Source of the DNA: Candidatus Aminicenantes bacterium
GTDB taxonomy: Bacteria > Acidobacteriota > Aminicenantia > Aminicenantales > UBA4085
DNA: 64,000 nt
Assembly (NCBI GenBank): GCA_003141555.1
Contig: PLMN01000012.1
Coordinates: 139,487-203,486, forward strand
Direction: 5' to 3'
In this document: one piece after another, positions 1 through 64,000 of the stretch
Numbering within the stretch: the stretch's first letter is position 1
Layout of the letters: each line of letters opens with the position of its first letter
Program-made: the position numbers and the translations under genes
Notes under the pieces: model-generated
Databases searched by the model: none
What the model saw: the letters and a program-made list of their open reading frames with translations, nothing else
What the model was told of the DNA's origin: nothing

Positions 1-331
1 CGAGGGGACCGAAGCGGGCCTCGCCCATGGGGACCTTGTATTCCTTGGTCCCCTTGGTCTGGCGGATGATAACTTCGCTGTCGCCCTCTTGGGGCGAGAC
101 CATATAGGCGAACCACTGCCCGTCGGACGAGAGCGCGGTGCCGCGGATCGCCTTCCAAGCGAGGATGTCGTTGAGCTCGATCTGCCGCGGCACTTTGGGC
201 GCGGCCGGTTCGGCTTTGGCTTGGGCCGGAAGCTGGGGCTTTGCCGGCGCTGGGGGCGTTGTTTGCGCGCCGGCGAACAAGCCTAGGATCATGAGTACGA
301 TTAAAAAGGCGGGGATGGACATTTTCTTCAT
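1..331 (-). CDS. S9 family serine peptidase, N-terminal part only. The gene continues past the window start.
   Basis: Reverse-strand ATG at 329-331 with GGAGG 5-11 nt upstream. The translation MKKMSIPAFLIVLMILGLFAGAQ...WKAIRGTALSSDGQWFAYMVSPQEGDSEVIIRQ resembles the N-termini of the S9 peptidases at 13530 and 60243 (signal peptide plus beta-propeller start). Confidence 0.55.
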   Translation of the reverse strand, partial: MKKMSIPAFLIVLMILGLFAGAQTTPPAPAKPQLPAQAKAEPAAPKVPRQIELNDILAWKAIRGTALSSDGQWFAYMVSPQEGDSEVIIRQTKGTKEYKVPMGEARFGPL

Positions 332-400
332 GCGGGGCCTCCTTGAAAAACCTATTATGAATTATGGTGACAGGTATGGCAATACCAAAATAGGAATCAG

Positions 401-632
401 TGACAGTAACCTGATTTCCGAATTCATTTTGAAATTAAACGGTGACAGTTACTCCATTTCCGAATTTATCTCCTTTATTATCAACGTGAATTCATTCTAA
501 GAATTATTCAAGATCGTCTAGGCATACTTCGATTTGATGAAATCAGATGGACTCATTAGCTGCAATAAGGAAATCAGGTTGCTGGCTCGAATTCAAAGTC
601 GGGGAAATGCGGAAATCAGGTTACTGTCACCG
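401..632. repeat. AT-rich MITE-like element or operator array bounded by 21-bp perfect inverted repeats (GTGACAGTAACCTGATTTCCG)
   Basis: 401-421 is the exact reverse complement of 612-632. Degenerate internal copies lie at 441-467 and 569-594. GC content is far below the flanks. Confidence 0.4.
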
Positions 633-661
633 ATTTTAAGTAGTAGAATAGAGATCCGGAT

Positions 662-2212
662 ATGCGAACGATAATCCTATCGGTGATCTTTATCGTTGCC
701 CTATCGTGGGCGTGCGCGCCGGCGCCGCCCGTTGCCACCGGCTCCGCGCCCGAAATCTCGCTCAAGCTCGACGCGGCGCAGGCTCAAGTCGCCCGTGGCT
801 GCTATGTCGGCTTCAAGAACGCGCTCCGCCTGTACCAGGAGCTCTACGCCCAGCCCGCCCTGCGATCGCGCGTCGCCTCGCCTTACCTCAGCGCGGTCCT
901 GCTGATGATGATTCGCGAGCGCGAGGTCGGGATCCTCGACTTGGCGCAATACCCCAAGGCCGCGGCCATCGTCCGCGAGAACCCGTCGCTCGGCTCTCTC
1001 CTGCCGCTTTTCGACGTCGCCGACGCGCTTCCCATGCGCACGCGCGGAATCATGCAGGACATCAATCCGATCGCCGCAAAACGGCTGACCGACGACATCC
1101 TCGCCCCGGCCCGGGCCGATCTTCGGACCAAAGCCCCCCTGAACGACTACTACGCCTACCTTTATGTGGCGCTCTTCACGGGGTATGGATACTATCCCAC
1201 GCCCGAGGACGATTTCATCAAGGACCTCCTGAGGCGCTTCCCGCAGTCGATCCTTATGAAATACAAGAGCGCGATTCAACCGCGCCTGAACGGCGACGCC
1301 CTCCAGGCGCTCCTCGCGGCCGAGCCGGAATTCTATGAAGCCGACTACAACCTGGGCGAGCTCGCGCTCCGCGGCCAAGATCTCCTCGAGGCCGAGCAAT
1401 GCTTTCTAAAGGCCTACGATGGCTTTCGGGAATCCCCCCAGGTGACGGTCAACCTCGGCAGCATTTATCTCGCTACCGAGGAATACGACAAGAGCCTGGA
1501 CTTCTTCGATAAAACGATTTTCCTTTCGCCCGAGTACCGCGACGCCCTGCTCGGCAAAGGCATCTGCCTCAGCTCCTTGGGCCGCTACGGCGACGCCCTG
1601 CAGCCCCTCAACCGGATCGTGGAGCTCGGATTTTACATGCTTGGAGAGAGCCATTACTGGCTGGCCTGGAACTACCACGCCCTCAAGAACGACGCCAAGG
1701 CGGAGGCCGAGATCGAGGAATCGAAGCCGCGCCTCCCCACGAACAGCGAGGTCTACGGCCTCTCCGGCACGATCGCCCTGGATCTGGGAAAGCTCGACAA
1801 GGCCGAGAACGAATTCACCGAGGCCCTGAAATACAACGGGGCGAACACCGAGGCCCTCTTCGGCCTGGGCAATCTCAACGCCCTCAAGGAAAGATGGAAG
1901 GAATCCGGCGGCTTCTATGAAAAGGCCGCTTCGGTCTTCGAGCGCAACGAGGCCGCCCTCGCCGAAAAAATCGACCAGATCCGGAAATCCGCGTTGTCGG
2001 ACGAGCGGAAGGCCAAGCTCATAGCCAAGAAAGAGCAGCAGCTGAAAATCAACCAGGCCACCAAGGCCACGGCGCTCTATAATGCCGCGGCGAGCTATTT
2101 CAATGTCGGGTCACCCGACCTCAAGGCCAAGGCCGCGGAGATGGCGACGCGTGCCGCCGCCCACCCCCAGGTCAAGGAGAAAGCCGAGGCGCTCCTGAAG
2201 AAGATCAAGTAA
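662..2212 (+). CDS. Tetratricopeptide-repeat protein with N-terminal signal peptide (possible lipoprotein)
   Basis: The N-terminus is hydrophobic and contains ...ALSWAC. TPR-like repeats are present (YNLGELALRGQDLLEAEQCFLKAY, EALFGLGNLNA). Confidence 0.6.
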   Translation: MRTIILSVIFIVALSWACAPAPPVATGSAPEISLKLDAAQAQVARGCYVGFKNALRLYQELYAQPALRSRVASPYLSAVLLMMIREREVGILDLAQYPKAAAIVRENPSLGSLLPLFDVADALPMRTRGIMQDINPIAAKRLTDDILAPARADLRTKAPLNDYYAYLYVALFTGYGYYPTPEDDFIKDLLRRFPQSILMKYKSAIQPRLNGDALQALLAAEPEFYEADYNLGELALRGQDLLEAEQCFLKAYDGFRESPQVTVNLGSIYLATEEYDKSLDFFDKTIFLSPEYRDALLGKGICLSSLGRYGDALQPLNRIVELGFYMLGESHYWLAWNYHALKNDAKAEAEIEESKPRLPTNSEVYGLSGTIALDLGKLDKAENEFTEALKYNGANTEALFGLGNLNALKERWKESGGFYEKAASVFERNEAALAEKIDQIRKSALSDERKAKLIAKKEQQLKINQATKATALYNAAASYFNVGSPDLKAKAAEMATRAAAHPQVKEKAEALLKKIK

Positions 2213-2292
2213 AAAGCCCCCATTTTTTTCTTTCCTAAACACCCGTCCCCGTTCCGGCGTATCATTAGACGAGAACGGAATCCGCGGATCCG

Positions 2293-2838
2293 ATGGACGA
2301 CAACGAAATCGTAGCGGCCTGCCTGCGGGGCGAGAAGGAGGCTTTCCGTCGGATCATGGAAACGCACAGCGGACCGGCTCTGGCCCTGGCACTCAACATT
2401 CTGGGAAACCGCCAGGACGCCGAGGACGTTTGCCAGGAGGCGTTCGTCCAAGCGTACAAGAACCTGGCCCGCTTCGATGGACGAGCGCATTTCCGAACCT
2501 GGCTTCTAACCATCGTCTATCGGCGCTCCCTCGATCAATTGAAGCGGAAGAAGCGTTTCCGGATCGCCGCCGAAAGAGCCGGGCGCGAAATTTCCCCGGC
2601 TTCACGGGCCGGCGGCGATCCGCCAGCCGGCGTTGGTGGATTTTTGCTGCCGGATGAATGCCTCAGGCGCCTGAGCCCGAAGGAGCGGACAGTCCTTTGT
2701 TTATGGACGGATGAAGATCTCTCCGCGGTCGAAATCGCCGCTGTGCTCGGATGCGCCGCCTCGACCGCCCGGGTCACGCTCTTCAACGCGCGGCGGAAGC
2801 TCAAATCTTCCTTGGAGAAAGCCCATGCGGCATCATAG
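2293..2838 (+). CDS. ECF (RpoE-like) sigma-70 family sigma factor
   Basis: Region 2 reads ...DAEDVCQEAFVQAYKNLARFDGRAHFRTWLLTIVYRRSLD. Region 4 has the HTH ...LSAVEIAAVLGCAASTARVTLFNARRKL. Confidence 0.85.
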   Translation: MDDNEIVAACLRGEKEAFRRIMETHSGPALALALNILGNRQDAEDVCQEAFVQAYKNLARFDGRAHFRTWLLTIVYRRSLDQLKRKKRFRIAAERAGREISPASRAGGDPPAGVGGFLLPDECLRRLSPKERTVLCLWTDEDLSAVEIAAVLGCAASTARVTLFNARRKLKSSLEKAHAAS

Positions 2839-3316
2839 CTGGATCAATTTCCTCCTTCGAATCCTGCCGTTCGCAGCCTGGAAAGATGCCCTGATCCGCG
2901 GCCACGTCGAGCGCTGCCCGGAGTGCGGCCGTCGGCTGGTCACGGCCGAGGAGGCGCGGCGGGCGATTGTCCGAACGGAGAGCGTGGGCAATACGGACCG
3001 GCTGCAGCGGGAGATCGCGCTAACAATAGCGGGAATCGCGCCCGCGCCGGCCCCGACACAAGAGAGATCGACCTCCGCCCTCGCGCGTCCCTTGCGCTGG
3101 GCCGCGGCGGGCGCCGGGCTGATCACGGCCGCTTTCGCGACCGCCGCACTCGTATTCTTTTTCCGGCCGGCGCCGCCTTCGGGGGCCGCCGAGGCGAACG
3201 AGGCCGATCAGTTTCAGATCAATTATGCGATGATCGCGGACGAGCCCGCTCAAACATACATTTTCAAGCCCCATGACTCGGATGTCGTCATCATCTGGGC
3301 GGGGAAAACACATTGA
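2825..3316 (+). CDS. Zinc-finger anti-sigma factor (single transmembrane helix)
   Basis: The ATG at 2825 overlaps the end of the sigma gene. An HVERCPECGRRL (HxxxCxxC) motif is present. A TM segment (AAAGAGLITAAFATAALVFFF) follows. Confidence 0.55.
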   Translation: MRHHSWINFLLRILPFAAWKDALIRGHVERCPECGRRLVTAEEARRAIVRTESVGNTDRLQREIALTIAGIAPAPAPTQERSTSALARPLRWAAAGAGLITAAFATAALVFFFRPAPPSGAAEANEADQFQINYAMIADEPAQTYIFKPHDSDVVIIWAGKTH

Positions 3317-3336
3317 GTGGTCATAGGAGGGAAATC

Positions 3337-4584
3337 ATGACTAAGAGAGGGATCCTTTTATTGGTATCCTTGCTTCTCGTTCTAGGGACGGCGGTTCTCG
3401 CCTCGGCTCAAGCCAAGCCGCCGGCTGACGATTCTTGGACGATGAAAATGCGTGTCTACGAAGTCCCCGGTAAGGGAAGCGGGACACCTGTTAAATCCGT
3501 CACGTCGTCCTATTTAAATTACAAGCTGACAGCCACCATCAAGACCGAGTACGACCTGGCCGAGGAGATGAAGCAGATCCAGAAGACGTTCAACTACGCC
3601 GATGTCAAGCTTCTGACCGAGGCGGACTTCGCCTGGAAGCGGAACGATCGCGAGCGGGCTTTCCACATCTTCCGGCTGGACGGGCACGAATATGTCGTCC
3701 TGATCACCCCCATCGACGTCGTCCGCCGGCTGACTTTCCGGCTCGAAGTCCTCGAGCAGGGCGAAAAATCAAAGGTCAACCTATTTGATACGGAATTCAC
3801 CATCCCCGAGAAGAATATCGCTGTCTTCGGCTTCGAAGATTCGAAGGGCGGCGTTTATTTTCTGTCCTTCCGCGTTACGGGCTGGGCCCCGACACTCCCG
3901 GGTGTGATCGTCGAGAGCCGGCCGTTTCCTGAAGGCGTCGTCGCCGGCGGGACTGTGGGCGGCGTCCTGGGCGAAGGCCCCGTCCGCGCCGTAGGCGAGA
4001 TCAAGCCGCCGCGGCTTCTCAAGCAGGTCGATCCGGTTTATCCAGAGATTGCCCGCGTGGCTCAAGTCGAAGGTGTCGTCATCCTCGAGGCTATGACCGA
4101 TATCTATGGCCGTGTTTCGAACGTGAGGATCCTGCGCTCGATCCCGCTCCTCGACCAGGCGGCGATCGATTCTGTCCGGCAGTGGGTGTATGAGCCGTTC
4201 ATGCTCGAAGGCAAGCCGCACGGCGTCATCTTCACCGTCACGGTCAGGTTCGCGCTGGACGGCGGCCAGGGCAAGCCTGCGCCGCGGAAGGACGGCGAGC
4301 CGCTTAAGATCACGGGCGATGTCAAAGGCCCGAAGCTGATCAAGCAGGTCGACCCGATCTATCCCGAGATCGCGCGGCAATCGCAGGTCGAAGGCGTGGT
4401 CATACTCGAGACTACGACCGATATTTACGGCCGCGTCCAGAGCGTGAAGGTCCTGCGCTCGATCCCCCTCCTCGACCAGGCGGCGATCGACGCCGTCCGG
4501 CAATGGGTCTATGAGCCTCCGCTTATCGACGGCAAGCCTATCTCGGTGACGTTCACCGTGATGGTGAGCTTTAAATTGAAATAG
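3337..4584 (+). CDS. Secreted protein with two tandem TonB C-terminal domains
   Basis: The start MTKRGILLL is preceded by AGGAGGG, and a signal peptide is present. Two ~100-aa repeats (KPPRLLKQVDPVYPEIA...WVYEP and KGPKLIKQVDPIYPEIA...WVYEP) match the TonB_C fold signature. Confidence 0.65.
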   Translation: MTKRGILLLVSLLLVLGTAVLASAQAKPPADDSWTMKMRVYEVPGKGSGTPVKSVTSSYLNYKLTATIKTEYDLAEEMKQIQKTFNYADVKLLTEADFAWKRNDRERAFHIFRLDGHEYVVLITPIDVVRRLTFRLEVLEQGEKSKVNLFDTEFTIPEKNIAVFGFEDSKGGVYFLSFRVTGWAPTLPGVIVESRPFPEGVVAGGTVGGVLGEGPVRAVGEIKPPRLLKQVDPVYPEIARVAQVEGVVILEAMTDIYGRVSNVRILRSIPLLDQAAIDSVRQWVYEPFMLEGKPHGVIFTVTVRFALDGGQGKPAPRKDGEPLKITGDVKGPKLIKQVDPIYPEIARQSQVEGVVILETTTDIYGRVQSVKVLRSIPLLDQAAIDAVRQWVYEPPLIDGKPISVTFTVMVSFKLK

Positions 4585-4593
4585 GGGAAAAAC

Positions 4594-4632
4594 GGGACGG
4601 TTCTATTTTCTTCGGATAACGGAACCGTCCCC
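4594..4632. terminator. Bidirectional intrinsic terminator hairpin between convergent genes
   Basis: GGGACGGTTC...GAACCGTCCC forms a perfect 10-bp stem with a T-rich flank. It lies between the stop at 4584 (+) and the stop at 4649 (-). Confidence 0.5.
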
Positions 4633-4648
4633 TTTCTTATCTTTTGCC

Positions 4649-5650
4649 TTACTTCTGTACTTCGGCCTTCGCTGGCGGCGTCGTCTTCGAGTAATCGTAC
4701 TCCGATCCCAATACGCTGTGGGGGATGGAGTAGATGACCATGAGCAATACGGCCGCGGCGACCGTCCAGGTGCGAGCCTGCCGTCCCTTGCGCATCAGGT
4801 AGAGGACCCCGATCCAGAGGACGAGGGCGATGAGCGTCTTGTTGTCCGTCAGGTCGAATCCGATCGGAATGCCCGACCAGAAAACGCCGAAGCTGTACTT
4901 CTGAACGATCGGCCCGAGGACGAACCCGCCCAGGAAGAGCATGACCGCCGCCCCCTTGGCCCAGGAACGATGGTCGAAATCGAGCGGGAGAGCGGCCAGC
5001 AGGCTTCCGAGGCCGATGGCGACGGGGATGCAAAGCCAGAGCAGGTTCGTGCCCATAATCTTTGGGATTCCCACGATCTTGAGGATCGCATAGGCGGCCC
5101 CGATCCCGATCACGAACAGGAGGACACCCGGCAGGAGCCTGAATTTCGGCCATTCCTTGGCCTTGCCAAAGGCGGCCAGGCCGGCCAGCGTCGAGAAGAG
5201 CATGGCCAGGAACATGACGATCACGTGGGGGATGAGGATCCAGGATGGGACCACGCCCTTGAACCGGATGACGACGGGCGTGTCGCCGTTGAGAGCCGCC
5301 TCCTCGCCGTCCTGGACGAGAACCACCCGGTAGGCGAGCTTTCCGGCCGCGGGCTGTTTGGGAAGGCTGCCCGCCAGGCCGCCCTGCTTGTGCTCCATCG
5401 GGACCTTCGTCCAGGGGGCCTGGGTCTTATAGCGCATGTATTCGATATAGCCCTCGAGCCCGCCCGTCCCTCGAACCATGATTTCGCAGTCCGCGGCGTT
5501 CTCCGCGCTGCGGGGCAGGCGCGCTTTGACCACCTTGCCGCCGATCGTCGCCTGGCCGCCGGCGGGATACGTCGGTCCCGTCAGGCGCTGGTAGACGGCC
5601 GCGCCGAGGGTGATGAGGACGGCCAGGATCCAAAGCACGAGTCTCTTCAT
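4649..5650 (-). CDS. Hypothetical polytopic membrane protein with a periplasmic N-terminal domain
   Basis: A signal or TM segment is followed by a ~130-aa soluble region and about 6 hydrophobic helices. No family was recognised. Confidence 0.5.
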   Translation of the reverse strand: MKRLVLWILAVLITLGAAVYQRLTGPTYPAGGQATIGGKVVKARLPRSAENAADCEIMVRGTGGLEGYIEYMRYKTQAPWTKVPMEHKQGGLAGSLPKQPAAGKLAYRVVLVQDGEEAALNGDTPVVIRFKGVVPSWILIPHVIVMFLAMLFSTLAGLAAFGKAKEWPKFRLLPGVLLFVIGIGAAYAILKIVGIPKIMGTNLLWLCIPVAIGLGSLLAALPLDFDHRSWAKGAAVMLFLGGFVLGPIVQKYSFGVFWSGIPIGFDLTDNKTLIALVLWIGVLYLMRKGRQARTWTVAAAVLLMVIYSIPHSVLGSEYDYSKTTPPAKAEVQK

Positions 5651-5714
5651 CTCGATGTTTCCCTCTTCCCCTCGTCCGGGAGAAATATCGCCCGACTGCC
5701 GGCGGCCGGCGGGC

Positions 5715-6440
5715 TCAGTCCTTGATCGTGACCGCTCCCATGATCGCCGCGCCCTTGACGTAGAACGTGGCCTTGACTTCGGCGTCGGGCACGGCGGGAT
5801 GCTTATCGTCGAATCCGCCCAGGATCGGCGTGCCGTGCATCACCACGCGCCAATCGCGCGGGACGAAGATATCCACGGCGCCCATGATGGCCGTGGCGTC
5901 GAGCGTCGCCTTCCCCCCGTCGAGGCCCGCGCCCCGGAAATCGAGCTCGAGGCCGCCCATGATCGCCGTCACCCGCCCGCCGCGGAAATTCTGGGATTCG
6001 ATCCGGCGCTTCATCCCGCCGAGAAGGCAGGAGACGTCGATATCGGAATCGTGGATCTCCGGAAATTTGCCCGCATCCCCGCCGCCGCCCCCGGCCCGCC
6101 GGAATACGCCGCGGAACAGGATCCACAGGCCGACCAGGATGATCAGGACCGGCCACATGTATTCCCAGACGTCGTAGGCGAGAAGGTCGAGCGAATTCAG
6201 GAGGAAGAGGCCGCCGAGGACGATGAAGAACAGGCCCGCCCCCGGCCTCCGGAAGCCGTTCCCGATCAGGATGGAGACGCCCAGGATGATGATGATCACG
6301 GGCCAGTACGTCCCGATCAGGGTCCCGAAATCCAGCCCGCCGATCCGGTCGAGCAGGAAAAGGACGCCGAAGACGACCAGAATAAGCCCCCAGAAAATGC
6401 CGCCCTGGTGGTGGTGGTGATAATGTCTTTCTTCGGACAT
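5715..6440 (-). CDS. LiaF-like / DUF2154 (toastrack) membrane protein with a His-rich N-terminus
   Basis: The start MSEERHYHHHHQGG at 6440 is preceded by AAGGAGG. TM helices are followed by a C-terminal Gly-rich repeat domain (GGMKRRIESQNFRGGRVTAIMGGLELDFRGAGLDGGKATLDATAIMGAVDIFV). Confidence 0.5.
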   Translation of the reverse strand: MSEERHYHHHHQGGIFWGLILVVFGVLFLLDRIGGLDFGTLIGTYWPVIIIILGVSILIGNGFRRPGAGLFFIVLGGLFLLNSLDLLAYDVWEYMWPVLIILVGLWILFRGVFRRAGGGGGDAGKFPEIHDSDIDVSCLLGGMKRRIESQNFRGGRVTAIMGGLELDFRGAGLDGGKATLDATAIMGAVDIFVPRDWRVVMHGTPILGGFDDKHPAVPDAEVKATFYVKGAAIMGAVTIKD

Positions 6441-6516
6441 GCGATCCTCCTTCATGACGCGGACGCGCGTCCTATATACCATATATACGGGGCCGAGGCG
6501 AATAGGTTGCGGCCCC

Positions 6517-6602
6517 GAAATCGGTGACACGAAATCGGTGACATGACCCAATTCTCTTAATTTGGGATCGTGTCACCGATTTCCTGCCGCGTCACCGATT
6601 TC
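6517..6602. repeat. Palindromic array of four copies of GAAATCGGTGACA (two direct, then two inverted)
   Basis: Copies lie at 6517-6529, 6531-6543, 6571-6583 (rc) and 6590-6602 (rc). A related copy is at 625-637. Confidence 0.45.
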
Positions 6603-6608
6603 CGCGCG

Positions 6609-7397
6609 CTACAAGCGGGCGATGTCCATCCCCCCGCTGACCTCGAGGATGAGCCCCGTCGAATAGGGAAACGCGCCCCGGGCCAGGGCCGCGACGGCCT
6701 TGCCGACGTCCTCCGGGAAGCCCCATCGTTTCTGTGGAAGGAATCCCGCGGCGATCAAGGCGTCGTACTTTTCGCGCACGGCGGTCGTCATATCCGTCCG
6801 GATAATGCCCGGCCTGATCTCGTAGACGTTGATTCCGTACTCGGCCAGCCGATCGGCGTAGAGCCGGGCGGCCATGCTCAGGCCGGCCTTGGAAATGCAG
6901 TACTCGGCCCGCGACGTCGAGGAGACGCGGGCCGACGTCGAGGTGATAAAGACGATGGCCGGCTTCAGGTCCGGGGCCGGCGCCTGCTCGATCATGACCC
7001 GGGCTGCCTTCTGGGTGAGGAAAAATGCGCCCCGCAGGTTGATCCTCATGAGGCGGTCGAAGCTTTCGGGCGTCGTCTCCAGGACGTCCCGGCGCTCCGC
7101 CGGCGCGACGCCCGCGTTATTCACCAGGAGGTCGAGCCGGCCGTATCTCTCCCGGACGGCGGCGAGCAGCCCGGCGTGGGCTTCGAGCGCGGCGATATCG
7201 GCCGCGAGGGGCAGGAATTCCCCGCCGCGCTTTTCCACGGCCGCCTTCACCTCGAACAGGCCGTCCCCCGCGTTCGCGGGATCGAAGACGATGTCGCAGC
7301 CGGCCAGGTCGAAGCCTGCTCCGGCCAGCTCCAGGGCGATGCCGCGGCCGATGCCGCGCCCCGCCCCCGTGACGAGCGCTGCCGGTTTGTGGTGCAT
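6609..7397 (-). CDS. Short-chain dehydrogenase/reductase (SDR) family oxidoreductase
   Basis: TGAGRGIGRGIA Rossmann motif. NNAG motif. The catalytic S...YxxxK region reads YCISKAGL. The start MHHKPAAL has a GAGGAGG RBS. Confidence 0.8.
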   Translation of the reverse strand: MHHKPAALVTGAGRGIGRGIALELAGAGFDLAGCDIVFDPANAGDGLFEVKAAVEKRGGEFLPLAADIAALEAHAGLLAAVRERYGRLDLLVNNAGVAPAERRDVLETTPESFDRLMRINLRGAFFLTQKAARVMIEQAPAPDLKPAIVFITSTSARVSSTSRAEYCISKAGLSMAARLYADRLAEYGINVYEIRPGIIRTDMTTAVREKYDALIAAGFLPQKRWGFPEDVGKAVAALARGAFPYSTGLILEVSGGMDIARL

Positions 7398-7414
7398 GAG
7401 GCCTCCTCGCCGCT

Positions 7415-9418
7415 TCAGCGAATGACCCGGTCGTTCCGGAAGTCGTCCCAGACGTTCTCGAACCAGGCTTCGCCCGTCGGGATGGGCCGGACGGCGGTCC
7501 AGGCCGACTTGGGTTTGCCTCTCCCATCGAGCGCGATCTCCAGGATCCCGTCGTGGACGACGGACCCGGGAGAGGCGAGGGAGAACGTCCATTCGTCGCC
7601 GAGGCCCGGGCAAGGCGCCGCGCCGGACGGATCGATCACGAGATACGAGCCGCGGCTTGCCCCACCGCGGTATAGATATTCTTTGATCGCTTCGAGATAA
7701 ACGGCCTGGGTCAGGCAAAGATCGAGGGCCTTGAACGCCCCGGCCAGCCCGGCGGCCGATTCCGCCCGCAGGCCTTTCTTCAACCGGGCGAGCTGCCGCC
7801 AGGCGTTCGACGTCTCCCGGCCGATCGTCTTCGGGTCGCGGATTTCGGCGCCCTGCCGGGACATGCGCTCCCGGAGCTCCTCGAGGGCCGATGCTTCCGT
7901 CGTGGCGCCGGCCGCCTTCCGCTCCAGCATGGCCAGAGCCAGGAGGATCTTTTCCCGAATCCGGGCGCCCGCCGTCCGCAAAAACTCGGATACCGGGGGC
8001 GGATCGTCCCGGTAGCGCGCGGCGATGAACATCGCCGCCCGGGCGCTTCCGACCTGGCCGGCGTTCAAGGCCGAGCCTCCCGGTCGATAGACCCCGTGCG
8101 TCCCGCTGACCTCACCCACGGGGAAGAGATTTCTGATGTTCGACTCCCACCAAATGTTTCCTGCGAGGCCGCCGTTGTTGTGCTGGGCGCAGACCGCGAT
8201 TTCGAGCGGCTCGGCCGAGAGGTCGATGCCGTGACGGCGATATATTTCGACGGCGGGCGGGTTCATTTTGAGGAGCCGATCGATCGGCAAGGGGAGGAGG
8301 GCGCCCGATTTTTCGAGGTAGGTCCGCGCTTCGGGGGCCAGGGCGTCGAAACTGAAACTGCCGGCTGCTCCCCTCGGGTTCCGGCGGAAATCGAGCCAGA
8401 CGCGCCGGCCGAGGACGACGGTTTCCCGGTGGACGAGGATGTCGATGAGCGACGAGCCGCAGCCGGCGACCTTTCGGGGGTCAAAGGGCCATTGGTAGCC
8501 TTTAAAGAAGATGGCCGTCGTCAGCCGTCCCAAATCGGGAAAGAACGGGTTGAGAAATTCACGCTCGTCCCCGCCGTTGGAATCGGTGGAGACGTATCTC
8601 GGCACGGCCTGCTGATAGCTGCCGGAGAGGTTCCAACGGAACTTCAGCGAAGCGATCCCGAATTGGGATTCGGTCAGGTTCCGGCCGGCCGCGCCGATCT
8701 CGAAGGCCAGTCCATGCGATCCGGTCTGGCTCTCGGGATAGACCGAGGCCTCATAGATGCCCGCGGGCCCGCCCGTGCCCAGGATGATGTTGGCCGCGTT
8801 GAAGAGGACGAAGGCGGGCCGCCGACCCCGGCTTCGGCGCGCGTCGAGGGCGAGCGCTCCGATCACTTTTTTCCCGGCGCCGCGGCCGGCGGTGAGCAAG
8901 GCGATCACGGGATGGCCGTCGAAGACCCGGATTCGCTTCTTCCGCAGCTCGAAGGTCAGGGCCCGGCACATCATCCGCGACGTCAGCGGCCCGGCCGACG
9001 TGGCCCTCCGCCGCGAATCGTGGTCGGTCTTGTAGCCGACGTAGCCACCGTAACGGTCGTGAGGGAAGGGGACGCCGAGCGCCGCGAGGCGAAGGAAGGC
9101 CGCGGACGAGCCCAAGGCCTCGCAGAGGGCGATGTCGCCGTGCATGCAGCCGCCCCGGAACAAGTCCCCGGCCATTTCGAGCGGCGAGTCCGGCGACCCG
9201 CCGGCGAGCGACAGCTTGTAATAGGTCTGCTTGTCCGAGCCCGCATTGCGCGAGGTCCCGCCCTCGAAATCCTCCGTGACGAGGGCGATGTCGCGTTGCC
9301 CCCGGTCGTGGAGCGCCACGGCCGCGTTGAGCGAGGCGGCGCCGCTGCCGATGACGAGCGTGTTCAGGGAGTGGATCGGGATTCGAAGCCCCTCGATGAC
9401 GGCCCGTCCGTCGCGCAT
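7415..9418 (-). CDS. FAD-binding oxidoreductase (fumarate reductase / succinate dehydrogenase flavoprotein-like fold)
   Basis: N-terminal dinucleotide-binding motif VIGSGAASL. Internal HNNGGL-type active-site region. 667 aa. Confidence 0.6.
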   Translation of the reverse strand: MRDGRAVIEGLRIPIHSLNTLVIGSGAASLNAAVALHDRGQRDIALVTEDFEGGTSRNAGSDKQTYYKLSLAGGSPDSPLEMAGDLFRGGCMHGDIALCEALGSSAAFLRLAALGVPFPHDRYGGYVGYKTDHDSRRRATSAGPLTSRMMCRALTFELRKKRIRVFDGHPVIALLTAGRGAGKKVIGALALDARRSRGRRPAFVLFNAANIILGTGGPAGIYEASVYPESQTGSHGLAFEIGAAGRNLTESQFGIASLKFRWNLSGSYQQAVPRYVSTDSNGGDEREFLNPFFPDLGRLTTAIFFKGYQWPFDPRKVAGCGSSLIDILVHRETVVLGRRVWLDFRRNPRGAAGSFSFDALAPEARTYLEKSGALLPLPIDRLLKMNPPAVEIYRRHGIDLSAEPLEIAVCAQHNNGGLAGNIWWESNIRNLFPVGEVSGTHGVYRPGGSALNAGQVGSARAAMFIAARYRDDPPPVSEFLRTAGARIREKILLALAMLERKAAGATTEASALEELRERMSRQGAEIRDPKTIGRETSNAWRQLARLKKGLRAESAAGLAGAFKALDLCLTQAVYLEAIKEYLYRGGASRGSYLVIDPSGAAPCPGLGDEWTFSLASPGSVVHDGILEIALDGRGKPKSAWTAVRPIPTGEAWFENVWDDFRNDRVIR

Positions 9419-9419
9419 G

Positions 9420-10625
9420 TCAGTCGCTGGTGACGATGAACATCGGCCGATGGGCGAAGCTCTTGTAGAGCGGCCGGAGGCGCTGGCTGTCGTAGTACTT
9501 GTCGATATCCACGACCTTCTTGACGCTGGTCACGATGTCGATCGGGACGTTGTCGTACTCGCCGTTGCGGAGGCAGACCATCCGCCCGCTCCGATTCTCC
9601 ATGATCAGGTCGAGGGCGATGTTGCCATAGGCCATCGGGACGATCGAGTCGAAAGCGTCCGGGTCTCCGCAGCGAACCATGTAGCTCAGCCGCTGGCTGA
9701 TGACGTCAATCCGGCGCCCGTGGTTGAAGCGCGGCGAGAGCTCCTGGAGACGGTGGGCGATGACGTTCCCCACGCCGCCGAGCTTGCGGTGGCCGAACAT
9801 GTCCCGCTCATCGCTGGCGTAGACCATGTCGCCGGCCTCGTCGAACTTGGCCCCTTCGGACACCAGGACGACGGAATACAGGCTGGGATTGGTGGACCGG
9901 TCCTCGGTCAGGAGCTCGCACAGGTGCTCGACGTTGAACCGGGATTCGGGGATGACGCACCGGTTGGCCGCGCCGGCCATCGTCGGCAGGAGGGCCGTGA
10001 AGCCGGCGTAGCGGCCGAAGACCTCGATGACCAGGAAACGCTCGTGCGATCCGGCCGTGGTCCGGAGGGAATGGGTCAGGCTGATCGTCCGGGTGAGGCA
10101 GGTACTGAAGCCGATGCAGTAATCCGTCCCCGGCACATCGCCGTCCATGGTCTTCGGGATGCCGATGACCTTGACGCCCTTGTGGTGGAGATGGACGCCG
10201 TAGCTCAGCGTGTCGTCGCCGCCGATCGGGATGAGGAAATCGATGCCCAGGAAATCGAGGTTCTTGAGGACTTCTTCCGTCAGGTCATTCGTGGCGGCCG
10301 TGTACTGGTCGCGGAGGTGGGCCGGGACGGCGACATCGGGCACGTGGCTCGGCCGGGTGCGGGAGGTGTGGAGGAACGTCCCGCCCGTCCGACCCGCTTT
10401 GTTGACGATTTCCTCGGTCAGGTGCATGTAGTTCTCGGCGTTCGAGGCCGCGGCGTCCCGCTCGATGCCGATCAGGCCGCCCCAGCCGCGGCGGATGCCG
10501 ATGACCTCATAGCCCTCATGGAGGGCGCGTAGCGTGACCGCCCGGATGGCGGGGTTAAGACCGGGCACATCGCCGCCTCCGGTGAGGATCCCGATGATCC
10601 CCTTCTTCGTATTTATATTCGCCAT
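9420..10625 (-). CDS. 6-phosphofructokinase, probably pyrophosphate-dependent type
   Basis: PFK fold motifs ILTGGGDVPGLN, IGGDDTLSYG and PKTMDGD are present. The D in GGDDT and the K in PKTMDGD are the substitutions typical of PPi-PFK. Confidence 0.85.
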   Translation of the reverse strand: MANINTKKGIIGILTGGGDVPGLNPAIRAVTLRALHEGYEVIGIRRGWGGLIGIERDAAASNAENYMHLTEEIVNKAGRTGGTFLHTSRTRPSHVPDVAVPAHLRDQYTAATNDLTEEVLKNLDFLGIDFLIPIGGDDTLSYGVHLHHKGVKVIGIPKTMDGDVPGTDYCIGFSTCLTRTISLTHSLRTTAGSHERFLVIEVFGRYAGFTALLPTMAGAANRCVIPESRFNVEHLCELLTEDRSTNPSLYSVVLVSEGAKFDEAGDMVYASDERDMFGHRKLGGVGNVIAHRLQELSPRFNHGRRIDVISQRLSYMVRCGDPDAFDSIVPMAYGNIALDLIMENRSGRMVCLRNGEYDNVPIDIVTSVKKVVDIDKYYDSQRLRPLYKSFAHRPMFIVTSD

Positions 10626-10753
10626 GACCGTCTCCTATCGTATATGACTCTCTATTATACCGGAAAGGCGCGCTCGGATTAACAGAGATATCGAAAAAGA
10701 GTCATTCCCGGCGGGTCCTGGCGCCGGCCGGGGCACGATGAGGTATCACCGCT

Positions 10754-12076
10754 TCAGGTCATACGATATACGCCGCGATCGCGGACCACGCACCCCACGG
10801 GACGGCCCGCGCGCAGGAGCTCGGAACAATGGGAGCAGGCCACGCAGGCTTTTCGCGGGGGCAGCGCTCCCATCCGCCGCAGGTCGGCCGCGAAATCGGG
10901 GGCGGCAAAGGCCAGGCGGCCGAGGCCGGCAAAGGTAATCCGTTTTTTCCCGACGGCCCCGGCGGCGACGAACGGGAAATATTGCCGCAGCCAGGAAAAG
11001 CCCGTGCCGACGACGGGCAGGTCCGGGAATGAGGCCTGAAGGCCGGCTGCGGCGTTCAAGAGGCGGGCGACGCCCGCCAGCGGATGCTCGGTCGGAACCG
11101 CACCTCCCGCCGGTGGGCGATCGAACGGGCGGCCGAGATAAGGCTTGAAGGCGGGGATGCCCAGCGTGACGTTCAGCAGATCGAGTCCGCGCGCCCTGAG
11201 CTCCCGGACGACATGAACGGCCTCGGCGAGGTCGGGCGTCTCGGGTTCGCCCGCGGAGCCTCCGAAGCCGTAGGGCACGGCGAGTCCGTCGCAAGCGCCC
11301 AGCCGGACGGCGAGGACGAGATCGGGCCGCCGCCGCTTGATCTCGGCCGCCGTTTCGATGAGGAATCGGGCCCTGTTCTCCAAGGGCCCGCCGTAGCGGC
11401 TCTCCGTCCGGGCGCGGGCGGCGAGGAGCTCCCCGACGAGGTAGCCGTGGCAAGCCTTGAGATCGACGCCGTCAAAGCCGGCCTCGGCGGCCGTCTCCGC
11501 GGCTTCGGCGAAGCGCGTCCGGAGATCGTCGAGCTCGGCGTCCGTGATCAGCGGGAATTCGTGGTCGGTCTTCCGGAGCGGGTCGAGGAAGGGATTGCGC
11601 TGGGCGGCGGCGGGCGAGGGCCGTCCTCCGCGCTTGGCGAAGCGGCCGGTGTGCGTCAACTGAAGGATGAGCAGGGGACCGGGGCCGGGAGTGCCGCTTG
11701 CTTCCGCGGCGGTCCGGGTTTCTGAAACCAGCCGCTTGAAAGTCGGCAGATTGGAAGGGCTGATCAGGAGCTGATGGGCGTTTGACCGTCCGCCTCCGAC
11801 GACGGCCGCCGCTTCGAACCAGATCAGGCCCGCCCCGCCCGCCGCGTATCTTTTATAACGCCGGAAGGTCAGGGGGCCGGGCGCCCCATCCTCGCCGGCG
11901 TCCGCGCCTTCCATCGGCTGGATCACGAGCCGGTTGGGCACGGTCAGGCGGCCGAGGGGATTCGGAGCGAACAGGCTCTTGATATCTTGGGCGTAGGGAA
12001 GATCGAGCTTTAAGGCCAGGGCCTTGTCCCGCAGCTCATCGCCGGATCGGAACCGGAACCGCTCGTGGCCCGTCAT
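10754..12076 (-). CDS. Old Yellow Enzyme family NADH:flavin oxidoreductase
   Basis: OYE-like TIM-barrel motifs (LVIQPMEGADA, GFDGVDLKACHGYL). An ATGA overlap with the upstream gene places the start at MTGHERF. Confidence 0.75.
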   Translation of the reverse strand: MTGHERFRFRSGDELRDKALALKLDLPYAQDIKSLFAPNPLGRLTVPNRLVIQPMEGADAGEDGAPGPLTFRRYKRYAAGGAGLIWFEAAAVVGGGRSNAHQLLISPSNLPTFKRLVSETRTAAEASGTPGPGPLLILQLTHTGRFAKRGGRPSPAAAQRNPFLDPLRKTDHEFPLITDAELDDLRTRFAEAAETAAEAGFDGVDLKACHGYLVGELLAARARTESRYGGPLENRARFLIETAAEIKRRRPDLVLAVRLGACDGLAVPYGFGGSAGEPETPDLAEAVHVVRELRARGLDLLNVTLGIPAFKPYLGRPFDRPPAGGAVPTEHPLAGVARLLNAAAGLQASFPDLPVVGTGFSWLRQYFPFVAAGAVGKKRITFAGLGRLAFAAPDFAADLRRMGALPPRKACVACSHCSELLRAGRPVGCVVRDRGVYRMT

Positions 12077-13062
12077 GTCTCTCCGGCGATCTTCCGGACC
12101 GCCTTCAGGTCCCTCCGGACGCGGGCTTGGCAGGCTTCGGGCCAGCGCGCCCGGTCCAGGACGGCGAGCTCTTTCGCCTGGACGAGCTCCCCGGTGCGGA
12201 CCGCGATCTTCAGCAGGTCGGCGAGCTCGGAGACGTTCAGGTCCGGAAATTTCCCCAGGAAGGCCGGATTGAAGATCGGGAGGGAAAACGATCCGCCGTG
12301 GTCTTCGATGGACAGCCTGATCTCGCGGGGGAGCGAGGACAGGACCTCGAAAATCCGGGCGAGATCGACCAGGCCTTTGCCCGCTTCGGCGGTGAACGAG
12401 GTGAGGCCGTCGGGGCCGAGGAGCAGGCCGCCGTCCTTGACGTGCGTCGTCACGACCCACGGGAGGACACGGCGCGTCGCGGCCACGGGCTCCTCGAGCA
12501 TGGTCAGGAGATTCATCGTGTCGAGACAGATGCCGATCGGGCCGCCCGGCTCGGCGCCGCTCATCTCGAACGCGCGGAGGAGCTCGAAGGTCGTGAATTC
12601 AAAATGGGTTTCGACCGCGAGGACGACGCCGAGATCGCGGTAAACGGGCACTTGGGCGCTGAGGCCGCGGGCCGTCGCCTCGAGGAGATCCTCGGTCGGG
12701 AGGGAATCGTCCTTCCAGCGCATCAAGCCACCCGAGCAGGAGCGGATCGTTTTCACGCCCAGGAAGGCGGCCTGCTCGGCGACGCGCCGGTTGGCCGCGG
12801 CAATGTCCCTCGGCGCCCCCGTCGCCAGGTCGCAAGGGATGTGTTGGCCGCCGCCCCATTCCAGATAGAGGCCATTTTGGCGGGCATAATCCCGGAGCTC
12901 GGCAAGGAATCCCCGATCCTCGGCCTGGGCGGGAGGCTCGGAGAACTGGACTCCGCGGGCATCGTTGAGGAGCGCCCAATCCAGCAGCTCGAACGGGTCG
13001 AGAGCCAAGGGCTTGAGGCTGTAGGCGTCGATGCCGACCTTGAAGGGCTTCATGGCTTCCAT
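12073..13062 (-). CDS. Sugar phosphate isomerase/epimerase (xylose isomerase-like TIM barrel)
   Basis: AP-endonuclease-2/xylose isomerase-like barrel signature (VGIDAYSL..., HVKDGG). Start chosen at MEAMKPFKV. Confidence 0.65.
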   Translation of the reverse strand: MEAMKPFKVGIDAYSLKPLALDPFELLDWALLNDARGVQFSEPPAQAEDRGFLAELRDYARQNGLYLEWGGGQHIPCDLATGAPRDIAAANRRVAEQAAFLGVKTIRSCSGGLMRWKDDSLPTEDLLEATARGLSAQVPVYRDLGVVLAVETHFEFTTFELLRAFEMSGAEPGGPIGICLDTMNLLTMLEEPVAATRRVLPWVVTTHVKDGGLLLGPDGLTSFTAEAGKGLVDLARIFEVLSSLPREIRLSIEDHGGSFSLPIFNPAFLGKFPDLNVSELADLLKIAVRTGELVQAKELAVLDRARWPEACQARVRRDLKAVRKIAGET

Positions 13063-13089
13063 CTCGATTCTAGCACTATCTAACGTTCT

Positions 13090-13450
13090 GGGCGAGGGGG
13101 GAGAGGGCCGTCGGCACGCCGGTTTCCCCGGCGCGGAAACCGGCTCGGGTTCCGGCTCGCCGCCAGCGCCGCTTCGCGTCGCTGGTCCATGCCGGCTCGC
13201 CTCCACACGGCCTCCTTGCCCTCTCCCCCCTCGCCCTGCCCGCGGTCTTCTAGGCAAGTCCAAGGGTGATCGCCGGCCGCGCAGGGTCATCCCCAAGGCC
13301 CGCATAGCGGAGGGGGGGCCCCCCGGCGAAGCAGGGGGGGAACCGACGGGACTGGTTCCCCAGCGGGCCGGGGGATGCCCTGCGGAAGGCCGGCTGAAAC
13401 TCGGGTTTAGCGGGCGGGGAAGCCGGCGTGCCGACGGTCCTTTCCCCCCG
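13090..13450. repeat. GC-rich structured region with nested inverted repeats (possible cis-regulatory RNA or palindromic element)
   Basis: GGCGAGGGGGGAGAGGGC (13091-13108) pairs with GCCCTCTCCCCCCTCGCC (13219-13236). Internal hairpin CCGGTTTCC...GGAAACCGG. GCCGTCGGCACGCCGG pairs with CCGGCGTGCCGACGG roughly 320 nt apart. Hairpin GGGGAACC...GGTTCCCC. Confidence 0.3.
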
Positions 13451-13459
13451 AGCTCGGCG

Positions 13460-13488
13460 TTGACTTCGGATTACGGCTTGAATATAGT
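13460..13488 (+). promoter_or_regulatory. Sigma70-type promoter (TTGACT-N17-TATAGT)
   Basis: Near-consensus hexamers with 17-nt spacing lie about 40 nt upstream of the ATG at 13530. Confidence 0.4.
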
Positions 13489-13529
13489 CGAGGGAACTTT
13501 TGTGATGACACGTCTTGGGAGGAGGCCTC

Positions 13530-16457
13530 ATGCGTAAACCCCTGTCGCTTTTGCGTTGGACCTGCGTTTTCCTGATGATCGCTCTTTGGCCGCTGACCCG
13601 GGCGTCGGGGCAGGCGACGGGCAAGAAACCCATCACCTACGATGCATACGCCGGGTGGCGCTCGATCCAGGGCACCCAGCTCAGCCGCGACGGCATCTGG
13701 CTGGCCTATGCTCTGGTCGCCCAGGAAGGCGACGGCGAGCTCGTCGTCCGCAACCTGAAGAACGACAAGGAACACCGGCATCCGCGGGGCACGTCGCCGG
13801 TCATCACCTTCGACGGGAAATTCGCCGTGTTCACCATCGTCCCGCCCCAGGACGAAGTGGACAAGGCCAAGAAGGACAAGAAGAAGCCCGAGGAGATGCC
13901 CAAAAACGGCCTTGGCATCATGAATATCGCTACCGGCGAGGTCTCGACGGTCGAACGGGTAAAGAGCTTCAAAGTCGCCGATGAATCGGGCGCCTATGTA
14001 GCCTATCTTATGGAGCCCCCGCTCAAGGCGCCGGCAGATAAGGAGGCCGCGGTCAAGCCGGAGCCGGCGGCCAAGACCCTGCCCGCCAAGGAACCCGCGG
14101 CCAAGGACGAGGCCAAGAAGAAGAAGGAAAAGAAGCACGAGCCGGGCAACGACCTGTTCGTCCGGGAGCTGGCCACAGGGACCTTGACCGCGATTAAAGA
14201 GGCCACCGACTACGCCTGGTCGAAGAACGGGGCGCACTTGGCCGTGGCCGTGATGTCCAAGAAGCCCGAGGACGACGGCCTCTGCCTGTTCAGCGCCAAG
14301 GAGCCGCAGAAGGGCGCCGTTTCGCTGATGAAGGGCCAGGGGACTTATAAATCGATCGCCTTCGACGAGAAAGGGGCGCAGCTGGCCTTCGTGAGCGAGC
14401 GCGACGAATGGAAGAACGACGCTTCGGCCTTCAAGCTCTATTATTGGACCGAGGGGACGCCGGCCGCGGTCGAGATCGCGTCCGGCGCGACCAAGGGCAT
14501 GCCCGCCGGCATGGCCGTGGGCGAGAACGGGCGGACGAGCTTCGCCAAGGACGGGAGCAAACTTTTCTTCGGATACGCGCCCGCTCCCAAGGCCGAGCCC
14601 GAGGACGCGCCGGAGCCGGTGAAGGTCGACATCTGGACCTGGAAGGACCCCGAGTTCCAGCCGGCGCAGAAGGTCCAGGCGGACGAGGAGAAGAAGCGGA
14701 GCTTCCAGGCCGTCATTCACCTCAAGGAGAAAAAGCTCGTTCCGCTGGCCGGTCCCGATCTGCCGAACGTGATCTTGTCCGAAGAGGCGAAGCTCGCCCT
14801 GGGCACGTCGGAAATCCCGTACCGTCAGCTCGTCTCCTGGGACCAGAGCTATGATGATGTCTACCTTGTCAGTCTCGCGGACGGGACGCGCAAGAAGATC
14901 CTGGAGAAGTCGCCGAATTCGGTCACGATTTCGCCGGGGGCGAATTACCTCCTCTACTATGTGGATCAGGACCGGAGCTGGTACTCCTACCGCGTCCTCG
15001 ATGGCAAGACCTTCAACCTGACGGCCAAGCTCGGCGTTCGGTTCGAGAACGAAGAGCACGACACGCCGGACGATCCCCGCCCTTACGGCTCCGCCGGGTG
15101 GACCGAGGGCGACAAGACCGTGCTCCTGTACGATCGTTATGACATCTGGGAAGTCAAGCCCGACGGCTCCGGCGGCCGGAACGTTACGAACGGCGTCGGG
15201 CGGAAAAACGCCCTGACGCTCCGATATGCGCGGCTCGACCGCGAGGAGCGGGCCATCCCGACCAAGTCGTCCCTCTGGCTCATGGCCACGGACGAGAAGA
15301 CAAAAGCCTCGGGCTATTATCGGATGACCCTGTCCGCCACGGGCGATCCGGTCAAGGTTGCCATGCTCGATAAGCGGTTCGGGGGCCTGCAAAAAGCCAA
15401 GAATGCCGAGACATTCGTGTTCACCCTGTCCCGCTTCGAGGAATTCCCCGACCTGTGGGTGAGCGGTCCGGGGCTGACCGATATGAAAAAGGTGAGCGAC
15501 GCCAACCCGCAGCAGGCCCAATATATTTGGGGGAAGTCCGAGCTCATCCACTACGTCAACGACGACGGCCTCACCCTGGAAGCGCTCCTGATCAAGCCCG
15601 AGAACTTCGATCCCTCGAAGAAGTACCCCCTGATGGTCAACATCTACGAGAAGATGGCCTCCGGGCTGCACAGCTATGCCACCCCGGCGCCCGGGACGAG
15701 CATCAACATCGCCCGCTATGTCAGCAACGGCTACGTCATCCTCCAGCCGGACATTGTTTACGAGATCGGCTATCCGGGCTCGAGCGCCCTGAAGTGCGTC
15801 CTGCCGGCCGTCCAGAAGATTATGGGTGAAGGCTACATCGACCCGAAGCGGATCGGCATCCAGGGCCACAGCTGGGGCGGCTATCAGATCACCTACATGA
15901 TCACCCAGACCGACATCTTCGCCGCCGTCGAGGCGGGCGCCTCGGTCTCGAACATGACCAGCGCCTACGGTGGGATCCGGTGGGGGGCGGGAGTGTCCCG
16001 GGCGTTCCAGTACGAAAAGACGCAGAGCCGGATCGGCGCGCCGCTCTGGATGCGGGCCCTGCAGTTCATCGAGAATTCGCCCCTGTTCTGGGTCGAGCGG
16101 GTCAAGACGCCGTATTTGACGATCCACAACGATGAAGACGACGCGGTTCCCTGGTATCAGGGGATCGAGTTCTTCTCGGCCCTGCGCCACCTGGGCAAGG
16201 AAGCTTACATGTTCGTCTACAACGGCGAAAAGCACGGCCTGCGCGATCGGGAGAACCAGAAGAACTGGACTGTCCACATGGATGAGTTCTTCGACCACTA
16301 CCTGAAAGGCGGGCCGCTTCCGTCCTGGATGGACAAGGGCGTACCGTACCTCGAAAAGGGCAAGCGGGACGTCACGCCGCTTTTCAAGAAAGAGACGAAG
16401 AAGTCGTCGGGCGGCTCTCCGGAGGACGGCGATAAGCGCGATCAGCCGGGACGTTGA
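13530..16457 (+). CDS. S9 family serine peptidase (prolyl oligopeptidase/dipeptidyl peptidase-like) with N-terminal beta-propeller
   Basis: Signal peptide. GHSWGGYQ nucleophile elbow. The C-terminal catalytic domain carries the H of the triad (GEKHGL). GGGAGGAGG RBS. Confidence 0.8.
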   Translation: MRKPLSLLRWTCVFLMIALWPLTRASGQATGKKPITYDAYAGWRSIQGTQLSRDGIWLAYALVAQEGDGELVVRNLKNDKEHRHPRGTSPVITFDGKFAVFTIVPPQDEVDKAKKDKKKPEEMPKNGLGIMNIATGEVSTVERVKSFKVADESGAYVAYLMEPPLKAPADKEAAVKPEPAAKTLPAKEPAAKDEAKKKKEKKHEPGNDLFVRELATGTLTAIKEATDYAWSKNGAHLAVAVMSKKPEDDGLCLFSAKEPQKGAVSLMKGQGTYKSIAFDEKGAQLAFVSERDEWKNDASAFKLYYWTEGTPAAVEIASGATKGMPAGMAVGENGRTSFAKDGSKLFFGYAPAPKAEPEDAPEPVKVDIWTWKDPEFQPAQKVQADEEKKRSFQAVIHLKEKKLVPLAGPDLPNVILSEEAKLALGTSEIPYRQLVSWDQSYDDVYLVSLADGTRKKILEKSPNSVTISPGANYLLYYVDQDRSWYSYRVLDGKTFNLTAKLGVRFENEEHDTPDDPRPYGSAGWTEGDKTVLLYDRYDIWEVKPDGSGGRNVTNGVGRKNALTLRYARLDREERAIPTKSSLWLMATDEKTKASGYYRMTLSATGDPVKVAMLDKRFGGLQKAKNAETFVFTLSRFEEFPDLWVSGPGLTDMKKVSDANPQQAQYIWGKSELIHYVNDDGLTLEALLIKPENFDPSKKYPLMVNIYEKMASGLHSYATPAPGTSINIARYVSNGYVILQPDIVYEIGYPGSSALKCVLPAVQKIMGEGYIDPKRIGIQGHSWGGYQITYMITQTDIFAAVEAGASVSNMTSAYGGIRWGAGVSRAFQYEKTQSRIGAPLWMRALQFIENSPLFWVERVKTPYLTIHNDEDDAVPWYQGIEFFSALRHLGKEAYMFVYNGEKHGLRDRENQKNWTVHMDEFFDHYLKGGPLPSWMDKGVPYLEKGKRDVTPLFKKETKKSSGGSPEDGDKRDQPGR

Positions 16458-16536
16458 AGCAATGCCCCGGCGCGTAGCGCATAGCGCCGCTGGCCGGAGC
16501 GATGGCTTCATCGTCCCCCCGCGTTAGCCGGGACGA

Positions 16537-16566
16537 TTGAAACAATCGCCGGGCGTGTGCTATATT
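16537..16566 (+). promoter_or_regulatory. Sigma70-type promoter (TTGAAA-N18-TATATT)
   Basis: Hexamers lie 45 nt upstream of the ATG at 16611. A direct repeat TTGAAGCAATGCCCCGGCG / TTGAAACAATCGCCGGGCG occupies the same spacer. Confidence 0.35.
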
Positions 16567-16610
16567 GGCCTCTCTTTTGAGAGACCGAAATCGACGAGAG
16601 GAGCACGATC

Positions 16611-17234
16611 ATGCTGGAGAAGATCCAGGAAGCCTTGATGGCCGGCCGGAAAGCCGAAGTGGAGACCCTGGTGGACCAGGCGCTGGCGTCGGGCATCCCG
16701 ACCCGCCGGATCCTGAACGAGGGGCTGATCGCGGGAATGGAAAAGCTCGGGGTGCTGTTTAAAAACAACGAAGTCTTCATCCCCGAGGTCCTGGTGGCGG
16801 CCCGGGCGATGAATGCCGGCCTGACCAAGCTCGAACCCAACCTGATCAAGGAGAAGATCGAGCCCAAGGGGCTGGTGGTGATCGGCACGGTCAAAGGCGA
16901 TCTCCACGACATCGGCAAGAACTTGGTCGCCATGATGCTCAAGGGCGCGGGCTACAAGATCGTGGACCTCGGGGCGGATGTTTCTTCTGAGAAGTTCGTC
17001 GACGCCCTCCGGGCGAACAAGGCCGACATCCTGGCCCTGTCCGCGCTCCTGACCACGACCATGGTCCAGATGAAGACCGTGATCCTGGCCGTCCAAGGCG
17101 CCGGCTTGGGCGTTCCGATCATCGTCGGCGGCGCCCCCCTGACCCAGGATTTCGCCGACCAGATCGGGGCCCGGGGATACGCTTCCGACGCCGCGAGCGC
17201 CGTGGACATCGTCCACCGCCTGCTGGCCCGCTGA
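16611..17234 (+). CDS. Cobalamin-binding (corrinoid) protein: B12-binding_2 cap plus B12-binding Rossmann domain
   Basis: DxHxxG motif (DLHDIGKN). A GxxxSxL...GG-type B12-binding fold follows. GAGGAG RBS. Confidence 0.8.
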   Translation: MLEKIQEALMAGRKAEVETLVDQALASGIPTRRILNEGLIAGMEKLGVLFKNNEVFIPEVLVAARAMNAGLTKLEPNLIKEKIEPKGLVVIGTVKGDLHDIGKNLVAMMLKGAGYKIVDLGADVSSEKFVDALRANKADILALSALLTTTMVQMKTVILAVQGAGLGVPIIVGGAPLTQDFADQIGARGYASDAASAVDIVHRLLAR

Positions 17235-17309
17235 TCCGCCGCCTCCGTTTGCCCCTCCGCGGGGAGTGGGATTAGGATATTTTTCGATGAAACAGCGCCT
17301 CCCAAGGAG

Positions 17310-18170
17310 ATGGCCATGACGAACTTCCAACGGATCGGATTCATCATCGCGGTCTGCGCCCTGATAATTCCCGCGGCCGCCAAGGACAAGATCATCATCG
17401 AAAGCCGCCCGATGACGGTCCCCATCCAGGTCGACGGCAATCCGGCCGAATGGCCCCCGGAAAGCCTGGCCCTCGAGAAGGACGTCAACGTCAGCTATGC
17501 GTTCCAGAATAACGCCGCCAACCTCTATGTGCTCTTCCAGTTCAATGAGGCCAGATACGTGAGCTCGATCGAGGCGACGGGGCTGACGCTCTGGATCAAC
17601 AACGACGGAAAGGAAAAGAATAACTACGGTCTCCACTTCTACCGCAAGACCGTCCCGGCCGCGGAGCTGATCAGGATTCTGGAGAGCGACGGCCAGACCC
17701 TGACCGACGACAAAAAGAAGGAGTTCATGAGCCGGCCCCAATACATGATCTGGGCATCCGACGTCATCAACAAGAAGGGCGAAGCCATCCCGCATCCGGG
17801 CATCTCCGGCGGGACATTCCGCATGGCCAAGACCCCGAAGACCGTGGTCTACGAGCTCATCCTGCCCCTGGCTCTCCTGAGCGATCCCGGCGCCGAGAAG
17901 AAATGGGACGCGTCCCAGCCCCTCAAGGTCGGGTTCGAGTGGGGTGGGCTGACCGAGGAGATGAGAAGGGACCAGGCGGCCAATATCGGCGACCAGAGTG
18001 TTCGGGCGAGCGGCGGGGCGACCGATCTCGGCTCCGAGATCAGCGGCGGCGGCGGCGAGGGAGCCGGTTTCCGCGCTCCCGGCAGCTCGCTGGCCGGCAT
18101 GCGGGGCATCGCCTCCAAGTATAAGAAATACGATTTTTGGATCGACCTCAAGATCTTCCAGAGCAAGTAA
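17310..18170 (+). CDS. Secreted hypothetical protein (possible DOMON/CBM9-like N-terminal domain)
   Basis: Signal peptide. VQVDGNPAEWP motif. AAGGAG RBS. Confidence 0.5.
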   Translation: MAMTNFQRIGFIIAVCALIIPAAAKDKIIIESRPMTVPIQVDGNPAEWPPESLALEKDVNVSYAFQNNAANLYVLFQFNEARYVSSIEATGLTLWINNDGKEKNNYGLHFYRKTVPAAELIRILESDGQTLTDDKKKEFMSRPQYMIWASDVINKKGEAIPHPGISGGTFRMAKTPKTVVYELILPLALLSDPGAEKKWDASQPLKVGFEWGGLTEEMRRDQAANIGDQSVRASGGATDLGSEISGGGGEGAGFRAPGSSLAGMRGIASKYKKYDFWIDLKIFQSK

Positions 18171-18177
18171 TCATCAC

Positions 18178-18211
18178 GTCCTCGCTCGCGATTGTAGGCG
18201 CGAGCGAGGAC
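18178..18211. terminator. GC-rich perfect 13-bp stem hairpin between convergent genes, with no U-tract
   Basis: GTCCTCGCTCGCG attgtagg CGCGAGCGAGGAC. Confidence 0.4.
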
Positions 18212-18255
18212 GGCGGAACCTGATCGGACTGAAGCGTCCGCCCCTGCCGCCGCCG

Positions 18256-19173
18256 TCAGACGACGAGCGCGACGATCATCGCTCCGGCGAACGCCAGGGC
18301 TACCGCCGCGAGCTTCAAGGCGGTGATCTTTTCCTTGAGGAAGATCGCTCCCAGGATGAAGATGAAGACCGTGTTCAGCTGATTGAGTGCCGAGGCGATC
18401 GAGGCCTGGGCATATTTCATCCCCGCCAGCCACAACAGCATGGAACAGTAGGACGCCAGGACCGTGGCCGGCACAAGCAGGGCAATCGTCCGTCCGGAGG
18501 CGAGCGGTGCGAGCAGGGCCCGCCGCCGACGATGGACGGCGACCGCGAAGGCCAGCGAAACCGCGCCCGCGAGCGTCCGGACAAGCCCGGCCCAGACGAT
18601 GGAGTCGTCCGGCAGGAGCGGCTTCATGATGACAATCCCCACAGCTGAAAGGAGCATCGACAGGACGCCCAAGGCCAGGCCAGTCCGCAGGTCCCGGCGC
18701 GGGATCTGGGAATCGCCGCGCTGTCCGGAGATCAGGGCCACGGCCGCGACGATCAGGATGACGCCCCCGGCCTGGATGGGGGAGATTCGTTCGCCGAGGA
18801 CGAAGAACGACAGGACGATCACGAACGGGACGTACGAACAATCGACGATGGCCGTCAGCTCAGCGCCGAGCCTGTTCAGGGCGGCGAAGAGGATCGTGTC
18901 CGACAGGGCGATGCCGATGATGCCGCTCAGGACCATCAGGGCGTAGTGCCGGAACGGAAGCGGAGGGAAAAGCGGCAGGCCCAGGGCGGCGAGCGTGGCG
19001 AGGAGGAGAACGACGGCCAAGACGTTCTTGAACAGGCTTAGGGCATAGGGATGCACCGTCCGCCCGCACACCCGGAACAGGATGACCGCCACGGCCCAGA
19101 TCAGGGCGGACGCGGCCGAGAGCGTCTCCCCGGGATGGGGGAGGGTCCGGAGCGCCTGGACGATGTGGCCCAT
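18256..19173 (-). CDS. EamA/DMT family transporter
   Basis: Ten predicted TM helices and the two-EamA-domain architecture. Confidence 0.8.
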   Translation of the reverse strand: MGHIVQALRTLPHPGETLSAASALIWAVAVILFRVCGRTVHPYALSLFKNVLAVVLLLATLAALGLPLFPPLPFRHYALMVLSGIIGIALSDTILFAALNRLGAELTAIVDCSYVPFVIVLSFFVLGERISPIQAGGVILIVAAVALISGQRGDSQIPRRDLRTGLALGVLSMLLSAVGIVIMKPLLPDDSIVWAGLVRTLAGAVSLAFAVAVHRRRRALLAPLASGRTIALLVPATVLASYCSMLLWLAGMKYAQASIASALNQLNTVFIFILGAIFLKEKITALKLAAVALAFAGAMIVALVV

Positions 19174-19214
19174 GGGAATCGCCCCCTTATAGCAGAACGA
19201 CGGGTGAAATTAAA

Positions 19215-19255
19215 GGGACGGCCTTATTTTTTAGGAAAAAAATAGAACCGTCCCC
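19215..19255. repeat. Hairpin element sharing a 20-nt core with the element at 4594-4632
   Basis: The reverse complement begins GGGACGGTTCTATTTTTTTC, and 4594 begins GGGACGGTTCTATTTTCTTC. It sits between divergent genes, so it is not a canonical terminator. Confidence 0.35.
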
Positions 19256-19293
19256 ATTTTGACTTTGGCCGGACGTTCGTGTTTAATGGCCGC

Positions 19294-21399
19294 ATGCGGA
19301 TTTTCGGCCTGCACTGGGTCGACCTGAGCATCGTCGCCCTGTACTTCGTCGTCATGCTGGGCCTGGGCTTTTTCGCCCTGCGCCGGACGAAGACCGAGGG
19401 CGATTTTTACATGGCCGGCCGCCGGCTCGGCAAGTTCTACCAGTTCTTCCTCAACCTGGGTTGCTCGACGAACGCCGACCAGGCCGTGGCCGTGTCTCGC
19501 GAGATCTATCGCCAGGGGATCGGGGGGATGTGGATCCAGTACCTGGTCCTGTTCCTGACTCCGTTCTACTGGTTCACGACGGCCTTCATGCGCCGCTCGC
19601 GGCTCATCACCCTGGGCGATTTCTTCACGGAGCGCTTCCGGAGCAAATTCCTGGGAGGGGCGTTCGCCGTGTTCACCCTGATCATGGCCTTCGTCGGCGG
19701 GGGGGCGGGCTACATGATCGCGGGCAAGACGGTCATGGCCCTGACTCCGAAGCCCCTGGCCGAATGCACGGCCGAGGAGCGGCTGAGCGTTGATCGCTTT
19801 CGGGAATTCCAGAAGCTCAAGGCGGATCTGGACCGCGGACTGTCCGCCGAGGACCGGGCGCGCTACGACGAGTTGAACAACCTGGACAAGAAGGGCCAGC
19901 TCAAGTCCTTCATCTCCTATACCAACCCCGTCGTCGTCTACGTCGGCTTCGCCGTCATCGTCAGCATCTATACCATGATGGGCGGATTCTTCGCCGCGAC
20001 GCTGACCGACGTCGTCCAGGGGGTCCTCATCATCGTCTTCTCGGTGCTGCTCATCCCCCTCGGGCTGGCCCGGATCGGCGGCTTCGCCGGGCTCCACGCC
20101 CAGGTCCCCGACTACATGTTCAAGATCTTCGGCGCGGGCGCGATGTCGGAGTACGCCTGGTACACGATCCTGGCCATGGTCCTGGCGAACCTCGTCTCGA
20201 TCATCGCCTCGGCCCCCATGATGCAGACCGCGGGCTCGGCCAAGAACGAGATGACCGCCCGCTTCGGGATGATCATGGGCATGTTCACCAAGCGGGTCCT
20301 GATGATCTTCTGGGCGCTGGCCGGGCTGCTCGCGGTCGGCCTGTTCGCCGGGCAGCTCCACGATCCCGACCTGATCTGGGGCCTAATGACGCGCGAGCTC
20401 CTGTTCACCGGGGGGATCGGGCTGATGCTGGCCGGGGTCCTCGCGGCGAGCATGTCCAGCCTCGGCGCCTCGTCGGTGACGTATGCGGCCCTGTTCATCC
20501 GGAACATCTACCAGCCCCTCCGTCCGCGCCATTCGGAGAAGCACTTCATGGCCGTGGGCAAGGTTGTCGTGGCCGTCACCCTCCTCGGGGGGGTCGGGGT
20601 GGCACTCTTCATCGGGAACCTCCTCTATCTCTTCCAGTATTTCATCTCCCTGCCGGCCGTCTTCGGTGCCTCGATCTGGCTCGGCTTCCTGTGGCGGCGG
20701 CTGACGAAAACGGCGGTGATCGTCCAGATCCTGGTCTGCTTCATGATCTATGCCGTCGTCCCCAACGCCTTCCAGTCCTGGAACGCGGCCCGGACCAACT
20801 CCGCGTTTCTCCTGGAGACCCGGCCCCGGACCGTGGCCATCACGACCGAAGCCCTGGCCGATGATGTGGCCGCGGGCCGCGCGGCCCGGGTGGGGGAGCC
20901 GCTTCGCCGCGGGCACGTCATCGAGCCGGCGGCCGTTTTTTATGAGAAAGTGGCCCGCATCGATCCGGCCGATCCTGCTTCTCCCAAGATCGGCCTCGGC
21001 CGGTTCAACGCCGAGATCTGGGTCCTGAGCTGGCTTGGAATCGACTTTGCCGGCTGCACCAAGGCCCAGCTGAGCGCCGTGCGCTTCGGGTTCGACGCCC
21101 TGTTCCCGTTCATCCTGCTCTTCCTCTTGAGCCTCGTGACCAAGCCCGTGCCCCGGGCCGATCTCGACCGGTTCTTCGTCCGCATCCACACGCCCGTCCA
21201 GGCGACGCCCGAGCTTGACGAGCGGACCGTGCAGGAGGCCTACGCCGATCCCGACCGGTTCCGGGGGCGAAAGATCTGGCCGCGTTCCGCATGGGAAATC
21301 CTCAAACCGGGTAAATGGGACATCATCGGTTTCGGCGGGAGCTGGCTTCTCGTCGGCGTGATCATCGCCCTGCTTTGGCTCATGGTGACCATCCGATGA
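19294..21399 (+). CDS. Sodium:solute symporter family (SSF) transporter
   Basis: About 13 TM helices. SSF-like N-terminal region (GDFYMAGRRLG). An alternative GTG start at 19279 is possible. Confidence 0.8.
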   Translation: MRIFGLHWVDLSIVALYFVVMLGLGFFALRRTKTEGDFYMAGRRLGKFYQFFLNLGCSTNADQAVAVSREIYRQGIGGMWIQYLVLFLTPFYWFTTAFMRRSRLITLGDFFTERFRSKFLGGAFAVFTLIMAFVGGGAGYMIAGKTVMALTPKPLAECTAEERLSVDRFREFQKLKADLDRGLSAEDRARYDELNNLDKKGQLKSFISYTNPVVVYVGFAVIVSIYTMMGGFFAATLTDVVQGVLIIVFSVLLIPLGLARIGGFAGLHAQVPDYMFKIFGAGAMSEYAWYTILAMVLANLVSIIASAPMMQTAGSAKNEMTARFGMIMGMFTKRVLMIFWALAGLLAVGLFAGQLHDPDLIWGLMTRELLFTGGIGLMLAGVLAASMSSLGASSVTYAALFIRNIYQPLRPRHSEKHFMAVGKVVVAVTLLGGVGVALFIGNLLYLFQYFISLPAVFGASIWLGFLWRRLTKTAVIVQILVCFMIYAVVPNAFQSWNAARTNSAFLLETRPRTVAITTEALADDVAAGRAARVGEPLRRGHVIEPAAVFYEKVARIDPADPASPKIGLGRFNAEIWVLSWLGIDFAGCTKAQLSAVRFGFDALFPFILLFLLSLVTKPVPRADLDRFFVRIHTPVQATPELDERTVQEAYADPDRFRGRKIWPRSAWEILKPGKWDIIGFGGSWLLVGVIIALLWLMVTIR

Positions 21400-21427
21400 C
21401 GTCGCCGGACGCCGGGATGTCCCGCCC

Positions 21428-22480
21428 ATGATCGAGGGCCTTTCGCCGAAGCCCCACGTGGGCGACCTGACGCTCGACGAGCTTCGGTCGACGCTCGCCG
21501 CGCTCGGGGAGCCGGCCTACCGCGCCGACCAGGTATTCGGCTGGCTCTACAAGAAAGGGGCCGTGGACTTCGAGGCCATGAGCAACCTGCCCAAGGCTTT
21601 CCGGGCCAAGCTGGCCGGGGCCTTTCGGTGCGGGCCGCTCGAGGTCTTCGGCGTGGCCCGGGCCAAAGACCGGACGGAAAAGCACCTCTTTCGGCTGGCG
21701 GACGGGCCGTGCATCGAGACCGTGCTCATTCCGGCCGGCGATCGGATCACGATCTGCGTCTCGACCCAGGTCGGTTGCCGCCGGGCCTGCGCTTTCTGCG
21801 CCAGCGGCCGGAATGGCTTCGTCCGGAACCTCGCCCCCTCGGAGATCGTGGGCCAGGTGCTGCCTTTCCGGGCCGGGGAGGGCGCGGACGTGACCAATAT
21901 CGTCTTCATGGGGATGGGCGAGCCCTTCGACAACTTCGACAACGTGGCCCGGGCCCTGCGCATCCTCAACGCGCCGCAGGGATTGGGAATCGCGGCCCGC
22001 CGGATGACGGTCTCCACGGCCGGACTCATCCCGGGCCTCCTCCGTTTCAAGGAGCTCGATCTTCAGGTGAATCTGTCCATCTCGCTCCACGCCCCGACCG
22101 ATGCGGTCCGGGGCGAGCTCATGCCGGTGAACAAGAAGTATCCCCTGGAGAAGCTCATCGCCGCGGCCAAGGACTATAGCGCCGGCGGAGGGCGGAAGAT
22201 CACGCTCGAGTATATCCTCTTCCGCGGGATCAACGACCGGGTCCAAGACGCCGACGGCCTGGCCCGGATCGCGGCCCGCCTCAAGGCGAAGGTCAACCTG
22301 ATCCCCTACAGCCCCGTGAGCGGCCTGCCGTTCGAGCGCCCGGGCGAGGCCGAGATCCAGGCCTTCATCGGGCGGCTGGAACAGATCGGCACGCCGGTGA
22401 GCCTGCGCAGCTCCAAGGGCCGCGACATCCAGGCGGCCTGCGGCCAACTGGCCGGCGCATACTTGAAGGGGAACTCTTAG
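21428..22480 (+). CDS. rlmN: 23S rRNA (adenine2503-C2)-methyltransferase RlmN (radical SAM)
   Basis: CRRACAFC radical-SAM cluster motif. Overall RlmN/Cfr architecture. Confidence 0.9.
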   Translation: MIEGLSPKPHVGDLTLDELRSTLAALGEPAYRADQVFGWLYKKGAVDFEAMSNLPKAFRAKLAGAFRCGPLEVFGVARAKDRTEKHLFRLADGPCIETVLIPAGDRITICVSTQVGCRRACAFCASGRNGFVRNLAPSEIVGQVLPFRAGEGADVTNIVFMGMGEPFDNFDNVARALRILNAPQGLGIAARRMTVSTAGLIPGLLRFKELDLQVNLSISLHAPTDAVRGELMPVNKKYPLEKLIAAAKDYSAGGGRKITLEYILFRGINDRVQDADGLARIAARLKAKVNLIPYSPVSGLPFERPGEAEIQAFIGRLEQIGTPVSLRSSKGRDIQAACGQLAGAYLKGNS

Positions 22481-22481
22481 C

Positions 22482-23759
22482 TTATTTCTTTTCTAAAACC
22501 GCCAGCGTTTCGATGTGGGGCGTGTGGGGGAAGAAGTCGTATCCGCGGACGAGCGCGATCGCGTAAGCCGGCGCCAGCGCTTTCAGGTCGCGGGCCAAGG
22601 TCGTCGGATTGCACGAGAGATAGAACAAGCGGGCCGGCGGCGAGGCGAGCAGGCTCCGGACGATCTCCGGGCCGAGCCCTTTCCGCGGAGGATCGAAGAC
22701 CGCGGCGTCCATCCCCCCGGCGAGGAGAGGCGCCGCCCATTCCTCGGCCGGCCCCTCGTACATCTTGAAGTTGCGGACCTTGTTGCGCTCGATATTGCGG
22801 CGGAGGCAGGCGATGTTCGCCGGATCGGACTCGACGCCGTGCACCTCCCGGACCGCTGCGGCCAGGGCCAACCCGAAGGTTCCCAAGCCGCAATAGAGAT
22901 CGGCCAGGCGCTCGGTCCCCTCAAACCGGGCAGCCGCCGCGATATCGGCGATGACGCGCTCGAGAAGCGGCCTGTTGACCTGGAAGAAGGACCGTGCGCC
23001 GACGAGAAACTCCGTCCCCGCAACCCGGTCTTCGACCCAGCCTCGTCCCCATTCCGTGGCTTCGGCAAAAGCCCGGCCCTTTCGGCGCTGGGAGACGATC
23101 CCGACGAGCGGGGTCCGGCTGGAGAGTCCCGCGACGATACCGTCGATGTCGCGCCGGGCGGGGGAGCCGGACCAGAACAGATTGAGCAGGATCTCGCGTC
23201 CATTCTCGCCCTGCTTCGCCTCGACTTCGGCCAGGGACTGGAAATTCCCGGCGCGGACGATGTCCAGCAGGGCCTGAAGAAGCTCCGCGACCGGACGCGC
23301 GACGAGGCGGCAGTCGTCAACGGGGACGAGTTGGTTCCGCGAGCCCGGGACATTGTAGGCCAGTTGAACCGTTCCGCCGCTCCGCAGGACGGCGAAGCGG
23401 GCTTTGTTTCGATAATCCCAGATTTCGGGCGATGGGACGAATTCGAAGCCGGCCGCCGGAGTTTCGACCGTCCCGGCCAAGATCTCGGCGAGCTGTGCTC
23501 TCTTGACCTCGATTTGGGCCGCATAGTCCAGGGGCTGGTAAAGCGAACAGGCTCGATAGTGCGCGCAGCGGGGCGCGACGCGAGAGGGAGAAGGGCGCAC
23601 GATCTTCGTCGTGCGGGCTTCGAGATAATTCTTCCGGTCTCCGGCCGGCTCGGCTTCGACGATCTCCCCGGGCAGGCCCTCATCGGTGAAGACCACTTTC
23701 CCGTCCAGGACCGCCATGCTCCGGCCGGGGTAGACCAGCTTTTCGATGGTGAGAATCAT
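22482..23759 (-). CDS. rlmD: 23S rRNA (uracil-C5)-methyltransferase, RlmD/RumA family (TRAM plus MTase)
   Basis: Fe-S Cys motif (CAHYRACSLYQ). SAM-binding DLYCGLGTFG. C-terminal PPRKG and SCNPTT motifs. Confidence 0.8.
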   Translation of the reverse strand: MILTIEKLVYPGRSMAVLDGKVVFTDEGLPGEIVEAEPAGDRKNYLEARTTKIVRPSPSRVAPRCAHYRACSLYQPLDYAAQIEVKRAQLAEILAGTVETPAAGFEFVPSPEIWDYRNKARFAVLRSGGTVQLAYNVPGSRNQLVPVDDCRLVARPVAELLQALLDIVRAGNFQSLAEVEAKQGENGREILLNLFWSGSPARRDIDGIVAGLSSRTPLVGIVSQRRKGRAFAEATEWGRGWVEDRVAGTEFLVGARSFFQVNRPLLERVIADIAAAARFEGTERLADLYCGLGTFGLALAAAVREVHGVESDPANIACLRRNIERNKVRNFKMYEGPAEEWAAPLLAGGMDAAVFDPPRKGLGPEIVRSLLASPPARLFYLSCNPTTLARDLKALAPAYAIALVRGYDFFPHTPHIETLAVLEKK

Positions 23760-23764
23760 GGGCC

Positions 23765-24982
23765 TTACCCGGGCCGGGACGGGAACTGCCGATACCCGCG
23801 GAGGTCGATCCGGCCGGCGGGCCGGCTCCAGGGCGCGCCGATCTCGGAGGGGAGCTTCCCTTCCTCGTGGCATCGGCTGAAGGCATCGTCAAGGCCTTCG
23901 ACCCATCGACGCCCGCCCGCCGGTGACGGCTCGAACCGGACGAGCGCCTTCGGGAATTCGACGATGCCCGGCGCGGCGTCCTGCATGCCGTCGATGGCGA
24001 GCGCCTGGCCCAGGACGGCCTCCAATCCGCACACGGGCGCCGCGCCCGTATGGACGGCCGCGATCGCGTCCCATAGCTTTTTCAAGGGGTCGGCGTCCGG
24101 AGCGCCGTAGTTCCGCGCTCCGCCGTCGGAGAACGAGGCCAGGAGGTCGGATTTGCGGCCGTGGGCCGTGACTTCCCCGCGCTCGAATTCGTATCGGAGG
24201 ATGGGCCCCGCATCGGTCCGCGAAACATGGGACACGAGGAACAGGGCGGCGGCGCCGCCCTCGAGCCGGATGCGGACCGCGGCGGTGTCGAAATTGTCGA
24301 TGTCGTAGGCCCGGTAGAGTTCGGCTTCGAGCTCGATGGGCAGGGCGCATCCATCGACCTCCCGTCCGAGGACGTAAAAGATGTTGTGCAGGTCGTGGGC
24401 CATGGCGTTGTTGGCCGGGCTGTCCAGGATCCAGGCCCCGGCGGCATCGCGCCGTTTTCCCGCCCAGTCGTTGCGGCCGTAATAGGCGAAGTCGCGCGGC
24501 CACGTATACAGGCATCTCATCCGCTTGGCCGCTCCGAACCGGCCGCGCCGGATGTCGGTTTTCAAGGCCTGGACGGCGTCGCTCGACGACCACTGGAAGC
24601 CGACCGCCACCCAGAGGCCGGCGCGGTCGCGCGCTTCGATCATGTCCCGGATCTCCTGGACGGTGGCCGCGGCCGGCTTCTCGCAGAGGACGCGGCTGCC
24701 GCGCTCCAGGGCCAGGCGGGTCTGGGGCGCGTGGAATTGGATCGGCGAGGAGATGATGGCCAGCTCGGCCTCGTGCCTCAGGTAGAAGCTTTCGAGATCG
24801 GGGTAGACGGGGACATGGAGCTCTTTCAGCCGGGCGAGATGAGGCGAGCGCTCGGGGACGGGGTCGACCGTTCCTTCGAGGCGGAAGAGGCCTCCATCCC
24901 AAGCGTCAAGGAGAGCTTTGAGATACACGGCTCCCATGCCGCCGATTCCGGACAGCACGAGCGAAACCGGGGCGGGACTCAC
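23765..24982 (-). CDS. Gfo/Idh/MocA family NAD(P)-dependent oxidoreductase
   Basis: N-terminal Rossmann motif (LSGIGGMGAVYL). EKP motif (LCEKPAAAT). Confidence 0.8.
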   Translation of the reverse strand: MSPAPVSLVLSGIGGMGAVYLKALLDAWDGGLFRLEGTVDPVPERSPHLARLKELHVPVYPDLESFYLRHEAELAIISSPIQFHAPQTRLALERGSRVLCEKPAAATVQEIRDMIEARDRAGLWVAVGFQWSSSDAVQALKTDIRRGRFGAAKRMRCLYTWPRDFAYYGRNDWAGKRRDAAGAWILDSPANNAMAHDLHNIFYVLGREVDGCALPIELEAELYRAYDIDNFDTAAVRIRLEGGAAALFLVSHVSRTDAGPILRYEFERGEVTAHGRKSDLLASFSDGGARNYGAPDADPLKKLWDAIAAVHTGAAPVCGLEAVLGQALAIDGMQDAAPGIVEFPKALVRFEPSPAGGRRWVEGLDDAFSRCHEEGKLPSEIGAPWSRPAGRIDLRGYRQFPSRPG

Positions 24983-27465
24983 GGCCGCCGCCTCTCAAGG
25001 AGATCGACCTCCCTGAACTTTCTCGTCTTGGGGTGAAAGGCCAGCGTCCTGATTTCAAAGCCCTCGAGCGCGACGCGGGTTTCGGCTCCGGCGAAGGGGA
25101 GGGCGACCGTCGTCGTCCTCGGCCGGCCCGTGGGCTCGAACAGGCGGAGGATGAGCTCCGGCCCGCGCTCGGCCTTTTTCGCGGCCGCGAGCCGGACGGC
25201 CGGGTCACCGACGACGACGAAGGGCTTGGCTTTTTTCCCGCGGCCCGGAGGAAAATAGGCCAGAACGTACGGCTTCTCGCTCCGGACGAGCGCTTCCCGG
25301 TCGACCGCTTCGAGCCGTTCGTCCGCCGGACCGGCATTGATCCAGAAGCGAAACACCCGTTCGCCTTGGTCGATCCGGGGAATCAGGCGGTCTTGACGGA
25401 GCATCGGCGGAGGGCCGCCGGGATCGGCGGCATGGGCCGGCGACCGGAGCAGGGACAGCCGTAGCTCCCCCCCTTCGTAATCCGATCCATAGGTCGCGTC
25501 GTTGATCACAGTGAGGGCCGCGTTCGCCTCGCGCGATACAACGGCGCACCATTTTTGGGAAACGGCTTCGTCTCCGCAGCCGGGAAGCTCCTGGACCCCG
25601 TAGGCGACCTGCCCGATATAGACGGCGGGCGGGAGCAGGGTCGGCAGAGCCAGCTTGAGCATCCTGTCCTTTTCGTTCCAGAAGACGCGAGCCTCGAGCC
25701 CGACTTCGGTACCCTTCTTGGGGAGCGTATAGGTCAGGACCATGAACGAGCGGCTGTAGCCGAAGAGGGCTTCGACGACCGTCCTGACCTCGCCGTCCTC
25801 GATCACCCGGACCGGGGAAAGGGCCCCGCCGGCGATGCCTGAGAACTTCGCGGCGGCTTCGGCGTCGAGCAGCTCGAACGCCCCGGCTTCATCGCGAAAG
25901 CGGCGGACGCCCATGCCCCAGGGATCGGCGTTGTCGGCGAGGACGACCGGCCGGAACGCGCCGGCGCCGAGGTAGTCCCGGCCCTTGATCCTGAACCGGT
26001 CGACAAGCCCCGTCGCCGCGTCGATGGCGACTTCGAGCCCGCCGTTGGCGAAGCGGATCGCCCCGTCGACGATCTCCGTGCGGGGGGCAGGCGCGGCTTC
26101 GATTCTCTCGAGGCGGCAGGAAAACCTGTTCAACCGGCCGGCCTCGAGCTCGGCTTCGAAGACGACTTTCTTGCGCCACTCGAGGCTCAGGTTGCTGAGT
26201 TCCTTTTCAGGCTGGCAGGGGAGGGGACGGCCTTCGCCTACGATCCGGGGGAGGAGATATCCCCCTCGGACGTTGGGCTCGTGCTCCTCGAATTCGCATT
26301 CGACGACCGTCCGCACCCGGAACGGGTGGGGATTGTGGACGAAGATGGGGATTTCGCCCTCGGCCGCGGGCGGCTCTCCGGCCGCCAGGGCGAAGAAGGC
26401 CCGGCCCTTGACCCTGGACGCGATTTCGAGTCCGTGGTCGAGCAGCCGGACGGCGCCTTCCTCGGCCGGGCCGATCGCCGAGCCGGGCAGGATGTCGTGG
26501 AATTCGGCGAAGAGGAGATCGTGCAGCGCATCCCCGAGCTCGGCCGAGGGATACACCGCCAGGCCTTGAAAGGCGGCGGCCGAGGCCATCTTTTCCGCGG
26601 AGAAAAGCTCGTTTTCGAGCTCGCGGTGCTTCCGCTTGACCCGGGCCATCGTCGTATAACAGCCGACGGCCCAGGGATTCAGGTCCCGGGCCACGCGAGG
26701 GAGGAGGACGCCGCTTCCGGCCAGATCGGCGAAATAGGCTTCGGCCGTCGAGTGCCGGATGCCGGCCTCCGGCCGGGCGGCCATGAGCGCCCGGAGCTCG
26801 TCGAGGTCCCGGCGGGATGCGCCCCCGCCGTGGTCGCCGATACCCCAGAGGAGGATCGTGGGCCTGTCGCCGGGATGGCCGTCCAGCCATTTTTCGACCT
26901 TGGTCCGGGCACCGCCTTCGGACGAGTTGTAATGAGCTTCCACCCGGACGGCCCTGATTTCCGAGCCGTCGAAGCCGATCCAGAGGAAATCCTCCGCAGG
27001 GAGCTCCAGGAAATTCCTGTCCGGCCGGCAGAAGACGTAGGAGTCGTATCCGCACCGGGCCAGGATCTGGACGAGACCGCGCCCATGGCCGAAGGGGTCT
27101 AGGTTCGCCCCGGTCCGGACGTCGACCCCGAACTTCTCCCGGAAATATCGCTTTCCAAGGAGAATCTGCCGGACGAAGGATTCGCCGCTCGGCATGTTGC
27201 AGTCCGGCTGAAGGTACCATCCTCCCAGGATGTTCCAGCGGCCCTTCCGGACGAGCGTCCGGATGCGAGCGAACAGGGAAGGCTCGAATTCCTCGACCCA
27301 GCGGTAAAGGATCGCCTCGTTGTGGCAAAAGATGAACCCCGCGTCGCGCTCGCAGAATTCCGCGGCCGTCCGGAATGTGGACACGGCCTCGCCGGCGCCT
27401 TCGGGCCATTCCCAGAGCCAGACGGGGTCGATGTGGGCGTTGCAGACGAGATGGAGCCGCTTCAC
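24979..27465 (-). CDS. Glycoside hydrolase family 38 alpha-mannosidase (cytoplasmic type)
   Basis: N-terminal GH38 signature (VCNAHIDPVWLW, GDHGGG). 828 aa. 4-bp overlaps with both neighbours. Confidence 0.8.
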   Translation of the reverse strand: MKRLHLVCNAHIDPVWLWEWPEGAGEAVSTFRTAAEFCERDAGFIFCHNEAILYRWVEEFEPSLFARIRTLVRKGRWNILGGWYLQPDCNMPSGESFVRQILLGKRYFREKFGVDVRTGANLDPFGHGRGLVQILARCGYDSYVFCRPDRNFLELPAEDFLWIGFDGSEIRAVRVEAHYNSSEGGARTKVEKWLDGHPGDRPTILLWGIGDHGGGASRRDLDELRALMAARPEAGIRHSTAEAYFADLAGSGVLLPRVARDLNPWAVGCYTTMARVKRKHRELENELFSAEKMASAAAFQGLAVYPSAELGDALHDLLFAEFHDILPGSAIGPAEEGAVRLLDHGLEIASRVKGRAFFALAAGEPPAAEGEIPIFVHNPHPFRVRTVVECEFEEHEPNVRGGYLLPRIVGEGRPLPCQPEKELSNLSLEWRKKVVFEAELEAGRLNRFSCRLERIEAAPAPRTEIVDGAIRFANGGLEVAIDAATGLVDRFRIKGRDYLGAGAFRPVVLADNADPWGMGVRRFRDEAGAFELLDAEAAAKFSGIAGGALSPVRVIEDGEVRTVVEALFGYSRSFMVLTYTLPKKGTEVGLEARVFWNEKDRMLKLALPTLLPPAVYIGQVAYGVQELPGCGDEAVSQKWCAVVSREANAALTVINDATYGSDYEGGELRLSLLRSPAHAADPGGPPPMLRQDRLIPRIDQGERVFRFWINAGPADERLEAVDREALVRSEKPYVLAYFPPGRGKKAKPFVVVGDPAVRLAAAKKAERGPELILRLFEPTGRPRTTTVALPFAGAETRVALEGFEIRTLAFHPKTRKFREVDLLERRRP

Positions 27466-28085
27466 AGCTTCAGGTTGACGAAAAGGGAGAGCAGAGTATA
27501 GGCGGCCAAGCCGAAGAGCGAGATGGCCAGGACTAAAAAGATGACGCGGAACGTCTTGGCCTTGAACTGGTGGTGGTATTTGGCCACGTAGTAGGTGAGG
27601 ATGAAATACCAGGTCAGGCCTCCGATCCCGACGGAGAGAGCGAACAGTAGGGGGGATCCCAAGTAATGGCTGGATACTATTCCGGCGACGAAGATCCAGA
27701 AGGCGTAAAGCGTGGGATTGGTGACGTAGAGCAGGATGACGCCTAGTATGGCCCGGGCGGAAAAAGAGCTGGATTTCTTATCGGGAAGGGCGTCCTTGTA
27801 GGTCCTTGACTGGAGATAGAGGCGGATTCCCATGGCGATCAGGACGGCGGCCGCGATGATCTTCATGATCGGGAAGCGCATGTATTTGTCCAGGTTGAAG
27901 GTCACCTGGGAGATGCCGACGAGGGAGGCGAAACAGTAGAGCGTGTCCAGGATCGCCGCCGTCAATCCTCCCATGAAGCCATGGAAGAAGTCACGCTTGA
28001 GAGTCTGCGAAATGACGAAAACATTGACCGGCCCCAAGGGGATCGCGGCTACAAATCCGAACATCAGGCCGATCAGGACAAACAT
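27462..28085 (-). CDS. LysE/RhtB family amino-acid exporter
   Basis: Six-TM LysE topology and N-terminal PGP-like motif (IPLGPVNVFVI). Confidence 0.8.
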   Translation of the reverse strand: MFVLIGLMFGFVAAIPLGPVNVFVISQTLKRDFFHGFMGGLTAAILDTLYCFASLVGISQVTFNLDKYMRFPIMKIIAAAVLIAMGIRLYLQSRTYKDALPDKKSSSFSARAILGVILLYVTNPTLYAFWIFVAGIVSSHYLGSPLLFALSVGIGGLTWYFILTYYVAKYHHQFKAKTFRVIFLVLAISLFGLAAYTLLSLFVNLKL

Positions 28086-28197
28086 GGCGCTAGGCTTGGC
28101 TGAATTCCTTTAGCGGTTCGCTCGTCTAGGGAAAATAACAAAATGAAAGACTTTTTGTCAATTTATTATTCAAAGATATATCGGATGGCGCGGCAGG

Positions 28198-29307
28198 CTA
28201 AAAGGCTTCATTGGCCGTGAAATAGACGCCAGAGCCTTGCTTTCCGTAGCCGATATCCATTCTCAGGTTGATTCCCTCGCCGGATGAAATCTTGAAGCGG
28301 AGCCCCCAGCCCCAGGCCAGTTTGAACTCGGCCGGATTGATCCGGCCCAGGCTGTCGGCCACGCCGCCCGCCGCGGCGAAAACGACCCCGCCGAAGCGCC
28401 ACCAGACGGGGAAGCGGAACTCGGCCTGAACTGCCGTCAGGACGTTGTCCCTGTAGCGGCCCTTGTAGTATCCCCGCATCATACTGTCGCCTCCGAGCTT
28501 GGGCAGCATGAGGAGCGGCGCCGTGCCGACCGCGGCCTCCATGATCCCCTGGACGGCCAAGACGGAAGGTCCGAACAGGGGAAAGAACGACCGGAGATCG
28601 GCCTTCACTTTGAGATAATCAAAGCTCGAACCGAGGACCGAATTGTTGAGCTCGGCCGAAAGCTGATGGTAGCTCCCCGAGGATGGGGCGAAAACGCTGT
28701 CCCGGCTGTCGAAGCGGACCATGGCCCCCAGGCCCGACGTCCGTCCTGCCCCGGCGCCGGGGACGACTTCCCGGGCGAGCTGGCCGCCGGGATCGAAAGG
28801 ATCAAAGCGGAAAAAATCTCCCACGTAGCGAATGCCGGCGAACAAGCCGGCGACCGCCTTGATCCGCCAGACCCAGTTCGCCTCGATCGAGATGTGCCGC
28901 GGGGTGAAGTTCTCCCGGGCGCCGTCGGGCGTATTTCCCCCGATCCCGTAGAAATCGGCCGGGAACTTGCTGTATTCGAAATACCCGTAGAGGACGGACG
29001 CCCCTCCTCCGAGGTAGAACTCCGGCGTGATGCTTACGGAATGCTGCCGGCGCTCGGTTGCCACGGCGGCGAACAGGATCGACGAGGGGTGCGCCTCGCG
29101 GGGAGCATCGGACCGGCGGAGCGCGACAAGGCCGCCGACGCCGGCCGCCCAACCCGTTTCCGGAGTCCTGTAGACGATGGGGAGGACTAGGAACGAGCTC
29201 GCAGGCGCGACGGTCTTGACCTCAGGCTCTTGGGCGGCGAAGGTTTCCGCCGTCCCCGCCCCAAAGGCGAGGAAGACGAGGAGACACGTAACAATATGGC
29301 GGCGCAT
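28198..29307 (-). CDS. Outer-membrane beta-barrel protein (bacterial surface antigen/Omp85-like C-terminal barrel)
   Basis: Signal peptide. Alternating-hydrophobic strands. C-terminal aromatic residue (...NEAF). Confidence 0.45.
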   Translation of the reverse strand: MRRHIVTCLLVFLAFGAGTAETFAAQEPEVKTVAPASSFLVLPIVYRTPETGWAAGVGGLVALRRSDAPREAHPSSILFAAVATERRQHSVSITPEFYLGGGASVLYGYFEYSKFPADFYGIGGNTPDGARENFTPRHISIEANWVWRIKAVAGLFAGIRYVGDFFRFDPFDPGGQLAREVVPGAGAGRTSGLGAMVRFDSRDSVFAPSSGSYHQLSAELNNSVLGSSFDYLKVKADLRSFFPLFGPSVLAVQGIMEAAVGTAPLLMLPKLGGDSMMRGYYKGRYRDNVLTAVQAEFRFPVWWRFGGVVFAAAGGVADSLGRINPAEFKLAWGWGLRFKISSGEGINLRMDIGYGKQGSGVYFTANEAF

Positions 29308-29451
29308 GATTTAGATACTAGGAATATATCATATTCGACGTCATAGTGAAGAGCCCCGCTTTGATGAATTTCAAGCCGCCGGCTATGGACGAGATACCTC
29401 CCCAGATGGCCCCATTATTCCCCCCTATCTTGTCAAATAGATAAAAGGCGG

Positions 29452-29480
29452 TTGACGAAGCGGGCACCCTCGGGCTAAAT
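29452..29480 (+). promoter_or_regulatory. Sigma70-type promoter (TTGACG-N17-CTAAAT)
   Basis: Hexamers lie 20 nt upstream of the ATG at 29502. Confidence 0.3.
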
Positions 29481-29501
29481 TGGCAGGAAGGCGGGAGAGC
29501 G

Positions 29502-30653
29502 ATGACATCGAAAGAGCGGATGGCCCGGGCGATGGCCGGCGATCGCCCCGACCGCGTCCCGGTGATGTGCCAGATGAGCATCGGGCACATGCTTCTCCAG
29601 ACGGGGATCCCGCCCCACGAATTCTGGTTCTCCGAGGAGCGCTTCCGCGAGGGCCTGCTCGCCCTGCGCCGGCGGTATGATTTCGACGGCATCCTGGTCA
29701 GCCTCCACGGCCATGCGCCCGATTGGGAGAAGGGGATCGCGAGGATGGCGCGGGAGGGGGACTTGACCGTCGTCCGCTGGGCGGACGGAGGGCGGACGGA
29801 ATTCCCTCCGGACGACCTGCCGCGGCATTATCCGGGCGTGCCCGCCGCGCGGCCCGATATCGCCCGCTTCGATCCCGACTGCGTCCCCGAACGGATCGAA
29901 TATATCCCGGTGTCCCCGGGGCTCGCGTTCCGGCTTGATCCCGACCACCGCCTCGATGCGTTCCGCAACGTCCGGGATGCCGCCGGAGCCGGGTTCTCGA
30001 TCCATGGCGAGGTCACCTCGCCCCTGGACTATTTCCTCGACCTCTTCGGCTTCGCCGAGGGCTTCCTGGCATTGGCCGACCATCCCGAGCGTTCGTTGGC
30101 CGTGCTCGAGAGGTTTGCCGCGGGTGTCGCCGATCTCGCCATCAAGCAGGCCCGGCTCGGCCTCGACGCGATCAAAATCTCGTCGCCCTATGCCGGCGCG
30201 GCCTTCATTTCGCCCGCGTTCTACCGGCGTTTCGTCCTGCCTTTCGAATCCCGGATCGCCCGGGCCGTGCGCGCCGCGGGGGTCCCGGTCTACACCCACA
30301 CCTGCGGCGCCGTCCGCGACCGGCTGGAGATGATGGCCGAGGCGGGCGTCTCCGGGATCGAGTGTCTGGATCCGCCCCCCCTCGGCAACGTGGAGCTCGA
30401 GGACGCCAAAGCCCGGCTCGGAGGGTCGGTCTTCATCAAGGGCAACATCGATCCCGTGAACACGCTCCTCTTCGGGGCGGCCGCGGCCGTGGAAGCCGAC
30501 GTCCGCCGCCGCCTCGCGGCCGGGATGCCGGGCGGGGGATTTATCCTCAGCACGGCCTGTTCCATCGCGCCCCGGACGCCGGCCGCGAACGTCGAGCTCC
30601 TGGCGCCGCTCGCCGCCGAGGCCGGGCGCTATCCCGCCGGCCCGTCCGCCTGA
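29502..30653 (+). CDS. Uroporphyrinogen decarboxylase (URO-D) family protein (MtaA/CmuA-like methyltransferase fold)
   Basis: URO-D TIM-barrel family features. 383 aa. GGAAGG RBS. Confidence 0.65.
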   Translation: MTSKERMARAMAGDRPDRVPVMCQMSIGHMLLQTGIPPHEFWFSEERFREGLLALRRRYDFDGILVSLHGHAPDWEKGIARMAREGDLTVVRWADGGRTEFPPDDLPRHYPGVPAARPDIARFDPDCVPERIEYIPVSPGLAFRLDPDHRLDAFRNVRDAAGAGFSIHGEVTSPLDYFLDLFGFAEGFLALADHPERSLAVLERFAAGVADLAIKQARLGLDAIKISSPYAGAAFISPAFYRRFVLPFESRIARAVRAAGVPVYTHTCGAVRDRLEMMAEAGVSGIECLDPPPLGNVELEDAKARLGGSVFIKGNIDPVNTLLFGAAAAVEADVRRRLAAGMPGGGFILSTACSIAPRTPAANVELLAPLAAEAGRYPAGPSA

Positions 30654-30695
30654 GCCGGGCCCCGTTCCGGGCATTTATGGCTTGCATAAAATATA

Positions 30696-30724
30696 TTGAC
30701 TTTATCAAATTAATAGTATATATA
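30696..30724 (+). promoter_or_regulatory. Sigma70 consensus promoter (TTGACT-N17-TATATA) inside an AT-rich island
   Basis: Near-perfect hexamers with 17-nt spacing. Confidence 0.4.
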
Positions 30725-30843
30725 TATGCCATTCCTGTTGTGCTGGCTGGGCAGGACCCACCCTCCTTATTACCCCCTTTAATTTAATTCCCTGAAACAG
30801 CCAGCCTTTCCTCTCCTCCGGGGACCCTGGCCAATCACCGGAA

Positions 30844-30872
30844 TTGACAGGGGCCGGGGGCCGCATTATAAA
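30844..30872 (+). promoter_or_regulatory. Sigma70 consensus promoter (TTGACA-N17-TATAAA)
   Basis: It lies 25 nt upstream of the ATG at 30897. The spacer is the palindrome GGCCGGGGGCC. Confidence 0.45.
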
Positions 30873-30896
30873 GGTCTTGCAGGCTAAGGAGAACCA

Positions 30897-32297
30897 ATGG
30901 TCCAGCGCGGCGCCCCGAAAATCGATAAGAGGCGGACCCTGAGGGAGCCGCTCCGGTTCTCGCTCCTGTTCTGGCTCCAGGACCGCGAAGAGCTTCCCGC
31001 CGAGACGGCCACGACTCTCGACATCAGCCCCCGGAGCCTTGCATTCCGGAGTGCGAAGACGATTCCCATGGAAACGCGGCTCGTGCTCAGGCTGCCCAAC
31101 CCCTCGAGCGGGCGAAATCTCCAGGTCAAGGGCAGGGTCTGCCGCATCGAGAAGGACCCCGGGGCGGCCTCCACGGTCTACGGCGTGCAGTTTGAACAGA
31201 TCGACGGCCGCGACCTGGCCCTTCTGGAGCGGTTCGTCCAGGTCGGCAGCATCAATGCCATCTTGAGCGCCGCGGCTCGGAAGAAAGCGACTGACATCCA
31301 CCTCCTGGCCGGCGCGCCGCCCGTGTTCCGGATCGGCGGAGAGGTCGAGGTTGAGGACATGTTCCCGCTCGGCGCGACGGACCTCCAGGATATGATCGCC
31401 GTGATCCTGAGCCCACGTCAGAGGGAGAACTTCGAACGGGACATGGAGCTGGATTTTTCCTACCAGGCCCTCGACGGCCTGCGTTTTCGGGGCAATGTCC
31501 ATCGGGACAAGGGGAGCGTCGCGGCGTCTTTCCGGGCCATCCCCGCCTGCGTGCTGATGCCCTCCGAGCTGGGCCTGCCGCCCGCGGTCGAGGCGATGTC
31601 CGGGCTGAAGAAGGGCCTGATCCTGGTCGCCGGGCTTCCCGGGAGCGGCCGGTCGACCACCCTGGCGTCCCTCATTGACTCCATCAACCGCGGCTCCCGG
31701 CGCGTCGTCCTGAGCCTCGAGGACTCCATTGAATTCGTCCACCGTCCCGCCCGGGGGATCGTCATCCAACGCGAGATCGGCCTGGATACGCAATCGTATG
31801 AGGAAGGGCTCAGCCGCGCCATCCGCCAAGACGCGGATGTGATCGCCATAGGAGAGCTGCAGACCGCCGCCGAGCTGGGGTTGGTCCTCGGCGCGGCCGA
31901 GGCCGGCCGCCTCGTCCTGGCCGCCGTCCAGGCTTCGAATACGGTCGATGCCCTCGACAGCCTGATCGGCGTTCTCCCGGACGATCAGCGCGCCCGGGCT
32001 TCCGCGAGGCTGGCGGGCTGCCTCGTCGGCGCCGTCGCCCAGCTCCTGCTGCCGAAGAAGGGCGCCTCCGGCCGCGTCCTCGCGACCGAGGTCCTGGTCG
32101 CGACCCCCGAAATCCGGAACCTCATTCGGACTCGCTCCTTGGAGGGGATCCCGGCAATGATCGAGTCGAGCGCCGCGCGCGGCATGCGGACGATGGACAA
32201 GGCGCTGGCAGATCTTACCGAGCGGGGAGTGATCACTCGGGAAATGGCCCTGAGCTATGCTCGGGAACCCAGGAAACTCCAGGCCGGCGGCTCGTGA
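30897..32297 (+). CDS. PilZ domain fused to a PilT-like (type IV pilus retraction ATPase family) domain with degenerate catalytic motifs
   Basis: The N-terminal RRTLR...DISPRS region is PilZ-like. The PilT N-domain reads IHLLAGAPPVFRIGGEVE. Walker A is GLPGSGRSTT (K to R). The Asp box GEMRD is replaced by GELQT. The His box is replaced by GRLVLAAVQ. Confidence 0.7.
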   Translation: MVQRGAPKIDKRRTLREPLRFSLLFWLQDREELPAETATTLDISPRSLAFRSAKTIPMETRLVLRLPNPSSGRNLQVKGRVCRIEKDPGAASTVYGVQFEQIDGRDLALLERFVQVGSINAILSAAARKKATDIHLLAGAPPVFRIGGEVEVEDMFPLGATDLQDMIAVILSPRQRENFERDMELDFSYQALDGLRFRGNVHRDKGSVAASFRAIPACVLMPSELGLPPAVEAMSGLKKGLILVAGLPGSGRSTTLASLIDSINRGSRRVVLSLEDSIEFVHRPARGIVIQREIGLDTQSYEEGLSRAIRQDADVIAIGELQTAAELGLVLGAAEAGRLVLAAVQASNTVDALDSLIGVLPDDQRARASARLAGCLVGAVAQLLLPKKGASGRVLATEVLVATPEIRNLIRTRSLEGIPAMIESSAARGMRTMDKALADLTERGVITREMALSYAREPRKLQAGGS

Positions 32298-33337
32298 CCG
32301 TTTTCAAGAGAAGGCTGGCCAAGGCCGCCCTCGTCCTGATCTCCGCCGTCGCGGCGCTGGCGGCCGCCGAAATCGCAGTTCGGATCGCCTCTCCGCTTCG
32401 CTTCCGGCCGAGGGGGGACGCCCCGCTCTTCGCTTCGCGCACCTACCGGCTCTCGAAAAACAAGGAGCTGGTCTACGAGCTCAAGCCCAATACTCAGGCG
32501 ACCGCCAACGGGCTCGATTTCGCGGTCAATCCCTCAGGGTTTCGCGACCGGCGCTATCCCCGGGACGCGGGGGGGGACGCGCGGATCGTCTGCGTCGGGG
32601 ATTCGCTGACCTACGGCTGGCTCGTCCCGCTCCGGGCGACTTACCACAAGCAGCTCGAGCGGCTGATGAAAGCCGATGGCTTCGGCGTCGAGGTGATGGG
32701 GATGGGGGTGGTCGGCTACAATACGGTCCAGGAATATTTCGTCATCCGAGACAAGATCCCCCGCCTGAAGCCCGACCTCGTCCTGCTCCAGATGGGGCCG
32801 AATGATTTTGAGAGGACGGTCGGCATCAAGACCGTTCCCGAGACCGGCAAGCTGGTCCTCATCCCCTACAACGACCTCATCATCCCCTATATGACCGCGA
32901 AAACGGGGCTGACGAATCTCCTGATGCGGACGTCCCACCTGTTCCGGCTGGCCAACCTCGGGCTTTTCAACGTGAAGTTCAAGCGCTCGCCGGATTTCGT
33001 CCCGTCCGACGTGTTCCTGATGGGGGAGGACAAATCCTTCCTATATCTGAACAAGATTAAATCGTTCCTCGATGCCCAAGGCATTCCGTTCGCCGTGGCC
33101 GTTTTCCCCTACCGGAACGTCGGGACGGCGCCCTACCTCTACGCCGCGCTGACCCGCAGGATCCGCGACCGGCTCGAGCTCCTCCGGATCCCCTATCTCG
33201 ACCTCTATGACCGCCTGAACTCGGAGACGGCGAAGGACATCTGGATCGACGGCCTCCATTTCAACGAGGACGGCTATGCGATCATCGCCGCGGAGCTTCG
33301 GACGTTCATCGAGCCTCTTCTGGCGAAGAAAAAATAG
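32294..33337 (+). CDS. SGNH/GDSL family hydrolase
   Basis: GDS motif (VCVGDSLTYG). DxxH catalytic block (DGLHFNEDGY). GTG start overlaps the upstream stop (GTGA). Confidence 0.75.
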   Translation: MTVFKRRLAKAALVLISAVAALAAAEIAVRIASPLRFRPRGDAPLFASRTYRLSKNKELVYELKPNTQATANGLDFAVNPSGFRDRRYPRDAGGDARIVCVGDSLTYGWLVPLRATYHKQLERLMKADGFGVEVMGMGVVGYNTVQEYFVIRDKIPRLKPDLVLLQMGPNDFERTVGIKTVPETGKLVLIPYNDLIIPYMTAKTGLTNLLMRTSHLFRLANLGLFNVKFKRSPDFVPSDVFLMGEDKSFLYLNKIKSFLDAQGIPFAVAVFPYRNVGTAPYLYAALTRRIRDRLELLRIPYLDLYDRLNSETAKDIWIDGLHFNEDGYAIIAAELRTFIEPLLAKKK

Positions 33338-33387
33338 GGCATGGGTCCCGGCCGCCGGACCGTCGGCCGTCCCATCTCCCCTCGATA

Positions 33388-33416
33388 TTGACAGGCCCGC
33401 GGGGGCGGGCTATAGT
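33388..33416 (+). promoter_or_regulatory. Sigma70 consensus promoter (TTGACA-N17-TATAGT)
   Basis: It lies about 70 nt upstream of the ATG at 33490. Confidence 0.45.
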
Positions 33417-33489
33417 CGAGCGAGGCGTGCGGCCGGGGCCGCGCTGCCGCCGGCTTGATTTGGAATCGAATTCCCAGCGAGGTGACGCC

Positions 33490-36400
33490 ATGAAATCCGC
33501 CTTCCGGCTCGGTCTTCTGATCCTGGCCTTGACGTCGGTCCTGCTGTTCCCCCAGCAGAATGACCTGTCCAAGACCAAGGTTCTCTACACGGTCGGGTAC
33601 GCCCACCTGGACACTCAATGGCGGTGGGATTACCAGACGACCATCAATGAGTACATCTGGAACACGATGGCCTTCAACTTCAAGCTCTTCGAGAAGTACC
33701 CCGATTATGTATTCAACTTCAGCGGGGCCAACCGCTACAAGATGATGAAGGAATATTACCCCGAGGAATTCGAGCGGGTGAAGAAGTACGCGGCGGCCGG
33801 CCGCTGGTTCCCGTCCGGGGCCTCGATGGAGGAGAACGACGTGCTCGCGCCGTCGCATGAGTCCATCATCCGCCAGATCCTCCTCGGGAGCGGCTTCTTC
33901 CGCCGGGAGCTCGGCGTGACGAGCCAGGAATTCATGATCCCCGACTGCTTCGGCTTTCCGGCCTCGCTGCCTTCGATCCTGGCCCATTGCGGCCTTCAGG
34001 GCTTCTCCACCCAGAAACTCACCTGGGGATCGGCCGTCGGGATCCCGTTCAACGTCGGGACCTGGATCGGGCCGGATGGCCGGTCCGTCACCGCCGCCTT
34101 AAACCCGGGCGACTATAGCGGCTTGGTCTCCGAGGACCTTAGCGCCAACGCCCAATGGAAGGCGCGGATCGAGGGTCTCGGAGCCAAGGCGGGCGCCTTC
34201 ACGGACTATATGTATTACGGGACGGGCGACGTCGGCGGGTCCCCGTCGGACGACTCGGTCGCCTGGATCGAGAAGAGCCTGAAGAGTAACCGGGATTTCA
34301 AGGTCGTCTCGGCCCCGTCCGACCAGATGTTCAAGGACCTGACGCCCGCCCAGAAGGCGAAGCTCCCGACCTACAAGGGCGAGATGCTCCTGACGAACCA
34401 TTCGTCCGGGTCGATCACCTCGCAGGCCGCCATGAAGCGCTGGAACCGGAAGAACGAGCTGGCCGCGGCACGGGCCGAGTCGGCCGCCGTCGTCGGCGAG
34501 TGGCTCGGCGGCCTGGCCTATCCGCGGGAGCGCCTGGACGAAGCCTGGCGCCTGGTGTTGGGCGGTCAATTCCACGACATCCTCCCGGGCACGAGCATTC
34601 CCCGGGCCTATGAATTCTCTTGGAACGACGAGCTCGTCGCGTCGAACCAGTTCAACGCCGTGTTCGCCGGGGCGGCCGGGGCTGTGGTCCGCGCCCTGGA
34701 CACCGAGGTGAAGGGGATCCCGTTCGTCGTAGCCAACCCCTTGGCCCTCGAGCGAGAAGATTCCGTCGAAGCCCAGGTCGCGTTCGACGCAGCGCCCAAG
34801 GCCGTCAGGGTCTTCGACCGCGACGGCAAGGAAGTCCCCTCCCAAGTGACCCGGGCCGACGGCTCCGCGCTGACGGTCCTTTTCCTGGCGAAGGTTCCCT
34901 CGCTGGGCTATGCGGTGTTCGACATTCGGCCGGCGGAGTCGCCCTGCGCCCTGGCAACGGGCTTGAAGGCGAGCGGGTTGTCGCTTGAAAACGGGAAATA
35001 CTTGGTCAAGCTCGACGCCGCGGGCGATGTCGTCAGCATCTTCGACAAGATCGCCGGCCGGGAGCTCCTTGCCGCGCCGGCCCGCCTGGAGTTCCACTAT
35101 GAGCGGCCTGCCCAATGGCCTGCCTGGAACATGGACTGGGAGGACCGGATCAAGCCGGCCTCGGGCTTCGTCGGAGGGCCGGCGAAGATCACGATCGTCG
35201 AGAACGGCCCGGCCCGGGTCGCGCTGGCCGTGGAGCGAGAGTCCCGCCATTCCAAGGTCGTCCAGGTCATACGCCTGTCCGCGGCCGGGAGCCGGGACCG
35301 GGTCGAGTTCGCATCGACCATCGATTGGGCGACGAAGGAATCCTCCCTGAAGGCGTCCTTCCCCCTGACCGTGGCCAATCCCAAGGCGACTTACAACTGG
35401 GGCGTCGGGACGATCGAGCGGGGCAACAACGATCCCGTCAAGTTCGAGGTCCCCTCGCACCAGTGGTTCGACCTGACGGACACGGACGGCCGCTACGGCG
35501 TGGCGGTCCTCGAGGACTGCAAATACGGATCCGACAAACCGGCGGACAACATCGTCCGCCTGACGCTTCTCTATACCCCCGGCGTCCGGGGATCCTACCG
35601 GGAACAGGCCTACCAGGATTTCGGACGTCACGAGATCCTCTATGCCCTTTACGGCCATTCGGGCGACTGGCGGGCGGCCGACGTCAACCTGCAGGGAGAC
35701 CGCCTAAACCAGCCCCTGGTCGTGTTCCGGGCCGCTTCCCATATCGGCTCCGCCGGCAAGGCCCTCTCGTTCCTCGCGGTCAACAACAAGGACGTCGTCG
35801 TATCCGCGGTCAAGAAAGCGGAAGCGGGTGACGAGGTGATCGTGCGCGTGGTCGAAGCGAAGGGCAAGGCGGCAAAAGGGGTGGCCCTGGCCTTCGCCGC
35901 TCCGGTCGCGGCGGCGCGCGAAGTGAACGGCCAGGAACAGGAGCTTGGCCCGGCCGCGGTCAAGGACGGGAAGCTCGTCTTCGACATCACGCCTTACAGC
36001 CTTAGGACGTTCGCCTTGAAGCTCCAGCCGCCCGCTTCGCCCCTCGCCCCGGCCGTGTCCGCGCCGGTCGACCTCCCGTACAACGTCGACGTCATCAGCC
36101 CGGACAAGCACAAATCCGACGGAGATTTCGACGGGACGGGCAGATCCTTCCCGGCCGAGCTTATTCCCGACACCATCACGAGCGACGGCATCCTCTTCAA
36201 GATGGGACCCAAGGCCGACGGCGCCCTGAACGCCGTCGCCTGCGCTGGCCAGACCATCAATCTGCCCGCAGGAAATTTCAATCGGCTCTACCTGTTGGCG
36301 GCGGCTCAGGAGGGCGGCGCCCGGGGAGGCGATCCCGCGGTCCCGACCTCTGGCTCGCGGTCCGTCTTCAAGGTGGGAGGCAAGCCGCTGGAGATCACGG

Positions 36401-37497
36401 TTGAAGCCTGGGCCGGCTTCTATGGCCAATGGGACAAGCGGCTCTGGGACGGCGACAGCGCCTCGACGAGCTTCGACCGCGGGATCAACTACGTGGGTCT
36501 CGCCCCGGCTTACGTCCGTAAGGACGCGATCGCCTGGTTTACGACCCATCGGCACCTCCGCAGCGGGGCCAATGATCCTTATATGTATGCGTACATCTAC
36601 AAATACCGGGTCGACCTCCCGGCCGGAGCGAAAGAGATCACGTTTCCGTCGAACGAGCGGATCAAGGTCTTCGCCCTCACGGCCGCGGCCAACCAGAACG
36701 ACGACGCCGCGCCAGCCCAGCCCCTGTCCGACACGCTGGCCCGCGACCGGCGTGGATTCGGCCGATTCGCGGCCGTCCCGAAGCCGCTGATCTCTCCCGA
36801 AAAGGCTTTCATCGACTACGCCCGGCCTCTCGCCGTGACCATGCTGGTCCCCGACGAGGCGGCCGAGATCCGCTACACGCTCGACGGGAGCGTGCCGACC
36901 GAGACGTCCCCCCTCTACACCGGTCCCATCAGCCTAACCCAATCGACCGTCGTCACTGCGGCCGCGTTCGACCCGGTAAGGCTTCCGAGCGTCCCCGCCG
37001 TCGCGACGTTCAGCCGGTCGCTTCCGGTCAAGAGCGCCCGCTATATCGTCCCGCCGCCCGCGGGGCGGGGAGGGGGGGGCGCGTCCGGCGGCCGGGCGCT
37101 GATCGATCTCGTCCGGGCCGCGGAACCCGGCGACCGAGCCTGGCAGATGTTCGGGCCGGCCGACCTCGACGTCGTCCTCGACCTCGGCCAGGTCCGGACC
37201 GTTGAGGGCCTCGTCCTCGGGACCCTGGAGAACCACGGCGGAAGGGTGTTCCTGCCCGTGGCCGTCGAAATCGCGACCTCGCTCGACGACAAGGACTATA
37301 AGATTGCGCTCTCTGAGAAGCTCGATCCGCCCTCGGCGGCCCGGCCGCTCTCGCTGAAAAGTCTGGCCTACGATTTGAAGAAGACGCCCGCCCGGTTCAT
37401 CCGGGTCAAGGCGAAGAATATCGGGACGCTGCCGGCCTGGCATCAGAATGCCGGGCAGCCGGCCCAGATGGCCTTCGACGAGATCCTGATCAAATAG
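33490..37497 (+). CDS. Secreted glycoside hydrolase family 38 alpha-mannosidase with C-terminal accessory domains
   Basis: Signal peptide MKSAFRLGLLILALTS. GH38 N-terminal signature (YTVGYAHLDTQWRW). 1335 aa. C-terminal CHB_HEX_C-like segment (EIRYTLDGSVPT...YTGPISL). Confidence 0.8.
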   Translation: MKSAFRLGLLILALTSVLLFPQQNDLSKTKVLYTVGYAHLDTQWRWDYQTTINEYIWNTMAFNFKLFEKYPDYVFNFSGANRYKMMKEYYPEEFERVKKYAAAGRWFPSGASMEENDVLAPSHESIIRQILLGSGFFRRELGVTSQEFMIPDCFGFPASLPSILAHCGLQGFSTQKLTWGSAVGIPFNVGTWIGPDGRSVTAALNPGDYSGLVSEDLSANAQWKARIEGLGAKAGAFTDYMYYGTGDVGGSPSDDSVAWIEKSLKSNRDFKVVSAPSDQMFKDLTPAQKAKLPTYKGEMLLTNHSSGSITSQAAMKRWNRKNELAAARAESAAVVGEWLGGLAYPRERLDEAWRLVLGGQFHDILPGTSIPRAYEFSWNDELVASNQFNAVFAGAAGAVVRALDTEVKGIPFVVANPLALEREDSVEAQVAFDAAPKAVRVFDRDGKEVPSQVTRADGSALTVLFLAKVPSLGYAVFDIRPAESPCALATGLKASGLSLENGKYLVKLDAAGDVVSIFDKIAGRELLAAPARLEFHYERPAQWPAWNMDWEDRIKPASGFVGGPAKITIVENGPARVALAVERESRHSKVVQVIRLSAAGSRDRVEFASTIDWATKESSLKASFPLTVANPKATYNWGVGTIERGNNDPVKFEVPSHQWFDLTDTDGRYGVAVLEDCKYGSDKPADNIVRLTLLYTPGVRGSYREQAYQDFGRHEILYALYGHSGDWRAADVNLQGDRLNQPLVVFRAASHIGSAGKALSFLAVNNKDVVVSAVKKAEAGDEVIVRVVEAKGKAAKGVALAFAAPVAAAREVNGQEQELGPAAVKDGKLVFDITPYSLRTFALKLQPPASPLAPAVSAPVDLPYNVDVISPDKHKSDGDFDGTGRSFPAELIPDTITSDGILFKMGPKADGALNAVACAGQTINLPAGNFNRLYLLAAAQEGGARGGDPAVPTSGSRSVFKVGGKPLEITVEAWAGFYGQWDKRLWDGDSASTSFDRGINYVGLAPAYVRKDAIAWFTTHRHLRSGANDPYMYAYIYKYRVDLPAGAKEITFPSNERIKVFALTAAANQNDDAAPAQPLSDTLARDRRGFGRFAAVPKPLISPEKAFIDYARPLAVTMLVPDEAAEIRYTLDGSVPTETSPLYTGPISLTQSTVVTAAAFDPVRLPSVPAVATFSRSLPVKSARYIVPPPAGRGGGGASGGRALIDLVRAAEPGDRAWQMFGPADLDVVLDLGQVRTVEGLVLGTLENHGGRVFLPVAVEIATSLDDKDYKIALSEKLDPPSAARPLSLKSLAYDLKKTPARFIRVKAKNIGTLPAWHQNAGQPAQMAFDEILIK

Positions 37498-37596
37498 AGG
37501 ATCGAGAGCGGCCGACCGCAAAGCCCCGCGCCGGCGAATTGTCAAATTAGCTGAGTGAATTCAGAGAACCGTCTCGATACGAATGGGGAAAATGAA

Positions 37597-39183
37597 ATGA
37601 AAAAGCTGAACAGGGTTTTATGGTTATGTCTATTCCTGGCTGCTCTTACGCCCGTGTTCTCGCAGTCCGGCATCGTTCGGGGGCAGGGGATGAAAGTGGG
37701 CTCCGCGTATTTAGCCACGAACATCCATGTTACGCTCAACCCCTACGGCATGGCCCCGCTTGCGGCCTTGGCGGAGTTCACGACCCAGTTCCCTTGCGAC
37801 GTCATGGTCCAGGTGCAAGGCGACATTCCGATCAACAAGGACTTCAAGGACAACAGCACCTCCCATTCCATCCCGATCGTCGGACTGTATCCCGGCCAGG
37901 TGAACTCGGTCGTCCTGACCCTCTACCGTCATCATGGCGATCCGGAGATCCAGACGCTCTCGATCCTGACGGCCCCTCTTCCCGCCTGGTTTCCGACGAT
38001 CGAGATCAATACCGCCGTTCCCGCCCTCATGGAGCCGGGCTTCAATGTCTGCGATTTCGCCTACACCACGGGCACGGGCGTCATCGTCGATCCGTACATC
38101 TTCGACGCCGAAGGCCAGGTCCGGGCTTATTTCGACTTGTCGAATACGCCGGGGCAGGCCTTCCCCTTCGAGCGGATGGCGAACGGGAACTTCATCTTCG
38201 GCGTCGGGCCGTCGATCTACGAGATCGACATCATGGGCAAGATCCGGAACAAGCTCACCTTGCCCGGCTACGGCTTCCACCACGACATCCGGGAGATGCC
38301 CGATGGAAGCCTCATCGCCAACGTGAACAAGGACGGCACCCAGATCATCAACAGCACGGGCGTCGTCAACAGCATCGAGGACCGTATGATCCAGATCAAC
38401 CGGACGACCGGGGCCATCATGGGTGAATGGGACATGCGGGCCCTGCTCACCGTGAGCCGCAATGAGGTCATCAACAACACCGGCGATTGGTTCCACATGA
38501 ACGGAATCTGGTACAGCGTCCCGGACGATTGCTTCATCATCTCGGGCCGTCACCAGGCCGTGATCAAGGTCACGCGCGACAACAAGCTCAAGTGGATCCT
38601 GGCCGGCCACGACGGCTGGGGGAACTCCGGCTGGGACGGATCGGGCCCCAGTCCCGCGCCGTATCTCCTCACCGCCCTCGACCCCAACGGCAATCCGGAA
38701 CCCGACATCGTCCAGAACGGCGAGGCCGCCGCCGCCGACTTCGACTGGACCTGGGGCCAGCATTGTCCCAGCCTTTTGCCGAACGGGGACCTCTTCTGCT
38801 TCGACAACGGCTTCCGCCGCTGGTTCCAGGGCATCGGCGGCTTGTACTCCCGCGGCGCGGAATTCGCCATCGACGAGAAGGCCATGACGGTCCGGCAGAT
38901 CTGGCAATACGGCGCGGATCGAGGAGTCGAGACGTATTCGACGATCATCAGCTCCGCCGACCGCCTGCCGATCACCCAGAACCGCCTGATCTCGCCCGGA
39001 ATCGTCCAGATTCCGCCCGGGAGCACTGCTGTTTGCTATTCCAAGATGATTGAGGTCACGTATCCGGCCGGGCAGATCGTCTTCGAGGCCACCTCCCATT
39101 TCAAGAACCTGCTGTCCCAGACGGCCGGCAACGGGGGATTCGACCTGACCTATCGCTCGCACCGGATCCCGTCCCTTTACTGA
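37597..39183 (+). CDS. Aryl-sulfate sulfotransferase (ASST)-like beta-propeller protein
   Basis: Signal peptide. Motifs resembling the ASST family (FHHDIREMPDGS, GDWFHMNGI). Confidence 0.5.
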   Translation: MKKLNRVLWLCLFLAALTPVFSQSGIVRGQGMKVGSAYLATNIHVTLNPYGMAPLAALAEFTTQFPCDVMVQVQGDIPINKDFKDNSTSHSIPIVGLYPGQVNSVVLTLYRHHGDPEIQTLSILTAPLPAWFPTIEINTAVPALMEPGFNVCDFAYTTGTGVIVDPYIFDAEGQVRAYFDLSNTPGQAFPFERMANGNFIFGVGPSIYEIDIMGKIRNKLTLPGYGFHHDIREMPDGSLIANVNKDGTQIINSTGVVNSIEDRMIQINRTTGAIMGEWDMRALLTVSRNEVINNTGDWFHMNGIWYSVPDDCFIISGRHQAVIKVTRDNKLKWILAGHDGWGNSGWDGSGPSPAPYLLTALDPNGNPEPDIVQNGEAAAADFDWTWGQHCPSLLPNGDLFCFDNGFRRWFQGIGGLYSRGAEFAIDEKAMTVRQIWQYGADRGVETYSTIISSADRLPITQNRLISPGIVQIPPGSTAVCYSKMIEVTYPAGQIVFEATSHFKNLLSQTAGNGGFDLTYRSHRIPSLY

Positions 39184-39293
39184 CGGGCGGGGCGGTCGAT
39201 TTCCCGCCGCGCGCCGCCCGGGTTGATTTTCAGCCCGTTGTCCTTTATGCTGGCCTTGCCCGCGTTTCGGGCCTTGAGCTCGCCATCACGCCC

Positions 39294-40634
39294 ATGAACG
39301 GACCATTGAACATCCTCGTCGTCGACGACGAAGCCAACATTCGGAGGACCCTGTCGGTCTATCTGGAAACCGAAGGGCACCGGGTCGTCGGCGTCGGCAA
39401 TTCCCGGGACGCCCTGGCCGAGGCGCGGCGCCGCTCGTTCGATCTCGCGTTCGTCGACCTGCGCCTCGGGACTTCGGACGGAATGGATCTCATCCCCGCC
39501 CTCCTGGCCGCGACGCCGTGGCTGAAGATCGTGGTCATCACCGCCTTCGCCTCGATCGACACGGCGGTCGAAGCCATCCGCCGCGGCGCGACCGATTACA
39601 TCCCCAAGCCGTTCACGCCGGCTCAGATCGGCCTGTCCGTCCGGAAGGCGTTCGAGATGAGGACGCTCGAGCAACGCGTGGCCACCCTCCAGGAAGATCT
39701 CGTCCGGACGAGGCCGGAGTTCGACTTCGCGAGCGCCCATCCCGCCATGAGGAAAGCCGTGGAGCTCGCCCGCCAGGCGGCGGCCTCGGAGGCGACGATC
39801 CTTCTCCGCGGAGAGAGTGGGACGGGAAAGACCGTCCTGGCCCGGGCGGTCCACGCCTGGAGCCCGCGGGCCGCGCGTCCGTTCGGCGTCGTGTCCTGCC
39901 CCGCCTTCTCGTCGGAGCTCCTGGAAAGCGAGCTTTTCGGCCATGCAAAAGGCGCATTCACGGGTGCGGTTCGGGAGAATCCCGGCCGCATCGCCGTCTG
40001 CGAAGGGGGCACGCTCTTCCTCGACGAGATCGGGGATCTGCCGCTCGGGCTCCAGCCGAAAATCCTGAGATTCGTCCAGGACCGGGGGTACGAGCGCGTG
40101 GGCGATCCTGTCCCGCGGCGAGCGGACGTGCGCCTGATTGCCGCCACGAACCTCGACCTCGAGCGCGCGATGAAAGAGGGCCGCTTCCGGGAGGACCTCT
40201 ACTACCGACTGGCCGTCATTCCCATCGATCTCCCTCCCTTGCGGGAACGGCCGGACGATGTGGAGGCTCTGGCCGGCCGGCTGCTGGCGTTTTATGCCCG
40301 GGCCAACCACCGGACCTTTGCCGGATTCTCGCCCGAGGCCTTGCGCGCGCTCCAGAGCTATTCCTGGCCGGGCAACATCCGGGAGCTCAGCAACGTCATC
40401 GAGCGGGCGGCCATCATGTGCCGGACCGACCGCATCGGGATCGAATTCCTCCCTGCCGGGCTGCAGCCCGGGGAGTCCGCACCGAAGGTCGGCGATAGGA
40501 TCTCCCTGGACAAAGTCGAGGAACAGCACATCCGCAAGGTTCTCGCTTCCGCGAAGTCCCTGCAGGAAGCCGCTGACATTCTTGGGATCGACCAAGCCAC
40601 CCTCTGGCGTCGCCGCAAAAAATACGATATCTGA
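39294..40634 (+). CDS. Sigma54-dependent Fis-family response regulator (NtrC-type: REC plus AAA+ plus HTH)
   Basis: REC domain (ILVVDDE...D54). Sigma54-interaction motifs GESGTGKT and GAFTGA. C-terminal Fis-type HTH. Confidence 0.9.
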   Translation: MNGPLNILVVDDEANIRRTLSVYLETEGHRVVGVGNSRDALAEARRRSFDLAFVDLRLGTSDGMDLIPALLAATPWLKIVVITAFASIDTAVEAIRRGATDYIPKPFTPAQIGLSVRKAFEMRTLEQRVATLQEDLVRTRPEFDFASAHPAMRKAVELARQAAASEATILLRGESGTGKTVLARAVHAWSPRAARPFGVVSCPAFSSELLESELFGHAKGAFTGAVRENPGRIAVCEGGTLFLDEIGDLPLGLQPKILRFVQDRGYERVGDPVPRRADVRLIAATNLDLERAMKEGRFREDLYYRLAVIPIDLPPLRERPDDVEALAGRLLAFYARANHRTFAGFSPEALRALQSYSWPGNIRELSNVIERAAIMCRTDRIGIEFLPAGLQPGESAPKVGDRISLDKVEEQHIRKVLASAKSLQEAADILGIDQATLWRRRKKYDI

Positions 40635-40784
40635 CCTTTCTCCCGCCGGATTTCCGCCAACTAACTTATTTTTTGCGTTGCAAAATTCAATGTTATTTTG
40701 TATCGCCCATTGCATAATGCAATATGGGGTGTTTTAAATAGTGTTTATTTTACTTATATTCAGATGGTTACCGACGCATCCGCT

Positions 40785-40800
40785 TGGCATGGGACTTGCA
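40785..40800 (+). promoter_or_regulatory. Sigma54 (-24/-12) promoter TGGCAT-N5-TTGCA
   Basis: The CTTGGCATGGGACTTGCATTG match lies about 25-40 nt upstream of the kinase start. Upstream palindromes TTGCATAATGCAA (40717-40729) and TTTTGCgtTGCAAAA are candidate enhancer sites. Confidence 0.5.
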
Positions 40801-40822
40801 TTGTAAATAGACGGCGAGGAGT

Positions 40823-42673
40823 ATGAATATGCTTGGAATTCGTCAAAAAGTCATCCTTGGTTTTGCCGGCCTGTTAATCATCATCCTGGCCATCGGCGTC
40901 CAAAGCATCGTGACCCTGACCGGCTTGGGAGAATCGATCGATGTCATCTTGAGGGAAAACTACCTGAGCGTCATCGCCTGCCAGGAGATGAAGGAAGGTC
41001 TCGAGCGGATCGACAGCGGCCTGCTTTTCACTCTCCTCGGCGACCGGGCCCAGGGCGAAGATCTCATCCTCAAAAACGAAGCCGTGTTCGAGAAGGCCCT
41101 CCAGACCGAGCTGAACAACATCACCGTGCCGGGGGAAGGCAAGACGGCCGAAAGGCTCCGGGGCCTTTATGCCACGTACCGGGACACGCTGCCCCAGGCC
41201 GTCGCCGCGGATCGGCCCCTGGCCCTGCGCCACGATGCTTATTTTTCATCGCTCTTCCCTCTGTTCGGTCAAATCAAGGCGGCGGCCGAAGAGATCCTCC
41301 AGATGAACCAGCGGAACATGAGCGAGGCGAACGACCGGGCGCGCCTGAGCGCCTCCCAGGCCCGAAGCGGCATGTATCTCCTCCTCGGCTTGTGCACCCT
41401 CATCGCCATCGCGTTCATGCATTTCACCGGCCGCTGGATCCTGAGGCCCGTGAAGCGTTTGACCCTCTCCGCGGACGAGATCCGGCGGGGAAACCTCGAT
41501 CTCGTCGTCCCCAGCGATTCTCATGACGAGATTGGAACTCTGGCGGAATCGTTCAATGCGATGGCCGCCAGCCTGCGCGAACTCCGCCGGACCGACCAGG
41601 CTCGTCTCCTCCGCGTCCAGCGCGCGACACAGGAGGCCTTTGACCGGCTCCCCGATGCCGTCGCGGTCGTCGACCTCGAAGGCCGCGTCGAGGTGTCGAC
41701 CGAATCGGCCAAGACCGTCTTCGGCCTCCGGCCGGGCGCGCCGATCTTCGATTTGCCGTACGGGCTGGCCGATTACTTCAAGGAAGCGCTGGCGGAAGGC
41801 CGGCCCGTTCCGGCCGAATCCCAGGCGCCGATGATCCAACGGTTCGTGGGCGGAGAGGAGCGCTTCTTCCGCCCGGAGGCGGTTCCCATCCGGGACGCCG
41901 ACCGGCAGCCGACCGGAGCGATTTTCGTTCTCCACGACGTCACCCAGCTCCGCCAGCAAAACGAGCTGAAGACGAGCGTCATCCGCGCGGTTTCCCACCA
42001 GCTCAAGACGCCCATGACGTCCATCCGGATGGCAATCCACGTCCTCCTCGAGGAAAAGATCGGAAGCTTGAGCGAGAAGCAGGCCGAAGTCCTCTTGGCA
42101 GCGCGCGAAGACAGCGACCGGCTCCAGGAAATCTTGAGCAATCTCCTCGATATCGGCCGAACGGAGTCGGGCAAGGCCGAGGTCTACAACTATCAGTCCT
42201 TCTCCCCGCAGTCGCTGGTTATGGACGCCTTGGAACCGTTCCGGCGGACGGCCCAGGAGAAGGGCATCGCCCTGGGAGTCGAACTCCGCGGCAACCTTCC
42301 CGACGTCTGGACGGACCGGACCCGCACCAGTCACGTTTTCGCCAACCTCCTCTCCAACGCCATCCGCCACACGCCGGCGGGCGGGCGCCTTTTCCTCGCG
42401 GCAAAAGAGGAAGAGGACGTCGTCCGGTTCGTGGTTTCCGATACGGGGGAAGGTATCCCGGCCGAGTTCGTGGGCCATGTTTTCGAGCCGCTGTTCCGCG
42501 TCCCCGGCCGCGATTCCGCTGGCGGCCCGGGGCTCGGCCTAGCCACCGCCAAGGAGATCGTCGAGGCCCAGGGAGGGACGATCTCCGTCGAAAGCCGGGA
42601 GGGGAAGGGGACGACGTTCTCGTTCACCCTTCGCCGGACGGATCGGATCGATTCCAAGGAGGTTTCCCAATGA
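40823..42673 (+). CDS. Sensor histidine kinase (periplasmic sensor, HAMP, PAS-like, HisKA, HATPase_c)
   Basis: Two TM segments flank a ~150-aa loop. H-box AVSHQLKTPMTSI. N, G1 and G2 boxes (LLSNAIRHT, DTGEGI, GGPGLGLA). An alternative start at 40829 has better RBS spacing. Confidence 0.85.
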   Translation: MNMLGIRQKVILGFAGLLIIILAIGVQSIVTLTGLGESIDVILRENYLSVIACQEMKEGLERIDSGLLFTLLGDRAQGEDLILKNEAVFEKALQTELNNITVPGEGKTAERLRGLYATYRDTLPQAVAADRPLALRHDAYFSSLFPLFGQIKAAAEEILQMNQRNMSEANDRARLSASQARSGMYLLLGLCTLIAIAFMHFTGRWILRPVKRLTLSADEIRRGNLDLVVPSDSHDEIGTLAESFNAMAASLRELRRTDQARLLRVQRATQEAFDRLPDAVAVVDLEGRVEVSTESAKTVFGLRPGAPIFDLPYGLADYFKEALAEGRPVPAESQAPMIQRFVGGEERFFRPEAVPIRDADRQPTGAIFVLHDVTQLRQQNELKTSVIRAVSHQLKTPMTSIRMAIHVLLEEKIGSLSEKQAEVLLAAREDSDRLQEILSNLLDIGRTESGKAEVYNYQSFSPQSLVMDALEPFRRTAQEKGIALGVELRGNLPDVWTDRTRTSHVFANLLSNAIRHTPAGGRLFLAAKEEEDVVRFVVSDTGEGIPAEFVGHVFEPLFRVPGRDSAGGPGLGLATAKEIVEAQGGTISVESREGKGTTFSFTLRRTDRIDSKEVSQ

Positions 42674-42753
42674 CGGATTTTATCCTGGTCCTGGCCATTG
42701 TCGTACTGTTCTGGCTCGGCGCTCTCTACGTCCGGGCGTGCGACAAGCTGTAA
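42670..42753 (+). CDS. 27-aa hydrophobic peptide translationally coupled to the kinase (KdpF-like or leader peptide)
   Basis: ATGA overlap with the kinase stop. Sequence MTDFILVLAIVVLFWLGALYVRACDKL. Confidence 0.35.
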   Translation: MTDFILVLAIVVLFWLGALYVRACDKL

Positions 42754-42758
42754 CTCCC

Positions 42759-42842
42759 ATGTTCGAACTCATCGCCCTCCTCGCCGGCCTCTTGCTTATC
42801 GGCTATTTGATCTTTACGGTCCTCCGACCGGAGAAATTTTAA
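42759..42842 (+). CDS. kdpF: KdpF, K+-transporting ATPase small subunit
   Basis: MFELIALLAGLLLIGYLIFTVLRPEKF has the typical KdpF length and C-terminal LLRPEKF-like ending. It lies immediately upstream of kdpA. Confidence 0.6.
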   Translation: MFELIALLAGLLLIGYLIFTVLRPEKF

Positions 42843-42857
42843 AGCGATAGGTGACCC

Positions 42858-44585
42858 ATGAATATCCCCGGATGGATCCAACTGGTTCTCTTCCTCGGCG
42901 TCCTCTGCCTGCTGACCAAGCCGGTCGGCCTGCTCCTCAGCCGGGTCCTGGATCCCGAGGGCCGGACGCCGTTCGATCCCGTGCTCAAGCCCATCGAACG
43001 GCTCCTGTATCGTCTCCTCGGCGTCGATCCCAAAGCGGAACAGACCTGGAAACAATACGCCTTTTCGCTCTTCGCCTTCAGCCTGGTCGGCTTGCTGTTC
43101 ACCTATGCCGTTCTCCGCCTTCAACACATCCTGCCCTTGAACCCCCAGAAGCTCGGGCCGGTCCCGCCCGACCTGGCCTTCAACACGGCCGTCAGCTTCT
43201 CGACCAACACCAACTGGCAGAACTATGCGGGCGAGAGCACGCTCTCCTATTTTTCGCAGATGGTGGGGCTCGCTTTCCATAATTTCGCTTCGGCGGCCGC
43301 GGGCATCGCCGTGGCGGCGGCCCTCGTCCGCGGCATCGCCCGGCGTTCGGCAAAAACGCTCGGCTCCTTCTGGGCGGATCTCGTCCGGGTGAACCTCTAC
43401 CTCCTCCTCCCGATCTGCCTCGTCCTATCGCTCGTCCTGGTGTCGCAGGGCGTCATCCAGAATTTCCAGCCCGCCCGCCAGGCGGCCCTGATCGAGCCGG
43501 CCGGGACTGTCGCGACGCAGACGATCCCCCAGGGCCCGGCCGCCTCGCAGATCGCGATCAAGATGCTGGGCACGAACGGGGGCGGGTTCTTCAACGCCAA
43601 TGCCGCCCATCCCTATGAAAACCCGACGCCGTTCTCGAATTTCCTCCAGATGCTGGCCATCTTCCTCATCCCGGCCGGCCTGACCTATTACCTGGGGACG
43701 AGCGTCAAGAACCGAAGGCACGGCTGGGCGGTCTGGACGGCGATGGCCGTCCTGTTCCTGGCCGGGGTTTTCGTCTGCTGGCGGGCTGAAAGCGTCGGCA
43801 ATCCCCGCCTGACGGCTCTTGGCCTGGATTCGGCCGGCGGCAATATGGAAGGCAAGGAAGTCCGGTTCGGCATTTTCAATTCGAGCCTCTTCGCCACGGT
43901 CACGACCGACGCTTCCTGCGGCGCGGTCAACGCCATGCACGACTCGTTCACGCCCCTCGGCGGATTGGTCCCCCTGTTCAACATGCAGCTCGGCGAGGTG
44001 GTATTCGGGGGGGTGGGCGCGGGATTGTATGGGATTCTCGTCTTCGTCGTCCTGGCGGTGTTCCTGACCGGCCTGATGGTCGGGCGGACGCCGGAATACC
44101 TGGGCAAGAAGATCGAGGGTTATGACGTGAAAGTCGCCGTCCTGACCCTGCTCATCCTGATCTTCAGCATCCTCGGCTTCGCCGCTTGGGGCGCGGTCAG
44201 CCGGCCGGGGTTGGCCGGCCTTGGGAATAAAGGCCCCCACGGTCTGAGTGAGATCCTCTATGCATTCTCCTCGGCGACCGGCAACAACGGCAGCGCCTTC
44301 GGCGGATTGAGCGGGAACTCGCCCTGGTACAATGTGACCTTGGGACTGGCCATGTTCTTAGGCCGGTTTTTCATGATCGTTCCGGTCCTGGCCTTGGCCG
44401 GCAGCCTCGGCCGGAAAAAGCTCCTCCCTCCGAGTGAAGCGAGCTTTCCGGTGGGCGGGACGATGTTCATCATCATCCTGATCGGCACGATCGTCATCGT
44501 CGGGGCGCTGACCTACCTTCCCGCTCTGGCCCTCGGCCCGATCGTCGAGCATTTCACGATGTCCGGGTCGGCTCTCGTCTATTAG
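42858..44585 (+). CDS. kdpA: Potassium-transporting ATPase subunit KdpA
   Basis: KdpA N-terminus (WIQLVLFLGVL...) with a multi-TM K+ channel-like fold. 575 aa. Confidence 0.9.
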   Translation: MNIPGWIQLVLFLGVLCLLTKPVGLLLSRVLDPEGRTPFDPVLKPIERLLYRLLGVDPKAEQTWKQYAFSLFAFSLVGLLFTYAVLRLQHILPLNPQKLGPVPPDLAFNTAVSFSTNTNWQNYAGESTLSYFSQMVGLAFHNFASAAAGIAVAAALVRGIARRSAKTLGSFWADLVRVNLYLLLPICLVLSLVLVSQGVIQNFQPARQAALIEPAGTVATQTIPQGPAASQIAIKMLGTNGGGFFNANAAHPYENPTPFSNFLQMLAIFLIPAGLTYYLGTSVKNRRHGWAVWTAMAVLFLAGVFVCWRAESVGNPRLTALGLDSAGGNMEGKEVRFGIFNSSLFATVTTDASCGAVNAMHDSFTPLGGLVPLFNMQLGEVVFGGVGAGLYGILVFVVLAVFLTGLMVGRTPEYLGKKIEGYDVKVAVLTLLILIFSILGFAAWGAVSRPGLAGLGNKGPHGLSEILYAFSSATGNNGSAFGGLSGNSPWYNVTLGLAMFLGRFFMIVPVLALAGSLGRKKLLPPSEASFPVGGTMFIIILIGTIVIVGALTYLPALALGPIVEHFTMSGSALVY

Positions 44586-44594
44586 GGGACGAAT

Positions 44595-46616
44595 ATGATC
44601 GCCAAAACTCATTCGCTGTTCGATCGCCGGATCATCGGCCCGGCCGTGATCGATTCCTTCCGGAAGCTGAATCCGGTCTTTCTCCTCAAGAATCCGGTCA
44701 TCTTCGTGACCGAAGTCGGCGCGGCCCTCTGCACCCTGGCCGTGGCGTTCCGCGGGGCCGGCGAAGCGCCGGGATTCATCTTCCAGATCGCCCTCTGGCT
44801 CTGGTTCACCGTGCTCTTCGCCAATTTCGCCGAAGCCATGGCCGAGGGCCGGGGCAAGGCCCAGGCCGACGAGCTCCGCAAGGCTCGGACGCGGACCCAG
44901 GCCAGTTTGCTCCAGGCCGACGGTTCGGTCCGCATCGTCGCCGCGGAGGAGCTGCGAAAGGGCGACTTCATCGTCGTCGTCGCCCGGGAAGTCATTCCCG
45001 CGGACGGCGAAATTGTCGAAGGTGCGGCTACGGTGGATGAATCGGCCATCACCGGGGAGTCCGCCCCTGTCATCCGGGAAGCGGGCGGCGACCGGAGCGC
45101 CGTGACCGGCGGCACCCGGGTGCTGTCCGATCGGATCAAGGTCCGGGTCACGGCCAACCCCGGCGAGAGTTTCCTTGATCGGATGATCGGGCTGGTCGAG
45201 GGCGCCCACCGCCAGAGAACGCCGAACGAAATCGCCCTGACCATCCTGCTCGCGGCGCTCACGATCATCTTTCTGGTCGTGGTCATCAGTCTTCGGCCCT
45301 TCGGAACCTATTCGGGCGTGTCCTTGACCGTGACGGTTCTCGTGGCCCTCCTTGTCTGTCTCATTCCGACGACCATCGGCGGCCTGCTCAACGCCATCGG
45401 GATCGCGGGCATTGACCGGATGGTCCAGAAAAACGTCCTGGCCATGAGCGGCCGGGCCGTCGAGGCGGCCGGTGACGTCGACGTCCTTCTCCTGGATAAA
45501 ACCGGGACGATCACCCTGGGCGATCGCCAGGCATCGGCCTTCATCCCAGCGCCTGAGGTCACCGTCGAGGACCTGGCCAACGCGGCCCAGCTCGCCTCCC
45601 TGGCCGACGAGACGCCCGAGGGGCGGAGCATCGTCGTCCTGGCCAAAAAATACGGCTTCCGCGGCCGGACCATTTCCGAAATGCCCGGGGCCGTGTTCAT
45701 TCCCTTCTCGGCCCAGACGCGGATGAGCGGCCTGGATTTCGAGGGGCGCCGCATCCGCAAAGGCGCGGCCGTCGCCATCCAGGGATTCACCGGGAAGCCG
45801 ATCGCCGTTGAAGTCCAGGACGCGGTCAGCTACATCTCCCTTTCGGGCGGGACTCCGCTCCTCGTCGCGGACGGTTCGAATGTTCTAGGGGCCATCCATT
45901 TAAAAGACATCGTCAAGGGGGGCCTTCGCGACCGCTTCGAGCGATTCCGGGCCATGGGCATCAAGACGGTCATGATCACCGGGGACAACCGCCTGACCGC
46001 GGCCGCCATCGCCCGCGAGGCGGGCGTCGACGACTTCGTGGCCGAGGCCAAGCCCGAGGACAAGCTCACTTTGATCCGGCGGGAGCAGACGGCCGGCCAC
46101 CTCGTGGCCATGACCGGCGACGGGACGAACGACGCGCCGGCCCTTGCCCAGGCGGACGTCGGGATGGCCATGAACACCGGAACGCAAGCGGCCAAAGAGG
46201 CGGGCAACATGGTCGACCTCGACTCCAATCCCACCAAGCTGATCGAGGTCGTGGAGATCGGAAAACAAATGCTCATCACCCGCGGGGCACTGACGACGTT
46301 CAGCATCGCCAACGATGTGGCCAAGTATTTCGCCATCATCCCCGCCCTGCTGGTCGGCGTCTTCCCGGTCATCGCCCCGCTCAACATCATGGGCCTCCGT
46401 TCCCCGCAGAGCGCGATCCTGAGCGCGGTCATCTTCAATGCGCTCATCATCGTCGCCCTGATTCCCCTGGCCCTCCGTGGGGTGAAGTTCCGGCCTTTGG
46501 GGGCGGCCGCGCTTCTCCGGCGGAACCTCTTGATCTACGGCCTCGGCGGGCTCATCGCCCCCTTCCCGGGCATCAAGATCGTGGATATCATCGTGAACGC
46601 TCTCCATCTCGTGTGA
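44595..46616 (+). CDS. kdpB: Potassium-transporting P-type ATPase subunit KdpB
   Basis: DKTGTIT phosphorylation motif, [18 protein letters not shown] hinge and TGES motif. Confidence 0.9.
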
Positions 46617-46638
46617 GCGGGCGAAAGGCGGACGAACT

Positions 46639-47232
46639 ATGAAATCCTGGATTCGAGAGATTCGGACATCGCTCCGGGCAACGGCGGCCCTGGTGGTGCT
46701 TCTTTGCGGGCTTTATCCCCTGGCCGTCTGGGGGCCGGCCCAGATCCTCTTCCCGGCGAAGGCCAACGGCTCGCTTCTCGTTCGCGACGGAAAAGTCGTC
46801 GGCTCCGAGCTCATCGGCCAGGGATTCACGGGCGCGGGGTATTTCCATCCCCGTCCTTCGGCCGCGGGCGGTGGATACGACGCCCTGGCCTCGGGGGGCA
46901 GCAACCTGGGACCGTTGTCGAAAGACTTAATCGAAAGCGTCCGGGGGCGCGCGGCCGCCTATCGCGCCGAGAACGGTCTGGAGCCCGGCGCGGCGGTCCC
47001 GGCCGATGCCGTGACCGCTTCGGGCAGCGGACTCGACCCCCATATCTCGCTTCAAAACGCTGGCCTCCAGACTCCGCGCGTTGCCCGGGCCCGGGGCTTG
47101 ACCGAAGCCGCGGTCCGGGAGCTGATCGGATCATTGGCCGAAGGCCGCGACCTGGGGATCTTCGGCGAGGCGAGGGTGAATGTCTTGAAGCTCAATCTCA
47201 CCTTGGATGAAAAACGCGATGGCGGACGATAG
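46639..47232 (+). CDS. kdpC: Potassium-transporting ATPase subunit KdpC
   Basis: Single N-terminal TM. KdpC signature (GSGLDPHIS). 197 aa. Confidence 0.85.
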   Translation: MKSWIREIRTSLRATAALVVLLCGLYPLAVWGPAQILFPAKANGSLLVRDGKVVGSELIGQGFTGAGYFHPRPSAAGGGYDALASGGSNLGPLSKDLIESVRGRAAAYRAENGLEPGAAVPADAVTASGSGLDPHISLQNAGLQTPRVARARGLTEAAVRELIGSLAEGRDLGIFGEARVNVLKLNLTLDEKRDGGR

Positions 47233-48934
47233 GGCCAACGAGTTCCTGCAGCTGATCCGACAATCGCAGCGCGGACGTCTGAAGATCTATCTCGGCTACA
47301 GCGCCGGCGTGGGGAAGACCTACCAGATGCTCCAGGAGGGCCACCGCCTTAAGAGCGACGGCATCGATGTCGTGATCGGCCTGCTCGAGACGCATGGCCG
47401 GACGGCGATCGCCGAGCTGGCCAAGGGACTCGAAGTCGTACCGCGGCGCCGCCGGGATTATCGGGGGATCGCCGTCGAGGAAATGGACGTGGATGCCGTC
47501 CTAGCCCGAAAACCGCAGGTCGCCCTGATCGACGAGCTGGCCCACACCAACGCTCCCGGCAGCCGGAACCCGAAGCGCTATGAGGACGTGCTGGACGTGC
47601 TGGCCGCGGGAATCCACGTCATCACCACCTTGAACGTCCAGCACCTGGAAAGCCTTTACAACATCGTGGAGAATGCCGTCGGGGTCAAGGTGCGGGAACG
47701 GATCCCGGATTCGGTGCTGGTCGAGGCCGACCAGATCGTCGACGTGGATCTGGCGACCGAGGATCTCCGCAAGCGCCTGGAGGACGGCAAGATCTATCCG
47801 CAGGAGCGCATCGCGACCGCTTTGAGCAATTTTTTCATCCCTTCCAACCTCGAGAAGCTGCGAGAACTGACCTTGCGCGAGCTGGCCGCCCAGATCGATT
47901 TCCGCCGGAGGGAAGCCAAGAGCGAGGCGGGCGAGACCGAAGGGGACCAGGTGATGGTCTGCCTGAGCTCGCATGGCCCGAACAGCGAAAAGCTCCTCCG
48001 GTACGGTTCGCGTCTCGCCGGAAAGCTCAACCGCAACTGGTACGCGGTCTATGTCCAGACCCCTTCCGAAGAGGCCACGGTCATCGACGCGAAAGTCCAG
48101 CGCATGCTCTCGGATACGCTGACCTTGGCCAAACAGCTAGGCGCGCTCGTGTTCACCTACAAGGGGGAGAATATCGCGGATACGATCCTCCGCTTCGCCC
48201 GGGAATACCGCGTTGGCCACATCGTCGTCGGCAAGTCGGTCCCCAAGCCGGTTTGGAAGAGGATCGGCCGGAACAAGGCCGTCGTGGAGGACCTCATTGC
48301 TGAGGCGAGGGGGGTGACGGTGATCGTCGTCGATCCCTGCCCGGCCGTCGCGCCGGCCCTCGCCCGGCCCCGGCCGGAGGATGACCGGCGGGAAGAGGGG
48401 TTCGGGAAGGCGGACGCCGAAGGGCCGGAGGCAGCCCCCTCGGCGCCCATCGTGCGCGATCTGCTCAGCCCTTGGCTTTCCCCGCGGCGCATCGTCCTAT
48501 GGGGAGTCCCCGTCGCCAAAGAACAGGTCCTTCGGACGCTTGCCGAGACGGTCAAAAACGAAGACGGCGTTTCCGACCCGGAGAAGCTCTACGCGGACAT
48601 CCTGATCCGGGAGGAGCAGGGATCCACGTTCTTCAACGAGGGCGTCGCTTTCCCTCACGTCCGGGTCGAAGACCTGGCCGCTCCGGTCGTAGCCCTGGGA
48701 TTGACGCGCGGGGGCGTGGCGGATATCTCGACCGACAAGCCGATCGAGCTCGTCTTCCTCATCCTTTCTCCCGCCGGGAACCCTCCCCTTCAAGTGAAGC
48801 TGCTGGGGGCGGCGAGCCGGGCCGCCCAGAGCCGTCCTCTTCTTCAAGCCCTGCGCTCGGCGGAGACGCCCGACGAAGTCCTGCGGGCCATCGTGAACTG
48901 GGAAGCGTCGATTCCGCGCTCCCTGGGCGCGTAA
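47207..48934 (+). CDS. KdpD N-terminal sensor domain plus Usp domain fused to a PTS EIIA(Ntr)/PtsN-like domain, with no TM or histidine-kinase region
   Basis: The KdpD-N P-loop region reads LKIYLGYSAGVGKTYQM...ALIDELAHTN. The Usp domain reads VMVCLSSHGPNSEKL.... The C-terminal EGVAFPHVRVE...ELVFLILSPAGNPPLQVKLL... matches the PTS_EIIA_2 His-site pattern. Confidence 0.8.
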   Translation: MKNAMADDRANEFLQLIRQSQRGRLKIYLGYSAGVGKTYQMLQEGHRLKSDGIDVVIGLLETHGRTAIAELAKGLEVVPRRRRDYRGIAVEEMDVDAVLARKPQVALIDELAHTNAPGSRNPKRYEDVLDVLAAGIHVITTLNVQHLESLYNIVENAVGVKVRERIPDSVLVEADQIVDVDLATEDLRKRLEDGKIYPQERIATALSNFFIPSNLEKLRELTLRELAAQIDFRRREAKSEAGETEGDQVMVCLSSHGPNSEKLLRYGSRLAGKLNRNWYAVYVQTPSEEATVIDAKVQRMLSDTLTLAKQLGALVFTYKGENIADTILRFAREYRVGHIVVGKSVPKPVWKRIGRNKAVVEDLIAEARGVTVIVVDPCPAVAPALARPRPEDDRREEGFGKADAEGPEAAPSAPIVRDLLSPWLSPRRIVLWGVPVAKEQVLRTLAETVKNEDGVSDPEKLYADILIREEQGSTFFNEGVAFPHVRVEDLAAPVVALGLTRGGVADISTDKPIELVFLILSPAGNPPLQVKLLGAASRAAQSRPLLQALRSAETPDEVLRAIVNWEASIPRSLGA

Positions 48935-49005
48935 GTCGGGGGGAGCAATAAAGCAGATTTTCCGGCCTTAAAATTTCGTAAGATCAGCTCTGAAAGGGGA
49001 TGTCC

Positions 49006-49908
49006 ATGAAAAAACTTATTACCGCTTTCGCGGCCTCGGCGCTTTTCCTTGCTTCCGCAACGGTTTTCGCCCAAGCCTCTCCCGCCGATGAACCCAAATC
49101 GCCGTACACGTTTACCGGCAATATTTCCTTAGCCAGCCAATACATCTTCCGCGGACTCGCCCAGACCAACGGTTATCCCGCGCTCCAGGGAGGAATGGAT
49201 TTTTCCCATGCGAGCGGATTCTATGCCGGCATCTGGCTCTCCAACATTTCCTGGTTCACGGACCAGAACGCCAACATCAAGTCGGCCCCGGTTTCGCTCG
49301 CCTCGCCCGGCAGCGTCGGCGCCCCCTATGCGCCGAATCAAAGCAATGCGGCCAGCCTCGAGTGGGATTTCTACGCGGGTTTTAAGAACAGTTTTGCCGG
49401 CGGCAATTGGAACTATGACATAGGCATCATCCAGTACTACTACCCGGGCCGCTACGAAAACATCGGGGCCTACCGCAACCCAAACACGATCGAAATCTAC
49501 GGCTTGATCGGGTACAAATGGGTGTCCTTGAAGTATTCCAAAGGGATAAGCGCCACCACGTTTGGGGTTAACGATTCCAAGGGCGCCGATTATATTGACC
49601 TCTCCGCGACGATTCCCCTGGGCGAGAGTGGTTTCAACCTGTTGGCCCATGTCGGCAAATACAATTTTCCGGGCAAGGCCAATGTCGGATACTGGGGAAC
49701 CTCCGGCGGCAACAACGACTTCTTTGACTATACCGACTACAAGTTGGGGTTAACAAAAGAACTATGGGGCTGTGTCTTCGGATTCGCTTGGACGCATGCC
49801 AACACAAAGGACACCGCCCCAGATGGCCAGACGACCGCTTACTTGAACGCGTTTGGCAAGAACATCGGGGGCCATCGTGTCGGGCTGTCCGTCACAAAGA
49901 CCTTTTGA
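49006..49908 (+). CDS. TorF-family putative outer-membrane porin
   Basis: Signal peptide. Motif ...SQYIFRGLAQTNGYPALQGGMDFSHASGFYAGIWLSN is typical of the TIGR02001/TorF porin family. C-terminal F. Confidence 0.6.
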   Translation: MKKLITAFAASALFLASATVFAQASPADEPKSPYTFTGNISLASQYIFRGLAQTNGYPALQGGMDFSHASGFYAGIWLSNISWFTDQNANIKSAPVSLASPGSVGAPYAPNQSNAASLEWDFYAGFKNSFAGGNWNYDIGIIQYYYPGRYENIGAYRNPNTIEIYGLIGYKWVSLKYSKGISATTFGVNDSKGADYIDLSATIPLGESGFNLLAHVGKYNFPGKANVGYWGTSGGNNDFFDYTDYKLGLTKELWGCVFGFAWTHANTKDTAPDGQTTAYLNAFGKNIGGHRVGLSVTKTF

Positions 49909-50071
49909 TCTGGAGAATTCTCGAGAACTACCTCGAATGCGGCAGTCCATCCTGCGGGCTCGCCCGGCTCCGCCGTCGTCCGTAGATAGAAGGGCGAGCT
50001 GGAGGCTGGCCCTTGACTGGACTTTTCTCCCGATTCCGGCTAAATATGGACGAAGTTTCAAGGAGGACCCA

Positions 50072-50392
50072 ATGGCCGAACATCCCCTGAAGACGATGCA
50101 AAAACTCGATCCCGCGCTGATGAAGCACCTGGACGAATGCCAGGATCTGTTCTATGGCGAGGGGGCCCTGCCCAAAAAGGTCAAGCTCCTGATCGCCATG
50201 GCCTTCGACGCCGCCCACGGCGCCGATCGCGGCGTCCAGGCCCTGGCGCGGGCCGCGATGCGGGAAGGGGCGACGAAAGCGGAGATCGTCGAAACGATCC
50301 GGGTCGCCTATCACTTGACGGGCGTCGGGACGATCTACACGGCTTCGCTGGGCCTGCGGGAGCTTGTGGCCGAAACCACCCCCATCGTCTGA
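50072..50392 (+). CDS. Carboxymuconolactone decarboxylase (CMD/AhpD-like) family protein
   Basis: AhpD-like helical core (ALPKKVKLLIAMAFDAAHGADRGVQA). GGAGGA RBS. Confidence 0.7.
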   Translation: MAEHPLKTMQKLDPALMKHLDECQDLFYGEGALPKKVKLLIAMAFDAAHGADRGVQALARAAMREGATKAEIVETIRVAYHLTGVGTIYTASLGLRELVAETTPIV

Positions 50393-50581
50393 TCAGCCGT
50401 CGGCCTGCCGTTTGATGAAATCGACGACGGTCTCTTCCAGCGGCTTCAGGTCGATGATCTTGTTGATGACGTCGCGGTGAGTTTCGATCCTGTCGTCCCG
50501 GACCGTGGCCAGGACGCCTTTTGTCTTGCGGTCGATGACGTAGTAGACGTCGCCCAAGCGCAGGAACAGAAATCTCCTCAT
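50393..50581 (-). CDS. Small hypothetical protein (62 aa)
   Basis: Start MRRFLFLRLGD is preceded by GGGGAGG. An upstream TTGACA lies on the same strand. No family was recognised. Confidence 0.35.
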   Translation of the reverse strand: MRRFLFLRLGDVYYVIDRKTKGVLATVRDDRIETHRDVINKIIDLKPLEETVVDFIKRQADG

Positions 50582-50691
50582 CACCAACCTCCCCGCATTC
50601 ATGATGATCCGGCTTCCGGGCGAATGTCAAGAGATTTGCATCATGATGATCGCGCGCCGGGCTCGCTTTCATGGGCTTGGTTCCCGCCGCC

Positions 50692-50721
50692 TTGACACCC
50701 GTCGGCGGCAGGTCCTATAGT
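50692..50721 (+). promoter_or_regulatory. Sigma70 consensus promoter (TTGACA-N18-TATAGT)
   Basis: It lies 40 nt upstream of the ATG at 50761. Confidence 0.4.
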
Positions 50722-50760
50722 TCAAGAGCTTTGAGGTTGACGTTGCGAGGAGACATCACG

Positions 50761-53520
50761 ATGCGAAAGACGGCCCCCTGGATTCTCGCCCTGCTCCTGA
50801 TGAGCCGGGCCCTCGCCCTCTCGGGCGCGCCCCAGGTCCCCGCGCCCGAATCGGTCTTTGGCTTCAAGCCGGGGGCCGACATGAAGCTGGCGACCTACGA
50901 TCAGTCGATCGCGTATTTCAAACAGCTGGCCGCGGCTTCCCGGTGCGTGAGGCTCGTGGAGGCCGGGCGGACGAGCCAGGGGCGGATCGCGTATTTCGCC
51001 CTTGTTTCGAGCCCCGAGAACCTGATCCGGATCGATCAGTACCGTGAAATCGCCCAGCGCCTGGCCCATCCCGAGGGATTGACCGACGACGAGGCGCGCC
51101 GGCTGGCGCGCGACGGCCGGTCCTTCGTCCACATCGACGGCGGATGCCATTCGAGCGAGGTGGCCGGGGCCCAGATGATGCCTCAGCTCGCCTATGACTT
51201 GGTCCGGCGGGCCGACGAGCCCGAGGCCCGGGAAATCCTTGATAACGTGGTCTTCTTCCTCTGGCCGACCATGAACCCCGACGGCCAGCAGATGATCGGG
51301 GAGTGGCACTTGAAAAACCTGGGGACGCCCTACGAACAGTCCGGCCTGCCGCGCCTCTATCAGGAATACGTCGGCCACGACAACAACCGCGACGGCTACA
51401 TGCTCAACATGATCGAGTCGCGGATGATGGAGCACTTCTGGCGGCAATGGGAGCCGCAGATCGTCTATGTCCACCACCAGACGGCGCCGTTCCCGACGCG
51501 CATCTGGCTTCCGCCGTTCTCCGAGCCGGTGGGATTGGAGGCGCCCTACATCTCCTCGCGCGAGGTGAACATGATCGGCATGGCGATCGCCCAGGGCCTG
51601 GAGGAGCGGGGGATGGTCGGCGCGACCCACATGGGGACGAATTTCGACGCCTGGTATCCGGGCTATGTCGACTATGCGCCGATCTTCAAGAATATCCCGG
51701 CCTTCTGGACCGAGACGGCGGGCAACATGGCCATGCCGCGCGAGTACGCGCCGAACGACATCCCCGCGGGATTCCGGGACCTCCGGACCCAAAGCCTCTA
51801 CGTCAGCCCCTGGCCGGCGGGCTGGTGGCGCCTGGCCGACGCCGTGGCCTACGACGAGGCAGCTTCGTGGTCGGTGCTCGAATACGCGGCGAAATACCGG
51901 GAATCGCTTCTCTACAACCGTTATCAGGCCGGGCGGGACCAGATCGCGCGCGGGAGGAAATCCGGGCCGTTCGCCTACGTCGTCCCGCAGGACCAGCGCG
52001 ATCCGGTCGCGGCCGTCGAGCTCCTCCGCCGCCTCGCTTTCGCCGGGGTGCGCGTCTGGCAGCTCACGGCGCCGGCCGCGCTGGACGGGGTGACGTATCC
52101 GGCGGGCGCGTGGATCGTGCCCACGGACCAGGAATTCGCGGCGATGGCCCGCGAGCTGCTGGACGTGCAGAAATACCCCGACCTCCGCCAGTATCCGGGC
52201 GGGCCGCCGCTCCGGCCCTACGACGCGGCGGGCTGGACCCTGCCCCTCCAGATGGGCGTCAAATGGGCGGGCGTCGCGGCGCCGCTCGGCGACGACGTCC
52301 GATCCAACATGAAGCTCCTGGGGACAAAACCCGACCCGAAGGCCCGGCCCACGGCCTATAACCTGGAGCCGGCCGTCGACGCGGCGGTCTTCGACAGCGT
52401 CCCGGGCATCGGCTTCGACGCCAGCCCTTCGGCCGCGGCCATCATCCCCCCGCCGGGGAAGATCACTGGCTCGGGGCGGGCGCTCGCCGTGGACCCGGCC
52501 CAGAACAACGCCTTCCGCGCCCTTAACAAGGCCTGGAAGCAAGGCGGTCAGGTGGCGTTTCTCGCAGGCGGGCCGGGAGCCGAACCGAAATATCTCATCA
52601 CCGGGCTATCCGTCTCGGCGCAGGAGGAGATGGTCCGATCGCTGGCCCTGAGCGCCGAGCGGACCTCTCCGGGGGGCGTTCCGGTGAAGAAGCCCCGGAT
52701 CGGCCTGGTTCAGCCGTGGAGCGGAAGCCTGGACGAAGGCTGGACCCGCTGGCTCCTCGAGCGGTACGGTTTTGAATTCGTGACCCTTCACCCCGAGGAC
52801 TTCCACGCCCCGCTTCGGAACAAGGTCGACGTGGTCATCCTCGCCGATGATGTCCGGCTGCCCGTGGCGGGCGGCGGCGCGGCCCAGGGCGGGCGCGGCG
52901 GCGGAGGCGGGATGCCCCCGGAGGGCGGGCCGCCGACAGGGATGCCTCCCGCGGGCGGGCCGCCGGCCGGAGGGGCGGGGCAGATGGGCGGAGGACGGGG
53001 CGGCGCGCGAGCCGTCCGGCCCGAATATGCCTACGCGCTCACAAGCGAGGACCTGCAGGCGTTCGAGGCGTTCGTTCGCGGGGGCGGGACCGTGGTCTGC
53101 TTCAGCTCGGCCGCGCGCTTCGCGATCCAGCAGTTCAAGCTTCCCGTCAAGAACGGCATCGAGGGCTTGAAGTCCGAGGAGTTCTTCCTGCGCGGATCGA
53201 TCGTCAGCCTCGTCGTGGACACGAAACACCCGGTCATGGCCGGGATGCCCGAGAAGGCGGCTGTGTTCGTGGACGGAAGCCCGGTTTTCGACAGGCTCGA
53301 GGGCTTCAAGGGAACGGTCCTGGCGAAATATCCCGATACGGGCTCGCCTCTGTTGTCGGGGTGCCTGATCGGGGAGAAGTACGTCCAGGGGAAGGCGGCG
53401 GCGCTCGATGTCGAGCTCGATCAGGGACATATCGTCCTGTTGGGCTTCAAGCCGGAGTGGCGCGCCCAGCCCTTCGGGACGTTCCGCGTGGTGTTCAACG
53501 CCGCGCTCTACGGCAAGTGA
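50761..53520 (+). CDS. Secreted M14 family zinc carboxypeptidase with a C-terminal extension containing a Gly/Pro-rich low-complexity insert
   Basis: Signal peptide. Zinc-binding HxxE (GGCHSSEV). M14 core. A low-complexity stretch at 52861-53010. Confidence 0.75.
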   Translation: MRKTAPWILALLLMSRALALSGAPQVPAPESVFGFKPGADMKLATYDQSIAYFKQLAAASRCVRLVEAGRTSQGRIAYFALVSSPENLIRIDQYREIAQRLAHPEGLTDDEARRLARDGRSFVHIDGGCHSSEVAGAQMMPQLAYDLVRRADEPEAREILDNVVFFLWPTMNPDGQQMIGEWHLKNLGTPYEQSGLPRLYQEYVGHDNNRDGYMLNMIESRMMEHFWRQWEPQIVYVHHQTAPFPTRIWLPPFSEPVGLEAPYISSREVNMIGMAIAQGLEERGMVGATHMGTNFDAWYPGYVDYAPIFKNIPAFWTETAGNMAMPREYAPNDIPAGFRDLRTQSLYVSPWPAGWWRLADAVAYDEAASWSVLEYAAKYRESLLYNRYQAGRDQIARGRKSGPFAYVVPQDQRDPVAAVELLRRLAFAGVRVWQLTAPAALDGVTYPAGAWIVPTDQEFAAMARELLDVQKYPDLRQYPGGPPLRPYDAAGWTLPLQMGVKWAGVAAPLGDDVRSNMKLLGTKPDPKARPTAYNLEPAVDAAVFDSVPGIGFDASPSAAAIIPPPGKITGSGRALAVDPAQNNAFRALNKAWKQGGQVAFLAGGPGAEPKYLITGLSVSAQEEMVRSLALSAERTSPGGVPVKKPRIGLVQPWSGSLDEGWTRWLLERYGFEFVTLHPEDFHAPLRNKVDVVILADDVRLPVAGGGAAQGGRGGGGGMPPEGGPPTGMPPAGGPPAGGAGQMGGGRGGARAVRPEYAYALTSEDLQAFEAFVRGGGTVVCFSSAARFAIQQFKLPVKNGIEGLKSEEFFLRGSIVSLVVDTKHPVMAGMPEKAAVFVDGSPVFDRLEGFKGTVLAKYPDTGSPLLSGCLIGEKYVQGKAAALDVELDQGHIVLLGFKPEWRAQPFGTFRVVFNAALYGK

Positions 53521-53804
53521 GCTTGAAGAATGCCGTCGGGAAGCCGCCAAACCGCGGGCTGCGGTCGTATGTCGCCTTCCTGCGCGGCCTCAATATGGGA
53601 GGACGGAGGGTGATCGCCATGGCGGATCTCCGGGCGGCGTTTGCTTCGCTGGGTTTCGCGAGCCCCCGAACGATCCTGGCCGGCGGCAATGTGGTGTTCG
53701 AGTTTCCGAACGGGAACGGCGCCCATCTCGCTCGTGACGTCCAGCGCGGCTTGAAATCCTCGACTGCAAAGGCCTGTCATCGGAGGATCATCAAAGGTAA
53801 ATGA
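53517..53804 (+). pseudogene. Truncated DUF1697-family remnant
   Basis: RSYVAFLRGLNMGGRRVIAMADLRAAFASLGFASPRTILAGGNVVFE matches the N-terminus of DUF1697. It stops after about 95 codons, whereas the family is typically about 180 aa. Confidence 0.35.
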
Positions 53805-53859
53805 AGAAATTCCTGGCCGGAATTCTGGCGGCTGGAGCGATCTTCGCCTTCGGGCCGGC

Positions 53860-54996
53860 GTGGCCGGCTCGGGCTGCGATCGCTTCGGCGGATACACGGA
53901 CACCCGGGCTCGGGCAACGGGCTTTTTCCGCGTCGAGCGGATCGACGGCCGGTGGTGGTTCATCGACCCGGAGGGGCATCTCTTCCTGTCGACCGGGGCC
54001 AACAGTATTCGGCCAGGGGAAGGGGCGGACGGAGCCGATCTGGTCTCCCGGAGAATGAGCGCCTGGGGCTTGAACACGATCGGGAACTGGTCCTCCCTGA
54101 AGCCGTCTTCGGACGGGGCGCGGAAAGCCTACGTGACCACGTTCCGATCGCCCCGCTCCGATCCCGTTTATCTGGGCATGCCGGATGTCTATTCCGAGGA
54201 ATTCGCCCGGGGCGTCGAGCGGGCCGCCGAGACGCAGTGTGCGCCCCTCAAGGACGATCCTTGGCTGCTTGGTTATTTCCTCGGCAACGAGCCGCCCTGG
54301 TCTCGCCGGGAAAGCGAGCTGGCGGACATGTTCCTCAAGGGGCCCGATTCGGCCGCCGGGCAAAAGCTACGGGAATTCCTGGCCAAGGGCGATACCCCCC
54401 GCCGCCGTGAGGAATTCGTCTGGGGCATGTTCGAGCGGTACCTCGACCTGATGGCCCGGGCCATCAAGAAGGCCGATCCGAACCATCTGAATCTCGGCAT
54501 CCGCTTCGGAGGCATTCCCGCGGACGAAATCCTCAAGCTCGACCGGTCGTTCGACGTCTGCAGCCTCAACGTCTATGAGTATGAGCCCACGCGCCAGCTG
54601 AAGAAGGTGGCCGACGTCACGGGCCGCCCCCTGCTCATCGGCGAATTCCATTTCGGCGTTCCGGCCGACGGGCTCGGCGCCGGGCTTGTCCAGACGGCCG
54701 ACCAGGCGGAGCGGGCCAAGGGCTATCGCTATTACATGGAACAGGCGGCCGCCCTTCCGTGCTTCGTCGGGGCCCACTGGTTCGAGTGGGCGGACGAGCC
54801 GGTCCTCGGCCGCATGGACGGGGAAAACTACAATATCGGGTTCGTGGACGCCACGAACCGGCCCTACCGCGAGCTGGCGGACGCGGCCGCCGCGACGCAC
54901 GCCCGGCTTTCCGAGGTGCATGCGGGAAGGATGCCGCCGTTCGCGGAGAGGCCGCGCGCTTCCGAACACGGCAACCCCGCATCCCCCTGGGACTGA
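53860..54996 (+). CDS. GH5-like (clan GH-A) glycoside hydrolase. The catalytic body is in frame 1, and a probable cognate signal peptide starts at the ATG at 53801 in another frame.
   Basis: NEP acid/base motif (GYFLGNEPPW) and nucleophile in LIGEFHFG. The upstream ORF MKKFLAGILAAGAIFAFGPAWPARA (from 53801) overlaps as ATGA with the preceding ORF and then loses frame. Confidence 0.65.
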   Translation: MAGSGCDRFGGYTDTRARATGFFRVERIDGRWWFIDPEGHLFLSTGANSIRPGEGADGADLVSRRMSAWGLNTIGNWSSLKPSSDGARKAYVTTFRSPRSDPVYLGMPDVYSEEFARGVERAAETQCAPLKDDPWLLGYFLGNEPPWSRRESELADMFLKGPDSAAGQKLREFLAKGDTPRRREEFVWGMFERYLDLMARAIKKADPNHLNLGIRFGGIPADEILKLDRSFDVCSLNVYEYEPTRQLKKVADVTGRPLLIGEFHFGVPADGLGAGLVQTADQAERAKGYRYYMEQAAALPCFVGAHWFEWADEPVLGRMDGENYNIGFVDATNRPYRELADAAAATHARLSEVHAGRMPPFAERPRASEHGNPASPWD

Positions 54997-55286
54997 TCGA
55001 GGCCGGGTCAACGCCTAGGATTTTCTTCCAAGGGGGCGGGAATGCTCCCGGCGGCTTTCCGGATCCGGCCGTCCCGGAAATGACCAAGGCCTTCCCGGCC
55101 CGACACTTGAAGGACGAGCAAGCCAACATTGTCGATAGGAATCTTTTAGGGTTGGAACGAAGCCGCGGATTTGAGGACACCGCTCCGCACACCGCTTCAA
55201 AAGCTTCAACGCCGGGGTGTGGGCCGCCGCGTTCCCCTCCCGAAACTCATGACTTCCTATCGGCAATCTGCGGCCGCTCCGGGCGC

Positions 55287-55316
55287 TTGACTCACGGCCA
55301 GCCCCGGGACTATAAG
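55287..55316 (+). promoter_or_regulatory. Sigma70-type promoter (TTGACT-N18-TATAAG)
   Basis: It lies about 45 nt upstream of the ATG at 55362. Confidence 0.35.
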
Positions 55317-55361
55317 GTGGACATCAGGGAGTTTCCGATCTTCGGCGGCGAGGAGGCGATC

Positions 55362-55992
55362 ATGAGCAAATCAGCGGGCCGCATCGCGCGCCTCGTTTTA
55401 ATCCTGGCCGGGGCGCTGGCCCTCGGAGCTCAGGACCTCGCCGTCAGGGAGATCATCCGGTTGAAGCGGCTGGGATTCAGCGATGCGGACGTCAAGACGT
55501 CGATCCGGCCGTCATCCTTGCTTTGAAGGGCAAGCCCTTGGGCTTGAACGAGCTGAAGCTGTTGGCCGAGGGCCGCGTTCCGGAAGGGATCTATCTCAAG
55601 CTGAAGCAAGCCGTCGGCTTTGAAGCCGCAGATCTCAGCGCAGGCAATGCGCTTGCCCTGGACCGAGCCGGCGTCCCTGAAGCGGTCTTGGCCCTGCTCC
55701 GGCAGCCGCCGAAGAAGACGAGCATCCCGCCGCCCTGGTGGGGACATGGGAAGGGACGTGGATCATGGGGACGATGTACGTGAAGGTCCAGATCACGTTC
55801 AAGGCGAACGGCGATTTTCACCTGTTGATGGGCTCGGGCATTTACGAGCAGGGCATCTGGGCGGTGCGCGATACGGTCCTCCTCCTCACGCCCGACAACA
55901 GCGAGACGGAAGGGGATAACATGGAGTTGAACGGTAATCGGCTAAAGATCAAGGGGCGGATGGGGACCCTGGACCTCACGAAGGTCCGGTAA
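55362..55992 (+). pseudogene. Possible fragmented gene for a small secreted protein (signal peptide, LKxLGF repeats and a beta-rich C-terminal domain) split over three frames
   Basis: The ATG at 55362 has GAGGAGG-5-ATG. Consecutive overlapping ORFs lie at 55362-55526 (frame 0), 55523-55783 (frame 2) and 55738-55992 (frame 1). Confidence 0.3.
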
Positions 55993-56004
55993 GCGCCGGC
56001 GGCC

Positions 56005-57099
56005 ATGCCTTCCGAATTCAAGGACCGCCTGCTTTCCCTCGACCTCTTCCGCGGAATGACGATGTTCTTCCTCATCGGGGAGAGTACCCGCATCTACGAG
56101 CACCTCGTCGATCCCGCCCTCAAGGGCTCGATCCTCTACGCGATCGGCACCCAGTTCGAGCATCATCCCTGGAACGGACTCCGGGCCTGGGATCTGGTCC
56201 AGCCGTTCTTCATGTTCGTCGTGGGCGTGGCCTTGGCCTTCTCGGTCGTCTCGCGCGAGGGCCGGGGCGAGCCCCGCTCCCGGATCACGGGGCACGCCGT
56301 CCGGCGGGCCCTGCTCCTGCTTCTTCTCGGCTGGGCGCTCTATTGCATCGAGCCAGGCCGGATCACGTTCCGTTTCCAAAATGTCCTGGCCCAGCTCTCC
56401 GTGACCTACCTTATCGCCTATTTCATGATGAGGCGTCCCGCGCGCGCCCAGATCGCCCTGAGCTTCGGTCTGCTCATCTTGACCGAAGTCCTCTACCGGA
56501 CCTTCGCCGCGCCGGGCTTCAACCAGCCGTTCGTCCCGGACCACAACTTCGGCTCGTGGGTGGACATGCTGATCTCGGGCGAGCTGTCGGCCGGGCACTG
56601 GGTGTCGTTCAACGCCATCCCGACCGCGGCCCACACGATCTGGGGCGTCCTCGCCGGGCAGCTGCTGATGAGCGCCCGGCCGCCCCGCCGGAAGTTCTCG
56701 ATCCTGGCCTTGACCGGCCTGGCCGGCATCGCGGCCGGGTTCGCCTTGAATCCCGTGACGCCGGTCATCAAGCGCATCGCCACGAGCTCGTTCGTGATCA
56801 CGAGCGGCGGCTTCTGCCTCCTGACGCTCGCCTTGTGCTACGGGTTCGTGGATATCCTCGGTTTCCGGAGATGGACCAAACTCTTCGCCCTCGTCGGGAC
56901 GAACTGCCTGGCCATCTATCTGTTCACCGAGAGCGGCGGCACGTCCTGGATTCTAGGGCTGGTCCAGCCGTTCACGGTCCTTCTTTTTTCCTGGGCGGGC
57001 GATCTACCGGCCGCGATCGCGACCAGCCTTGCCGCTTGGTCCGTTCTCTGGCTGATGTGCTATTGGTTGTATCAGCGGAAGATCGTCATAAAAATATAA
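56005..57099 (+). CDS. Membrane acyltransferase-like protein (DUF1624/DUF5009, HGSNAT-like)
   Basis: N-terminal SLDLFRGMTMFFLI motif followed by about 10 TM helices. Confidence 0.55.
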   Translation: MPSEFKDRLLSLDLFRGMTMFFLIGESTRIYEHLVDPALKGSILYAIGTQFEHHPWNGLRAWDLVQPFFMFVVGVALAFSVVSREGRGEPRSRITGHAVRRALLLLLLGWALYCIEPGRITFRFQNVLAQLSVTYLIAYFMMRRPARAQIALSFGLLILTEVLYRTFAAPGFNQPFVPDHNFGSWVDMLISGELSAGHWVSFNAIPTAAHTIWGVLAGQLLMSARPPRRKFSILALTGLAGIAAGFALNPVTPVIKRIATSSFVITSGGFCLLTLALCYGFVDILGFRRWTKLFALVGTNCLAIYLFTESGGTSWILGLVQPFTVLLFSWAGDLPAAIATSLAAWSVLWLMCYWLYQRKIVIKI

Positions 57100-57102
57100 T
57101 CG

Positions 57103-57126
57103 GCTTCGACGGGCGAAGCCCGGGCC
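57103..57126. terminator. Hairpin between convergent genes (GGCTTCG acggg CGAAGCC)
   Basis: A 7-bp perfect stem lies between the stop at 57099 (+) and the stop at 57175 (-). Confidence 0.35.
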
Positions 57127-57174
57127 ATCGACGGCGGCCAAGTCCCCGGGCATCGCCCGGCGGCGGTTTCCGAT

Positions 57175-60100
57175 CTACTTGGCCGGTTCCCGGCTCGCTT
57201 CTTTCTTCAGGAAGGACACGCCTTCGGTCAGCCACTTGGGCGCCGGCGCGCCCTTGAGGTAGTGGTCGAAGAACTCGAAATACCGGACCGTCAGGTCCTT
57301 CCGGTTCCCCAGCCCGCGCAACCCGTGCCCTTCGCCAGGGTATGAGAGGAAAACGGCTTTCTTGCCGTTGTATCGGAGCGCATTGTAGAAGCCGAGGCCG
57401 TTGTGAAAATCGACGGTCGGGTCGGCCCCGCCGTGCATGATCAGGAACGGCGCGGTCACGTTCGGCACGTGGGTGATCGCCGATTCGTAGATATAGCGCT
57501 CGGGCTGGTCCCACGGGGAGAAGCCCCAGCGCCCCTGATCGTAGAGGTAATAGTCGAACGCGTTGTCGCCGCTGCCGCCGTTGACCGCGTAGGCCCAGCC
57601 CCAGTTCTGAGTGAAGTCATAGGTGAGGTCGATGACCCCCGCGCCCATGCCCACGGCCGCGAACATCTTGGACATCGTCCCGATGAAGGCCGCGCCCTCG
57701 CCGCCGTAGCTGTGGCCGGTGACGGCGATCCGCTTCGGGTCGGCATAGCCCATCTCGATCACCTTGCGCGTGGCGGCTTCGACGCACTCGAGCATGTCGG
57801 TGTGCGAGGATCCGGTCCGGAAGTGGACGTCGGGCAGCATCGTGAGATAGCCGTCGCTCACCGCCTGCATGGGCGATCCGCCCATGCCGGTGAGATACGA
57901 CGGCGGATTGTAGCGGTGCATGGCCTGGGAGTTCTTCTCGTAGAACGTCACGATCATGGGCCGCTTCTCGCCCGGCTTGTAGTCGTCGGGGAGGGCCAGG
58001 ATGCCCTGCAGCCGCACGCCGTCCTTGTTCTTGAAGCCGAAGAGGAGGCGATGGCCCCACAGGAATCCGGCCTGCTGCGGATTCGCGTCGCTGATCTTCT
58101 TCGCGTCCTTGAAGCCCGGGCCGGAGACGCGCAGATCGGGAAACTCGACGAATGTCTGCCGGGTGAACAGATACTTGTCGGCCTTCATGGCCCGGACAGG
58201 GGGGCTGAACGACGCGTCCTCATAGATGATCTCCTTCAGCGCCCCGCCGGAAAGCTCGTAGAAACCGGATTTCTTCGTCCACTCGCCGTAAGCCGACAGC
58301 GTGATCGGCTTGGCCAGGTCGATCGATCCGCGCGGACCGACCGAGCGGGGGAGGGTCGGGTCCGGCGGCTCGGGGCGGACGATACGGAATCGGATCTCCT
58401 TTTCGTTCCCGAGCCCGGCGGTCAGGTTCTTAGGGGCGGAACCGTCGAGCGGGAGAACCCAGAGATCATACTTGTGCTGGAGGATGACCGCCTTGCCGTC
58501 GCTCGTGAATCCTGCGAGGCCGAAGGACGGCTTCGGCCCCGGATGGTCGTACTCGGTGTCGATGAAGCTCGGCGCGCGTCCGGCGCCGAGCATCCTGGTC
58601 GCGCCCGTCTCGAACTCATAGGCCTGGAAATTGCCGTTCTTCCAGAAAAGGAAGTGCGTTCCCTGGGGCGAAATACCGAATGCGTGGGCGCCGGTCAGCT
58701 GCCCCTTGGTGATCAGCGTCCGCTCCCCGGTGGCCGTGTTCACGCGGTAAAAGTCCGCCGCCGGCCGTCGGTAGTCGTGGATGTAGCCGCGCGTGTCGCG
58801 GCCGATGGCCCACTTGCCGTCCGGGGCGACGTCGAGCTCCCGCATCGTCTCATCCGCGAGTTTGATCAAGCGCTTGGCGGCGACGTCGAACGCCTGGCGG
58901 AACGTGAAATTGCGGTCCTGGTCCGCGCGGACCATCTGGGCCGATTGGACCCGCTCGTCGCCCGTATTCCAGACGTCGACGTCGGCCGCCTCGTCCGTCG
59001 AGCGGCGCGTGGTATCGGGCGCCGCAACCTGTTCCTTTATTCCGAAGAAGACGCGCTTGTTGTCTTCGCTCCAGGCGAGCGCCGCCCGATCGCTGATGAC
59101 CCAGCCCTTCGGAAAGCCGTCCGTCTTCGCCGCCTCGAGGACGATGGGCCCGACGGCGGCGCCCTCCTTCACGGCCGCCGCGACGTCCGGGAAGGCGAGG
59201 AGCAGGCTGTCCTTCTCCCGCATCTTTTCGACTTCGCTCCCTTTGAGGACGGCGAGGGAATTGCCCTCATCGCTCCAGGCGATGCGGCTGTAGCTCTTGG
59301 CCTCGTTGTCGAGCGGCGTGATGCGCCCGCTGCGCGCGTCGAAGACGAAGACGCCGTTGCCGTCCTTGACGGCGGCGTCCACGGCATAGGCGAGGAGCTC
59401 CCCGGTGCGATTGAAGGCGATGTCGGCCACGCTGCCGAGAAGGATGTGCCGGCCGGTCCGAAGGTCCAGCAGGATAACGTCGAGCCCGCGGGGCCCGGCG
59501 CCCGCCGCATTCGGATCAACCCCGGCCGGAGCCCCGCCGCCCGGAGGAGGAGGAAAGCCGCCGCCCCGCGCTCCCGTCGGAGCCGCCGTCTCCGTTCCCC
59601 GTCGGCGGAGGGCCAGGTAATTTGATGTCGGAGCGAAGATGATCGTCCCGATCTCCTGCCAGGACCGCACCGCGCCGGTCTCCAGGTTGCGCAGCTCGAC
59701 GCGCCTGGGAGGAATGGCGGGGGCCGCCCCGCCGCGGCCGCCCTGGGCCTGTTGTCCGGCCGGGACGGCGGCTTGGACGGGGGTCGGGGTTGTCGAACCG
59801 GGCTGCGCGGGCGAGGTCGCGCCGGGCGTCGCCGATCCCGTTCCCGCGCCGGCCCGGTTTGCGCGAGCCCGTTGGGCGGCGCCGGGGTCGACCTGGTAGG
59901 CGATCCACTTCGAGTCGGCCGAGAAAACGGGGTCCGCGGCGTCGGGCACCGTCACATCGGCGCCGGTCTCGAGATTGAGGATGTGCAAGACGGGCTTGGC
60001 CTCGGCCGGGATGGTGTTGGTGAGCTGGAGGACGTAGGAGGCCCACTTCCCGTCGGCCGAGATCGCCTGGCTCGCGATGGAGCGCCATTGGGCATAGTCG

Positions 60101-60243
60101 TCGATGGCCATGGCTTTCTTCTTTGCGTCGGTCCCGGCGGCTTGGGGCAGGGCATAAGCCGCCGTCAGCGCGACGGCCAGAGCGAGGACGAAGGTCACGA
60201 TCCGGCGGCGCGTGATCAGGGATTTCGGGGCATTCTTGTTCAT
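57175..60243 (-). CDS. S9 family serine peptidase with N-terminal beta-propeller and low-complexity inserts
   Basis: Signal peptide. GHSYGGEG nucleophile elbow. Ala/Gly/Pro-rich linkers. It is a paralog of the genes at 13530 and 1-331. Confidence 0.8.
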   Translation of the reverse strand: MNKNAPKSLITRRRIVTFVLALAVALTAAYALPQAAGTDAKKKAMAIDDYAQWRSIASQAISADGKWASYVLQLTNTIPAEAKPVLHILNLETGADVTVPDAADPVFSADSKWIAYQVDPGAAQRARANRAGAGTGSATPGATSPAQPGSTTPTPVQAAVPAGQQAQGGRGGAAPAIPPRRVELRNLETGAVRSWQEIGTIIFAPTSNYLALRRRGTETAAPTGARGGGFPPPPGGGAPAGVDPNAAGAGPRGLDVILLDLRTGRHILLGSVADIAFNRTGELLAYAVDAAVKDGNGVFVFDARSGRITPLDNEAKSYSRIAWSDEGNSLAVLKGSEVEKMREKDSLLLAFPDVAAAVKEGAAVGPIVLEAAKTDGFPKGWVISDRAALAWSEDNKRVFFGIKEQVAAPDTTRRSTDEAADVDVWNTGDERVQSAQMVRADQDRNFTFRQAFDVAAKRLIKLADETMRELDVAPDGKWAIGRDTRGYIHDYRRPAADFYRVNTATGERTLITKGQLTGAHAFGISPQGTHFLFWKNGNFQAYEFETGATRMLGAGRAPSFIDTEYDHPGPKPSFGLAGFTSDGKAVILQHKYDLWVLPLDGSAPKNLTAGLGNEKEIRFRIVRPEPPDPTLPRSVGPRGSIDLAKPITLSAYGEWTKKSGFYELSGGALKEIIYEDASFSPPVRAMKADKYLFTRQTFVEFPDLRVSGPGFKDAKKISDANPQQAGFLWGHRLLFGFKNKDGVRLQGILALPDDYKPGEKRPMIVTFYEKNSQAMHRYNPPSYLTGMGGSPMQAVSDGYLTMLPDVHFRTGSSHTDMLECVEAATRKVIEMGYADPKRIAVTGHSYGGEGAAFIGTMSKMFAAVGMGAGVIDLTYDFTQNWGWAYAVNGGSGDNAFDYYLYDQGRWGFSPWDQPERYIYESAITHVPNVTAPFLIMHGGADPTVDFHNGLGFYNALRYNGKKAVFLSYPGEGHGLRGLGNRKDLTVRYFEFFDHYLKGAPAPKWLTEGVSFLKKEASREPAK

Positions 60244-60627
60244 GGCGGATCCTTTCAGGCGGGATCTACTTGGGGCCCCTCTGGAAGGGACCCCGGCTCT
60301 TCGAAGGCGTTCATTCTCTTGAATCCTAGTGGGTGTTCAGGTGCAAGTCAAGGCAAACAAAAAAGATGTCAAAATGGAAGAATTTTCTTTCGTTGTCGTC
60401 TAAAAGTTAGATTAAGACTTTCTTTTGCCGGTTGTAGGAAGTCCGCGATTCTGGTTCCCCTAACCCCCCTTGCTAAAACAACCGGCCTCAACCCCCCGGG
60501 CCGTTTTCCGACGGTCGAACATCGGTTCGGCGAGCCGATCGCTGGATTCCGGGCTCTCCGGATCGCCGGGCATTTGAGAAAAAAGGCGAGAATCAATAAA
60601 CTGAGAATACGGTGAGGCGAAAATCGA

Positions 60628-62436
60628 ATGTCCTTTGAGCGAGTTCTCCTGGTCATGCCTTCGGGACGGCATGGGCTCGGTTTCGCCTTGGACATCATCC
60701 CCACCGGGCTGGAGTACCTGGCCGCGTCCATTGAAGAGTGCGTTTCCGATGTCCACATCGTCGATCTCAAGATGGAAGATCGGCCCTTCGATTATTTCTT
60801 GCGGAGGTTCAAGCCCGATCTGGTGGGCATCTCGATGTGCGCCACGGAGCATGCCGAAGGCCTGGAGATCGCCCGACAGGCCCGGAAGCGGGGGGCCGTC
60901 ACGGTCGTCGGCAATTATCACCCGACGGGACTCGCCGGCTTTTTCGCCTCCGAGCCCGACCTCGATTTCGTCGTCCGCGGCGAGGGGGAAGCCACGTTTC
61001 GGGATCTTGTCGCCCGGGGAGGGGCGGAGGGCGTGGCCGGCGTGTCTTACAGGGCGCAATCGGGCGCGGTGGTCCATAACCCGGATCGGCCTCTGATCGA
61101 GGATTTGGACGCCCTGCCGTTTCCCGCGCGGCATCTTCGACGGCACGCGTACGTGAAGAGGATCGACAGGACGGCCAGGCGGGACGTTCTCACCTTGTCC
61201 CGCGGCTGTCGGGGCCGATGCACATTCTGCTGCGAGCCGTCCATGTCGAAGAGCGTCCCCCGATTCAGATCGCCCGAGCCGATCTTGAACGAGATCGTCG
61301 AGGTCTATGCCCGGCATGGGAAAGGGCGTCTTTCGTTCAGCGTCACCGATCCGAATGCCCTGGGAAACGCGGAGATCATGGCTGCGCTGTGCGATCGTCT
61401 CGCCCCCCTCCGCCTGGATGTGGAATTCGGCTGCCATATCAGGGCGGACGCCGTCGTCGCCCATCCCGAGGTGATCGAAAAGATGGTCAAGGCGGGGTTC
61501 TTCTCCTTTGAAATGGGGATTGAAAGCCCGAATCCGAGGGACCTTCAAGCGACGAAAAAGGGGTCGGGAACGGAGCTTCATGAAAAGGCCTGTCGGATCA
61601 TCCGGGCCTGCGGTGCTCAGCCTCTCGGCACGTTCGTGATCGGACTCCCGGATCAAACCGAGGCCGAGATTCTGACGTTCCCGGATTATGGGCGGCGGAT
61701 CGGACTTTCCAAGGCGGCGTTCGGCATCGCCACGCCGTTCCCGGGGACGGCGTTCTACAAAGACCTGGACGAGCAGGGCCTGATCTTTGAAAGCGACTGG
61801 ACCAAATTCGATGAAATGCACTCGGTGTTTCACAACTCCTCGCTTCCCGACCGGCGCGTCGAACATCTGGCGACCCGGTGCATGTCAAGATTTTGGACCG
61901 CGGACCAGCTGTTGGATATCGAATATCTGGACAAGATCCGGAAAGGCCGAAAGAAATCTATCTCCCAGTTTGGGCGACACGTCCGGGAACTCATCGACAT
62001 GGGGCAGAACGCCCTTGTGCAGCTCCAGGAGGGAGACTCCCTTTCCCATATCCTGGAATTCCTGAGAGACGCGCCGGATCCCTCCACGGAAGAAAAGACG
62101 AGGGCGCTCAAGATTCATGAGCTGATCGAGATGGACAGGTTTTTGAGAATCCTCGGAGATCAAGTCATCGAAATCACGTTCGACTACAAGGCCCAAGCCC
62201 TCACGAGCTGGATCCTGGAGCTCAAGAATAGGGCCGTGGATTGCATCAAGGTGATCTCCGGCGCGCAGGACGGCGCGACCGTCCATTTCCGGCTGGATCT
62301 GGCCTTCCTCGAGCGCCACCCCCGGCCATCCTGGGGCCAGAGAATTCTCCTCGCGGGAAAGCTCCTCCGTTCGAATCGGGGCTTGGCCCGGCGGGTCAAC
62401 CTAGCCCGGCTGATCCTGGCCGCCGCGTTCAATTAG
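60628..62436 (+). CDS. B12-binding radical SAM protein (class B rSAM) with a ~150-aa C-terminal extension
   Basis: N-terminal cobalamin-binding Rossmann region (PDLVGISMCATEHAEGL). CRGRCTFC radical-SAM motif. 602 aa. Confidence 0.8.
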   Translation: MSFERVLLVMPSGRHGLGFALDIIPTGLEYLAASIEECVSDVHIVDLKMEDRPFDYFLRRFKPDLVGISMCATEHAEGLEIARQARKRGAVTVVGNYHPTGLAGFFASEPDLDFVVRGEGEATFRDLVARGGAEGVAGVSYRAQSGAVVHNPDRPLIEDLDALPFPARHLRRHAYVKRIDRTARRDVLTLSRGCRGRCTFCCEPSMSKSVPRFRSPEPILNEIVEVYARHGKGRLSFSVTDPNALGNAEIMAALCDRLAPLRLDVEFGCHIRADAVVAHPEVIEKMVKAGFFSFEMGIESPNPRDLQATKKGSGTELHEKACRIIRACGAQPLGTFVIGLPDQTEAEILTFPDYGRRIGLSKAAFGIATPFPGTAFYKDLDEQGLIFESDWTKFDEMHSVFHNSSLPDRRVEHLATRCMSRFWTADQLLDIEYLDKIRKGRKKSISQFGRHVRELIDMGQNALVQLQEGDSLSHILEFLRDAPDPSTEEKTRALKIHELIEMDRFLRILGDQVIEITFDYKAQALTSWILELKNRAVDCIKVISGAQDGATVHFRLDLAFLERHPRPSWGQRILLAGKLLRSNRGLARRVNLARLILAAAFN

Positions 62437-62459
62437 GAAAAAGGGGCGGCGATCCCGCT

Positions 62460-63299
62460 TTACTGCTTGACCAGCTCCACCCGGCGATTCTTCGCTTTCC
62501 CGTCCGCGGTGTCGTTCGCGGCGACCGGGGCCAGCGGCCCGACGCCGAAAGCCTTCAGGCGCCCGGGGGCGATGCCGTACTTGCCGGCCAGCGCCTGGAC
62601 GACCGCCGCGGCCCGGGCTTCGGACAGCTTCATGTTGATGTCCAGCGAGCCGTCATTGTCGGTGTGCCCGACGACGTTCAATTTCAGCCCGGGGTCGCCT
62701 TTCAACAGCTTGGCGATTTCTCCCAGGGCCGGATCGGAGGCGGGCTTGATCTCCGATTTCCCCGAGTCGAAGTAGATGCCGTAAACGGCGGCGTGACCCG
62801 TCGTCCGGATGTCATTGGAGAAGGCGGCGGCGTCGGCCACGACCTGCTGCTGCATGCCGGCCTTCTCGATGATCCAGAGGCTGTATTGCGAGGTGATGTA
62901 GGCGTCCACGTGCACCCAGATCTCCTTCTCTCCCTGGGTGACCTTCAGGTACGAGCTGCCGTCGCGGTCGTGGTTCAAGACGGTCCCGCCGATCTTCTTG
63001 ATGGCGCTCTCGTACTGTCGGAGGATCTCCAGCCGGCTCGGCTCTTTTCCATTGGGCTGGAGGACATAGAAGATGAAGGAGCTCTTCCCTTCCACCTCCA
63101 CTTTCTTGTCGCCCTCGAGATAGAAGTCATGGGCCTCGAAATCCTTGGTCTCCGCCCGGGAGATATAGAACCCCGGCATGCGGCTGAGCAAGGGATGGTC
63201 CTTGGTTCCCTCGGCATCGGTTTCCTGGGCTCCGGCGGTCCCCACCGCGAGGACGAACAGCCCGGCCAAAAGAAGAGAAAGACATGCCGGCTTTTTCAT
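62460..63299 (-). CDS. OmpA-family protein (periplasmic or outer-membrane, peptidoglycan-associated)
   Basis: Signal peptide. C-terminal OmpA-like domain (NVVGHTDNDGS...LSEARAAAV...NRRVELV). Confidence 0.8.
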   Translation of the reverse strand: MKKPACLSLLLAGLFVLAVGTAGAQETDAEGTKDHPLLSRMPGFYISRAETKDFEAHDFYLEGDKKVEVEGKSSFIFYVLQPNGKEPSRLEILRQYESAIKKIGGTVLNHDRDGSSYLKVTQGEKEIWVHVDAYITSQYSLWIIEKAGMQQQVVADAAAFSNDIRTTGHAAVYGIYFDSGKSEIKPASDPALGEIAKLLKGDPGLKLNVVGHTDNDGSLDINMKLSEARAAAVVQALAGKYGIAPGRLKAFGVGPLAPVAANDTADGKAKNRRVELVKQ

Positions 63300-63575
63300 G
63301 GGTGAACTCCTTCACTCCGGGTTCGGCGAATTCCCCGGGGCTCTTAATCTTAATCCGCATCGGAGCCTTGTCAAGCGCGGGCGTTTCCGGCAGGGGAGGA
63401 CTTGACAAGCGGGATCCAGGTCGGGCGTTGACCCGCCCCCCGATCCGAAAGCGGCAATTTTATTAAGGAAGGTCTATTTGGCCGGCTTTTTTCCAACGGC
63501 CCGATGATACGAATATGATGATCTCAAGGAGGGAGCGTTGTCGAATGAAACATGCCTGGAAATGCCGGGCGGGAC

Positions 63576-64000
63576 CTAGCTTCGGGCGATCATCTCCGTG
63601 AGGAGCTGGATGTGGCGCTGGTCCTCCCCGGAGAGATGGCGAAACAGCTTCTGGAGGGAAGCGTCCTTGATTTCGACCGCGGTATCGAGGTGGACCTGTT
63701 CGAAGCGTTTCTCGAGAGCGAGGAGCCTGCGGAGCCCGGAGATCGGATTTTCCCCCTTGTCGAGGTCCAGGAGCAGGGCTTCGAGCAGCCCGATCCCCGC
63801 CTTGATGTCGGCAACTTGGATGAGCTCTTTTCCAAAGAGATCGGGGAGCCGGAGGGCATAGACTTTGCCCGAACGGAGGACGCTCGAATGGTTGAGCTCG
63901 TCCTGGGCGATTTGGCGCAGGATCGCGGCGTCGGAATCCGTTTTCACGGAAAATTCCAGCTTGGCGTAACAAGCCGAAAGCTTGAGCTCGAACTCGGCGC
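63576..64000 (-). CDS. Hypothetical helical (possibly ferritin-like) protein, partial. The open frame continues past the window end.
   Basis: There is no in-frame stop between 63947 and 64000 on the minus strand. The composition is alpha-helical with charged residues. Family assignment is uncertain. Confidence 0.3.
   Translation of the reverse strand, partial: AEFELKLSACYAKLEFSVKTDSDAAILRQIAQDELNHSSVLRSGKVYALRLPDLFGKELIQVADIKAGIGLLEALLLDLDKGENPISGLRRLLALEKRFEQVHLDTAVEIKDASLQKLFRHLSGEDQRHIQLLTEMIARS

Follow-up and report, generated by a model that had tools for sequence, protein, structure and literature searches.

Between divergent promoters, multi-site operator/UAS arrays act through phased cooperative binding or DNA looping. 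Invertons of the fimS type carry an invertible promoter segment flanked by inverted repeats, and MITEs such as the Correia/NEMIS elements of Neisseria are small AT-rich intergenic elements that lie beside promoters and have inverted repeats of about 26 to 30 bp. REPINs are reported to be vertically inherited and long-lived (PMC3116915; bioRxiv 10.1101/2021.07.10.451892).

We analyzed a repeat array in a 64-kb stretch of Candidatus Aminicenantes DNA (the window) against these systems. With operator/UAS arrays it shares repeated sites in both orientations between divergent promoters, a spacing apparently in whole helical turns, a site that overlaps or abuts a -35 element, conserved sites with free DNA between them, and a core that recurs at a second promoter of the cluster; however, its sites are long (~30 bp) and not internally symmetric, their number and distances vary by lineage, an ECF sigma factor is the only regulator encoded nearby, and palindromes also lie in promoter-less convergent spacers. 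BIMEs and REPINs, as described by Bertels & Rainey 2011 (PMC3116915), likewise consist of hairpin-capable extragenic units of ~30 bp that form inverted doublets, alternating arrays and singletons, persist vertically at orthologous sites, fall into lineage-specific families and vary in structure from strain to strain. Unlike them, the array lacks tens to hundreds of dispersed copies (none outside one cluster in 64 kb) and a RAYT among the best 25 of 52 Pfam families in the window, and has AT-rich arms in a GC-rich genome, strict 42-bp tandem spacing and positions fixed to promoter -35 elements. Its likeness to Correia/NEMIS-type MITEs lies in its AT-richness, inverted repeats and proximity to promoters, whereas it has no target-site duplication or dispersed copies, its interior is not conserved and its inheritance is syntenic. 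As in invertons, inverted repeats enclose ~180 bp of promoter-region DNA, and near-identical strains carry a sister array in both orientations, but there is no internal promoter, no invertase gene nearby among the best 25 of 52 Pfam families in the window, and in some lineages the loop is too short for inversion. Like the array, bidirectional intrinsic terminators have A-/T-tract borders, with a common stem base and the occupancy of terminator slots elsewhere in the cluster, in contrast to its AT-rich stems of 21 to 30 bp, loops of up to 190 nt, short U-tract and location in a divergent spacer that offers nothing to terminate.

Results

The spacer at positions 332 to 661 (330 bp) is the longest and lowest-GC AT-rich stretch in the window, at 38% (36% for 343-661) against 64% for the genome, in agreement with the AT-rich island proposed in the sequence-only reading. 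Other intergenic regions of the window are also AT-rich. On its left, the 5' end of a peptidase S9 gene (prolyl oligopeptidase family) occupies positions 1..331 of the minus strand, with the start codon at 329-331, and continues past the window edge; the full-length ortholog in locus L002 matches Pfam Peptidase_S9, and the product is not ribosomal protein S9. Its predicted sigma70-type promoter (354..382, minus strand; -10 CATAAT at 359-354, -35 TTGCCA at 382-377; 10/12 match in the promoter scan) has a -10/17-nt/-35 geometry in common with loci L094, L092 and L004. On the right, a TPR lipoprotein-like gene (662..2212, plus strand) heads a rightward cluster. The TPR operon has a -10-like hexamer, TAGAAT, at 644..649 (plus strand), kept in relatives as (TG)TAGAAT/TGTAAAAT; it was read by eye, and a simple promoter scan passes over the site, at which the -35 is poor. 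Farther along the plus strand are an ECF-type promoter motif, TAAAC-N17-CGTATC (2236..2263), which also precedes the sigma gene in most related loci, and the SigW-like ECF sigma factor gene (2293..2838), with anti-sigma and TonB_C genes after it. The convergent TonB_C/333-aa spacer holds a terminator hairpin, AAACGGGACGGTTC...GAACCGTCCCCTTT (4590..4635), from a family that fills the sigma-side slot in L002 and L092. A LiaF-like gene has an ECF-like promoter, GCAAC-N16-CGTATA (6484..6510, minus strand), kept in L129, L132, L135, L136 and L140; the exact sequence of its protein has no database record. The ECF sigma factor is the sole DNA-binding protein encoded in the gene cluster, and the arms of the array are unlike its promoter motif, TAAAC-N17-CGT.

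The 21-bp sequence GTGACAGTAACCTGATTTCCG occurs exactly twice in the window, at 400-420 on the plus strand and at 610-630 on the minus strand, with no third copy in the 64 kb even at up to three mismatches; two matches were obtained in 0 of 100 dinucleotide shuffles. The perfect inverted repeat noted from the letters alone is thus real, although it had been placed one to two bases away (401-421 and 612-632). With two mismatches allowed, it grows to 30 nt (395-424/606-635, 93% complementary), and the whole element measures ~241 bp. It comprises two direct units (L1 and L2) and two inverted units (R2 and R1) of ~30 bp each, with the consensus AATCGGTGACAGTAAC-NNN-ATTTCCGAATT and invariant GACA and ATTTCC blocks, plus a degenerate fifth, L0. 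The outer left unit L1 (AATCAGTGACAGTAACCTGATTTCCGAATT; 395..424, plus strand) contains the perfect core at 400-420, and the inner left unit L2 (437..466, plus strand) lies 42 bp past it; each is 90% identical to its counterpart in locus L091. On the minus strand, the inner right unit R2 (564..593), whose outer half is degenerate in the window genome, lies 42 bp ahead of the outer right unit R1 (606..635), which contains the perfect core at 610-630 and overlies the TPR promoter at its -35 position. The degenerate internal copies proposed at 440-467 and 569-594 therefore hold up as L2 and R2, in register at 42-bp offsets, and the repeated GAATTC cores number three (420-425, 488-493 and 589-594). 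L0 (GGTGACAGGTATGGCAATACCAAA; 366..389, plus strand) is a weak unit that overlaps the S9 promoter and matches the left arm of locus L097 in position. Between the inner units lie an extra block, TATCTCCTTTATTATCAACGTGAAT (467..493), which aligns with L091 and is conserved there, and a variable center (494..563) that has no promoter-like or terminator-like site. The view that the element has no ORF stands for conserved frames, while short repeat-derived ORFs without conservation do exist within the segment.

The promoter scan returned no sigma70-like site in 425-605, and no TAAAC-N17-CGT motif was present there, so no promoter was found within the inverted repeats. Promoter prediction places the array 5' of both flanking promoters and thus probably outside both mRNAs. 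The terminator scan gave 0 sites in 200-800; viewed as an intrinsic terminator, the element would have an AT-rich stem, a loop of 181 nt and the tail GAUUUUAAG. Rfam gave 0 matches in the window at the gathering threshold and, across four related loci at E<=0.01, no match in the arrays of L091, L092 and L093; the tRNA/tmRNA scan was empty. Resemblances to dif/Xer sites, attC R/L boxes, sigma54 -24/-12 elements, the IHF consensus, the ARG box, the Pho box and the ECF promoter were weighed by visual inspection and discarded. The PurBox of B. subtilis was rejected as well, given that ATTTCCGAA fits but its GAA is not conserved in the right arms.

We looked for the further copies and flanking duplications that a mobile element would leave. 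The window's remaining 57 kb (~45 spacers) yielded no copy of the unit, no further full copy was present in 140 related loci, and none was seen outside the gene cluster over ~0.94 Mb from such loci. A 25-nt arm pattern that fits five of the known arms had 0 matches in 185,579 GTDB species genomes, among which the source species is not included. Within the 64 kb, copies sharing an 11-mer core are limited to two arrays, both inside one 6.5-kb gene cluster. Hairpin-capable inverted units like those of REPINs and BIMEs are present; the core-sharing arrays number two in this 64 kb, against tens to hundreds of copies per genome in REPIN/BIME populations. No flanking direct repeat of at least 3 bp was seen at boundary offsets 0-8 in the window, L091, L094, L090 or L004, and no target-site duplication was consistent over 12 elements, with only inconsistent 3-mers elsewhere. 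Transposase, Y1/RAYT, recombinase and mobile-element genes were absent among the best 25 of 52 Pfam families matched by 36 window ORFs. Three solitary arm matches in low-GC phage contigs had no partner arms and were judged to be chance; the variant arm had 0 matches in viral contigs.

At least seven Aminicenantes lineages carry the units at the orthologous site, the outcome that favors a non-mobile reading. In L002, L003, L090, L094, L091, L092 and L097 they are found between the S9 and TPR genes; L093 has them beside a different left neighbor, L004 to L007 carry a variant arm, and L008 to L010 lack the element. The orthologous element of L094, whose loop is 14 nt, is only 66 to 74 bp, and its right arm matches R1 at 30/30 positions between flanks that cannot be aligned. 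The spacers of the window and L091 are both 330 bp long and can be aligned end to end in the same orientation. Across this pair, arms are 90 to 93% identical (R1, 93%; R2, 81%), compared with 60% for the center, 42% for the L1-L2 linker and 60% for four-fold degenerate sites of the TPR gene, which at the sequence level shows that the arms evolve more slowly than neutral sites and are under purifying selection. In all other comparisons of lineages, the interiors show no homology, whichever way they are oriented. Arm sequence, beyond pairing, is kept as far as L040 (TPR identity, 41%). Partner arms change in concert, and each has only one freely variable triplet, which co-varies between partners (CTG/CTG in the window and L092, CAC/CAC in L091). 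Left and right arms differ in a conserved way (left ...CCGAATT, right ...CCGCATT/CCTTATT), and in 10 of 13 arm pairs this difference stays unpaired, which argues for sequence constraint and not pairing alone.

Site number is 1+1 or 2+2, and center-to-center distances range widely, from 35 to 211 bp, across lineages. Tandem units lie 42, 42, 42 and 41 bp apart in the window, L091 and L093, despite differing linker sequences. The left-to-right distances appear to cluster in helical phase at 10.5 bp (Rayleigh, R=0.73, p ~0.005) in a small sample of nine partly related elements; for WIN-type arms alone (those of the window's own type), p is ~0.04 over six partly related elements. The right arm ends 12 to 15 nt ahead of the TAGAAT -10 in the window, L091, L092 and L004, and 4 to 7 nt ahead of an ECF TAAAC -35 in L094, L093, L040 and, on the sigma side, L097 and L090; the gap between the left arm and the S9 -35 ranges from 8 to 19 nt. 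On these alignments, two hallmarks of operator/UAS sites are present: a right-arm position fixed relative to the core promoter and site conservation above the neutral rate.

A second array, with the core GAAATCGGTGACA, lies at 6517..6603 between the adh_short stop codon and the promoter of the LiaF-like gene, with two direct copies (6517-6544) and two inverted copies (6570-6603). The core AATCGGTGACA, at up to one mismatch, has 7 matches in 64 kb against 0.78 expected, all confined to the two arrays. The second array precedes the ECF-type promoter of the LiaF-like gene and is kept in five other sequences. In assemblies, it is rearranged and has opposite orientations in the window and L140, two near-identical strains that share the same flanks and encode LiaF-like proteins with 99% identity; the flipped part is ~25 bp. 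The first array has the same orientation in the window and L091, and a Logan contig of the locus from SRR7151610 ends at the inner edge of R1. Convergent, promoter-less spacers hold palindromes with the same stem base in L135 (AATTCGGTGACGCGAAC...GTCACCGATTTTTT, followed by T6) and a solo variant arm in L136. Between the TPR stop codon and the sigma promoter, L090 and L097 have a variant long palindrome, and L002, L092, L008 and L010 have a canonical GC-rich terminator, an alternation that suggests interchangeable hairpins. Palindrome families with co-varying arms in Aminicenantes include the L004, L033, L016 (also 2+2), L124 and GGGGTCAAAcCT types, some of which recur in at least two spacers of a single locus or turn up in different genomes in spacers that are not orthologous. 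With 21/21 identity, the L004-type arm stands on the TPR side in L004 and on the sigma side in L097 and L090.

Discussion

Our comparisons indicate that the segment is a locus-bound, vertically inherited cis element and not a transposon. We tentatively favor, with a probability of roughly 0.4, the prediction that the array works as double-stranded DNA carrying phased protein-binding sites. Each ~30-bp unit would be the binding site for one sequence-specific protein, and the units, 42 bp or four helical turns apart, would when occupied and paired repress, activate or insulate the promoters. The array fills the gap between the divergent S9 and TPR/ECF-sigma promoters of an envelope-stress-type cluster; its outer right unit covers the -35 of the rightward promoter in the window and stands 4 to 7 bp 5' of the ECF -35 in relatives, and its left units lie 5' of the S9 promoter. 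The arms may be kept identical by recombination or template switching inside the palindrome, a step supported by the finding that the second array is flipped from one near-identical strain to the other. A multi-operator array is preferred because the arms overlap or adjoin promoter elements, are spaced at 42 bp and are under selection, while the interiors are non-homologous. Several observations count against it. The cluster's only DNA-binding protein is the ECF sigma factor, whose TAAAC-N17-CGT motif the arms do not resemble; same-stem palindromes occupy the promoter-less convergent spacers of L135 and L136; sister lineages swap palindrome and GC-rich terminator in the TPR/sigma slot; the element is missing in L008 to L010; the left arm varies in its distance to the S9 -35; the rearrangement and inversion of the second array between 99%-identical strains is unusual for an operator; and the phasing statistic comes from six to nine partly related elements.

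The sequence-only reading had put a MITE foremost and offered a multi-operator regulatory array as the alternative. Inverted repeats of 30 bp at the ends, second subterminal copies reminiscent of multi-site transposon ends, a size of ~240 bp, AT-richness and the lack of a conserved or transposase ORF are superficial traits of a non-autonomous IS deletion derivative, mobilized in trans and inserted by chance. The target-site duplications and additional copies expected of such an element did not materialize: no duplication was found at any boundary offset in the window, the element is confined to a single locus, no transposase was seen among the best 25 of 52 families, and the viral or mobile matches amounted to three solitary chance hits. 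Its arms are constrained in place, and multiple lineages have it at the same position with respect to the conserved promoter elements of S9 and TPR, which implies that it was inherited and not re-inserted. These results contradict a MITE as the preferred explanation and leave it extremely improbable, and the multi-operator alternative fits better, although the related palindromes in other intergenic regions of the cluster, convergent ones included, make a REP/BIME/REPIN-like family, itself a sort of miniature repeat, the close rival. Units of that family would be extragenic hairpin repeats dispersed, within the locus or across the genome, through a RAYT-type transposase, by gene conversion or by template switching, persisting vertically with at most incidental effects on neighboring genes, and the 2+2 array would be a BIME-like cluster of alternating units. 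Such an origin accommodates the co-occurrence of inverted doublets, 2+2 arrays and solo arms, the several co-varying families over Aminicenantes in multiple or non-orthologous spacers, the appearance of one identical arm on the TPR side in L004 and the sigma side in L097 and L090, the rearrangement and flipping of arrays in near-identical strains, and the vertical inheritance and long life reported for REPINs (PMC3116915; bioRxiv 10.1101/2021.07.10.451892). We nonetheless regard it as doubtful, given that the unit is confined to one gene cluster in the window and over ~0.94 Mb from related loci, the GTDB species genomes contain nothing that matches the 25-nt arm pattern, neither Y1/RAYT nor any other transposase is among the best 25 of 52 window families, and the conserved 42-bp spacing and helical phasing are not predicted by it. 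Orthologous arms are, in addition, 90% identical where neutral sites are saturated, which in the absence of a large homogenizing family calls for selection in place.

The arms could instead act as RNA or single-strand hairpins, in the form of a long AT-rich bidirectional terminator/insulator or 5'/3' stabilizers that shield ECF promoters from read-through, with the copy in the divergent spacer being such an insulator or a relic of one. The arms are bordered by AAT(C/T)... and ...(G/A)ATTT(T), like the A-/T-tracts of bidirectional terminators; related palindromes take terminator slots in co-directional or convergent spacers, alternate there with canonical terminators (stems beginning with the related GGGGAC/GTCCCC) and, in L135, have T6 after the same stem base. 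Predicted folds are very stable (-75 kcal/mol, z -4.95, in the window; -96.9, z -10.3, in L091), 85.9% of arm-pair cells are paired, double-sided changes number 37 against 16 +/- 2.9 in shuffles, and loop inversion is neutral for a hairpin. However, the window array occupies a divergent spacer, 5' of each predicted promoter, so that no known transcript crosses it, the terminator scan of 200-800 was empty, and loops of 100 to 190 nt with only 3 to 4 U past the stem are ill suited to termination. The inner units L2 and R2 are both conserved yet pair badly with each other (12 mismatches in the window), one arm position is a conserved mismatch, and sequence, not just pairing, is retained out to L040, all of which make a hairpin function unlikely. 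An inverton, in which an invertase encoded elsewhere would act at L1 and R1 and flip the 181-bp interior to toggle S9 against TPR/sigma expression, is very improbable. It draws on the 30-bp inverted repeat made by L1 and R1, on a variable triplet that co-varies as expected for a crossover core, on the two orientations of the second array in strains with 99%-identical LiaF-like proteins and identical flanks, and on the break of an independent Logan assembly at window position 608, at the inner edge of R1. Set against these, the interior has no promoter-like site, the window and L091 agree in orientation, several lineages have perfect arms around loops of 5 to 14 bp that are not enzymatically invertible, no recombinase is among the best 25 of 52 families, and the flip of ~25 bp in the second array is a better fit to hairpin-driven template switching. 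Quite unlikely is a so far undescribed protein-DNA system of Aminicenantes, with the arrays as its DNA half and a dedicated, cluster-specific factor (a regulator or recombinase-like protein) that would bind the bipartite 30-bp sites, set in helical phase by the ECF promoters, and couple, insulate or flip them, switching the envelope-stress genes (TPR/sigma/anti-sigma/TonB_C, LiaF-like and S9 peptidase) as a block; the co-varying central triplet and the orientation flip would then be traces of site-specific recombination and not of passive hairpin chemistry.

In summary, under either the protein-binding or the REP/BIME-like reading, a MITE label for this element in annotation pipelines is unwarranted. 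If the arms are REP/BIME-like hairpins, such elements would be retained and sequence-constrained at promoters over the long term while flipping in near-identical strains, which bears on the domestication of extragenic palindromes. If the arms are protein-binding sites, the array would be a regulatory module, already phylogenetically footprinted, for the ECF-sigma envelope-stress genes of a candidate phylum that has no cultured model, a module that comes with a consensus, natural variants (1+1, 2+2 and two arm families) and a companion TAAAC-N17-CGTAT promoter motif.

Results

The spacer between the divergent S9 peptidase and TPR genes (minus-strand gene start at 331, TPR gene start at 662) has a GC content of 38%, and 36% across 343-661, in a window of 64.1% GC. 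The 21-mer GTGACAGTAACCTGATTTCCG occurs there at 400-420 (plus strand) and 610-630 (minus strand), with no third site in the 64-kb window at up to 3 mismatches, and two matches were reached in none of 100 dinucleotide shuffles. The inverted repeat described in the sequence-only reading is therefore real, although its positions had been placed 1 to 2 bases off. A repeat finder extended the arms, each arm being one unit, to 30 nt (395-424 and 606-635; 93%). It also recovered the internal copies that had been proposed, L2 at 437 and R2 at 564, each in register at exactly 42 bp from its outer partner, and a weak copy, L0, at 366-389, so that the overall layout of this array (array 1) is L0-L1-L2 ... 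R2-R1 with a symmetry center near 515. The unit consensus is AATCGGTGACAGTAAC-NNN-ATTTCCGAATT. The window contained no Rfam match and no tRNA. An independent Logan assembly of the locus (L001, SRR7151610_3234) stops 54 bp short of the TPR start; its position 1 falls at window position ~608, no more than 3 nt from the inner edge of R1, as could result from population heterogeneity or from low coverage at the array.

TPR homologues place the host in Candidatus Aminicenantes, and the left gene was judged from its full-length ortholog to encode a Peptidase_S9 protein. The genes downstream of TPR encode an ECF sigma factor of the SigW-like type, an anti-sigma factor, and a product carrying two TonB_C domains; past these, in convergent orientation, come genes for a protein of 333 aa and for a membrane protein resembling LiaF. 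Among the families listed in a Pfam scan of 36 further window ORFs, housekeeping functions were the only ones we found (Kdp, GH38, and radical SAM among them); transposases and recombinases were absent from that list. An AbiEii/AbiEi-like toxin-antitoxin pair sits between the TPR and sigma genes in L004 to L007 only (e.g., L004 2640-4081). Unrelated to array 1, a short operator-like palindrome, ATTGCATAATGCAAT, occurs at 40700-40740, where an AT-rich spacer separates a gene of the sigma54-activator type from one resembling a sensor kinase.

We compared the window's own copy (WIN) with related loci in a set of 140, drawn from 80 GTDB genomes, 39 metagenome contigs, and single-homologue look-ups. 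In a fuzzy search of 0.94 Mb of related loci, the 26-nt arm was confined to the S9/TPR/sigma gene cluster. The array is 2+2 in WIN, L091, and L093, and 1+1 in L002, L003, L090, and L094 (14-nt loop), L092 (loop of ~95 nt), L097 (~33 nt), and L040, whose pair is located after the TPR stop, ahead of the sigma gene, and whose TPR protein is just 41% identical. L004 to L007 carry a variant arm, GGAGACACAATACCTATTTCC, as a perfect 21/21 repeat, and L008 to L010 are without the element. A 25-nt arm pattern had zero matches across 185,579 GTDB species genomes, and viral contigs gave only three solitary arm matches, judged to be chance. No target-site duplication flanks the element. The S9 promoter geometry (-10/17/-35), with the left arm just upstream, is common to WIN, L094, L092, and L004, so inheritance of the element took place at this site.

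At 330 bp each, the WIN and L091 spacers can be aligned over their full length, and the TPR proteins of the two loci are just 76% identical. Identity was 90% in L1, 90% in L2, 93% in R1, and 81% in R2, compared to 42% in the L1-L2 linker, 60% in the center, and 60% at four-fold degenerate TPR sites, so the arms change several-fold slower than neutral DNA. R1 of WIN matches the right arm of L094 at 30/30 positions; the L094 flanks are not alignable. Compared in both orientations, the interiors of lineages other than WIN and L091 are unrelated. Tandem unit spacing is 42, 42, 42, and 41 bp (WIN, L091, L093) with different linker sequences. Outer-core distances in nine elements with independent interiors (232, 65, 148, 84, 239, 127, 54, 76, and 63 bp) share a common phase at 10.3-10.5 bp (R=0.73; P about 0.005 for a fixed period, about 0.009 over scanned periods of 10-11 bp, and about 0.04 when restricted to the six WIN-type elements), a pattern that, in this small sample, suggests a constraint set by the double helix.

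As single strands, the arrays are predicted to fold into long rods (WIN RNA, -75 kcal/mol, z -4.95; WIN DNA, -39.8 kcal/mol, z -5.1; L091 RNA, -96.9 kcal/mol, z -10.3). Across 13 left/right arm pairs, 85.9% of cells were paired; changes on both sides occurred in 12 of 30 pairs (37 such cells versus 16 ± 2.9 in shuffles), and the sole triplet that varies freely does so in concert between outer partners (CTG/CTG in WIN and L092, CAC/CAC in L091). Counting against pairing, L2 and R2 are each conserved but poorly paired (12 mismatches in WIN) and a mismatch at one inner position is conserved in 10 of 13 pairs; conservation of the arm sequence itself as far as L040 counts against pairing alone. Recombination or template switching within palindromes can explain the concerted change, with no need for selection for pairing, an account that fits a flip seen in a second array.

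This second array was revealed by the 11-mer core AATCGGTGACA, which at up to 1 mismatch occurs 7 times in the window versus 0.78 expected: 3 copies in array 1 and 4 (two direct, two inverted) at 6517-6603. It lies between the adh_short stop and the ECF-like promoter of the LiaF-like gene (GCAAC-N16-CGTATA, 6510-6484, minus strand). Its palindrome is also present in the orthologous spacers of L129, L132, and L135, and L136 retains a single arm; the promoter is retained in all four. WIN matches its orthologues better as the reverse complement (51/55 identical) than on the direct strand (44/56). In L140, a strain whose LiaF-like protein is 99% identical to that of WIN and whose downstream ~100 nt and promoter region are identical, the interior is inverted (window 6545-6569 versus L140 31-55), and the number and arrangement of upstream units differ. 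Given such an opposite, rearranged array despite this identity, the arrays appear to flip and rearrange over short time scales.

TAAAC-N17-CGTA(T/A), a typical SigW-like ECF promoter motif, is located ahead of the sigma gene in most related loci (WIN 2236-2263); a fuller form there, TAAAC(A/G)-N16-(G)CGTA(T/A)T, is strongly conserved. The motif also precedes the TPR gene in many loci and is missing there in WIN, L091, L092, and L004. The right arm ends 4-7 nt before TAAAC in L094, L093, L040, and the sigma-side copies of L097 and L090. In loci without TAAAC at the TPR gene, it ends 12-15 nt before a conserved TAGAAT -10 and so covers the -35 position. Between the left arm and the S9 -35, the gap ranges over 8-19 nt. 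It is thus the rightward promoter relative to which the array is placed. The ECF-type motifs at the sigma, often the TPR, and the LiaF-like genes together likely define an autoregulated mini-regulon.

Other long palindromes occupy the corresponding spacers in other Aminicenantes: an L033/L041 type (CCAGACACATACC...), an L016 type, also 2+2, and an L124 type. In L031 and L014, the GGGGTCAAAcCT family takes the form of an element of roughly 91 bp that has a conserved interior, recurs several times per locus, and looks like a genuine small repeat element. Palindromic elements of ~91 bp, whose 26-nt arms GGGGTCAAACCTCAACATTCAACAAA enclose a conserved interior of 39-40 nt, occur at L031 95-186 and 400-490, L014 3228-3318 and 3534-3825, L068 2144-2236, L093 217-307, and L114 1654-1763; given several copies per locus and across species, they are a better MITE/REPIN candidate than array 1. 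In L015, L031, and L105, a palindrome related to them supplies the TGTAAAAT -10 of the TPR gene with an outward TTGACC -35. The L004-type arm lies on the TPR side in L004 but on the sigma side in L097 and L090, and it is solo in the convergent spacer of L136. In L002, which is closely related to L090, the sigma-side slot is occupied by a canonical terminator (GGGGACGGTTCTATTT...AAATAGAACCGTCCCC plus T5), and the L135 convergent spacer has one with stem base AATTCGGTGAC...GTCACCGATTTTTT. Given that the GGGGACGGTTCTATTT... hairpin recurs in differing spacers of differing genomes (window 4590-4635, L002 4442-4495, L092 sigma-side, L129 3384-3470), the canonical terminators of the cluster also behave like a small sequence family. 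A near-invariant ~70-75-nt element, GCTGGCTGGAGAGGATCCTCCTTAGCCCCGCTTCCTTTTCCTTTTCAAACCTTGGCGCC...CAGCCAGC followed by a T-run, is found in many Aminicenantes and is absent from the window. It lies upstream of the TPR gene or past the S9 gene 3' end (L093 385-455; starting at L011 261, L012 3471, L014 3418, L015 511, L026 581, L027 713, L031 284, L098 483, and L099 2452), with a consensus-like TTGACT-N17/18-TATAAT promoter ahead of it in L014 and L093. It had no Rfam match at E≤0.01 and looks like a conserved small RNA gene.

Discussion

We tentatively favor, at a probability of about 0.4, a phased array of putative protein-binding sites (operator, activator site, or insulator), with an inferred mechanism. 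A DNA-level, sequence-specific role is favored given that array 1 lies upstream of both predicted promoters and is thus probably untranscribed, that the arms are under purifying selection with conserved left/right asymmetry, that unit spacing equals four helical turns, and that, outside array 1, the core is seen only at a second promoter of this cluster. The multi-operator alternative had been offered in the sequence-only reading beside a MITE-like island. The classical MITE, which we rejected, is the least probable explanation: there are no further copies beyond the cluster in the related loci, the 25-nt arm pattern is unmatched in GTDB species genomes, target-site duplications are missing, and the element holds the same intergenic position in relatives, an outcome named in advance as speaking against mobility.

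Membership in a REP/BIME/REPIN-like repeat family is possible but doubtful; family diversity, solo arms, swaps between spacers, and fast rearrangement suggest it, and locus restriction and in-place constraint argue against it. The arms also grade into terminator-like hairpins and are present where a promoter is absent, the main argument both for such a family and for an RNA hairpin or terminator/insulator, which we consider unlikely. An inverton is very unlikely: the interior has no promoter-like site, and in some lineages the loop measures 5-14 bp.

Precedents exist for long palindromic intergenic arrays, for REP/BIME elements, and for multi-site operators. What is new in this array is AT-rich 30-bp units phased at 42 bp and tied to the ECF-sigma cluster of a candidate phylum, together with in-place conservation alongside structural plasticity.

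Follow-up and report, generated by a model that had tools for sequence, protein, structure and literature searches.

The 64,000-nt stretch of Candidatus Aminicenantes bacterium DNA analysed here (the window) encodes an ECF sigma factor, a membrane anti-sigma factor and an exported protein with two TonB C-terminal (TonB_C) domains, which together form a single transcription unit from promoter to terminator. Conserved lineage-wide in the Aminicenantes (Acidobacteriota), this trio looks like a signalling module of the envelope that has not been described before. The domain repeat within its exported protein is ancient rather than recent.

Layout of the operon and its sigma/anti-sigma pair

The sequence-only reading had proposed that a sigma gene, an overlapping HxxxCxxC anti-sigma gene and a gene for a secreted tandem-TonB_C protein make up one apparent operon, and the predicted gene layout and transcription signals bear this out. 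The features of the module are as follows:

2235..2262, + strand: ECF-type promoter (-35 element CTAAAC at 2235-2240, -10 element GGCGTAT at 2256-2262)
2293..2838, + strand: SigW-like ECF (group 4) sigma factor, 181 aa (Pfam, TIGR02937 and PDB matches)
2825..3316, + strand: single-pass anti-sigma factor, 163 aa, true start ATG 2825 (MRHHSW...)
2903-2926, + strand: zinc-type motif H27-x3-C31-x2-C34 of the anti-sigma cytoplasmic domain, with further H3/C4
3098-3163, + strand: anti-sigma transmembrane helix, aa 92-113
anti-sigma aa 114-163, + strand: periplasmic tail
3212..3304, + strand: periplasmic C-terminal mini-domain of the anti-sigma factor, aa 130-160, FQINYAMIADEPAQTYIFKPHDSDVVIIWAG (identified by conservation)
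3337..4584, + strand: exported protein (gene 3), 415 aa, with signal peptide, N-domain, Gly-rich linker and two TonB_C domains
3337..3408, + strand: Sec-type signal peptide MTKRGILLLVSLLLVLGTAVLASA, cleaved before QA (read directly from the sequence)
3433..3891, + strand: N-domain, aa 33-185, module-specific and beta-rich
3991..4269, + strand: TonB_C unit 1, aa 219-311, preceded by a TonB-like Gly-rich linker
4312..4581, + strand: TonB_C unit 2, aa 326-415 (best PF03544 stretch aa 340-414)
4594..4646, + strand: intrinsic terminator between convergent genes (11-bp GC-rich stem at 4594-4631, then a U-rich tract)

The 3′ end of the sigma gene and the 5′ end of the anti-sigma gene overlap by 14 nt, and a 20-nt gap with a GGAGG 8 nt upstream of the next ATG separates the anti-sigma stop codon from gene 3. 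The likely start of gene 3, ATG 3337, is also that of the public gene call, which gives the same 415-aa product. A simple terminator scan found no internal terminator between the module genes. The same scan missed the hairpin downstream of gene 3, probably because of its long loop; RNA folding against shuffled sequences gives this hairpin -25.1 kcal/mol (z = -2.96).

Upstream of the sigma gene, CTAAAC and GGCGTAT are the sole conserved blocks in an alignment of six orthologous upstream regions. They are separated by 15 nt (17 nt from the AAC core to the CGTA core), with the -10 element approximately 30 nt upstream of the sigma start. The motif occurs once in the 64-kb window, where 0.1 matches are expected, and recurs at the corresponding place before the sigma gene of ~20 module loci. 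It resembles the B. subtilis sigma-W consensus, TGAAAC-N16-CGTA, and has the AAC -35 and CGT -10 elements of autoregulatory ECF promoters; its use by the module's own sigma factor is predicted. The promoter motif is also found upstream of a TPR gene in two loci (L001 and L002). It is absent upstream of the TPR gene in the window, and we therefore left this gene out of the module.

The sigma factor matches Sigma70_r2 (E 2e-18) and Sigma70_r4_2 (E 9e-10), with no Pfam match for regions 3 and 1.2. Its score of 85 bits against TIGR02937 (cutoff 42.9) places it in the ECF superfamily, and its closest solved relative is B. subtilis SigW (5wuq_A, E 1e-18). The anti-sigma factor gave no Pfam match at E 0.1 or better, FecR domains included, and 21 bits against NF052375 (cutoff 100). 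The best PDB match of its profile is RsiW (5wuq_C), at a weak E of 0.014, in an alignment that spans the HxxxCxxC motif. By these matches, the pair appears to be of the SigW/RsiW type.

The HxxxCxxC motif is invariant in the six closest anti-sigma orthologues and is also present in distant loci (L010 and L012), and every full-length sequence carries His or Cys at position 3/4. Together with the position of the gene directly after sigma, this motif and upstream ligand give the layout of a class I zinc anti-sigma factor, with zinc binding and sigma sequestration predicted. Besides the zinc motif, the best conserved segment of the protein is the periplasmic mini-domain, whose residues A142 and W158 do not vary even among loci with 22-30% identity. 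This mini-domain probably consists of three beta strands. What the anti-sigma factor exposes to the periplasm is a short conserved tail of ~45 aa, which would end in a TonB-box-like strand (D-S-D-V-V-I-I-W-A).

Architecture and ancestry of the exported protein

The N-terminus of the gene 3 product has a basic 4-residue n-region, a 17-residue hydrophobic core without His and an A-S-A cleavage motif, from which we infer export to the periplasm. All full-length family members have the same kind of N-terminus, with a lipobox instead in a few. The overall architecture is matched by more than 120 homologues.

Behind the signal peptide lies an N-domain of ~150 aa for which we found no Pfam match, no match to PDB sequences and no convincing fold match. 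Because a fold search with the full-length model recovered TonB C-terminal domains alone, we modelled the N-domain by itself; Foldseek of this model, which is of moderate confidence, returned nothing significant from the PDB. The candidate identity as an RseB/LolA-like domain was rejected, with LolA reaching a non-significant E of 0.44. The N-domain is essentially always fused to one to four TonB_C domains, and the modules behind it differ among members: one to four TonB_C domains, Poly_export, GWxTD, or two STN domains with an M23 peptidase. The most distant members have one TonB_C each. In a sister branch the order is N-domain, TonB_C, two STN domains and Peptidase_M23; HxxxD and HxH are both present in the M23 domain, which is apparently active. 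The gene 3 products of L095 and L097 are of this M23 type. The sister-branch protein of locus L097 is the only one with an STN match (38 bits, cutoff 28.4), and the window's protein gave none at E 0.1 or better.

Both repeats of the window's protein match TonB_C (PF03544) as anticipated, above its gathering threshold (E 4e-38 in two stretches), and are predicted to have the TonB C-terminal fold; this raises the question of how the protein relates to genuine TonB. At 32 loci we found the genuine TonB of the lineage, whose N-terminus is cytoplasmic and which has a His-containing transmembrane helix, a run of 12 Pro and exbB/exbD immediately downstream. The gene 3 units are ~70% identical to the C-terminal domain of this ExbBD-linked protein; for unit 2, identity to genuine TonB C-terminal domains averages 73% and reaches 79%. 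This similarity strengthens the premise that the units would bind TonB boxes.

These bona fide domains, and public annotation as "TonB family protein" or "energy transducer TonB", are what would favour a genuine TonB paralogue with an uncleaved N-terminal anchor that transduces energy with ExbB/ExbD. Such a paralogue is nevertheless highly improbable. The short n-region, A-S-A site and His-free core are those of a signal peptide, a globular beta domain stands where TonB has its proline rod, and some gene 3 orthologues are lipoproteins. Direct comparison with the lineage's TonB thus agrees with the earlier suggestion that the protein lacks a real TonB anchor: no TonB-type transmembrane or proline-rich N-terminal region is present, and neither exbB nor exbD occurs among the genes scanned in the 64-kb window. 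As judged from its sequence, the gene 3 product is not an energy transducer.

The two units form a direct repeat (3994-4250 and 4315-4571) with a period of 321 nt. Tandem Repeats Finder did not report this repeat, as it is too diverged at that program's scoring, and a direct-repeat search detects it. The ~80% DNA identity that had been estimated comes to 78.4% over exactly the ranges used for that estimate, and a 38-nt stretch described as near-identical occurs in one exact copy, with its partner differing at 1 of 38 positions. These two values, 78% and 37/38, had suggested a recent internal tandem duplication peculiar to this gene, possibly kept alike by gene conversion. That explanation is barely conceivable given the phylogeny of the units and their synonymous divergence, which refute it. 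Between units 1 and 2, dS is 0.85-0.94 and third-codon-position identity is 54%. Each unit has positional orthologues in many genomes and is nearer to these than to its partner, with unit 2 orthologous to unit 2 of both 2- and 3-unit homologues; not one of 368 units has its nearest relative within its own protein, and all of the top 120 homologues share the tandem architecture. The 38-mer encodes the family-invariant LRSIPLLDQAAID motif, which is just as well conserved between different genomes (36/39 alike). Its similarity reflects an invariant peptide plus codon bias, and gene conversion was rejected because unrelated genomes show the same 36/39 identity. The repeat is therefore ancient, and its dN/dS of ~0.2 indicates that the units are under strong purifying selection.

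Conservation of the trio and comparison with known systems

In 28 of 28 loci, the N-domain gene is directly preceded by the sigma factor and this anti-sigma family; distant members in unrelated neighbourhoods (L010, L012, L013, L095 and L097) are among them. The anti-sigma family is absent from all 62 non-module loci. For the genome scan we used a full-length alignment, as the sequences of the diverse N-domain alignment vary too much. In Aminicenantes the module has LiaF-like envelope-stress genes as conserved neighbours, which are not conserved at distant module loci. Small extra tandem-TonB_C genes adjoin the module in L010 and stand behind a matching promoter motif in L031. No description of this trio was found in the searched literature or in the main text of the ECF reclassification paper, nor did the literature searched on Aminicenantes TonB, ECF factors with TonB_C or tandem TonB C-terminal domains hold a description of the module.

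By analogy, the closest functional precedent is the VreA/VreR/VreI system of Pseudomonas. P. aeruginosa VreA (PA0674, of the PUMA3 system) is a mostly soluble periplasmic "receptor-like" protein with a signal peptide, an STN domain and a TolA/TonB-like C-terminal domain, whose N-terminal domain has been proposed to touch the sigma regulator; its gene lies beside those of the ECF sigma factor VreI and the membrane regulator VreR (PMC2729926). Like VreA, the gene 3 product has a signal peptide, a TolA/TonB-like C-terminal domain and an adjacent sigma factor and regulator, and the sister branch also joins TonB_C with STN. The window's protein lacks the N-terminal STN domain, however, and has an unrelated 150-aa beta domain in its place. 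The gene order also differs (vreA-vreI-vreR versus sigma, anti-sigma, gene 3), as does the regulator: VreR is a large FecR-type protein, whereas the regulator of the module is small and RsiW-like, with a zinc motif and a tail of 45 aa. [quoted passage not shown]

The SigW/RsiW system of B. subtilis, which supplies the best solved relatives of both proteins, shares with the module a single-pass anti-sigma factor, the AAAC-N16/17-CGTA promoter type and, as predicted for the module, an autoregulated operon. It is, however, a Gram-positive system without a third periplasmic partner gene, and the extracytoplasmic part of RsiW is unrelated to the module's tail. RsiW is under proteolytic control by PrsW and RasP; like control is only assumed for the module's anti-sigma factor. 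The order of sigma factor, single-pass anti-sigma factor and periplasmic protein in one autoregulated operon is also that of RpoE/RseA/RseB, and in the module, too, protecting the anti-sigma tail from proteolysis could be a task of the periplasmic protein. RseB, a sensor of lipopolysaccharide intermediates, is LolA-like in fold, and RseA has no zinc motif.

With FecA/FecR/FecI the module shares an ECF sigma factor, a membrane anti-sigma factor and, putatively, a signalling logic that involves TonB-box/TonB_C interaction. In contrast to FecIRA-type systems, it lacks a regulator of the FecR type and an adjacent TonB-dependent transducer, the window's protein is free of STN domains, and the operon encodes a TonB-like element rather than a transporter. 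TonB-dependent receptors or transporters, with or without an STN extension, are absent among the scanned genes of the 64-kb window; the fetched module loci likewise hold none whose TonB box might be compared with the anti-sigma tail. The module also differs from TonB-ExbB-ExbD, as it carries the TonB domain in tandem behind an unrelated N-domain, with no His anchor, proline rod or exbBD linkage.

Possible functions of the exported protein

Our preferred, though still tentative, reading is that the gene 3 product acts as a periplasmic receptor-like adaptor. In this model, the membrane-bound anti-sigma factor would hold sigma through its zinc-motif domain, and the N-domain of the gene 3 product would contact the periplasmic tail of the anti-sigma factor. 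The TonB_C copies (two here, one to four elsewhere) would dock onto TonB-box strands of outer-membrane proteins, such that the state of outer-membrane transporters or of the envelope would be coupled to anti-sigma stability and hence to sigma release. Released sigma would then act on its own promoter and so raise expression of the operon again. TonB-box binding, the N-domain/tail contact and the direction in which the signal runs are the steps that we infer.

Several observations are consistent with an adaptor. Linkage as strict as 28/28 is typical of physically interacting partners, and the best conserved segment of the anti-sigma factor is its periplasmic part, small though this is for a sensor. 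A constant N-domain followed by varying modules is what one would expect of a transmitter that stays the same while its input or anchor modules change. The operon anatomy with its conserved AAC...CGTA promoter upstream of sigma, the precedent of VreA, the combination of TonB_C and STN in the sister branch and the SigW/RsiW relatives also count in its favour. Against it, the input could be wholly cytoplasmic, with redox state or zinc acting through the HxxxCxxC motif and no periplasmic partner required, and the M23 domain of the sister branch resembles an output enzyme more than a sensor. Lying inside an operon predicted to be autoregulated, gene 3 would also be a target of the sigma factor. 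The scanned genes of the 64-kb window include no TonB-dependent transporter, so that the outer-membrane partners are proposed ones, and the model of the N-domain is of moderate confidence.

That gene 3 is the output of the sigma factor is the core of another explanation, which we consider doubtful: the protein would be an effector or decoy ("anti-TonB"). On sigma release, the periplasm would fill with a soluble multivalent copy of the cell's own TonB docking domain, which occupies the TonB boxes of outer-membrane transporters and stops TonB-dependent import. Its trigger could be envelope stress, toxic uptake, or phage or bacteriocin attack via the TonB route. The position of gene 3 in a putatively autoregulated operon behind an ECF promoter suits such a role, as do the ~70% identity of the units to the host TonB domain, their dN/dS of ~0.2 and a copy number of two to four, which would give avidity. 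The extra small tandem-TonB_C genes beside the module in L010 and behind the matching promoter motif in L031 point the same way, and periplasmic TonB C-terminal fragments are reportedly dominant-negative in E. coli. A decoy would, however, leave unexplained the ever-present conserved 150-aa N-domain, the constant linkage of the gene to this anti-sigma family (28/28) and the conserved periplasmic tail, and the single TonB_C of the most distant members fits it poorly.

It is less probable still that gene 3 encodes an envelope tether or enzyme chassis. Here the N-domain plus TonB_C would be a targeting module within a SigW-like envelope-stress regulon, fastening periplasmic activities or structural links to peptidoglycan or to outer-membrane proteins; additional TonB_C domains, cross-linking the envelope, would simply be the cargo in the window's clade. 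The sister branch, with two STN domains and an M23 peptidoglycan peptidase whose catalytic motifs are intact, the Wza-type Poly_export domain of other members and the conserved LiaF-like neighbours in Aminicenantes all speak for a tether. The LiaF neighbourhood is not kept in distant module loci, however, peptidoglycan binding by the units is putative, and a tether explains the strict anti-sigma linkage no better than the adaptor model does.

Adaptor and decoy could also be joined in one protein. In this more speculative scheme, which we regard as possible though doubtful, a soluble, sigma-inducible multi-TonB_C protein would gauge the number of outer-membrane transporters with an exposed TonB box, block them, or do both, and signal to the SigW/RsiW-type anti-sigma factor through an N-domain that grips the anti-sigma tail, acting as a natural "anti-TonB" and occupancy sensor with feedback. 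If true, it would be a previously unrecognised wiring of TonB biology to transcription.

Hundreds of such proteins are annotated, wrongly, as "energy transducer TonB", and their N-domain represents a new protein domain of ~157 clusters at 50% identity. ECF sigma systems are classed largely by their anti-sigma factor and conserved partner genes, which in this trio are the small zinc-motif protein with its conserved tail and the gene for the N-domain/TonB_C protein. Should the adaptor or the decoy reading be true, the TonB docking domain would have been recruited as a free-standing periplasmic module that senses or controls outer-membrane transporters, complementing VreA, a single and poorly understood precedent. 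For the Aminicenantes, which are widespread and uncultured, the module also offers a way into envelope signalling.

Operon structure and the regulatory pair

ORF, Pfam and NCBIfam searches agree with the sequence-only reading that the window holds adjacent genes for a sigma factor, a zinc-motif anti-sigma factor and a tandem-TonB_C protein. Using an ORF listing and reading of the sequence, we placed the genes as follows, with a hairpin located by RNA folding.

2293-2838, + strand: sigma gene
ATG 2825 (real start), + strand: anti-sigma gene, product MRHHSW...
ATG 3337 (start), + strand: third gene, with GGAGG before the ATG, 20 nt past the anti-sigma stop
4594-4646: hairpin and U tract 3′ of the third gene, −25.1 kcal/mol, z = −3

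The sigma and anti-sigma genes overlap by 14 nt, and the ATG 3337 start with its 415-aa product also appears in the public gene call for identical contigs. A terminator scan found none within the operon. In an alignment of orthologous regions upstream of sigma, CTAAAC and GGCGTAT are the sole conserved blocks, separated by a 15-nt gap (AAC and CGTA cores 17 nt apart). This motif has one match in the 64-kb window, against 0.1 expected, and about 20 module loci carry it at the corresponding site. It is a predicted ECF-type promoter that resembles the sigma-W consensus. The three genes form a single promoter-to-terminator unit.

The two regulators are a SigW/RsiW-like pair. The sigma factor belongs to the ECF group (Pfam Sigma70_r2, E 2e-18, and r4_2, E 9e-10; NCBIfam TIGR02937, 85 bits), with B. 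subtilis SigW as its closest solved relative (E 1e-18). RsiW is the top, though weak, match of the anti-sigma profile (E 0.014), in an alignment that spans HxxxCxxC. The zinc-type motif HxxxCxxC, in the window H27-VER-C31-PE-C34, is invariant, with a His or Cys further upstream. The anti-sigma factor has one transmembrane helix (aa 92-113) and a periplasmic tail of about 45 aa, the last 30 residues of which (FQINY..PAQTYIF.P...VVIIWAG) are kept even at 20-30% overall identity; the final strand of this tail loosely resembles a TonB box.

Converging on the operon are genes for a 333-aa protein (4649-5650, − strand), with several predicted membrane spans and no Pfam match, and for a LiaF-like protein (5715-6449, − strand). 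Throughout the Aminicenantes loci these two genes keep their synteny with the module, which they do not in distant module loci. A TPR gene precedes the sigma gene, and in two close homologous loci a second promoter copy, TAAAC-N17-GGCGTAT, lies upstream of it (L001, 5053-5078; L002, 5174-5199), at sites orthologous to about 500-660 of the window. That copy is absent in the window, where a repeat-bearing insert sits at this point; some genomes may have the TPR gene in the regulon. The AT-rich intergenic stretch 394-647, upstream of the TPR gene, carries two direct copies of a 30-nt element at 42-nt spacing and two inverted copies about 140-180 nt beyond them; the arms at 395-424 and 606-635 are 93% complementary, and the window has no further copies. 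This arrangement resembles either the termini of a miniature transposable element or an array of operators. Elsewhere in the window, downstream of kdpA and kdpB, 47207-48934 encodes a 575-aa fusion of a KdpD N-terminal sensor domain with PTS EIIA-2, which calls to mind that EIIA-Ntr is known to regulate KdpD; no histidine-kinase domain was found in it at E 1e-5 or better.

Age and kinship of the TonB_C units

The tandem TonB-C units proposed earlier were recovered by Pfam, as PF03544 matched two stretches of the third protein (E 4e-38); the direct repeat has a period of 321 nt. The accompanying estimate of about 80% DNA identity holds (78.4% over the same ranges), with the partner of the 38-mer differing by one base. 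The further claim of a recent tandem duplication is contradicted by silent-site divergence, by the positional grouping of 368 units and by comparison of the 38-mer across genomes. Over 97 aligned codons, protein identity between the two units is 66% and identity at third codon positions only 54%, with dS of 0.94 (Nei-Gojobori) or 0.85 (LWL85) and dN of 0.19. Between the window and orthologues in other genomes dS is 0.8-3.4; silent-site divergence within the window's own protein is as great, and the duplication is therefore not recent.

A signal peptide, N-domain and two, three or four TonB_C units are common to all 120 best homologues (18, 80 and 23 proteins, respectively, among the best homologues). 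In a distance analysis of all units, 0/368 had their nearest relative inside their own protein. Units cluster by position: the closest relatives of window units 1 and 2 are units 1 and 2 of the orthologues, respectively, at distances of 0.08-0.27, as against 0.30 between the two window units. The 38-mer codes for LRSIPLLDQAAID, the most conserved peptide in every unit of every genome, and, given this genome's codon bias, units of unrelated genomes agree at 36/39 positions of the same DNA. A recent duplication is effectively excluded. Copy number ranges from 2 to 4 across syntenic orthologues. In two-unit proteins, within-class unit identity is high (0.77-0.78) and the second unit is the counterpart of unit 2 in three-unit proteins; we infer that the window's clade lacks the last unit.

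A genome scan also picked up many loci that encode only one, very similar TonB_C; in 32 of these, exbB lies at most 400 nt downstream. These proteins are the genuine TonB of Aminicenantes; where the N-terminal part falls in fetched DNA, the chain has a cytoplasmic N-terminus and a His-containing transmembrane helix, together with 12 prolines in a row and a long Gly-rich linker, (GGV)n. Their tonB-exbB-exbD operon occurs in loci L034-L081 (e.g. L070, 2515-4503). Mean identity of module units to genuine TonB C-terminal domains is 58-71% (71% and 73% for the window units, maximum 79%), and in the class-mean identity table no positional class is closer to another positional class than to genuine TonB. 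In all, 41/93 columns reach at least 80% conservation with the same residue in module units and genuine TonB, including the YP motif and final strand, and the Gly-rich linker preceding unit 1 is likewise common to both. The module units would probably recognise the same TonB-box strands as the host TonB. Comparison with genuine Aminicenantes TonB also upholds the view that the third protein is not a real TonB, as it is without everything that makes TonB an energy transducer. A genuine TonB paralogue is effectively excluded. Among the genes scanned in the window there was no TonB, ExbBD or TonB-dependent receptor.

The N-domain and its linkage to the regulators

The third protein opens with a Sec signal of classic form (MTKR, a hydrophobic core of 17 residues, cleavage at ASA/QA); a few orthologues carry a lipobox instead. 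Across 1.84 billion representative proteins, searched exhaustively, the N-domain occurs in only 157 clusters, all of which, except fragments, carry one to four TonB_C domains behind it. Some members have a partial GWxTD before the N-domain, or Poly_export at the C-terminus. A sister branch has the order N-domain, TonB_C, two STN, Peptidase_M23 (STN 38 bits, cutoff 28.4; M23 121 bits, HxxxD and HxH motifs intact). The STN pair is optional among sister-branch genes (L095, 4524-5828; L097, 1167-2951; homologue P0200), which again lie behind sigma and anti-sigma genes. Within the N-domain, V-T-S-S-Y-L (aa 55-60, window 3499-3516) is invariant and lies in the lowest-confidence loop of both structure models, which suggests a linear docking motif, not a core strand. 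A TonB_C domain could dock on this motif or on the terminal strand of the anti-sigma tail.

Genetic linkage of the sigma, anti-sigma and third genes is absolute. Sigma and this anti-sigma family lie directly upstream of the N-domain gene in 28/28 loci with enough upstream DNA, and the anti-sigma family is absent in the 62 fetched loci without an N-domain. The same trio is present in close homologues (L001-L008), in L010, L012 and L013, where the N-domain is only 25-30% identical and neighbourhoods are otherwise unrelated, and in L095-L098, loci found from the anti-sigma side.

In L010, a 214-aa two-TonB_C protein gene (6616-7260) directly follows the module protein gene. Locus L031 (2813-3612), from the same metagenome-assembled genome as module locus L015, encodes a 227-aa protein that has a hydrophobic segment at its N-terminus and two TonB_C but no N-domain; the promoter motif of the module, as ATAAAC-N15-GGCGTATT, lies about 90 nt upstream of its start. 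This gene could be a regulon member, or the motif a chance match, because the two matches seen across about 350 kb outside the modules are near expectation.

A possible role in envelope signalling

The most likely reading, which we hold tentatively, is that the third protein is a receptor-like periplasmic adaptor. Its N-domain would contact the conserved anti-sigma tail, and its TonB_C units would dock onto outer-membrane proteins through their TonB boxes. The state of the envelope or of transporters would thereby determine how stable the anti-sigma factor is and whether sigma is released, and the operon promoter would supply positive feedback. This reading is favored by the strict linkage of the three genes, by an anti-sigma periplasmic tail that is small yet conserved, by an N-domain that stays constant while the C-terminal modules vary, by the presence of TonB_C together with STN in the sister branch, and by the precedent of P. 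aeruginosa VreA. VreA is periplasmic, has STN and a TolA/TonB-like domain, and is encoded with VreI and VreR (PMC2729926).

The main rival makes the third protein an output of the system, an inducible multivalent TonB-box competitor, which we consider rather unlikely. Periplasmic TonB fragments are dominant-negative, an effect with which this reading agrees, and it can be combined with the adaptor reading as a feedback loop. The M23 and Poly_export variants suggest a tether or enzyme chassis, a less probable role still.

ECF sigma factors, zinc-motif anti-sigma factors and TonB_C domains are already-known kinds. What appears undescribed is the way they are combined here: an anti-sigma factor that is small, RsiW-like and bears a conserved beta tail, together with a new N-domain and TonB_C in tandem. 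The trio is not described in the main text of the ECF reclassification paper, nor in the other literature searched. The tandem TonB_C domain is about 70% identical to host TonB, and the combination is strictly co-inherited across the whole lineage. In these uncultured organisms, we rate the trio as a putative non-canonical cell-surface or envelope signalling ECF module.

Follow-up and report, generated by a model that had tools for sequence, protein, structure and literature searches.

The palindromic array that lies between a short-chain dehydrogenase (SDR) gene and a LiaF-like gene, in the 64-kb stretch of DNA analysed here (the window), is most probably one copy of a dispersed intergenic hairpin repeat of Aminicenantes-type bacteria, non-autonomous and resembling REP, REPIN, BIME or MITE elements; we give this reading a probability of about 0.8. 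A first-pass annotation of the window had proposed an operator set, a long terminator or a REP-type element, and the last of these is the one supported, since the same nested palindrome was recovered on at least 67 metagenome contigs, where it lies between unrelated housekeeping genes.

The array in the window

The array had been described as four copies of a 13-mer forming a higher-order palindrome of approximately 86 bp around a partially palindromic spacer of 27 nt, and our analysis agreed with this description. The outer left (GAAATCGGTGACA, 6517..6529, plus strand), the inner left (GAAATCGGTGACA, 6531..6543, plus strand) and the inner right arm unit (inverted GAAATCGGTGACA, 6571..6583, minus strand) were exact matches, and the outer right unit (inverted, GAAATCGGTGACG, 6590..6602, minus strand) had 1 mismatch to GAAATCGGTGACA. 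The spacer at 6544..6570 is a stem-loop, TGACCCAATTCTCTTAATTTGGGATCG, that is a few bases off the master sequence of the family (...CCCAATTCTCTTGAATTGGG...). The whole element (6516..6603) is thus a nested structure with two direct arms, an inner hairpin and two inverted arms, written here as '>><<', a class that was also seen at 17 other family loci. Its family core, consisting of an arm, the inner stem CCCAATT, the loop, AATTTGGG and a second arm, was placed by alignment and nhmmer at 6530..6585 on the plus strand; with a profile of 59 cores this segment gave E = 6.5e-19 and was the sole such match in 64 kb.

Both the frequency of the motif in the window and the folding of the array stood out against shuffled sequence. 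When up to 2 mismatches were allowed, GAAATCGGTGACA matched at 8 positions of the window, where 1.47 were expected; none of 100 shuffled sequences reached 8. The 10-mer AATCGGTGAC occurred 5 times and GGTGACA 6 times in 64 kb, all of them within the intergenic regions 340-660 and 6517-6602. The array was the strongest local inverted repeat of the whole window. As RNA, the minus strand of 6440-6612 had a predicted folding energy of -82.5 kcal/mol (z = -6.1 against shuffles), far more stable than shuffled sequence, and as DNA the two strands of the array (96 nt) gave -31.2 and -35.2 kcal/mol (z = -8.6 and -9.3). The presence of only one full copy within the 64-kb window would be in agreement with a chance or assembly artefact, that is, with a local tandem or inverted duplication without wider meaning. 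However, the shuffle statistics of the 13-mer and the presence of the element in independent assemblies from many samples speak against this explanation, whose probability is negligible and which is already refuted by the metagenome dispersal and the comparison of orthologous sites described below.

The minus strand encodes both neighbours of the array, namely the SDR gene at 6609-7397, with its stop codon at 6609-6611 (Pfam adh_short, 2.9e-42), and the LiaF-like gene at 5715-6440 (LiaF-TM, 3.6e-20). The element begins 5 nt after the SDR stop codon and ends 76 nt before the ATG of the LiaF-like gene, in accordance with the position first given for it. An exact look-up of the LiaF-like protein sequence of the window returned no record. 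Its N-terminus (6405-6440, minus strand), MSEERHYHHHHQGG, is a short His-rich tail preceding the LiaF transmembrane domain. Upstream of the LiaF-like gene there is a -10-like box, GTATATATGGTATATAGG (6471..6488, minus strand), 28 nt from the element, which probably belongs to the LiaF-like promoter. It is kept in relatives with or without the element, where it reads TATGGTATATA or TATGATATAAT, the latter being the form of the element-free relative L008. A promoter and terminator scan of 6300-6750 gave 0 sites. Between the element and the proposed promoter, an inverted-repeat search and RNA folding identified an adjacent GC-rich stem-loop, CGGGGCCG...CGGCCCCG (6488..6517), which is flanking sequence outside the repeat family and is conserved in part in L203.

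The surrounding gene order is conserved. Two genes lie upstream of the SDR gene, one for a phosphofructokinase (PFK) and one for an FAD-binding oxidoreductase (FAD); the order PFK, FAD oxidoreductase, SDR, LiaF-like and hypothetical gene, with TonB_C, anti-sigma, ECF sigma and TPR genes on the opposite strand, is maintained down to relatives whose LiaF-like proteins are about 66% identical to that of the window. Elsewhere in this cluster, the TonB_C gene (3313-4584, plus strand) and the hypothetical gene (4649-5650, minus strand) converge on an inverted repeat with 21-nt arms, AAACGGGACGGTTCTATTTTC / GATAACGGAACCGTCCCCTTT, at 4590-4635, which looks like a bidirectional terminator. A two-gene insertion absent from the window, coding for a 212-aa ORF and an AbiEii-family toxin, separates the ECF sigma and TPR genes of L129 (12187-13628), a contig whose LiaF-like protein is 85% identical to that of the window.

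Structure of the repeat family

The family core is a near-perfect hairpin of 55 nt in which two 14-nt arms, GGAAWTCGGTGACA, surround the inner stem CCCAATTC-TCTT-GAATTGGG. The sides of the hairpin measure 25 and 26 nt, and it has a 4-nt loop (TCTT), one bulged nucleotide and a conserved T·G wobble. The same sequence, GGAATTCGGTGACATGACCCAATTCTCTTGAATTGGGATCGTGTCACCGATTTCC, was found in 28 of the 59 cores and was taken as the master copy. Outside the core there are 0-5 extra arm units, those to the left being direct and those to the right inverted; each of them measures about 14-22 nt (GGAAWTCGGTGACAYGA plus 2-6 nt), and in places, such as L162 and L177, they are plainly tandem. Every locus had the same architecture, in which n direct arms precede m inverted ones, with '><' (14 loci), '>><<' (17) and '>>><<<' (5) among the classes and up to '>>>>><<', so that the arrangement in the window is a typical one. 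A rule of alternating A-type and B-type arms was considered and dropped, as it was a tendency only.

Pairing within the core is maintained in spite of sequence change. Over 27 distinct core variants, 96.6% of the cells were paired and 5 base pairs of the core had changes on both sides, which was matched by none of 500 shuffles, and shifting the register by 1-3 columns made the pairing collapse to 21-54%. No Rfam model matched at its gathering score, and far below threshold there were just generic long-hairpin (miRNA-precursor) matches.

Dispersal and genomic context

JGI metagenome contigs were scanned with the exact pattern GGAAWTCGGTGACA-N(0-30)-TGTCACCGAWTTC, which has 24 specified bases and two W. 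Matches were found on 67 contigs, against about 1 expected by chance, 17 of the contigs coming from one sample (Ga0315286). The flanks differed at nearly all 67, and flanking DNA was common to 13 contig pairs only. The neighbours of these independent copies included genes for an aldo-keto reductase, MTHFR, a helicase, an M19 dipeptidase, a MacB-type permease, an rRNA methylase, an M28 peptidase and a radical SAM enzyme. According to a codon-usage gene finder the copies are intergenic; this gene finder is crude and over-extends starts, and the apparent overlaps between genes and elements are mostly artefacts. Among the 39 copies that could be cleanly classified, 23 lay between co-directional, 11 between divergent and 5 between convergent genes. 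Where the 3'-end of a gene faced the element, the gap was usually 0-30 nt, as compared with 5 nt in the window. The strand of the element relative to transcription had a weak bias (19 vs 10 and 24 vs 15) that was not significant.

Beyond the copy by which each contig had been recruited in the scan, 4 further elements were present in 368 kb, and the window has 1 in 64 kb. Extrapolation of this contig density suggests about 50 copies per 4-Mb genome.

Allelic states at the SDR-LiaF site and at other orthologous sites

The orthologous SDR-LiaF spacers were read in the sense direction of the two genes. In L008 and L009, whose LiaF-like proteins are approximately 66% identical to that of the window, the spacer has 48 bp and no motif, and in L007 (also about 66%) it has 100 bp and no motif. 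L200 and L202 (82%) have the 55-nt core alone, immediately after TAGCCTC, and L203 (79%), otherwise the nearest to the window, has the core alone with AAATC-type arms. L129-L132 (85%) carry the core and one extra left unit. Finally, the window has the core with one extra arm per side, and on the gene-sense (minus) strand its core is inverted relative to those of L129, L200 and L203. The site therefore offers an allelic series that goes from empty to core only, to core with one arm and to core with two arms.

This series shows that a copy entered the spacer in an ancestor of the window organism and of those relatives with 79-85% identical LiaF-like proteins. Remodelling in place, by inversion of the core and gain of one arm per side, then produced the four-copy palindrome. 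All arms of a given genome belong to one variant (AAATC for the window and L203, AATTC for L129 and L200), which points to concerted change within a genome. Two further contigs from close relatives, L201 (1-20) and L204 (1-10), end in or beside the element, as expected of a repeat that breaks short-read assemblies.

Similar changes were observed at other loci. Six contig pairs with flanks 80-89% identical had the element at the same place, with cores 95-100% identical, and the core was more conserved than neighbouring coding DNA; among the differences was a compensatory change from A-T to G-C (L133 vs L155). Arm number varied between orthologues ('>>>>><<' in L162 vs '><<' in L191, and '>>><<' in L133 vs '><' in L155), the core was flipped in L159 vs L193, and the element site of L189 was occupied by unrelated filler in L184. 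Upstream of a TetR gene, master-type copies were present in L145 and L179, L205 and L206 had a decayed copy and L207-L209 had none; the neighbouring 8-amino-7-oxononanoate synthase of L205/L206 is 86% identical to that of L145. Since copies are uniform in some lineages and decaying in others, a family dependent on a trans-acting activity fits better than function acquired site by site.

The region 340-660 and the operator reading

The array had also been linked to an AT-rich region at 340-660, an intergenic stretch of about 320 bp from which a minus-strand gene starting at 331 and the TPR-ECF sigma operon diverge. A near-identical copy of the motif was indeed present at 625-637 on the minus strand (AAAATCGGTGACA, 1 mismatch), and GTGACAG cores were located at 367, 400 and 442 on the plus strand and at 624 on the minus strand, close to where they had been reported. 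The link itself was borne out in part: the region does contain arm-like half-sites, in three abutting imperfect palindromes, and it lacks the family core. Two of these are the arm-only palindromes GGAATCAGTGACAG|TAACCTGATTTCC (393..419), possibly a related or decayed unit, and GGAAATCAGGTTAC|TGTCACCGATTTT (611..637), which contains the copy at 625-637 and reached only E = 0.98 with nhmmer. All three (393-419, 436-462 and 611-637) had the half-site and no core, and they were not found elsewhere; they may plausibly be related to the family.

These half-sites bear on the proposal that the array is an operator, bound by a transcription factor (dimeric or tetrameric) that regulates the LiaF-like envelope-stress gene and might also act on the TPR-ECF sigma operon (662-4584). 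Layouts combining direct and inverted half-sites are typical of operators, and the array has such a layout, is positioned upstream of the LiaF-like promoter, and has arm-like counterparts at 340-660, a divergent promoter region that flanks the conserved 6-kb gene cluster on its other side. Nevertheless, the same structure, with its loop and inner stem conserved, recurs in all orientation classes and beside dozens of housekeeping genes of unrelated kinds. The more distant relatives L007-L009 (about 66% identity in the LiaF-like protein) lack it at the orthologous promoter, although gene order and -10 box are kept there, and close relatives have 2, 3 or 4 arms in varying orientation. In addition, the spacer orthologous to 340-660 in the relative with the 85% identical LiaF-like protein (L129, 15224-15360, 137 bp) carries a different, perfect hairpin, GGAGACACAATACCTATTTCC-13 nt-GGAAATAGGTATTGTGTCTCC. 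We therefore consider a local regulon of this kind very improbable and largely refuted.

Other repeats were also noticed. An arm similar to that of the L129 spacer hairpin adjoins the element in L153. A second dispersed conserved segment, ...GCCCGCATAGCGGAGGGGGG...GGGGGGAACCGACGGGACTGGTTCCCCAGCGGGCCGGGGG..., is found in the window at 13284-13383, upstream of a 980-aa Peptidase_S9 gene (13515-16457, plus strand), and also in L152 (1290-1399), L156 (6937-7017), L190 (238-286) and L139 (4123-4186); it adjoins an arm/core element in L156 and L190. This segment had no Rfam match and may represent either a leader or a further family of repeats.

Terminator and other host functions

The proposal of a classical long terminator was not supported, as the stem is followed on the sense strand by GGGGCC with no T/U tract, and 11 of the 39 classified copies lie between divergent gene starts. 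A broader possibility is that the elements are a family of cis-acting sequences selected by the host, serving as stabilisers of RNA 3'-ends, terminators without a U-tract, insulators or sites for a nucleoid or architectural protein, with their multiplication being secondary. The high conservation of the core where flanks have diverged could have this meaning, and the compensatory changes that preserve the stem, the very stable predicted fold and the short gaps to gene 3'-ends are also what it would predict. Moreover, REP elements are known to be co-opted for such roles (PMC3337134). On the other hand, the T-tract is lacking, the 11 copies placed between two gene starts have no 3'-end to protect, and the orientation bias is not significant. 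The copy in L205 and L206 is decaying, the SDR-LiaF site is empty in some relatives, and amplification or homogenisation accounts for 28 identical copies better than selection acting separately on every site. This reading thus seems unlikely to us.

Under the preferred reading of a dispersed repeat, the arms would be the recognition module of a putative trans-acting transposase or recombinase, or else they would be homogenised by gene conversion; either would explain the many identical copies. The element in the window is probably transcribed at the 3'-end of the PFK-FAD-SDR operon, and its transcript would form a stem longer than 40 bp that could stabilise this 3'-end or partly insulate the LiaF-like promoter. 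Such a local effect would presumably be a side effect and not the reason why the sequence exists.

Taxonomic range

The named homologues of the LiaF-like protein of the window belong to Candidatus Aminicenantes or Acidobacteriota. An exact core was found in L108, a metagenome-assembled genome (MAG) of Ca. Aminicenantes, and the named homologues of the gene neighbouring the element in L145 are from Aminicenantes, with 73-75% identity. One cluster-mate, at 90% identity, of a protein from L166 is labelled Ca. Limnocylindrales, which may be due to misbinning or mean that the host range is broader. No element was present in 41 kb from two more distant Aminicenantes genomes (L007 and L209).

A looser pattern, TCGGTGACA-N(0-30)-TGTCACCGAW, was used in order to scan genome contigs. 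It gave more than 119 matches, mostly due to chance and in unrelated taxa, and it recruited L108 as well as L027, L041 and L073 (Gemmatimonadales) and L110 (Inquilinus). The same arms in the same direct-then-inverted architecture, with a different inner stem, GTGCACTCATTC, were observed in the three Gemmatimonadales contigs and in the metagenome contig L170. L027 (Gemmatimonadaceae, CAVUDW010000002.1) had four elements in 8 kb (430-527, 2312-2355, 5040-5095 and 5153-5208). Two elements with the same arms in this architecture, and other inner stems, were present in L110, an assembly of Inquilinus (Alphaproteobacteria), at 2167-2262 and 2878-2967, and a short form was found on the lower-GC contigs L147, L148 and L188. 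The neighbours of these elements were again housekeeping genes.

It is possible, although we propose it only tentatively, that the arm GGAAWTCGGTGACA is the conserved recognition module of a modular superfamily of nested-hairpin elements that extends across phyla. If so, there would be a putative widespread enzyme that reads a non-palindromic arm instead of a REP hairpin and a mode of growth in which arm units are added symmetrically, and these elements would form a class of their own, separate from both REPINs and classical MITEs.

Search for a mobilising partner

No ORF with the HUH/Y motif of RAYTs (REP-associated tyrosine transposases) was detected by regular expression in about 500 kb of fetched loci, and there was no transposase among 29 neighbour genes scanned. 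Viral contigs gave 0 matches to the element, and plasmids none or a chance-level number; no parent IS with the same ends was found in the fetched loci, viral contigs or plasmids. The arm-bracketed gene of L145 was examined as an autonomous partner and rejected, being an aldo-keto reductase, and so were the genes between paired elements in L133, L134, L137 and L139, which are housekeeping genes. A 179-aa ORF beside the short variant in L188 had no Pfam match. Comparisons of filled and empty sites gave no consistent signal of a target-site duplication and no precise empty site, so that transposition is something we infer; one possible flanking repeat of 6 bp (TCTTCC) was seen, at L145:6628-6770 only.

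In some copies an additional inverted repeat, CCAAAATTGCCGATAG...CTATCGGCAATTTTGG, surrounds the element, and the resulting composite measures about 100-280 bp and has a right-hand linker that is conserved (L135:6445-6706; L145:6628-6770 and 8410-8541; L169:2567-2762 and 7494-7705; L190:299-397; L195:1818-1933). The copy in the window lacks this enclosure. The true terminal repeat of a longer, parental element may be CCAAAATTGCCGATAG. Other palindromic repeats, with GGGGACACAGAAC...GTTCTGTGTCCCC and cattgcgag...cgaagcaatc units, were noted in similar intergenic spots (L146, reverse complement of 1900-2425, and L110:2980-3050), and the site of the arm/core element in L195 is occupied by one of these repeats in L146. 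Some spacers therefore appear to be hot spots at which repeats of several families accumulate.

Significance and comparison with known repeats

For the window, these results remove a tempting regulatory story, as the palindrome is best seen as a passenger repeat whose effects on the SDR operon and the LiaF-like gene would be incidental. The family documents an interspersed repeat in an uncultured lineage, with a clear master, remodelling in place through gain or loss of arms and inversion of the core, and an arm motif common to other phyla. Its repeats break metagenome assemblies, are usable as lineage markers and point to a putative mobilising or homogenising activity. In the literature, the motif strings matched unrelated primers only, and a search for Aminicenantes together with palindromic repeats led to CRISPR mentions only.

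REPs and REPINs are mobilised by RAYT tyrosine transposases (Bertels & Rainey; PMC3337134, PMC3116915), and REPIN spacers are all different between copies (PMC3337134). Our family resembles REPINs in that a short extragenic repeat forms inverted doublets that fold into a long hairpin, in its vertical inheritance at orthologous sites, in its dominant master and probably in having tens of copies or more (about 50 per genome here, by extrapolation). REPINs, too, can have more complex higher-order arrangements and long palindromes, and a target-site duplication is not expected for them. It differs from them because the unit GGAAWTCGGTGACA is not self-complementary and just the doublet pairs, whereas a REP is itself an imperfect palindrome. 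In addition, 28 of 59 copies have one and the same inner stem-loop, in contrast to the variable REPIN spacer; the arm units form direct tandem runs on each side, and the fetched loci and neighbours contained no RAYT gene.

The BIMEs (bacterial interspersed mosaic elements) of enterobacteria are mosaic intergenic clusters of variable length, made up of a short repeat and linker motifs and often located just after stop codons. The present elements share with them the variable-length intergenic clustering of a short repeat and the frequent position just after a stop codon, but the REP units of BIMEs alternate, while here all left units are direct and all right units inverted, so that a single nested palindrome results. 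MITEs of bacteria, for example Correia/NEMIS, ERIC and RUP, are small, dispersed intergenic elements with terminal inverted symmetry that can fold as RNA and are polymorphic for presence or absence. The inverted arms would correspond to their terminal inverted repeats, and small size, intergenic dispersal, RNA folding and presence/absence polymorphism are common to both; nevertheless, the length of our elements varies by whole arm units, and they had neither a consistent target-site duplication nor a detected parent IS with matching ends. With intrinsic (Rho-independent) terminators the element shares a stable stem-loop right after a stop codon, but its stem is far longer, it lacks the T-tract and many copies are in divergent promoter regions.

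The non-palindromic unit and the conserved inner region set the family apart from REPINs, and of the MITE hallmarks neither a target-site duplication nor a parent IS was detected in the loci compared and the sequences searched. It is apparently an undescribed interspersed repeat of the REP/REPIN/MITE-like kind, which we place among the bacterial interspersed palindromic repeats and count neither as a REPIN nor as a MITE proper.

Follow-up and report, generated by a model that had tools for sequence, protein, structure and literature searches.

A mosaic of two dispersed hairpin-forming repeat families in the spacer between divergent isomerase-like and S9 peptidase genes of a Candidatus Aminicenantes bacterium

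Based on a comparative analysis of a 64,000-nucleotide stretch of DNA from a Candidatus Aminicenantes bacterium (the window), we propose that dispersed hairpin repeats, arranged as a mosaic, very probably make up the structured region between two of its divergent genes, which would then not be a riboswitch or attenuator specific to this locus. The spacer contains a complete copy each of two elements, which we call Q and P, and, adjoining P, a piece of another Q in inverted orientation. P and Q are two dispersed hairpin-forming families, undescribed in the resources searched, and a strongly conserved asymmetric core sets these families apart from classical REPs and MITEs. A preliminary description of this DNA had listed stacked palindromic repeats among its candidates, and the copies of the two families together with the fragment support that suggestion. 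The features of the spacer and its flanks, numbered from the first nucleotide of the window, are as follows.

12073-13053, minus strand: gene for a xylose-isomerase-like TIM-barrel protein (Pfam PF01261; orthologues share the start MKPFKVG)
13067-13080, minus strand: putative extended -10-like block of the isomerase operon, GATAGTGCTAGAAT, 13 nt before the ATG (consensus reading)
13086-13240, plus strand: Q element, a hairpin repeat of ~150 nt (nhmmer E = 2e-32, with a profile whose seed alignment, A4, itself includes the window copy)
13090-13108 with 13218-13236: outer stem of Q, 19 bp, perfect
13119-13127 with 13135-13143: conserved internal hairpin of Q
13237-13266, no strand assigned: spacer ('tail') accompanying P, on the opposite side of P in L068/L069
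13267-13402, plus strand: P element (covariance model, 58.4 bits, E = 5e-13)
13271-13294 with 13370-13394: arms of P
13297-13303 with 13363-13369: P3 helix of P
13304-13318: junction of P, ATAGCGGAGGGGGGG
13319-13339: P4 hairpin of P, with a GCGAAGC loop
13337-13344 with 13354-13361: P5 hairpin of P, with the loop GACGGGACT
13404-13453, minus strand: partial inverted Q copy, 5' arm (A'; nhmmer places Q model positions 13-52 at 13453-13414)
13460-13488, plus strand: predicted sigma-70-type promoter of the S9 gene, TTGACT-17-TATAGT (consensus scan)
13530-16457, plus strand: gene for an S9 (prolyl oligopeptidase family) peptidase (Pfam PF00326)

The spacer extends from 13054 to 13529, between the isomerase start at 13053 and the S9 start at 13530, and the earlier statement that some 400 bp of it are non-coding is borne out. 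An open reading frame of 410 aa that runs up to 13305 is an over-extension of the isomerase-like gene, because the homologues measure 325-372 aa, mostly 325-339, and the nearest of them, which is 100% identical and 326 aa long, starts at the ATG at 13053. A coding role for the spacer was rejected on the same homologue starts and because copies of its elements elsewhere vary by indels and occur in either orientation. In the order given by the called genes of relatives, the isomerase-like gene is followed in its operon by Oxidored_FMN, PFK, FAD_binding_2 and adh_short. The S9 gene is preceded by a ribosome-binding site, GGAGGAGG, at 13518-13525, and an identical S9 protein is present on the Logan contig L001.

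The inverted repeats of the spacer are real and far above chance. The perfect repeat first reported as 18 bp in fact has arms of 19 nt (GGGCGAGGGGGGAGAGGGC at 13090-13108, its complement at 13218-13236), and it encloses the reported hairpin with a 9-bp stem (CCGGTTTCC/GGAAACCGG, 13119-13143). A second long-range pair is longer than had been claimed, with 46-nt arms at 13096-13141 and 13404-13449 that are 83% complementary. The G-run/C-run palindrome (G7C6, at ~13312-13324) and the 8-bp-stem hairpin GGGGAACC(9 nt)GGTTCCCC at 13337-13361 are likewise present, and the positions given in the preliminary description were correct to within one base. Perfect inverted 18-mers less than 400 nt apart occupy six k-mer positions in the window, against none in 100 dinucleotide shuffles of the 64 kb; when the inverted repeats of the window with arms within 400 nt are ranked by arm length, the 46-nt pair comes first and the 19-nt perfect pair tenth. 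Folding of 13063-13529 departs from that of shuffled sequence with z = -4.9 on the plus strand and -4.5 on the minus strand, and since both strands fold similarly beyond the shuffles, this was a first hint of palindromes at the DNA level and not of an RNA made from one strand. Mapping of the copies of both families assigns every one of the inverted repeats and hairpins listed above to Q, to P or to the inverted Q fragment. Both the G7C6 palindrome and the GGGGAACC/GGTTCCCC hairpin belong to P, and the A' fragment at 13404-13453 is complementary to 13096-13141, which produces the long-range inverted repeat with 46-nt arms.

What kind of element is P? A covariance model built from 42 other copies finds 13267-13402 as its sole significant match in the 64 kb, and blastn of the spacer, nhmmer and the covariance model recover no further P or Q copy in the window. 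The core of the element, ~80 nt long, reads ..CCCCCG, UAGCGGAGGGGGG, the P4 hairpin, the P5 hairpin (GGGGAACC GACGGGACU GGUUCCCC), GGGG.. and CGGGGG... Around it lie arms of 30-60 nt, which are wholly different between subfamilies and keep their complementarity. In the commonest subfamily each arm is a 20-nt palindrome, GGGCGGC-N6-GCCGCCC, present as an inverted pair; the arms of the window copy are not self-palindromic. The tetranucleotide G/ATAG, located inside the hairpin beside P3, is nearly invariant. A 21-mer of P (13339-13359), whose invariance is partly set by the search pattern, is identical in three lineages and occurs in at least 120 JGI metagenome contigs, and many of the matches listed lie at contig ends. 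P4 hairpins capped by GCGAAGC, which we take to be an exceptionally stable DNA mini-hairpin, are seen in the window (13325-13333) and in L068, L070, L103 and L160. The octamer CCGACGGG forms the 3' strand of P4 and recurs in the P5 loop, so that two alternative pairings are possible, and RNAalifold picked the alternative one.

Neither family corresponds to an entry in the resources that we searched. The Rfam scan proposed in the preliminary description returned no significant family: in Rfam 15, scanned with E up to 10, no match to 12800-13800 was better than E = 5; the whole window and 15 other P-bearing loci had no family match at the gathering threshold; and a canonical P copy, with E up to 10, had only chance-level matches. 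P and Q are absent from Rfam 15, from viral contigs and from a plasmid collection (IMG/VR and PLSDB in the case of P), the core sequences of P have no match in the literature searched, and nothing specific on repeats or RNA motifs of Aminicenantes was found there.

Copies of Q occur at unrelated sites in L067, L068, L088, L100, L134 and L175; in L067 the element separates the second gene downstream of the operon start from the third, and in L068 it sits in another spacer. Its outer stem and internal hairpin covary, with compensatory changes in 13 of the 27 predicted pairs, and wobble counts on the plus strand amount to ~4 G-U versus 8 A-C. The composite of a Q 5' half, a linker and P that is found in the window has the same arrangement in L068/L069. 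A wider search for the repeat-mer, also proposed beforehand, gave 63 matches to the 19-mer among the GTDB representatives (which do not include the source genome); these are singletons from unrelated phyla, none of them shows the inverted pair, and they are chance or coding matches.

The dispersal of P is evident from several contigs that carry 2-4 copies and from same-subfamily copies such as those in L089 and L171, which are ~97% alike and have different flanks. There is insertion polymorphism, in that near-identical copies are found at non-homologous flanks and the presence of P and Q at the orthologous spacer varies by lineage. Additional copies elsewhere had been named in advance as an outcome that speaks against an RNA specific to this locus. 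Sorted by spacer type with a composition-scored, crude gene caller, 79 copies of P fall into 29 divergent, 15 convergent and 35 co-directional spacers, and in the last group P points with the genes in 17 cases and against them in 18. Clustering of the open reading frames near P copies yields no recurrent protein family; a single large cluster is an artefact of spurious reading frames that run through P itself. We count it against a repeat-element reading that the 64-kb window contains just one P and one Q.

Orthologous loci, retrieved via homologues of the isomerase-like protein, allow the history of the spacer to be followed. L068/L069 and L070 (79-80% protein identity) have the same divergent gene pair, 378-519 nt apart, with blocks in common with the window. 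The segment 13238-13386 is present in L068/L069 at 88.7% over 150 nt in reverse orientation relative to the flanking genes, and the P unit of L070 is oriented as in the window. Synteny over ~27 kb links the window to a 'Candidatus Aminicenantales bacterium' MAG, with 56-82% protein identity. This MAG and related contigs retain the complete operon, their spacer bears no relation to that of the window, and the 20 kb around the orthologous operon yield no significant match to P or Q; hence the operon did not have this block as an ancestral leader. In the MAG (L194:9097-10978) the S9 gene is missing between a B12-binding-domain gene and the isomerase operon, and therefore one lineage has acquired or lost the gene and, with it, this spacer. 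In the closest relative for which data exist (88% protein identity) the orthologous spacer (L067:1-286) carries a different long hairpin, with Q-like ends (GGGCGAGGGGGATGGGC ... GCCCCATCCCCC) and an unrelated interior, which points to replacement or insertion having occurred more than once at the same palindromic site.

Nesting and flipping are recurrent in these families. In L134 and L175 a Q stands in place of the left half of the P core, and in L085 the core of P has the opposite orientation within its outer arms from that in copies of the L171 type. The apical P4 hairpin is interrupted by a third recurrent module (R-type; ~130 nt, with CTTGCCACCCCCTACCCCCTCCGATAATCGGAGGGGGG in its sequence) at L133:1250-1600, L102:2880-3230, L180:2140-2470 and L181:9180-9600. 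Directly adjoining a tRNA gene, L096:10700-11240 has four P-like units in tandem, repeated every ~147 nt, and a promoter scan of this array finds no sigma-70-like promoter per unit. The elements also coincide with the ends of assembled contigs: L001, which is identical to the window, breaks at 13179, inside Q, and the contigs L065/L066, from closer relatives, stop within CCCCCTCGCCC, the Q-type end. P and Q repeats explain the assembly breaks at this spacer in these uncultured sediment bacteria.

The structure of P is maintained across divergent copies, and its core and arms behave differently. Across the 42 copies 91.9% of the cells are paired, versus 86.7% in shuffles and 39-59% in slid controls, and compensatory changes affect 16 of 40 pairs, 15 of these in the arms. 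The check for covariation that had been recommended at the outset is thus positive for P as well as for Q. The wobble counts and folding figures given next are only indicative, because the copies are non-independent and the 21-mer was fixed by the search. Read on the plus strand, the core helices P3-P5 of the 42 copies contain 22 G·T versus 1 A·C, and P4 alone, in 80 copies, 20 versus 2, where some of the G·T cases are terminal extensions into the G-run. The arms have 32 G·T versus 44 A·C, and a looser method gives 266 versus 195 overall. In 86% of copies the plus strand folds the more stably, with a mean advantage of 8.8 kcal/mol, and the consensus alignment folds at -114.6 on one strand versus -112.9 kcal/mol on the other. 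Since the core helices accept G·T and almost never A·C, one strand appears to act single-stranded: the core would be used as a single strand of one polarity and the arms as symmetric DNA palindromes. In REP/RAYT and IS200/IS605 systems, DNA is processed as a hairpin in one strand, and the asymmetry of the P core fits such a DNA element or an RNA equally well. Concerted evolution of the palindromic arms could also mimic the covariation of P and Q.

What do these observations imply for the identity of the block? On a narrow balance of belief, we favour P and Q as non-autonomous REP/REPIN/MITE-like elements that move via a single-stranded hairpin and are prone to nesting and flipping. The reading that the preliminary description placed first, a 5' UTR riboswitch or attenuator of the minus-strand isomerase operon, draws, as would a cis-regulatory leader of the S9 gene, on a long, highly structured region directly upstream of both genes. 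We consider it extremely improbable, and the arrangement of the promoters bears on this directly. An extended -10-like block (TGCTAGAAT / TGCTAATAT / TGCTAAGAT / TGCTAAAGT) is conserved in the window, L065/66, L067 and L068/69 at 8-20 nt before the MKPFKVG start and downstream of the structured block, and similar -10-like blocks occupy the same position in L070 (TGTTAAGAT) and L194 (TGATAAAAT); the simple promoter scan does not call it. In the first four of these the C-rich end of a Q-type hairpin lies 17-18 nt further upstream, at the -35 position (compared over window 13054-13097, L065:1-34, L067:236-286 and L068:5950-6000). The isomerase operon thus seems, from these motifs, to have a very short leader that begins at an extended -10 close to the ATG. 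On the other side, the near-consensus sigma-70 promoter reported at 13460-13488 is the sole consensus match in 12900-13700, is conserved in L068/L069 and is recognisable in L070. Since it is bracketed by the -35 regions of the two conserved divergent promoters, the block 13090-13453 is probably in neither 5' UTR, if those promoters are used. Against a leader also speak the lack of any Rfam match at E up to 10, the lack of a terminator-like site at the spacer, the occurrence of the same elements beside unrelated genes in both orientations, the inversion of P in L068/L069 and the absence of P and Q from the same spacer in distant Aminicenantales relatives that keep the operon. The block is most likely a passenger and not the leader of either operon. 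A DNA inversion switch, or inverton, in which the arms serve as recombination sites and a recombinase flips the centre and so alters the divergent genes, would account for the opposite orientation of P in the window and L070 versus L068/L069, for the flipped core of L085 relative to L171-type copies, for the location of the block between two divergent promoters and for the contig breaks at it. We judge this very unlikely, given that the invertible part excludes both promoters and contains no promoter-like site, that no recurrent recombinase gene is seen beside P copies, and that the opposite orientations observed come from separate lineages; long palindromic arms of any kind lead to this outcome as well through recombination or template switching, with no need of a dedicated switch.

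A different possibility, and the only form in which the structured sRNA of the preliminary description would still fit, is that P, and perhaps Q, form a multi-copy family of independently functional structured RNAs, in which the conserved three-helix core would serve to bind a protein or ligand, the arms would form the closing stem and P4 would be an expansion stem of variable size, and the window copy would be one paralogue transcribed from the plus strand. The strongly conserved core with covarying arms, the acceptance of G·U but not A·C in the core helices and in P4, the greater stability of the plus strand in most copies and a P4 length that varies like the variable stems of known RNAs all agree with this possibility, as does the tRNA gene that adjoins the tandem array. 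Two P copies on one contig are only ~75% identical, each with its own compensated arms and an intact core, and such diverged paralogues that keep their structure are also expected from purifying selection on a functional RNA. We nevertheless hold an RNA family to be possible but doubtful. No consensus promoter in the orientation of P is found in the window or in the L096 array, nor is a conserved terminator; the arms have no strand bias by either count; the consensus folds equally on both strands; orientation with respect to neighbouring genes is random and P is flipped at an orthologous locus; no Rfam family corresponds to it; and contig breaks and nesting are typical of repeats. Other known classes were considered and set aside: an attC site (the order of the R boxes is wrong), a retron msr/msd or a bridge RNA (no adjacent reverse transcriptase or recombinase gene), an omega RNA (no HEARO match in Rfam) and an intrinsic terminator (no T-run).

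If P and Q are REP/REPIN/MITE-like mobile elements, as we favour, we envisage the following scheme. The elements would spread within and between Aminicenantes-type genomes with the aid of a putative trans-acting enzyme, which would recognise the strand-specific single-stranded core, composed of UAGCGGAGGGGGG, the variable P4 and the GGGGAACC-GACGGGACU-GGUUCCCC hairpin. They may land preferentially in or beside other palindromes, which would generate nested 'Russian-doll' arrangements, and the palindromic arms would let the asymmetric centre flip. We infer that mobility proceeds via a single-stranded hairpin intermediate, that a partner enzyme exists and that the elements have no local regulatory role. 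The flanks of six same-subfamily P copies contain no consistent target-site duplication, no insertion sequence with P- or Q-type ends was seen in ~1 Mb of loci, and among the loci compared no clean empty site for P or Q was identified.

How does this architecture compare with known systems? The closest parallels are the REP/REPIN/BIME repeats of Proteobacteria, which are mobilised by RAYT (TnpA_REP, HUH Y1) transposases (Bertels & Rainey 2011, PMC3116915). Like P and Q, REPs and REPINs lie outside genes, are rich in GC and exist in multiple copies, each an imperfect palindrome that folds into a long hairpin, and several element types may be combined in a mosaic within one spacer, as in BIMEs. 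The commonest P subfamily, with its 20-nt palindromic arms in inverted pairs, resembles a REP doublet; P also has a conserved tetranucleotide (GTAG/ATAG) and, in its core, a strand-specific tolerance of G·T that fits hairpin processing of one DNA strand. Unlike in REPs, the best-conserved part of P is its ~80-nt asymmetric centre, and the REP-like arms are what differs between subfamilies; the GTAG of P lies inside the hairpin beside P3 and not at the 5' edge, where REPs, palindromes of 20-40 nt, carry theirs; and the host phylum is Acidobacteriota/Aminicenantes, with sequences unrelated to described REPs. A cognate RAYT is often flanked by its repeats; beside P no recurrent gene is seen, and no transposase, RAYT or other candidate enzyme has come to light. 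The second parallel is with bacterial MITEs, for example Correia/NEMIS, ERIC, RUP and Nezha (reviewed by Delihas 2011, PMC3184786). The elements measure 130-220 nt, are non-coding and have complementary ends of 30-60 nt, which is the size and the kind of terminus found in MITEs; in common with MITEs they have terminal inverted repeats, are intergenic at unrelated loci in either orientation, fall into subfamilies and break assemblies. They depart from MITEs in that P is one hairpin throughout with a core far better conserved than its ends, and in that neither a target-site duplication nor a parent insertion sequence sharing their ends could be demonstrated for P and Q.

A further comparison is with palindrome-associated transposable elements (PATEs) and the ends of IS200/IS605 elements. 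As in these, the function of P would rest on sub-terminal hairpins formed by a single DNA strand, and wobble pairs would be accepted on that strand alone. In IS200/IS605 the left- and right-end hairpins are alike, whereas P4 and P5 of P differ from each other; moreover, no tnpA or tnpB relative was seen near P and no TTAC-like cleavage motif was identified in it. Among RNAs, the Acido-1 and Acido-Lenti-1 motifs of Acidobacteria in Rfam are orphan structured RNAs without gene association, and P shares with them a covarying structure, an occurrence in Acidobacteriota-related genomes and the lack of a consistent neighbouring gene. P differs in that Rfam, these motifs included, gives no family for it at E up to 10; it also exists in multiple copies, combines with other repeats in nested arrangements, changes orientation, and has arms without the strand bias of an RNA. 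It is conceivable, if rather unlikely, that P represents a new class of multi-copy structured nucleic-acid element of Aminicenantes-type bacteria, be it an RNA with a function or a substrate that a mobilisation system not yet described uses in single-stranded form. The core would then be recognised in one polarity, the alternative pairing of CCGACGGG would be built in, the apex of P4 would dock Q and R, and the nested palindromes would result from hairpin-targeting insertion and not from ordinary REP/MITE biology.

The repeat finding removes a false riboswitch lead and adds two abundant undescribed repeat families from a poorly studied phylum, one of them with a conserved strand-specific multi-hairpin core. 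If this core is the recognition site of an enzyme or a functional RNA, the covariance model and the more than 100 copies will help to find the partner protein, and a study of the nesting and flipping of hairpin elements becomes feasible. If P and Q are ordinary REP/MITE-like passengers, their value lies mainly in the annotation and assembly of Aminicenantes genomes. Elsewhere in the window, the intergenic stretches 394-636 and 6518-6601 contain clusters of a motif, (G)AAATCGGTGACA, in direct and inverted copies. The motif has 9 matches at no more than 2 mismatches versus 3.0 expected by chance, and several of the strongest inverted repeats of the window consist of it. This arrangement looks like an array of operator-type binding sites.
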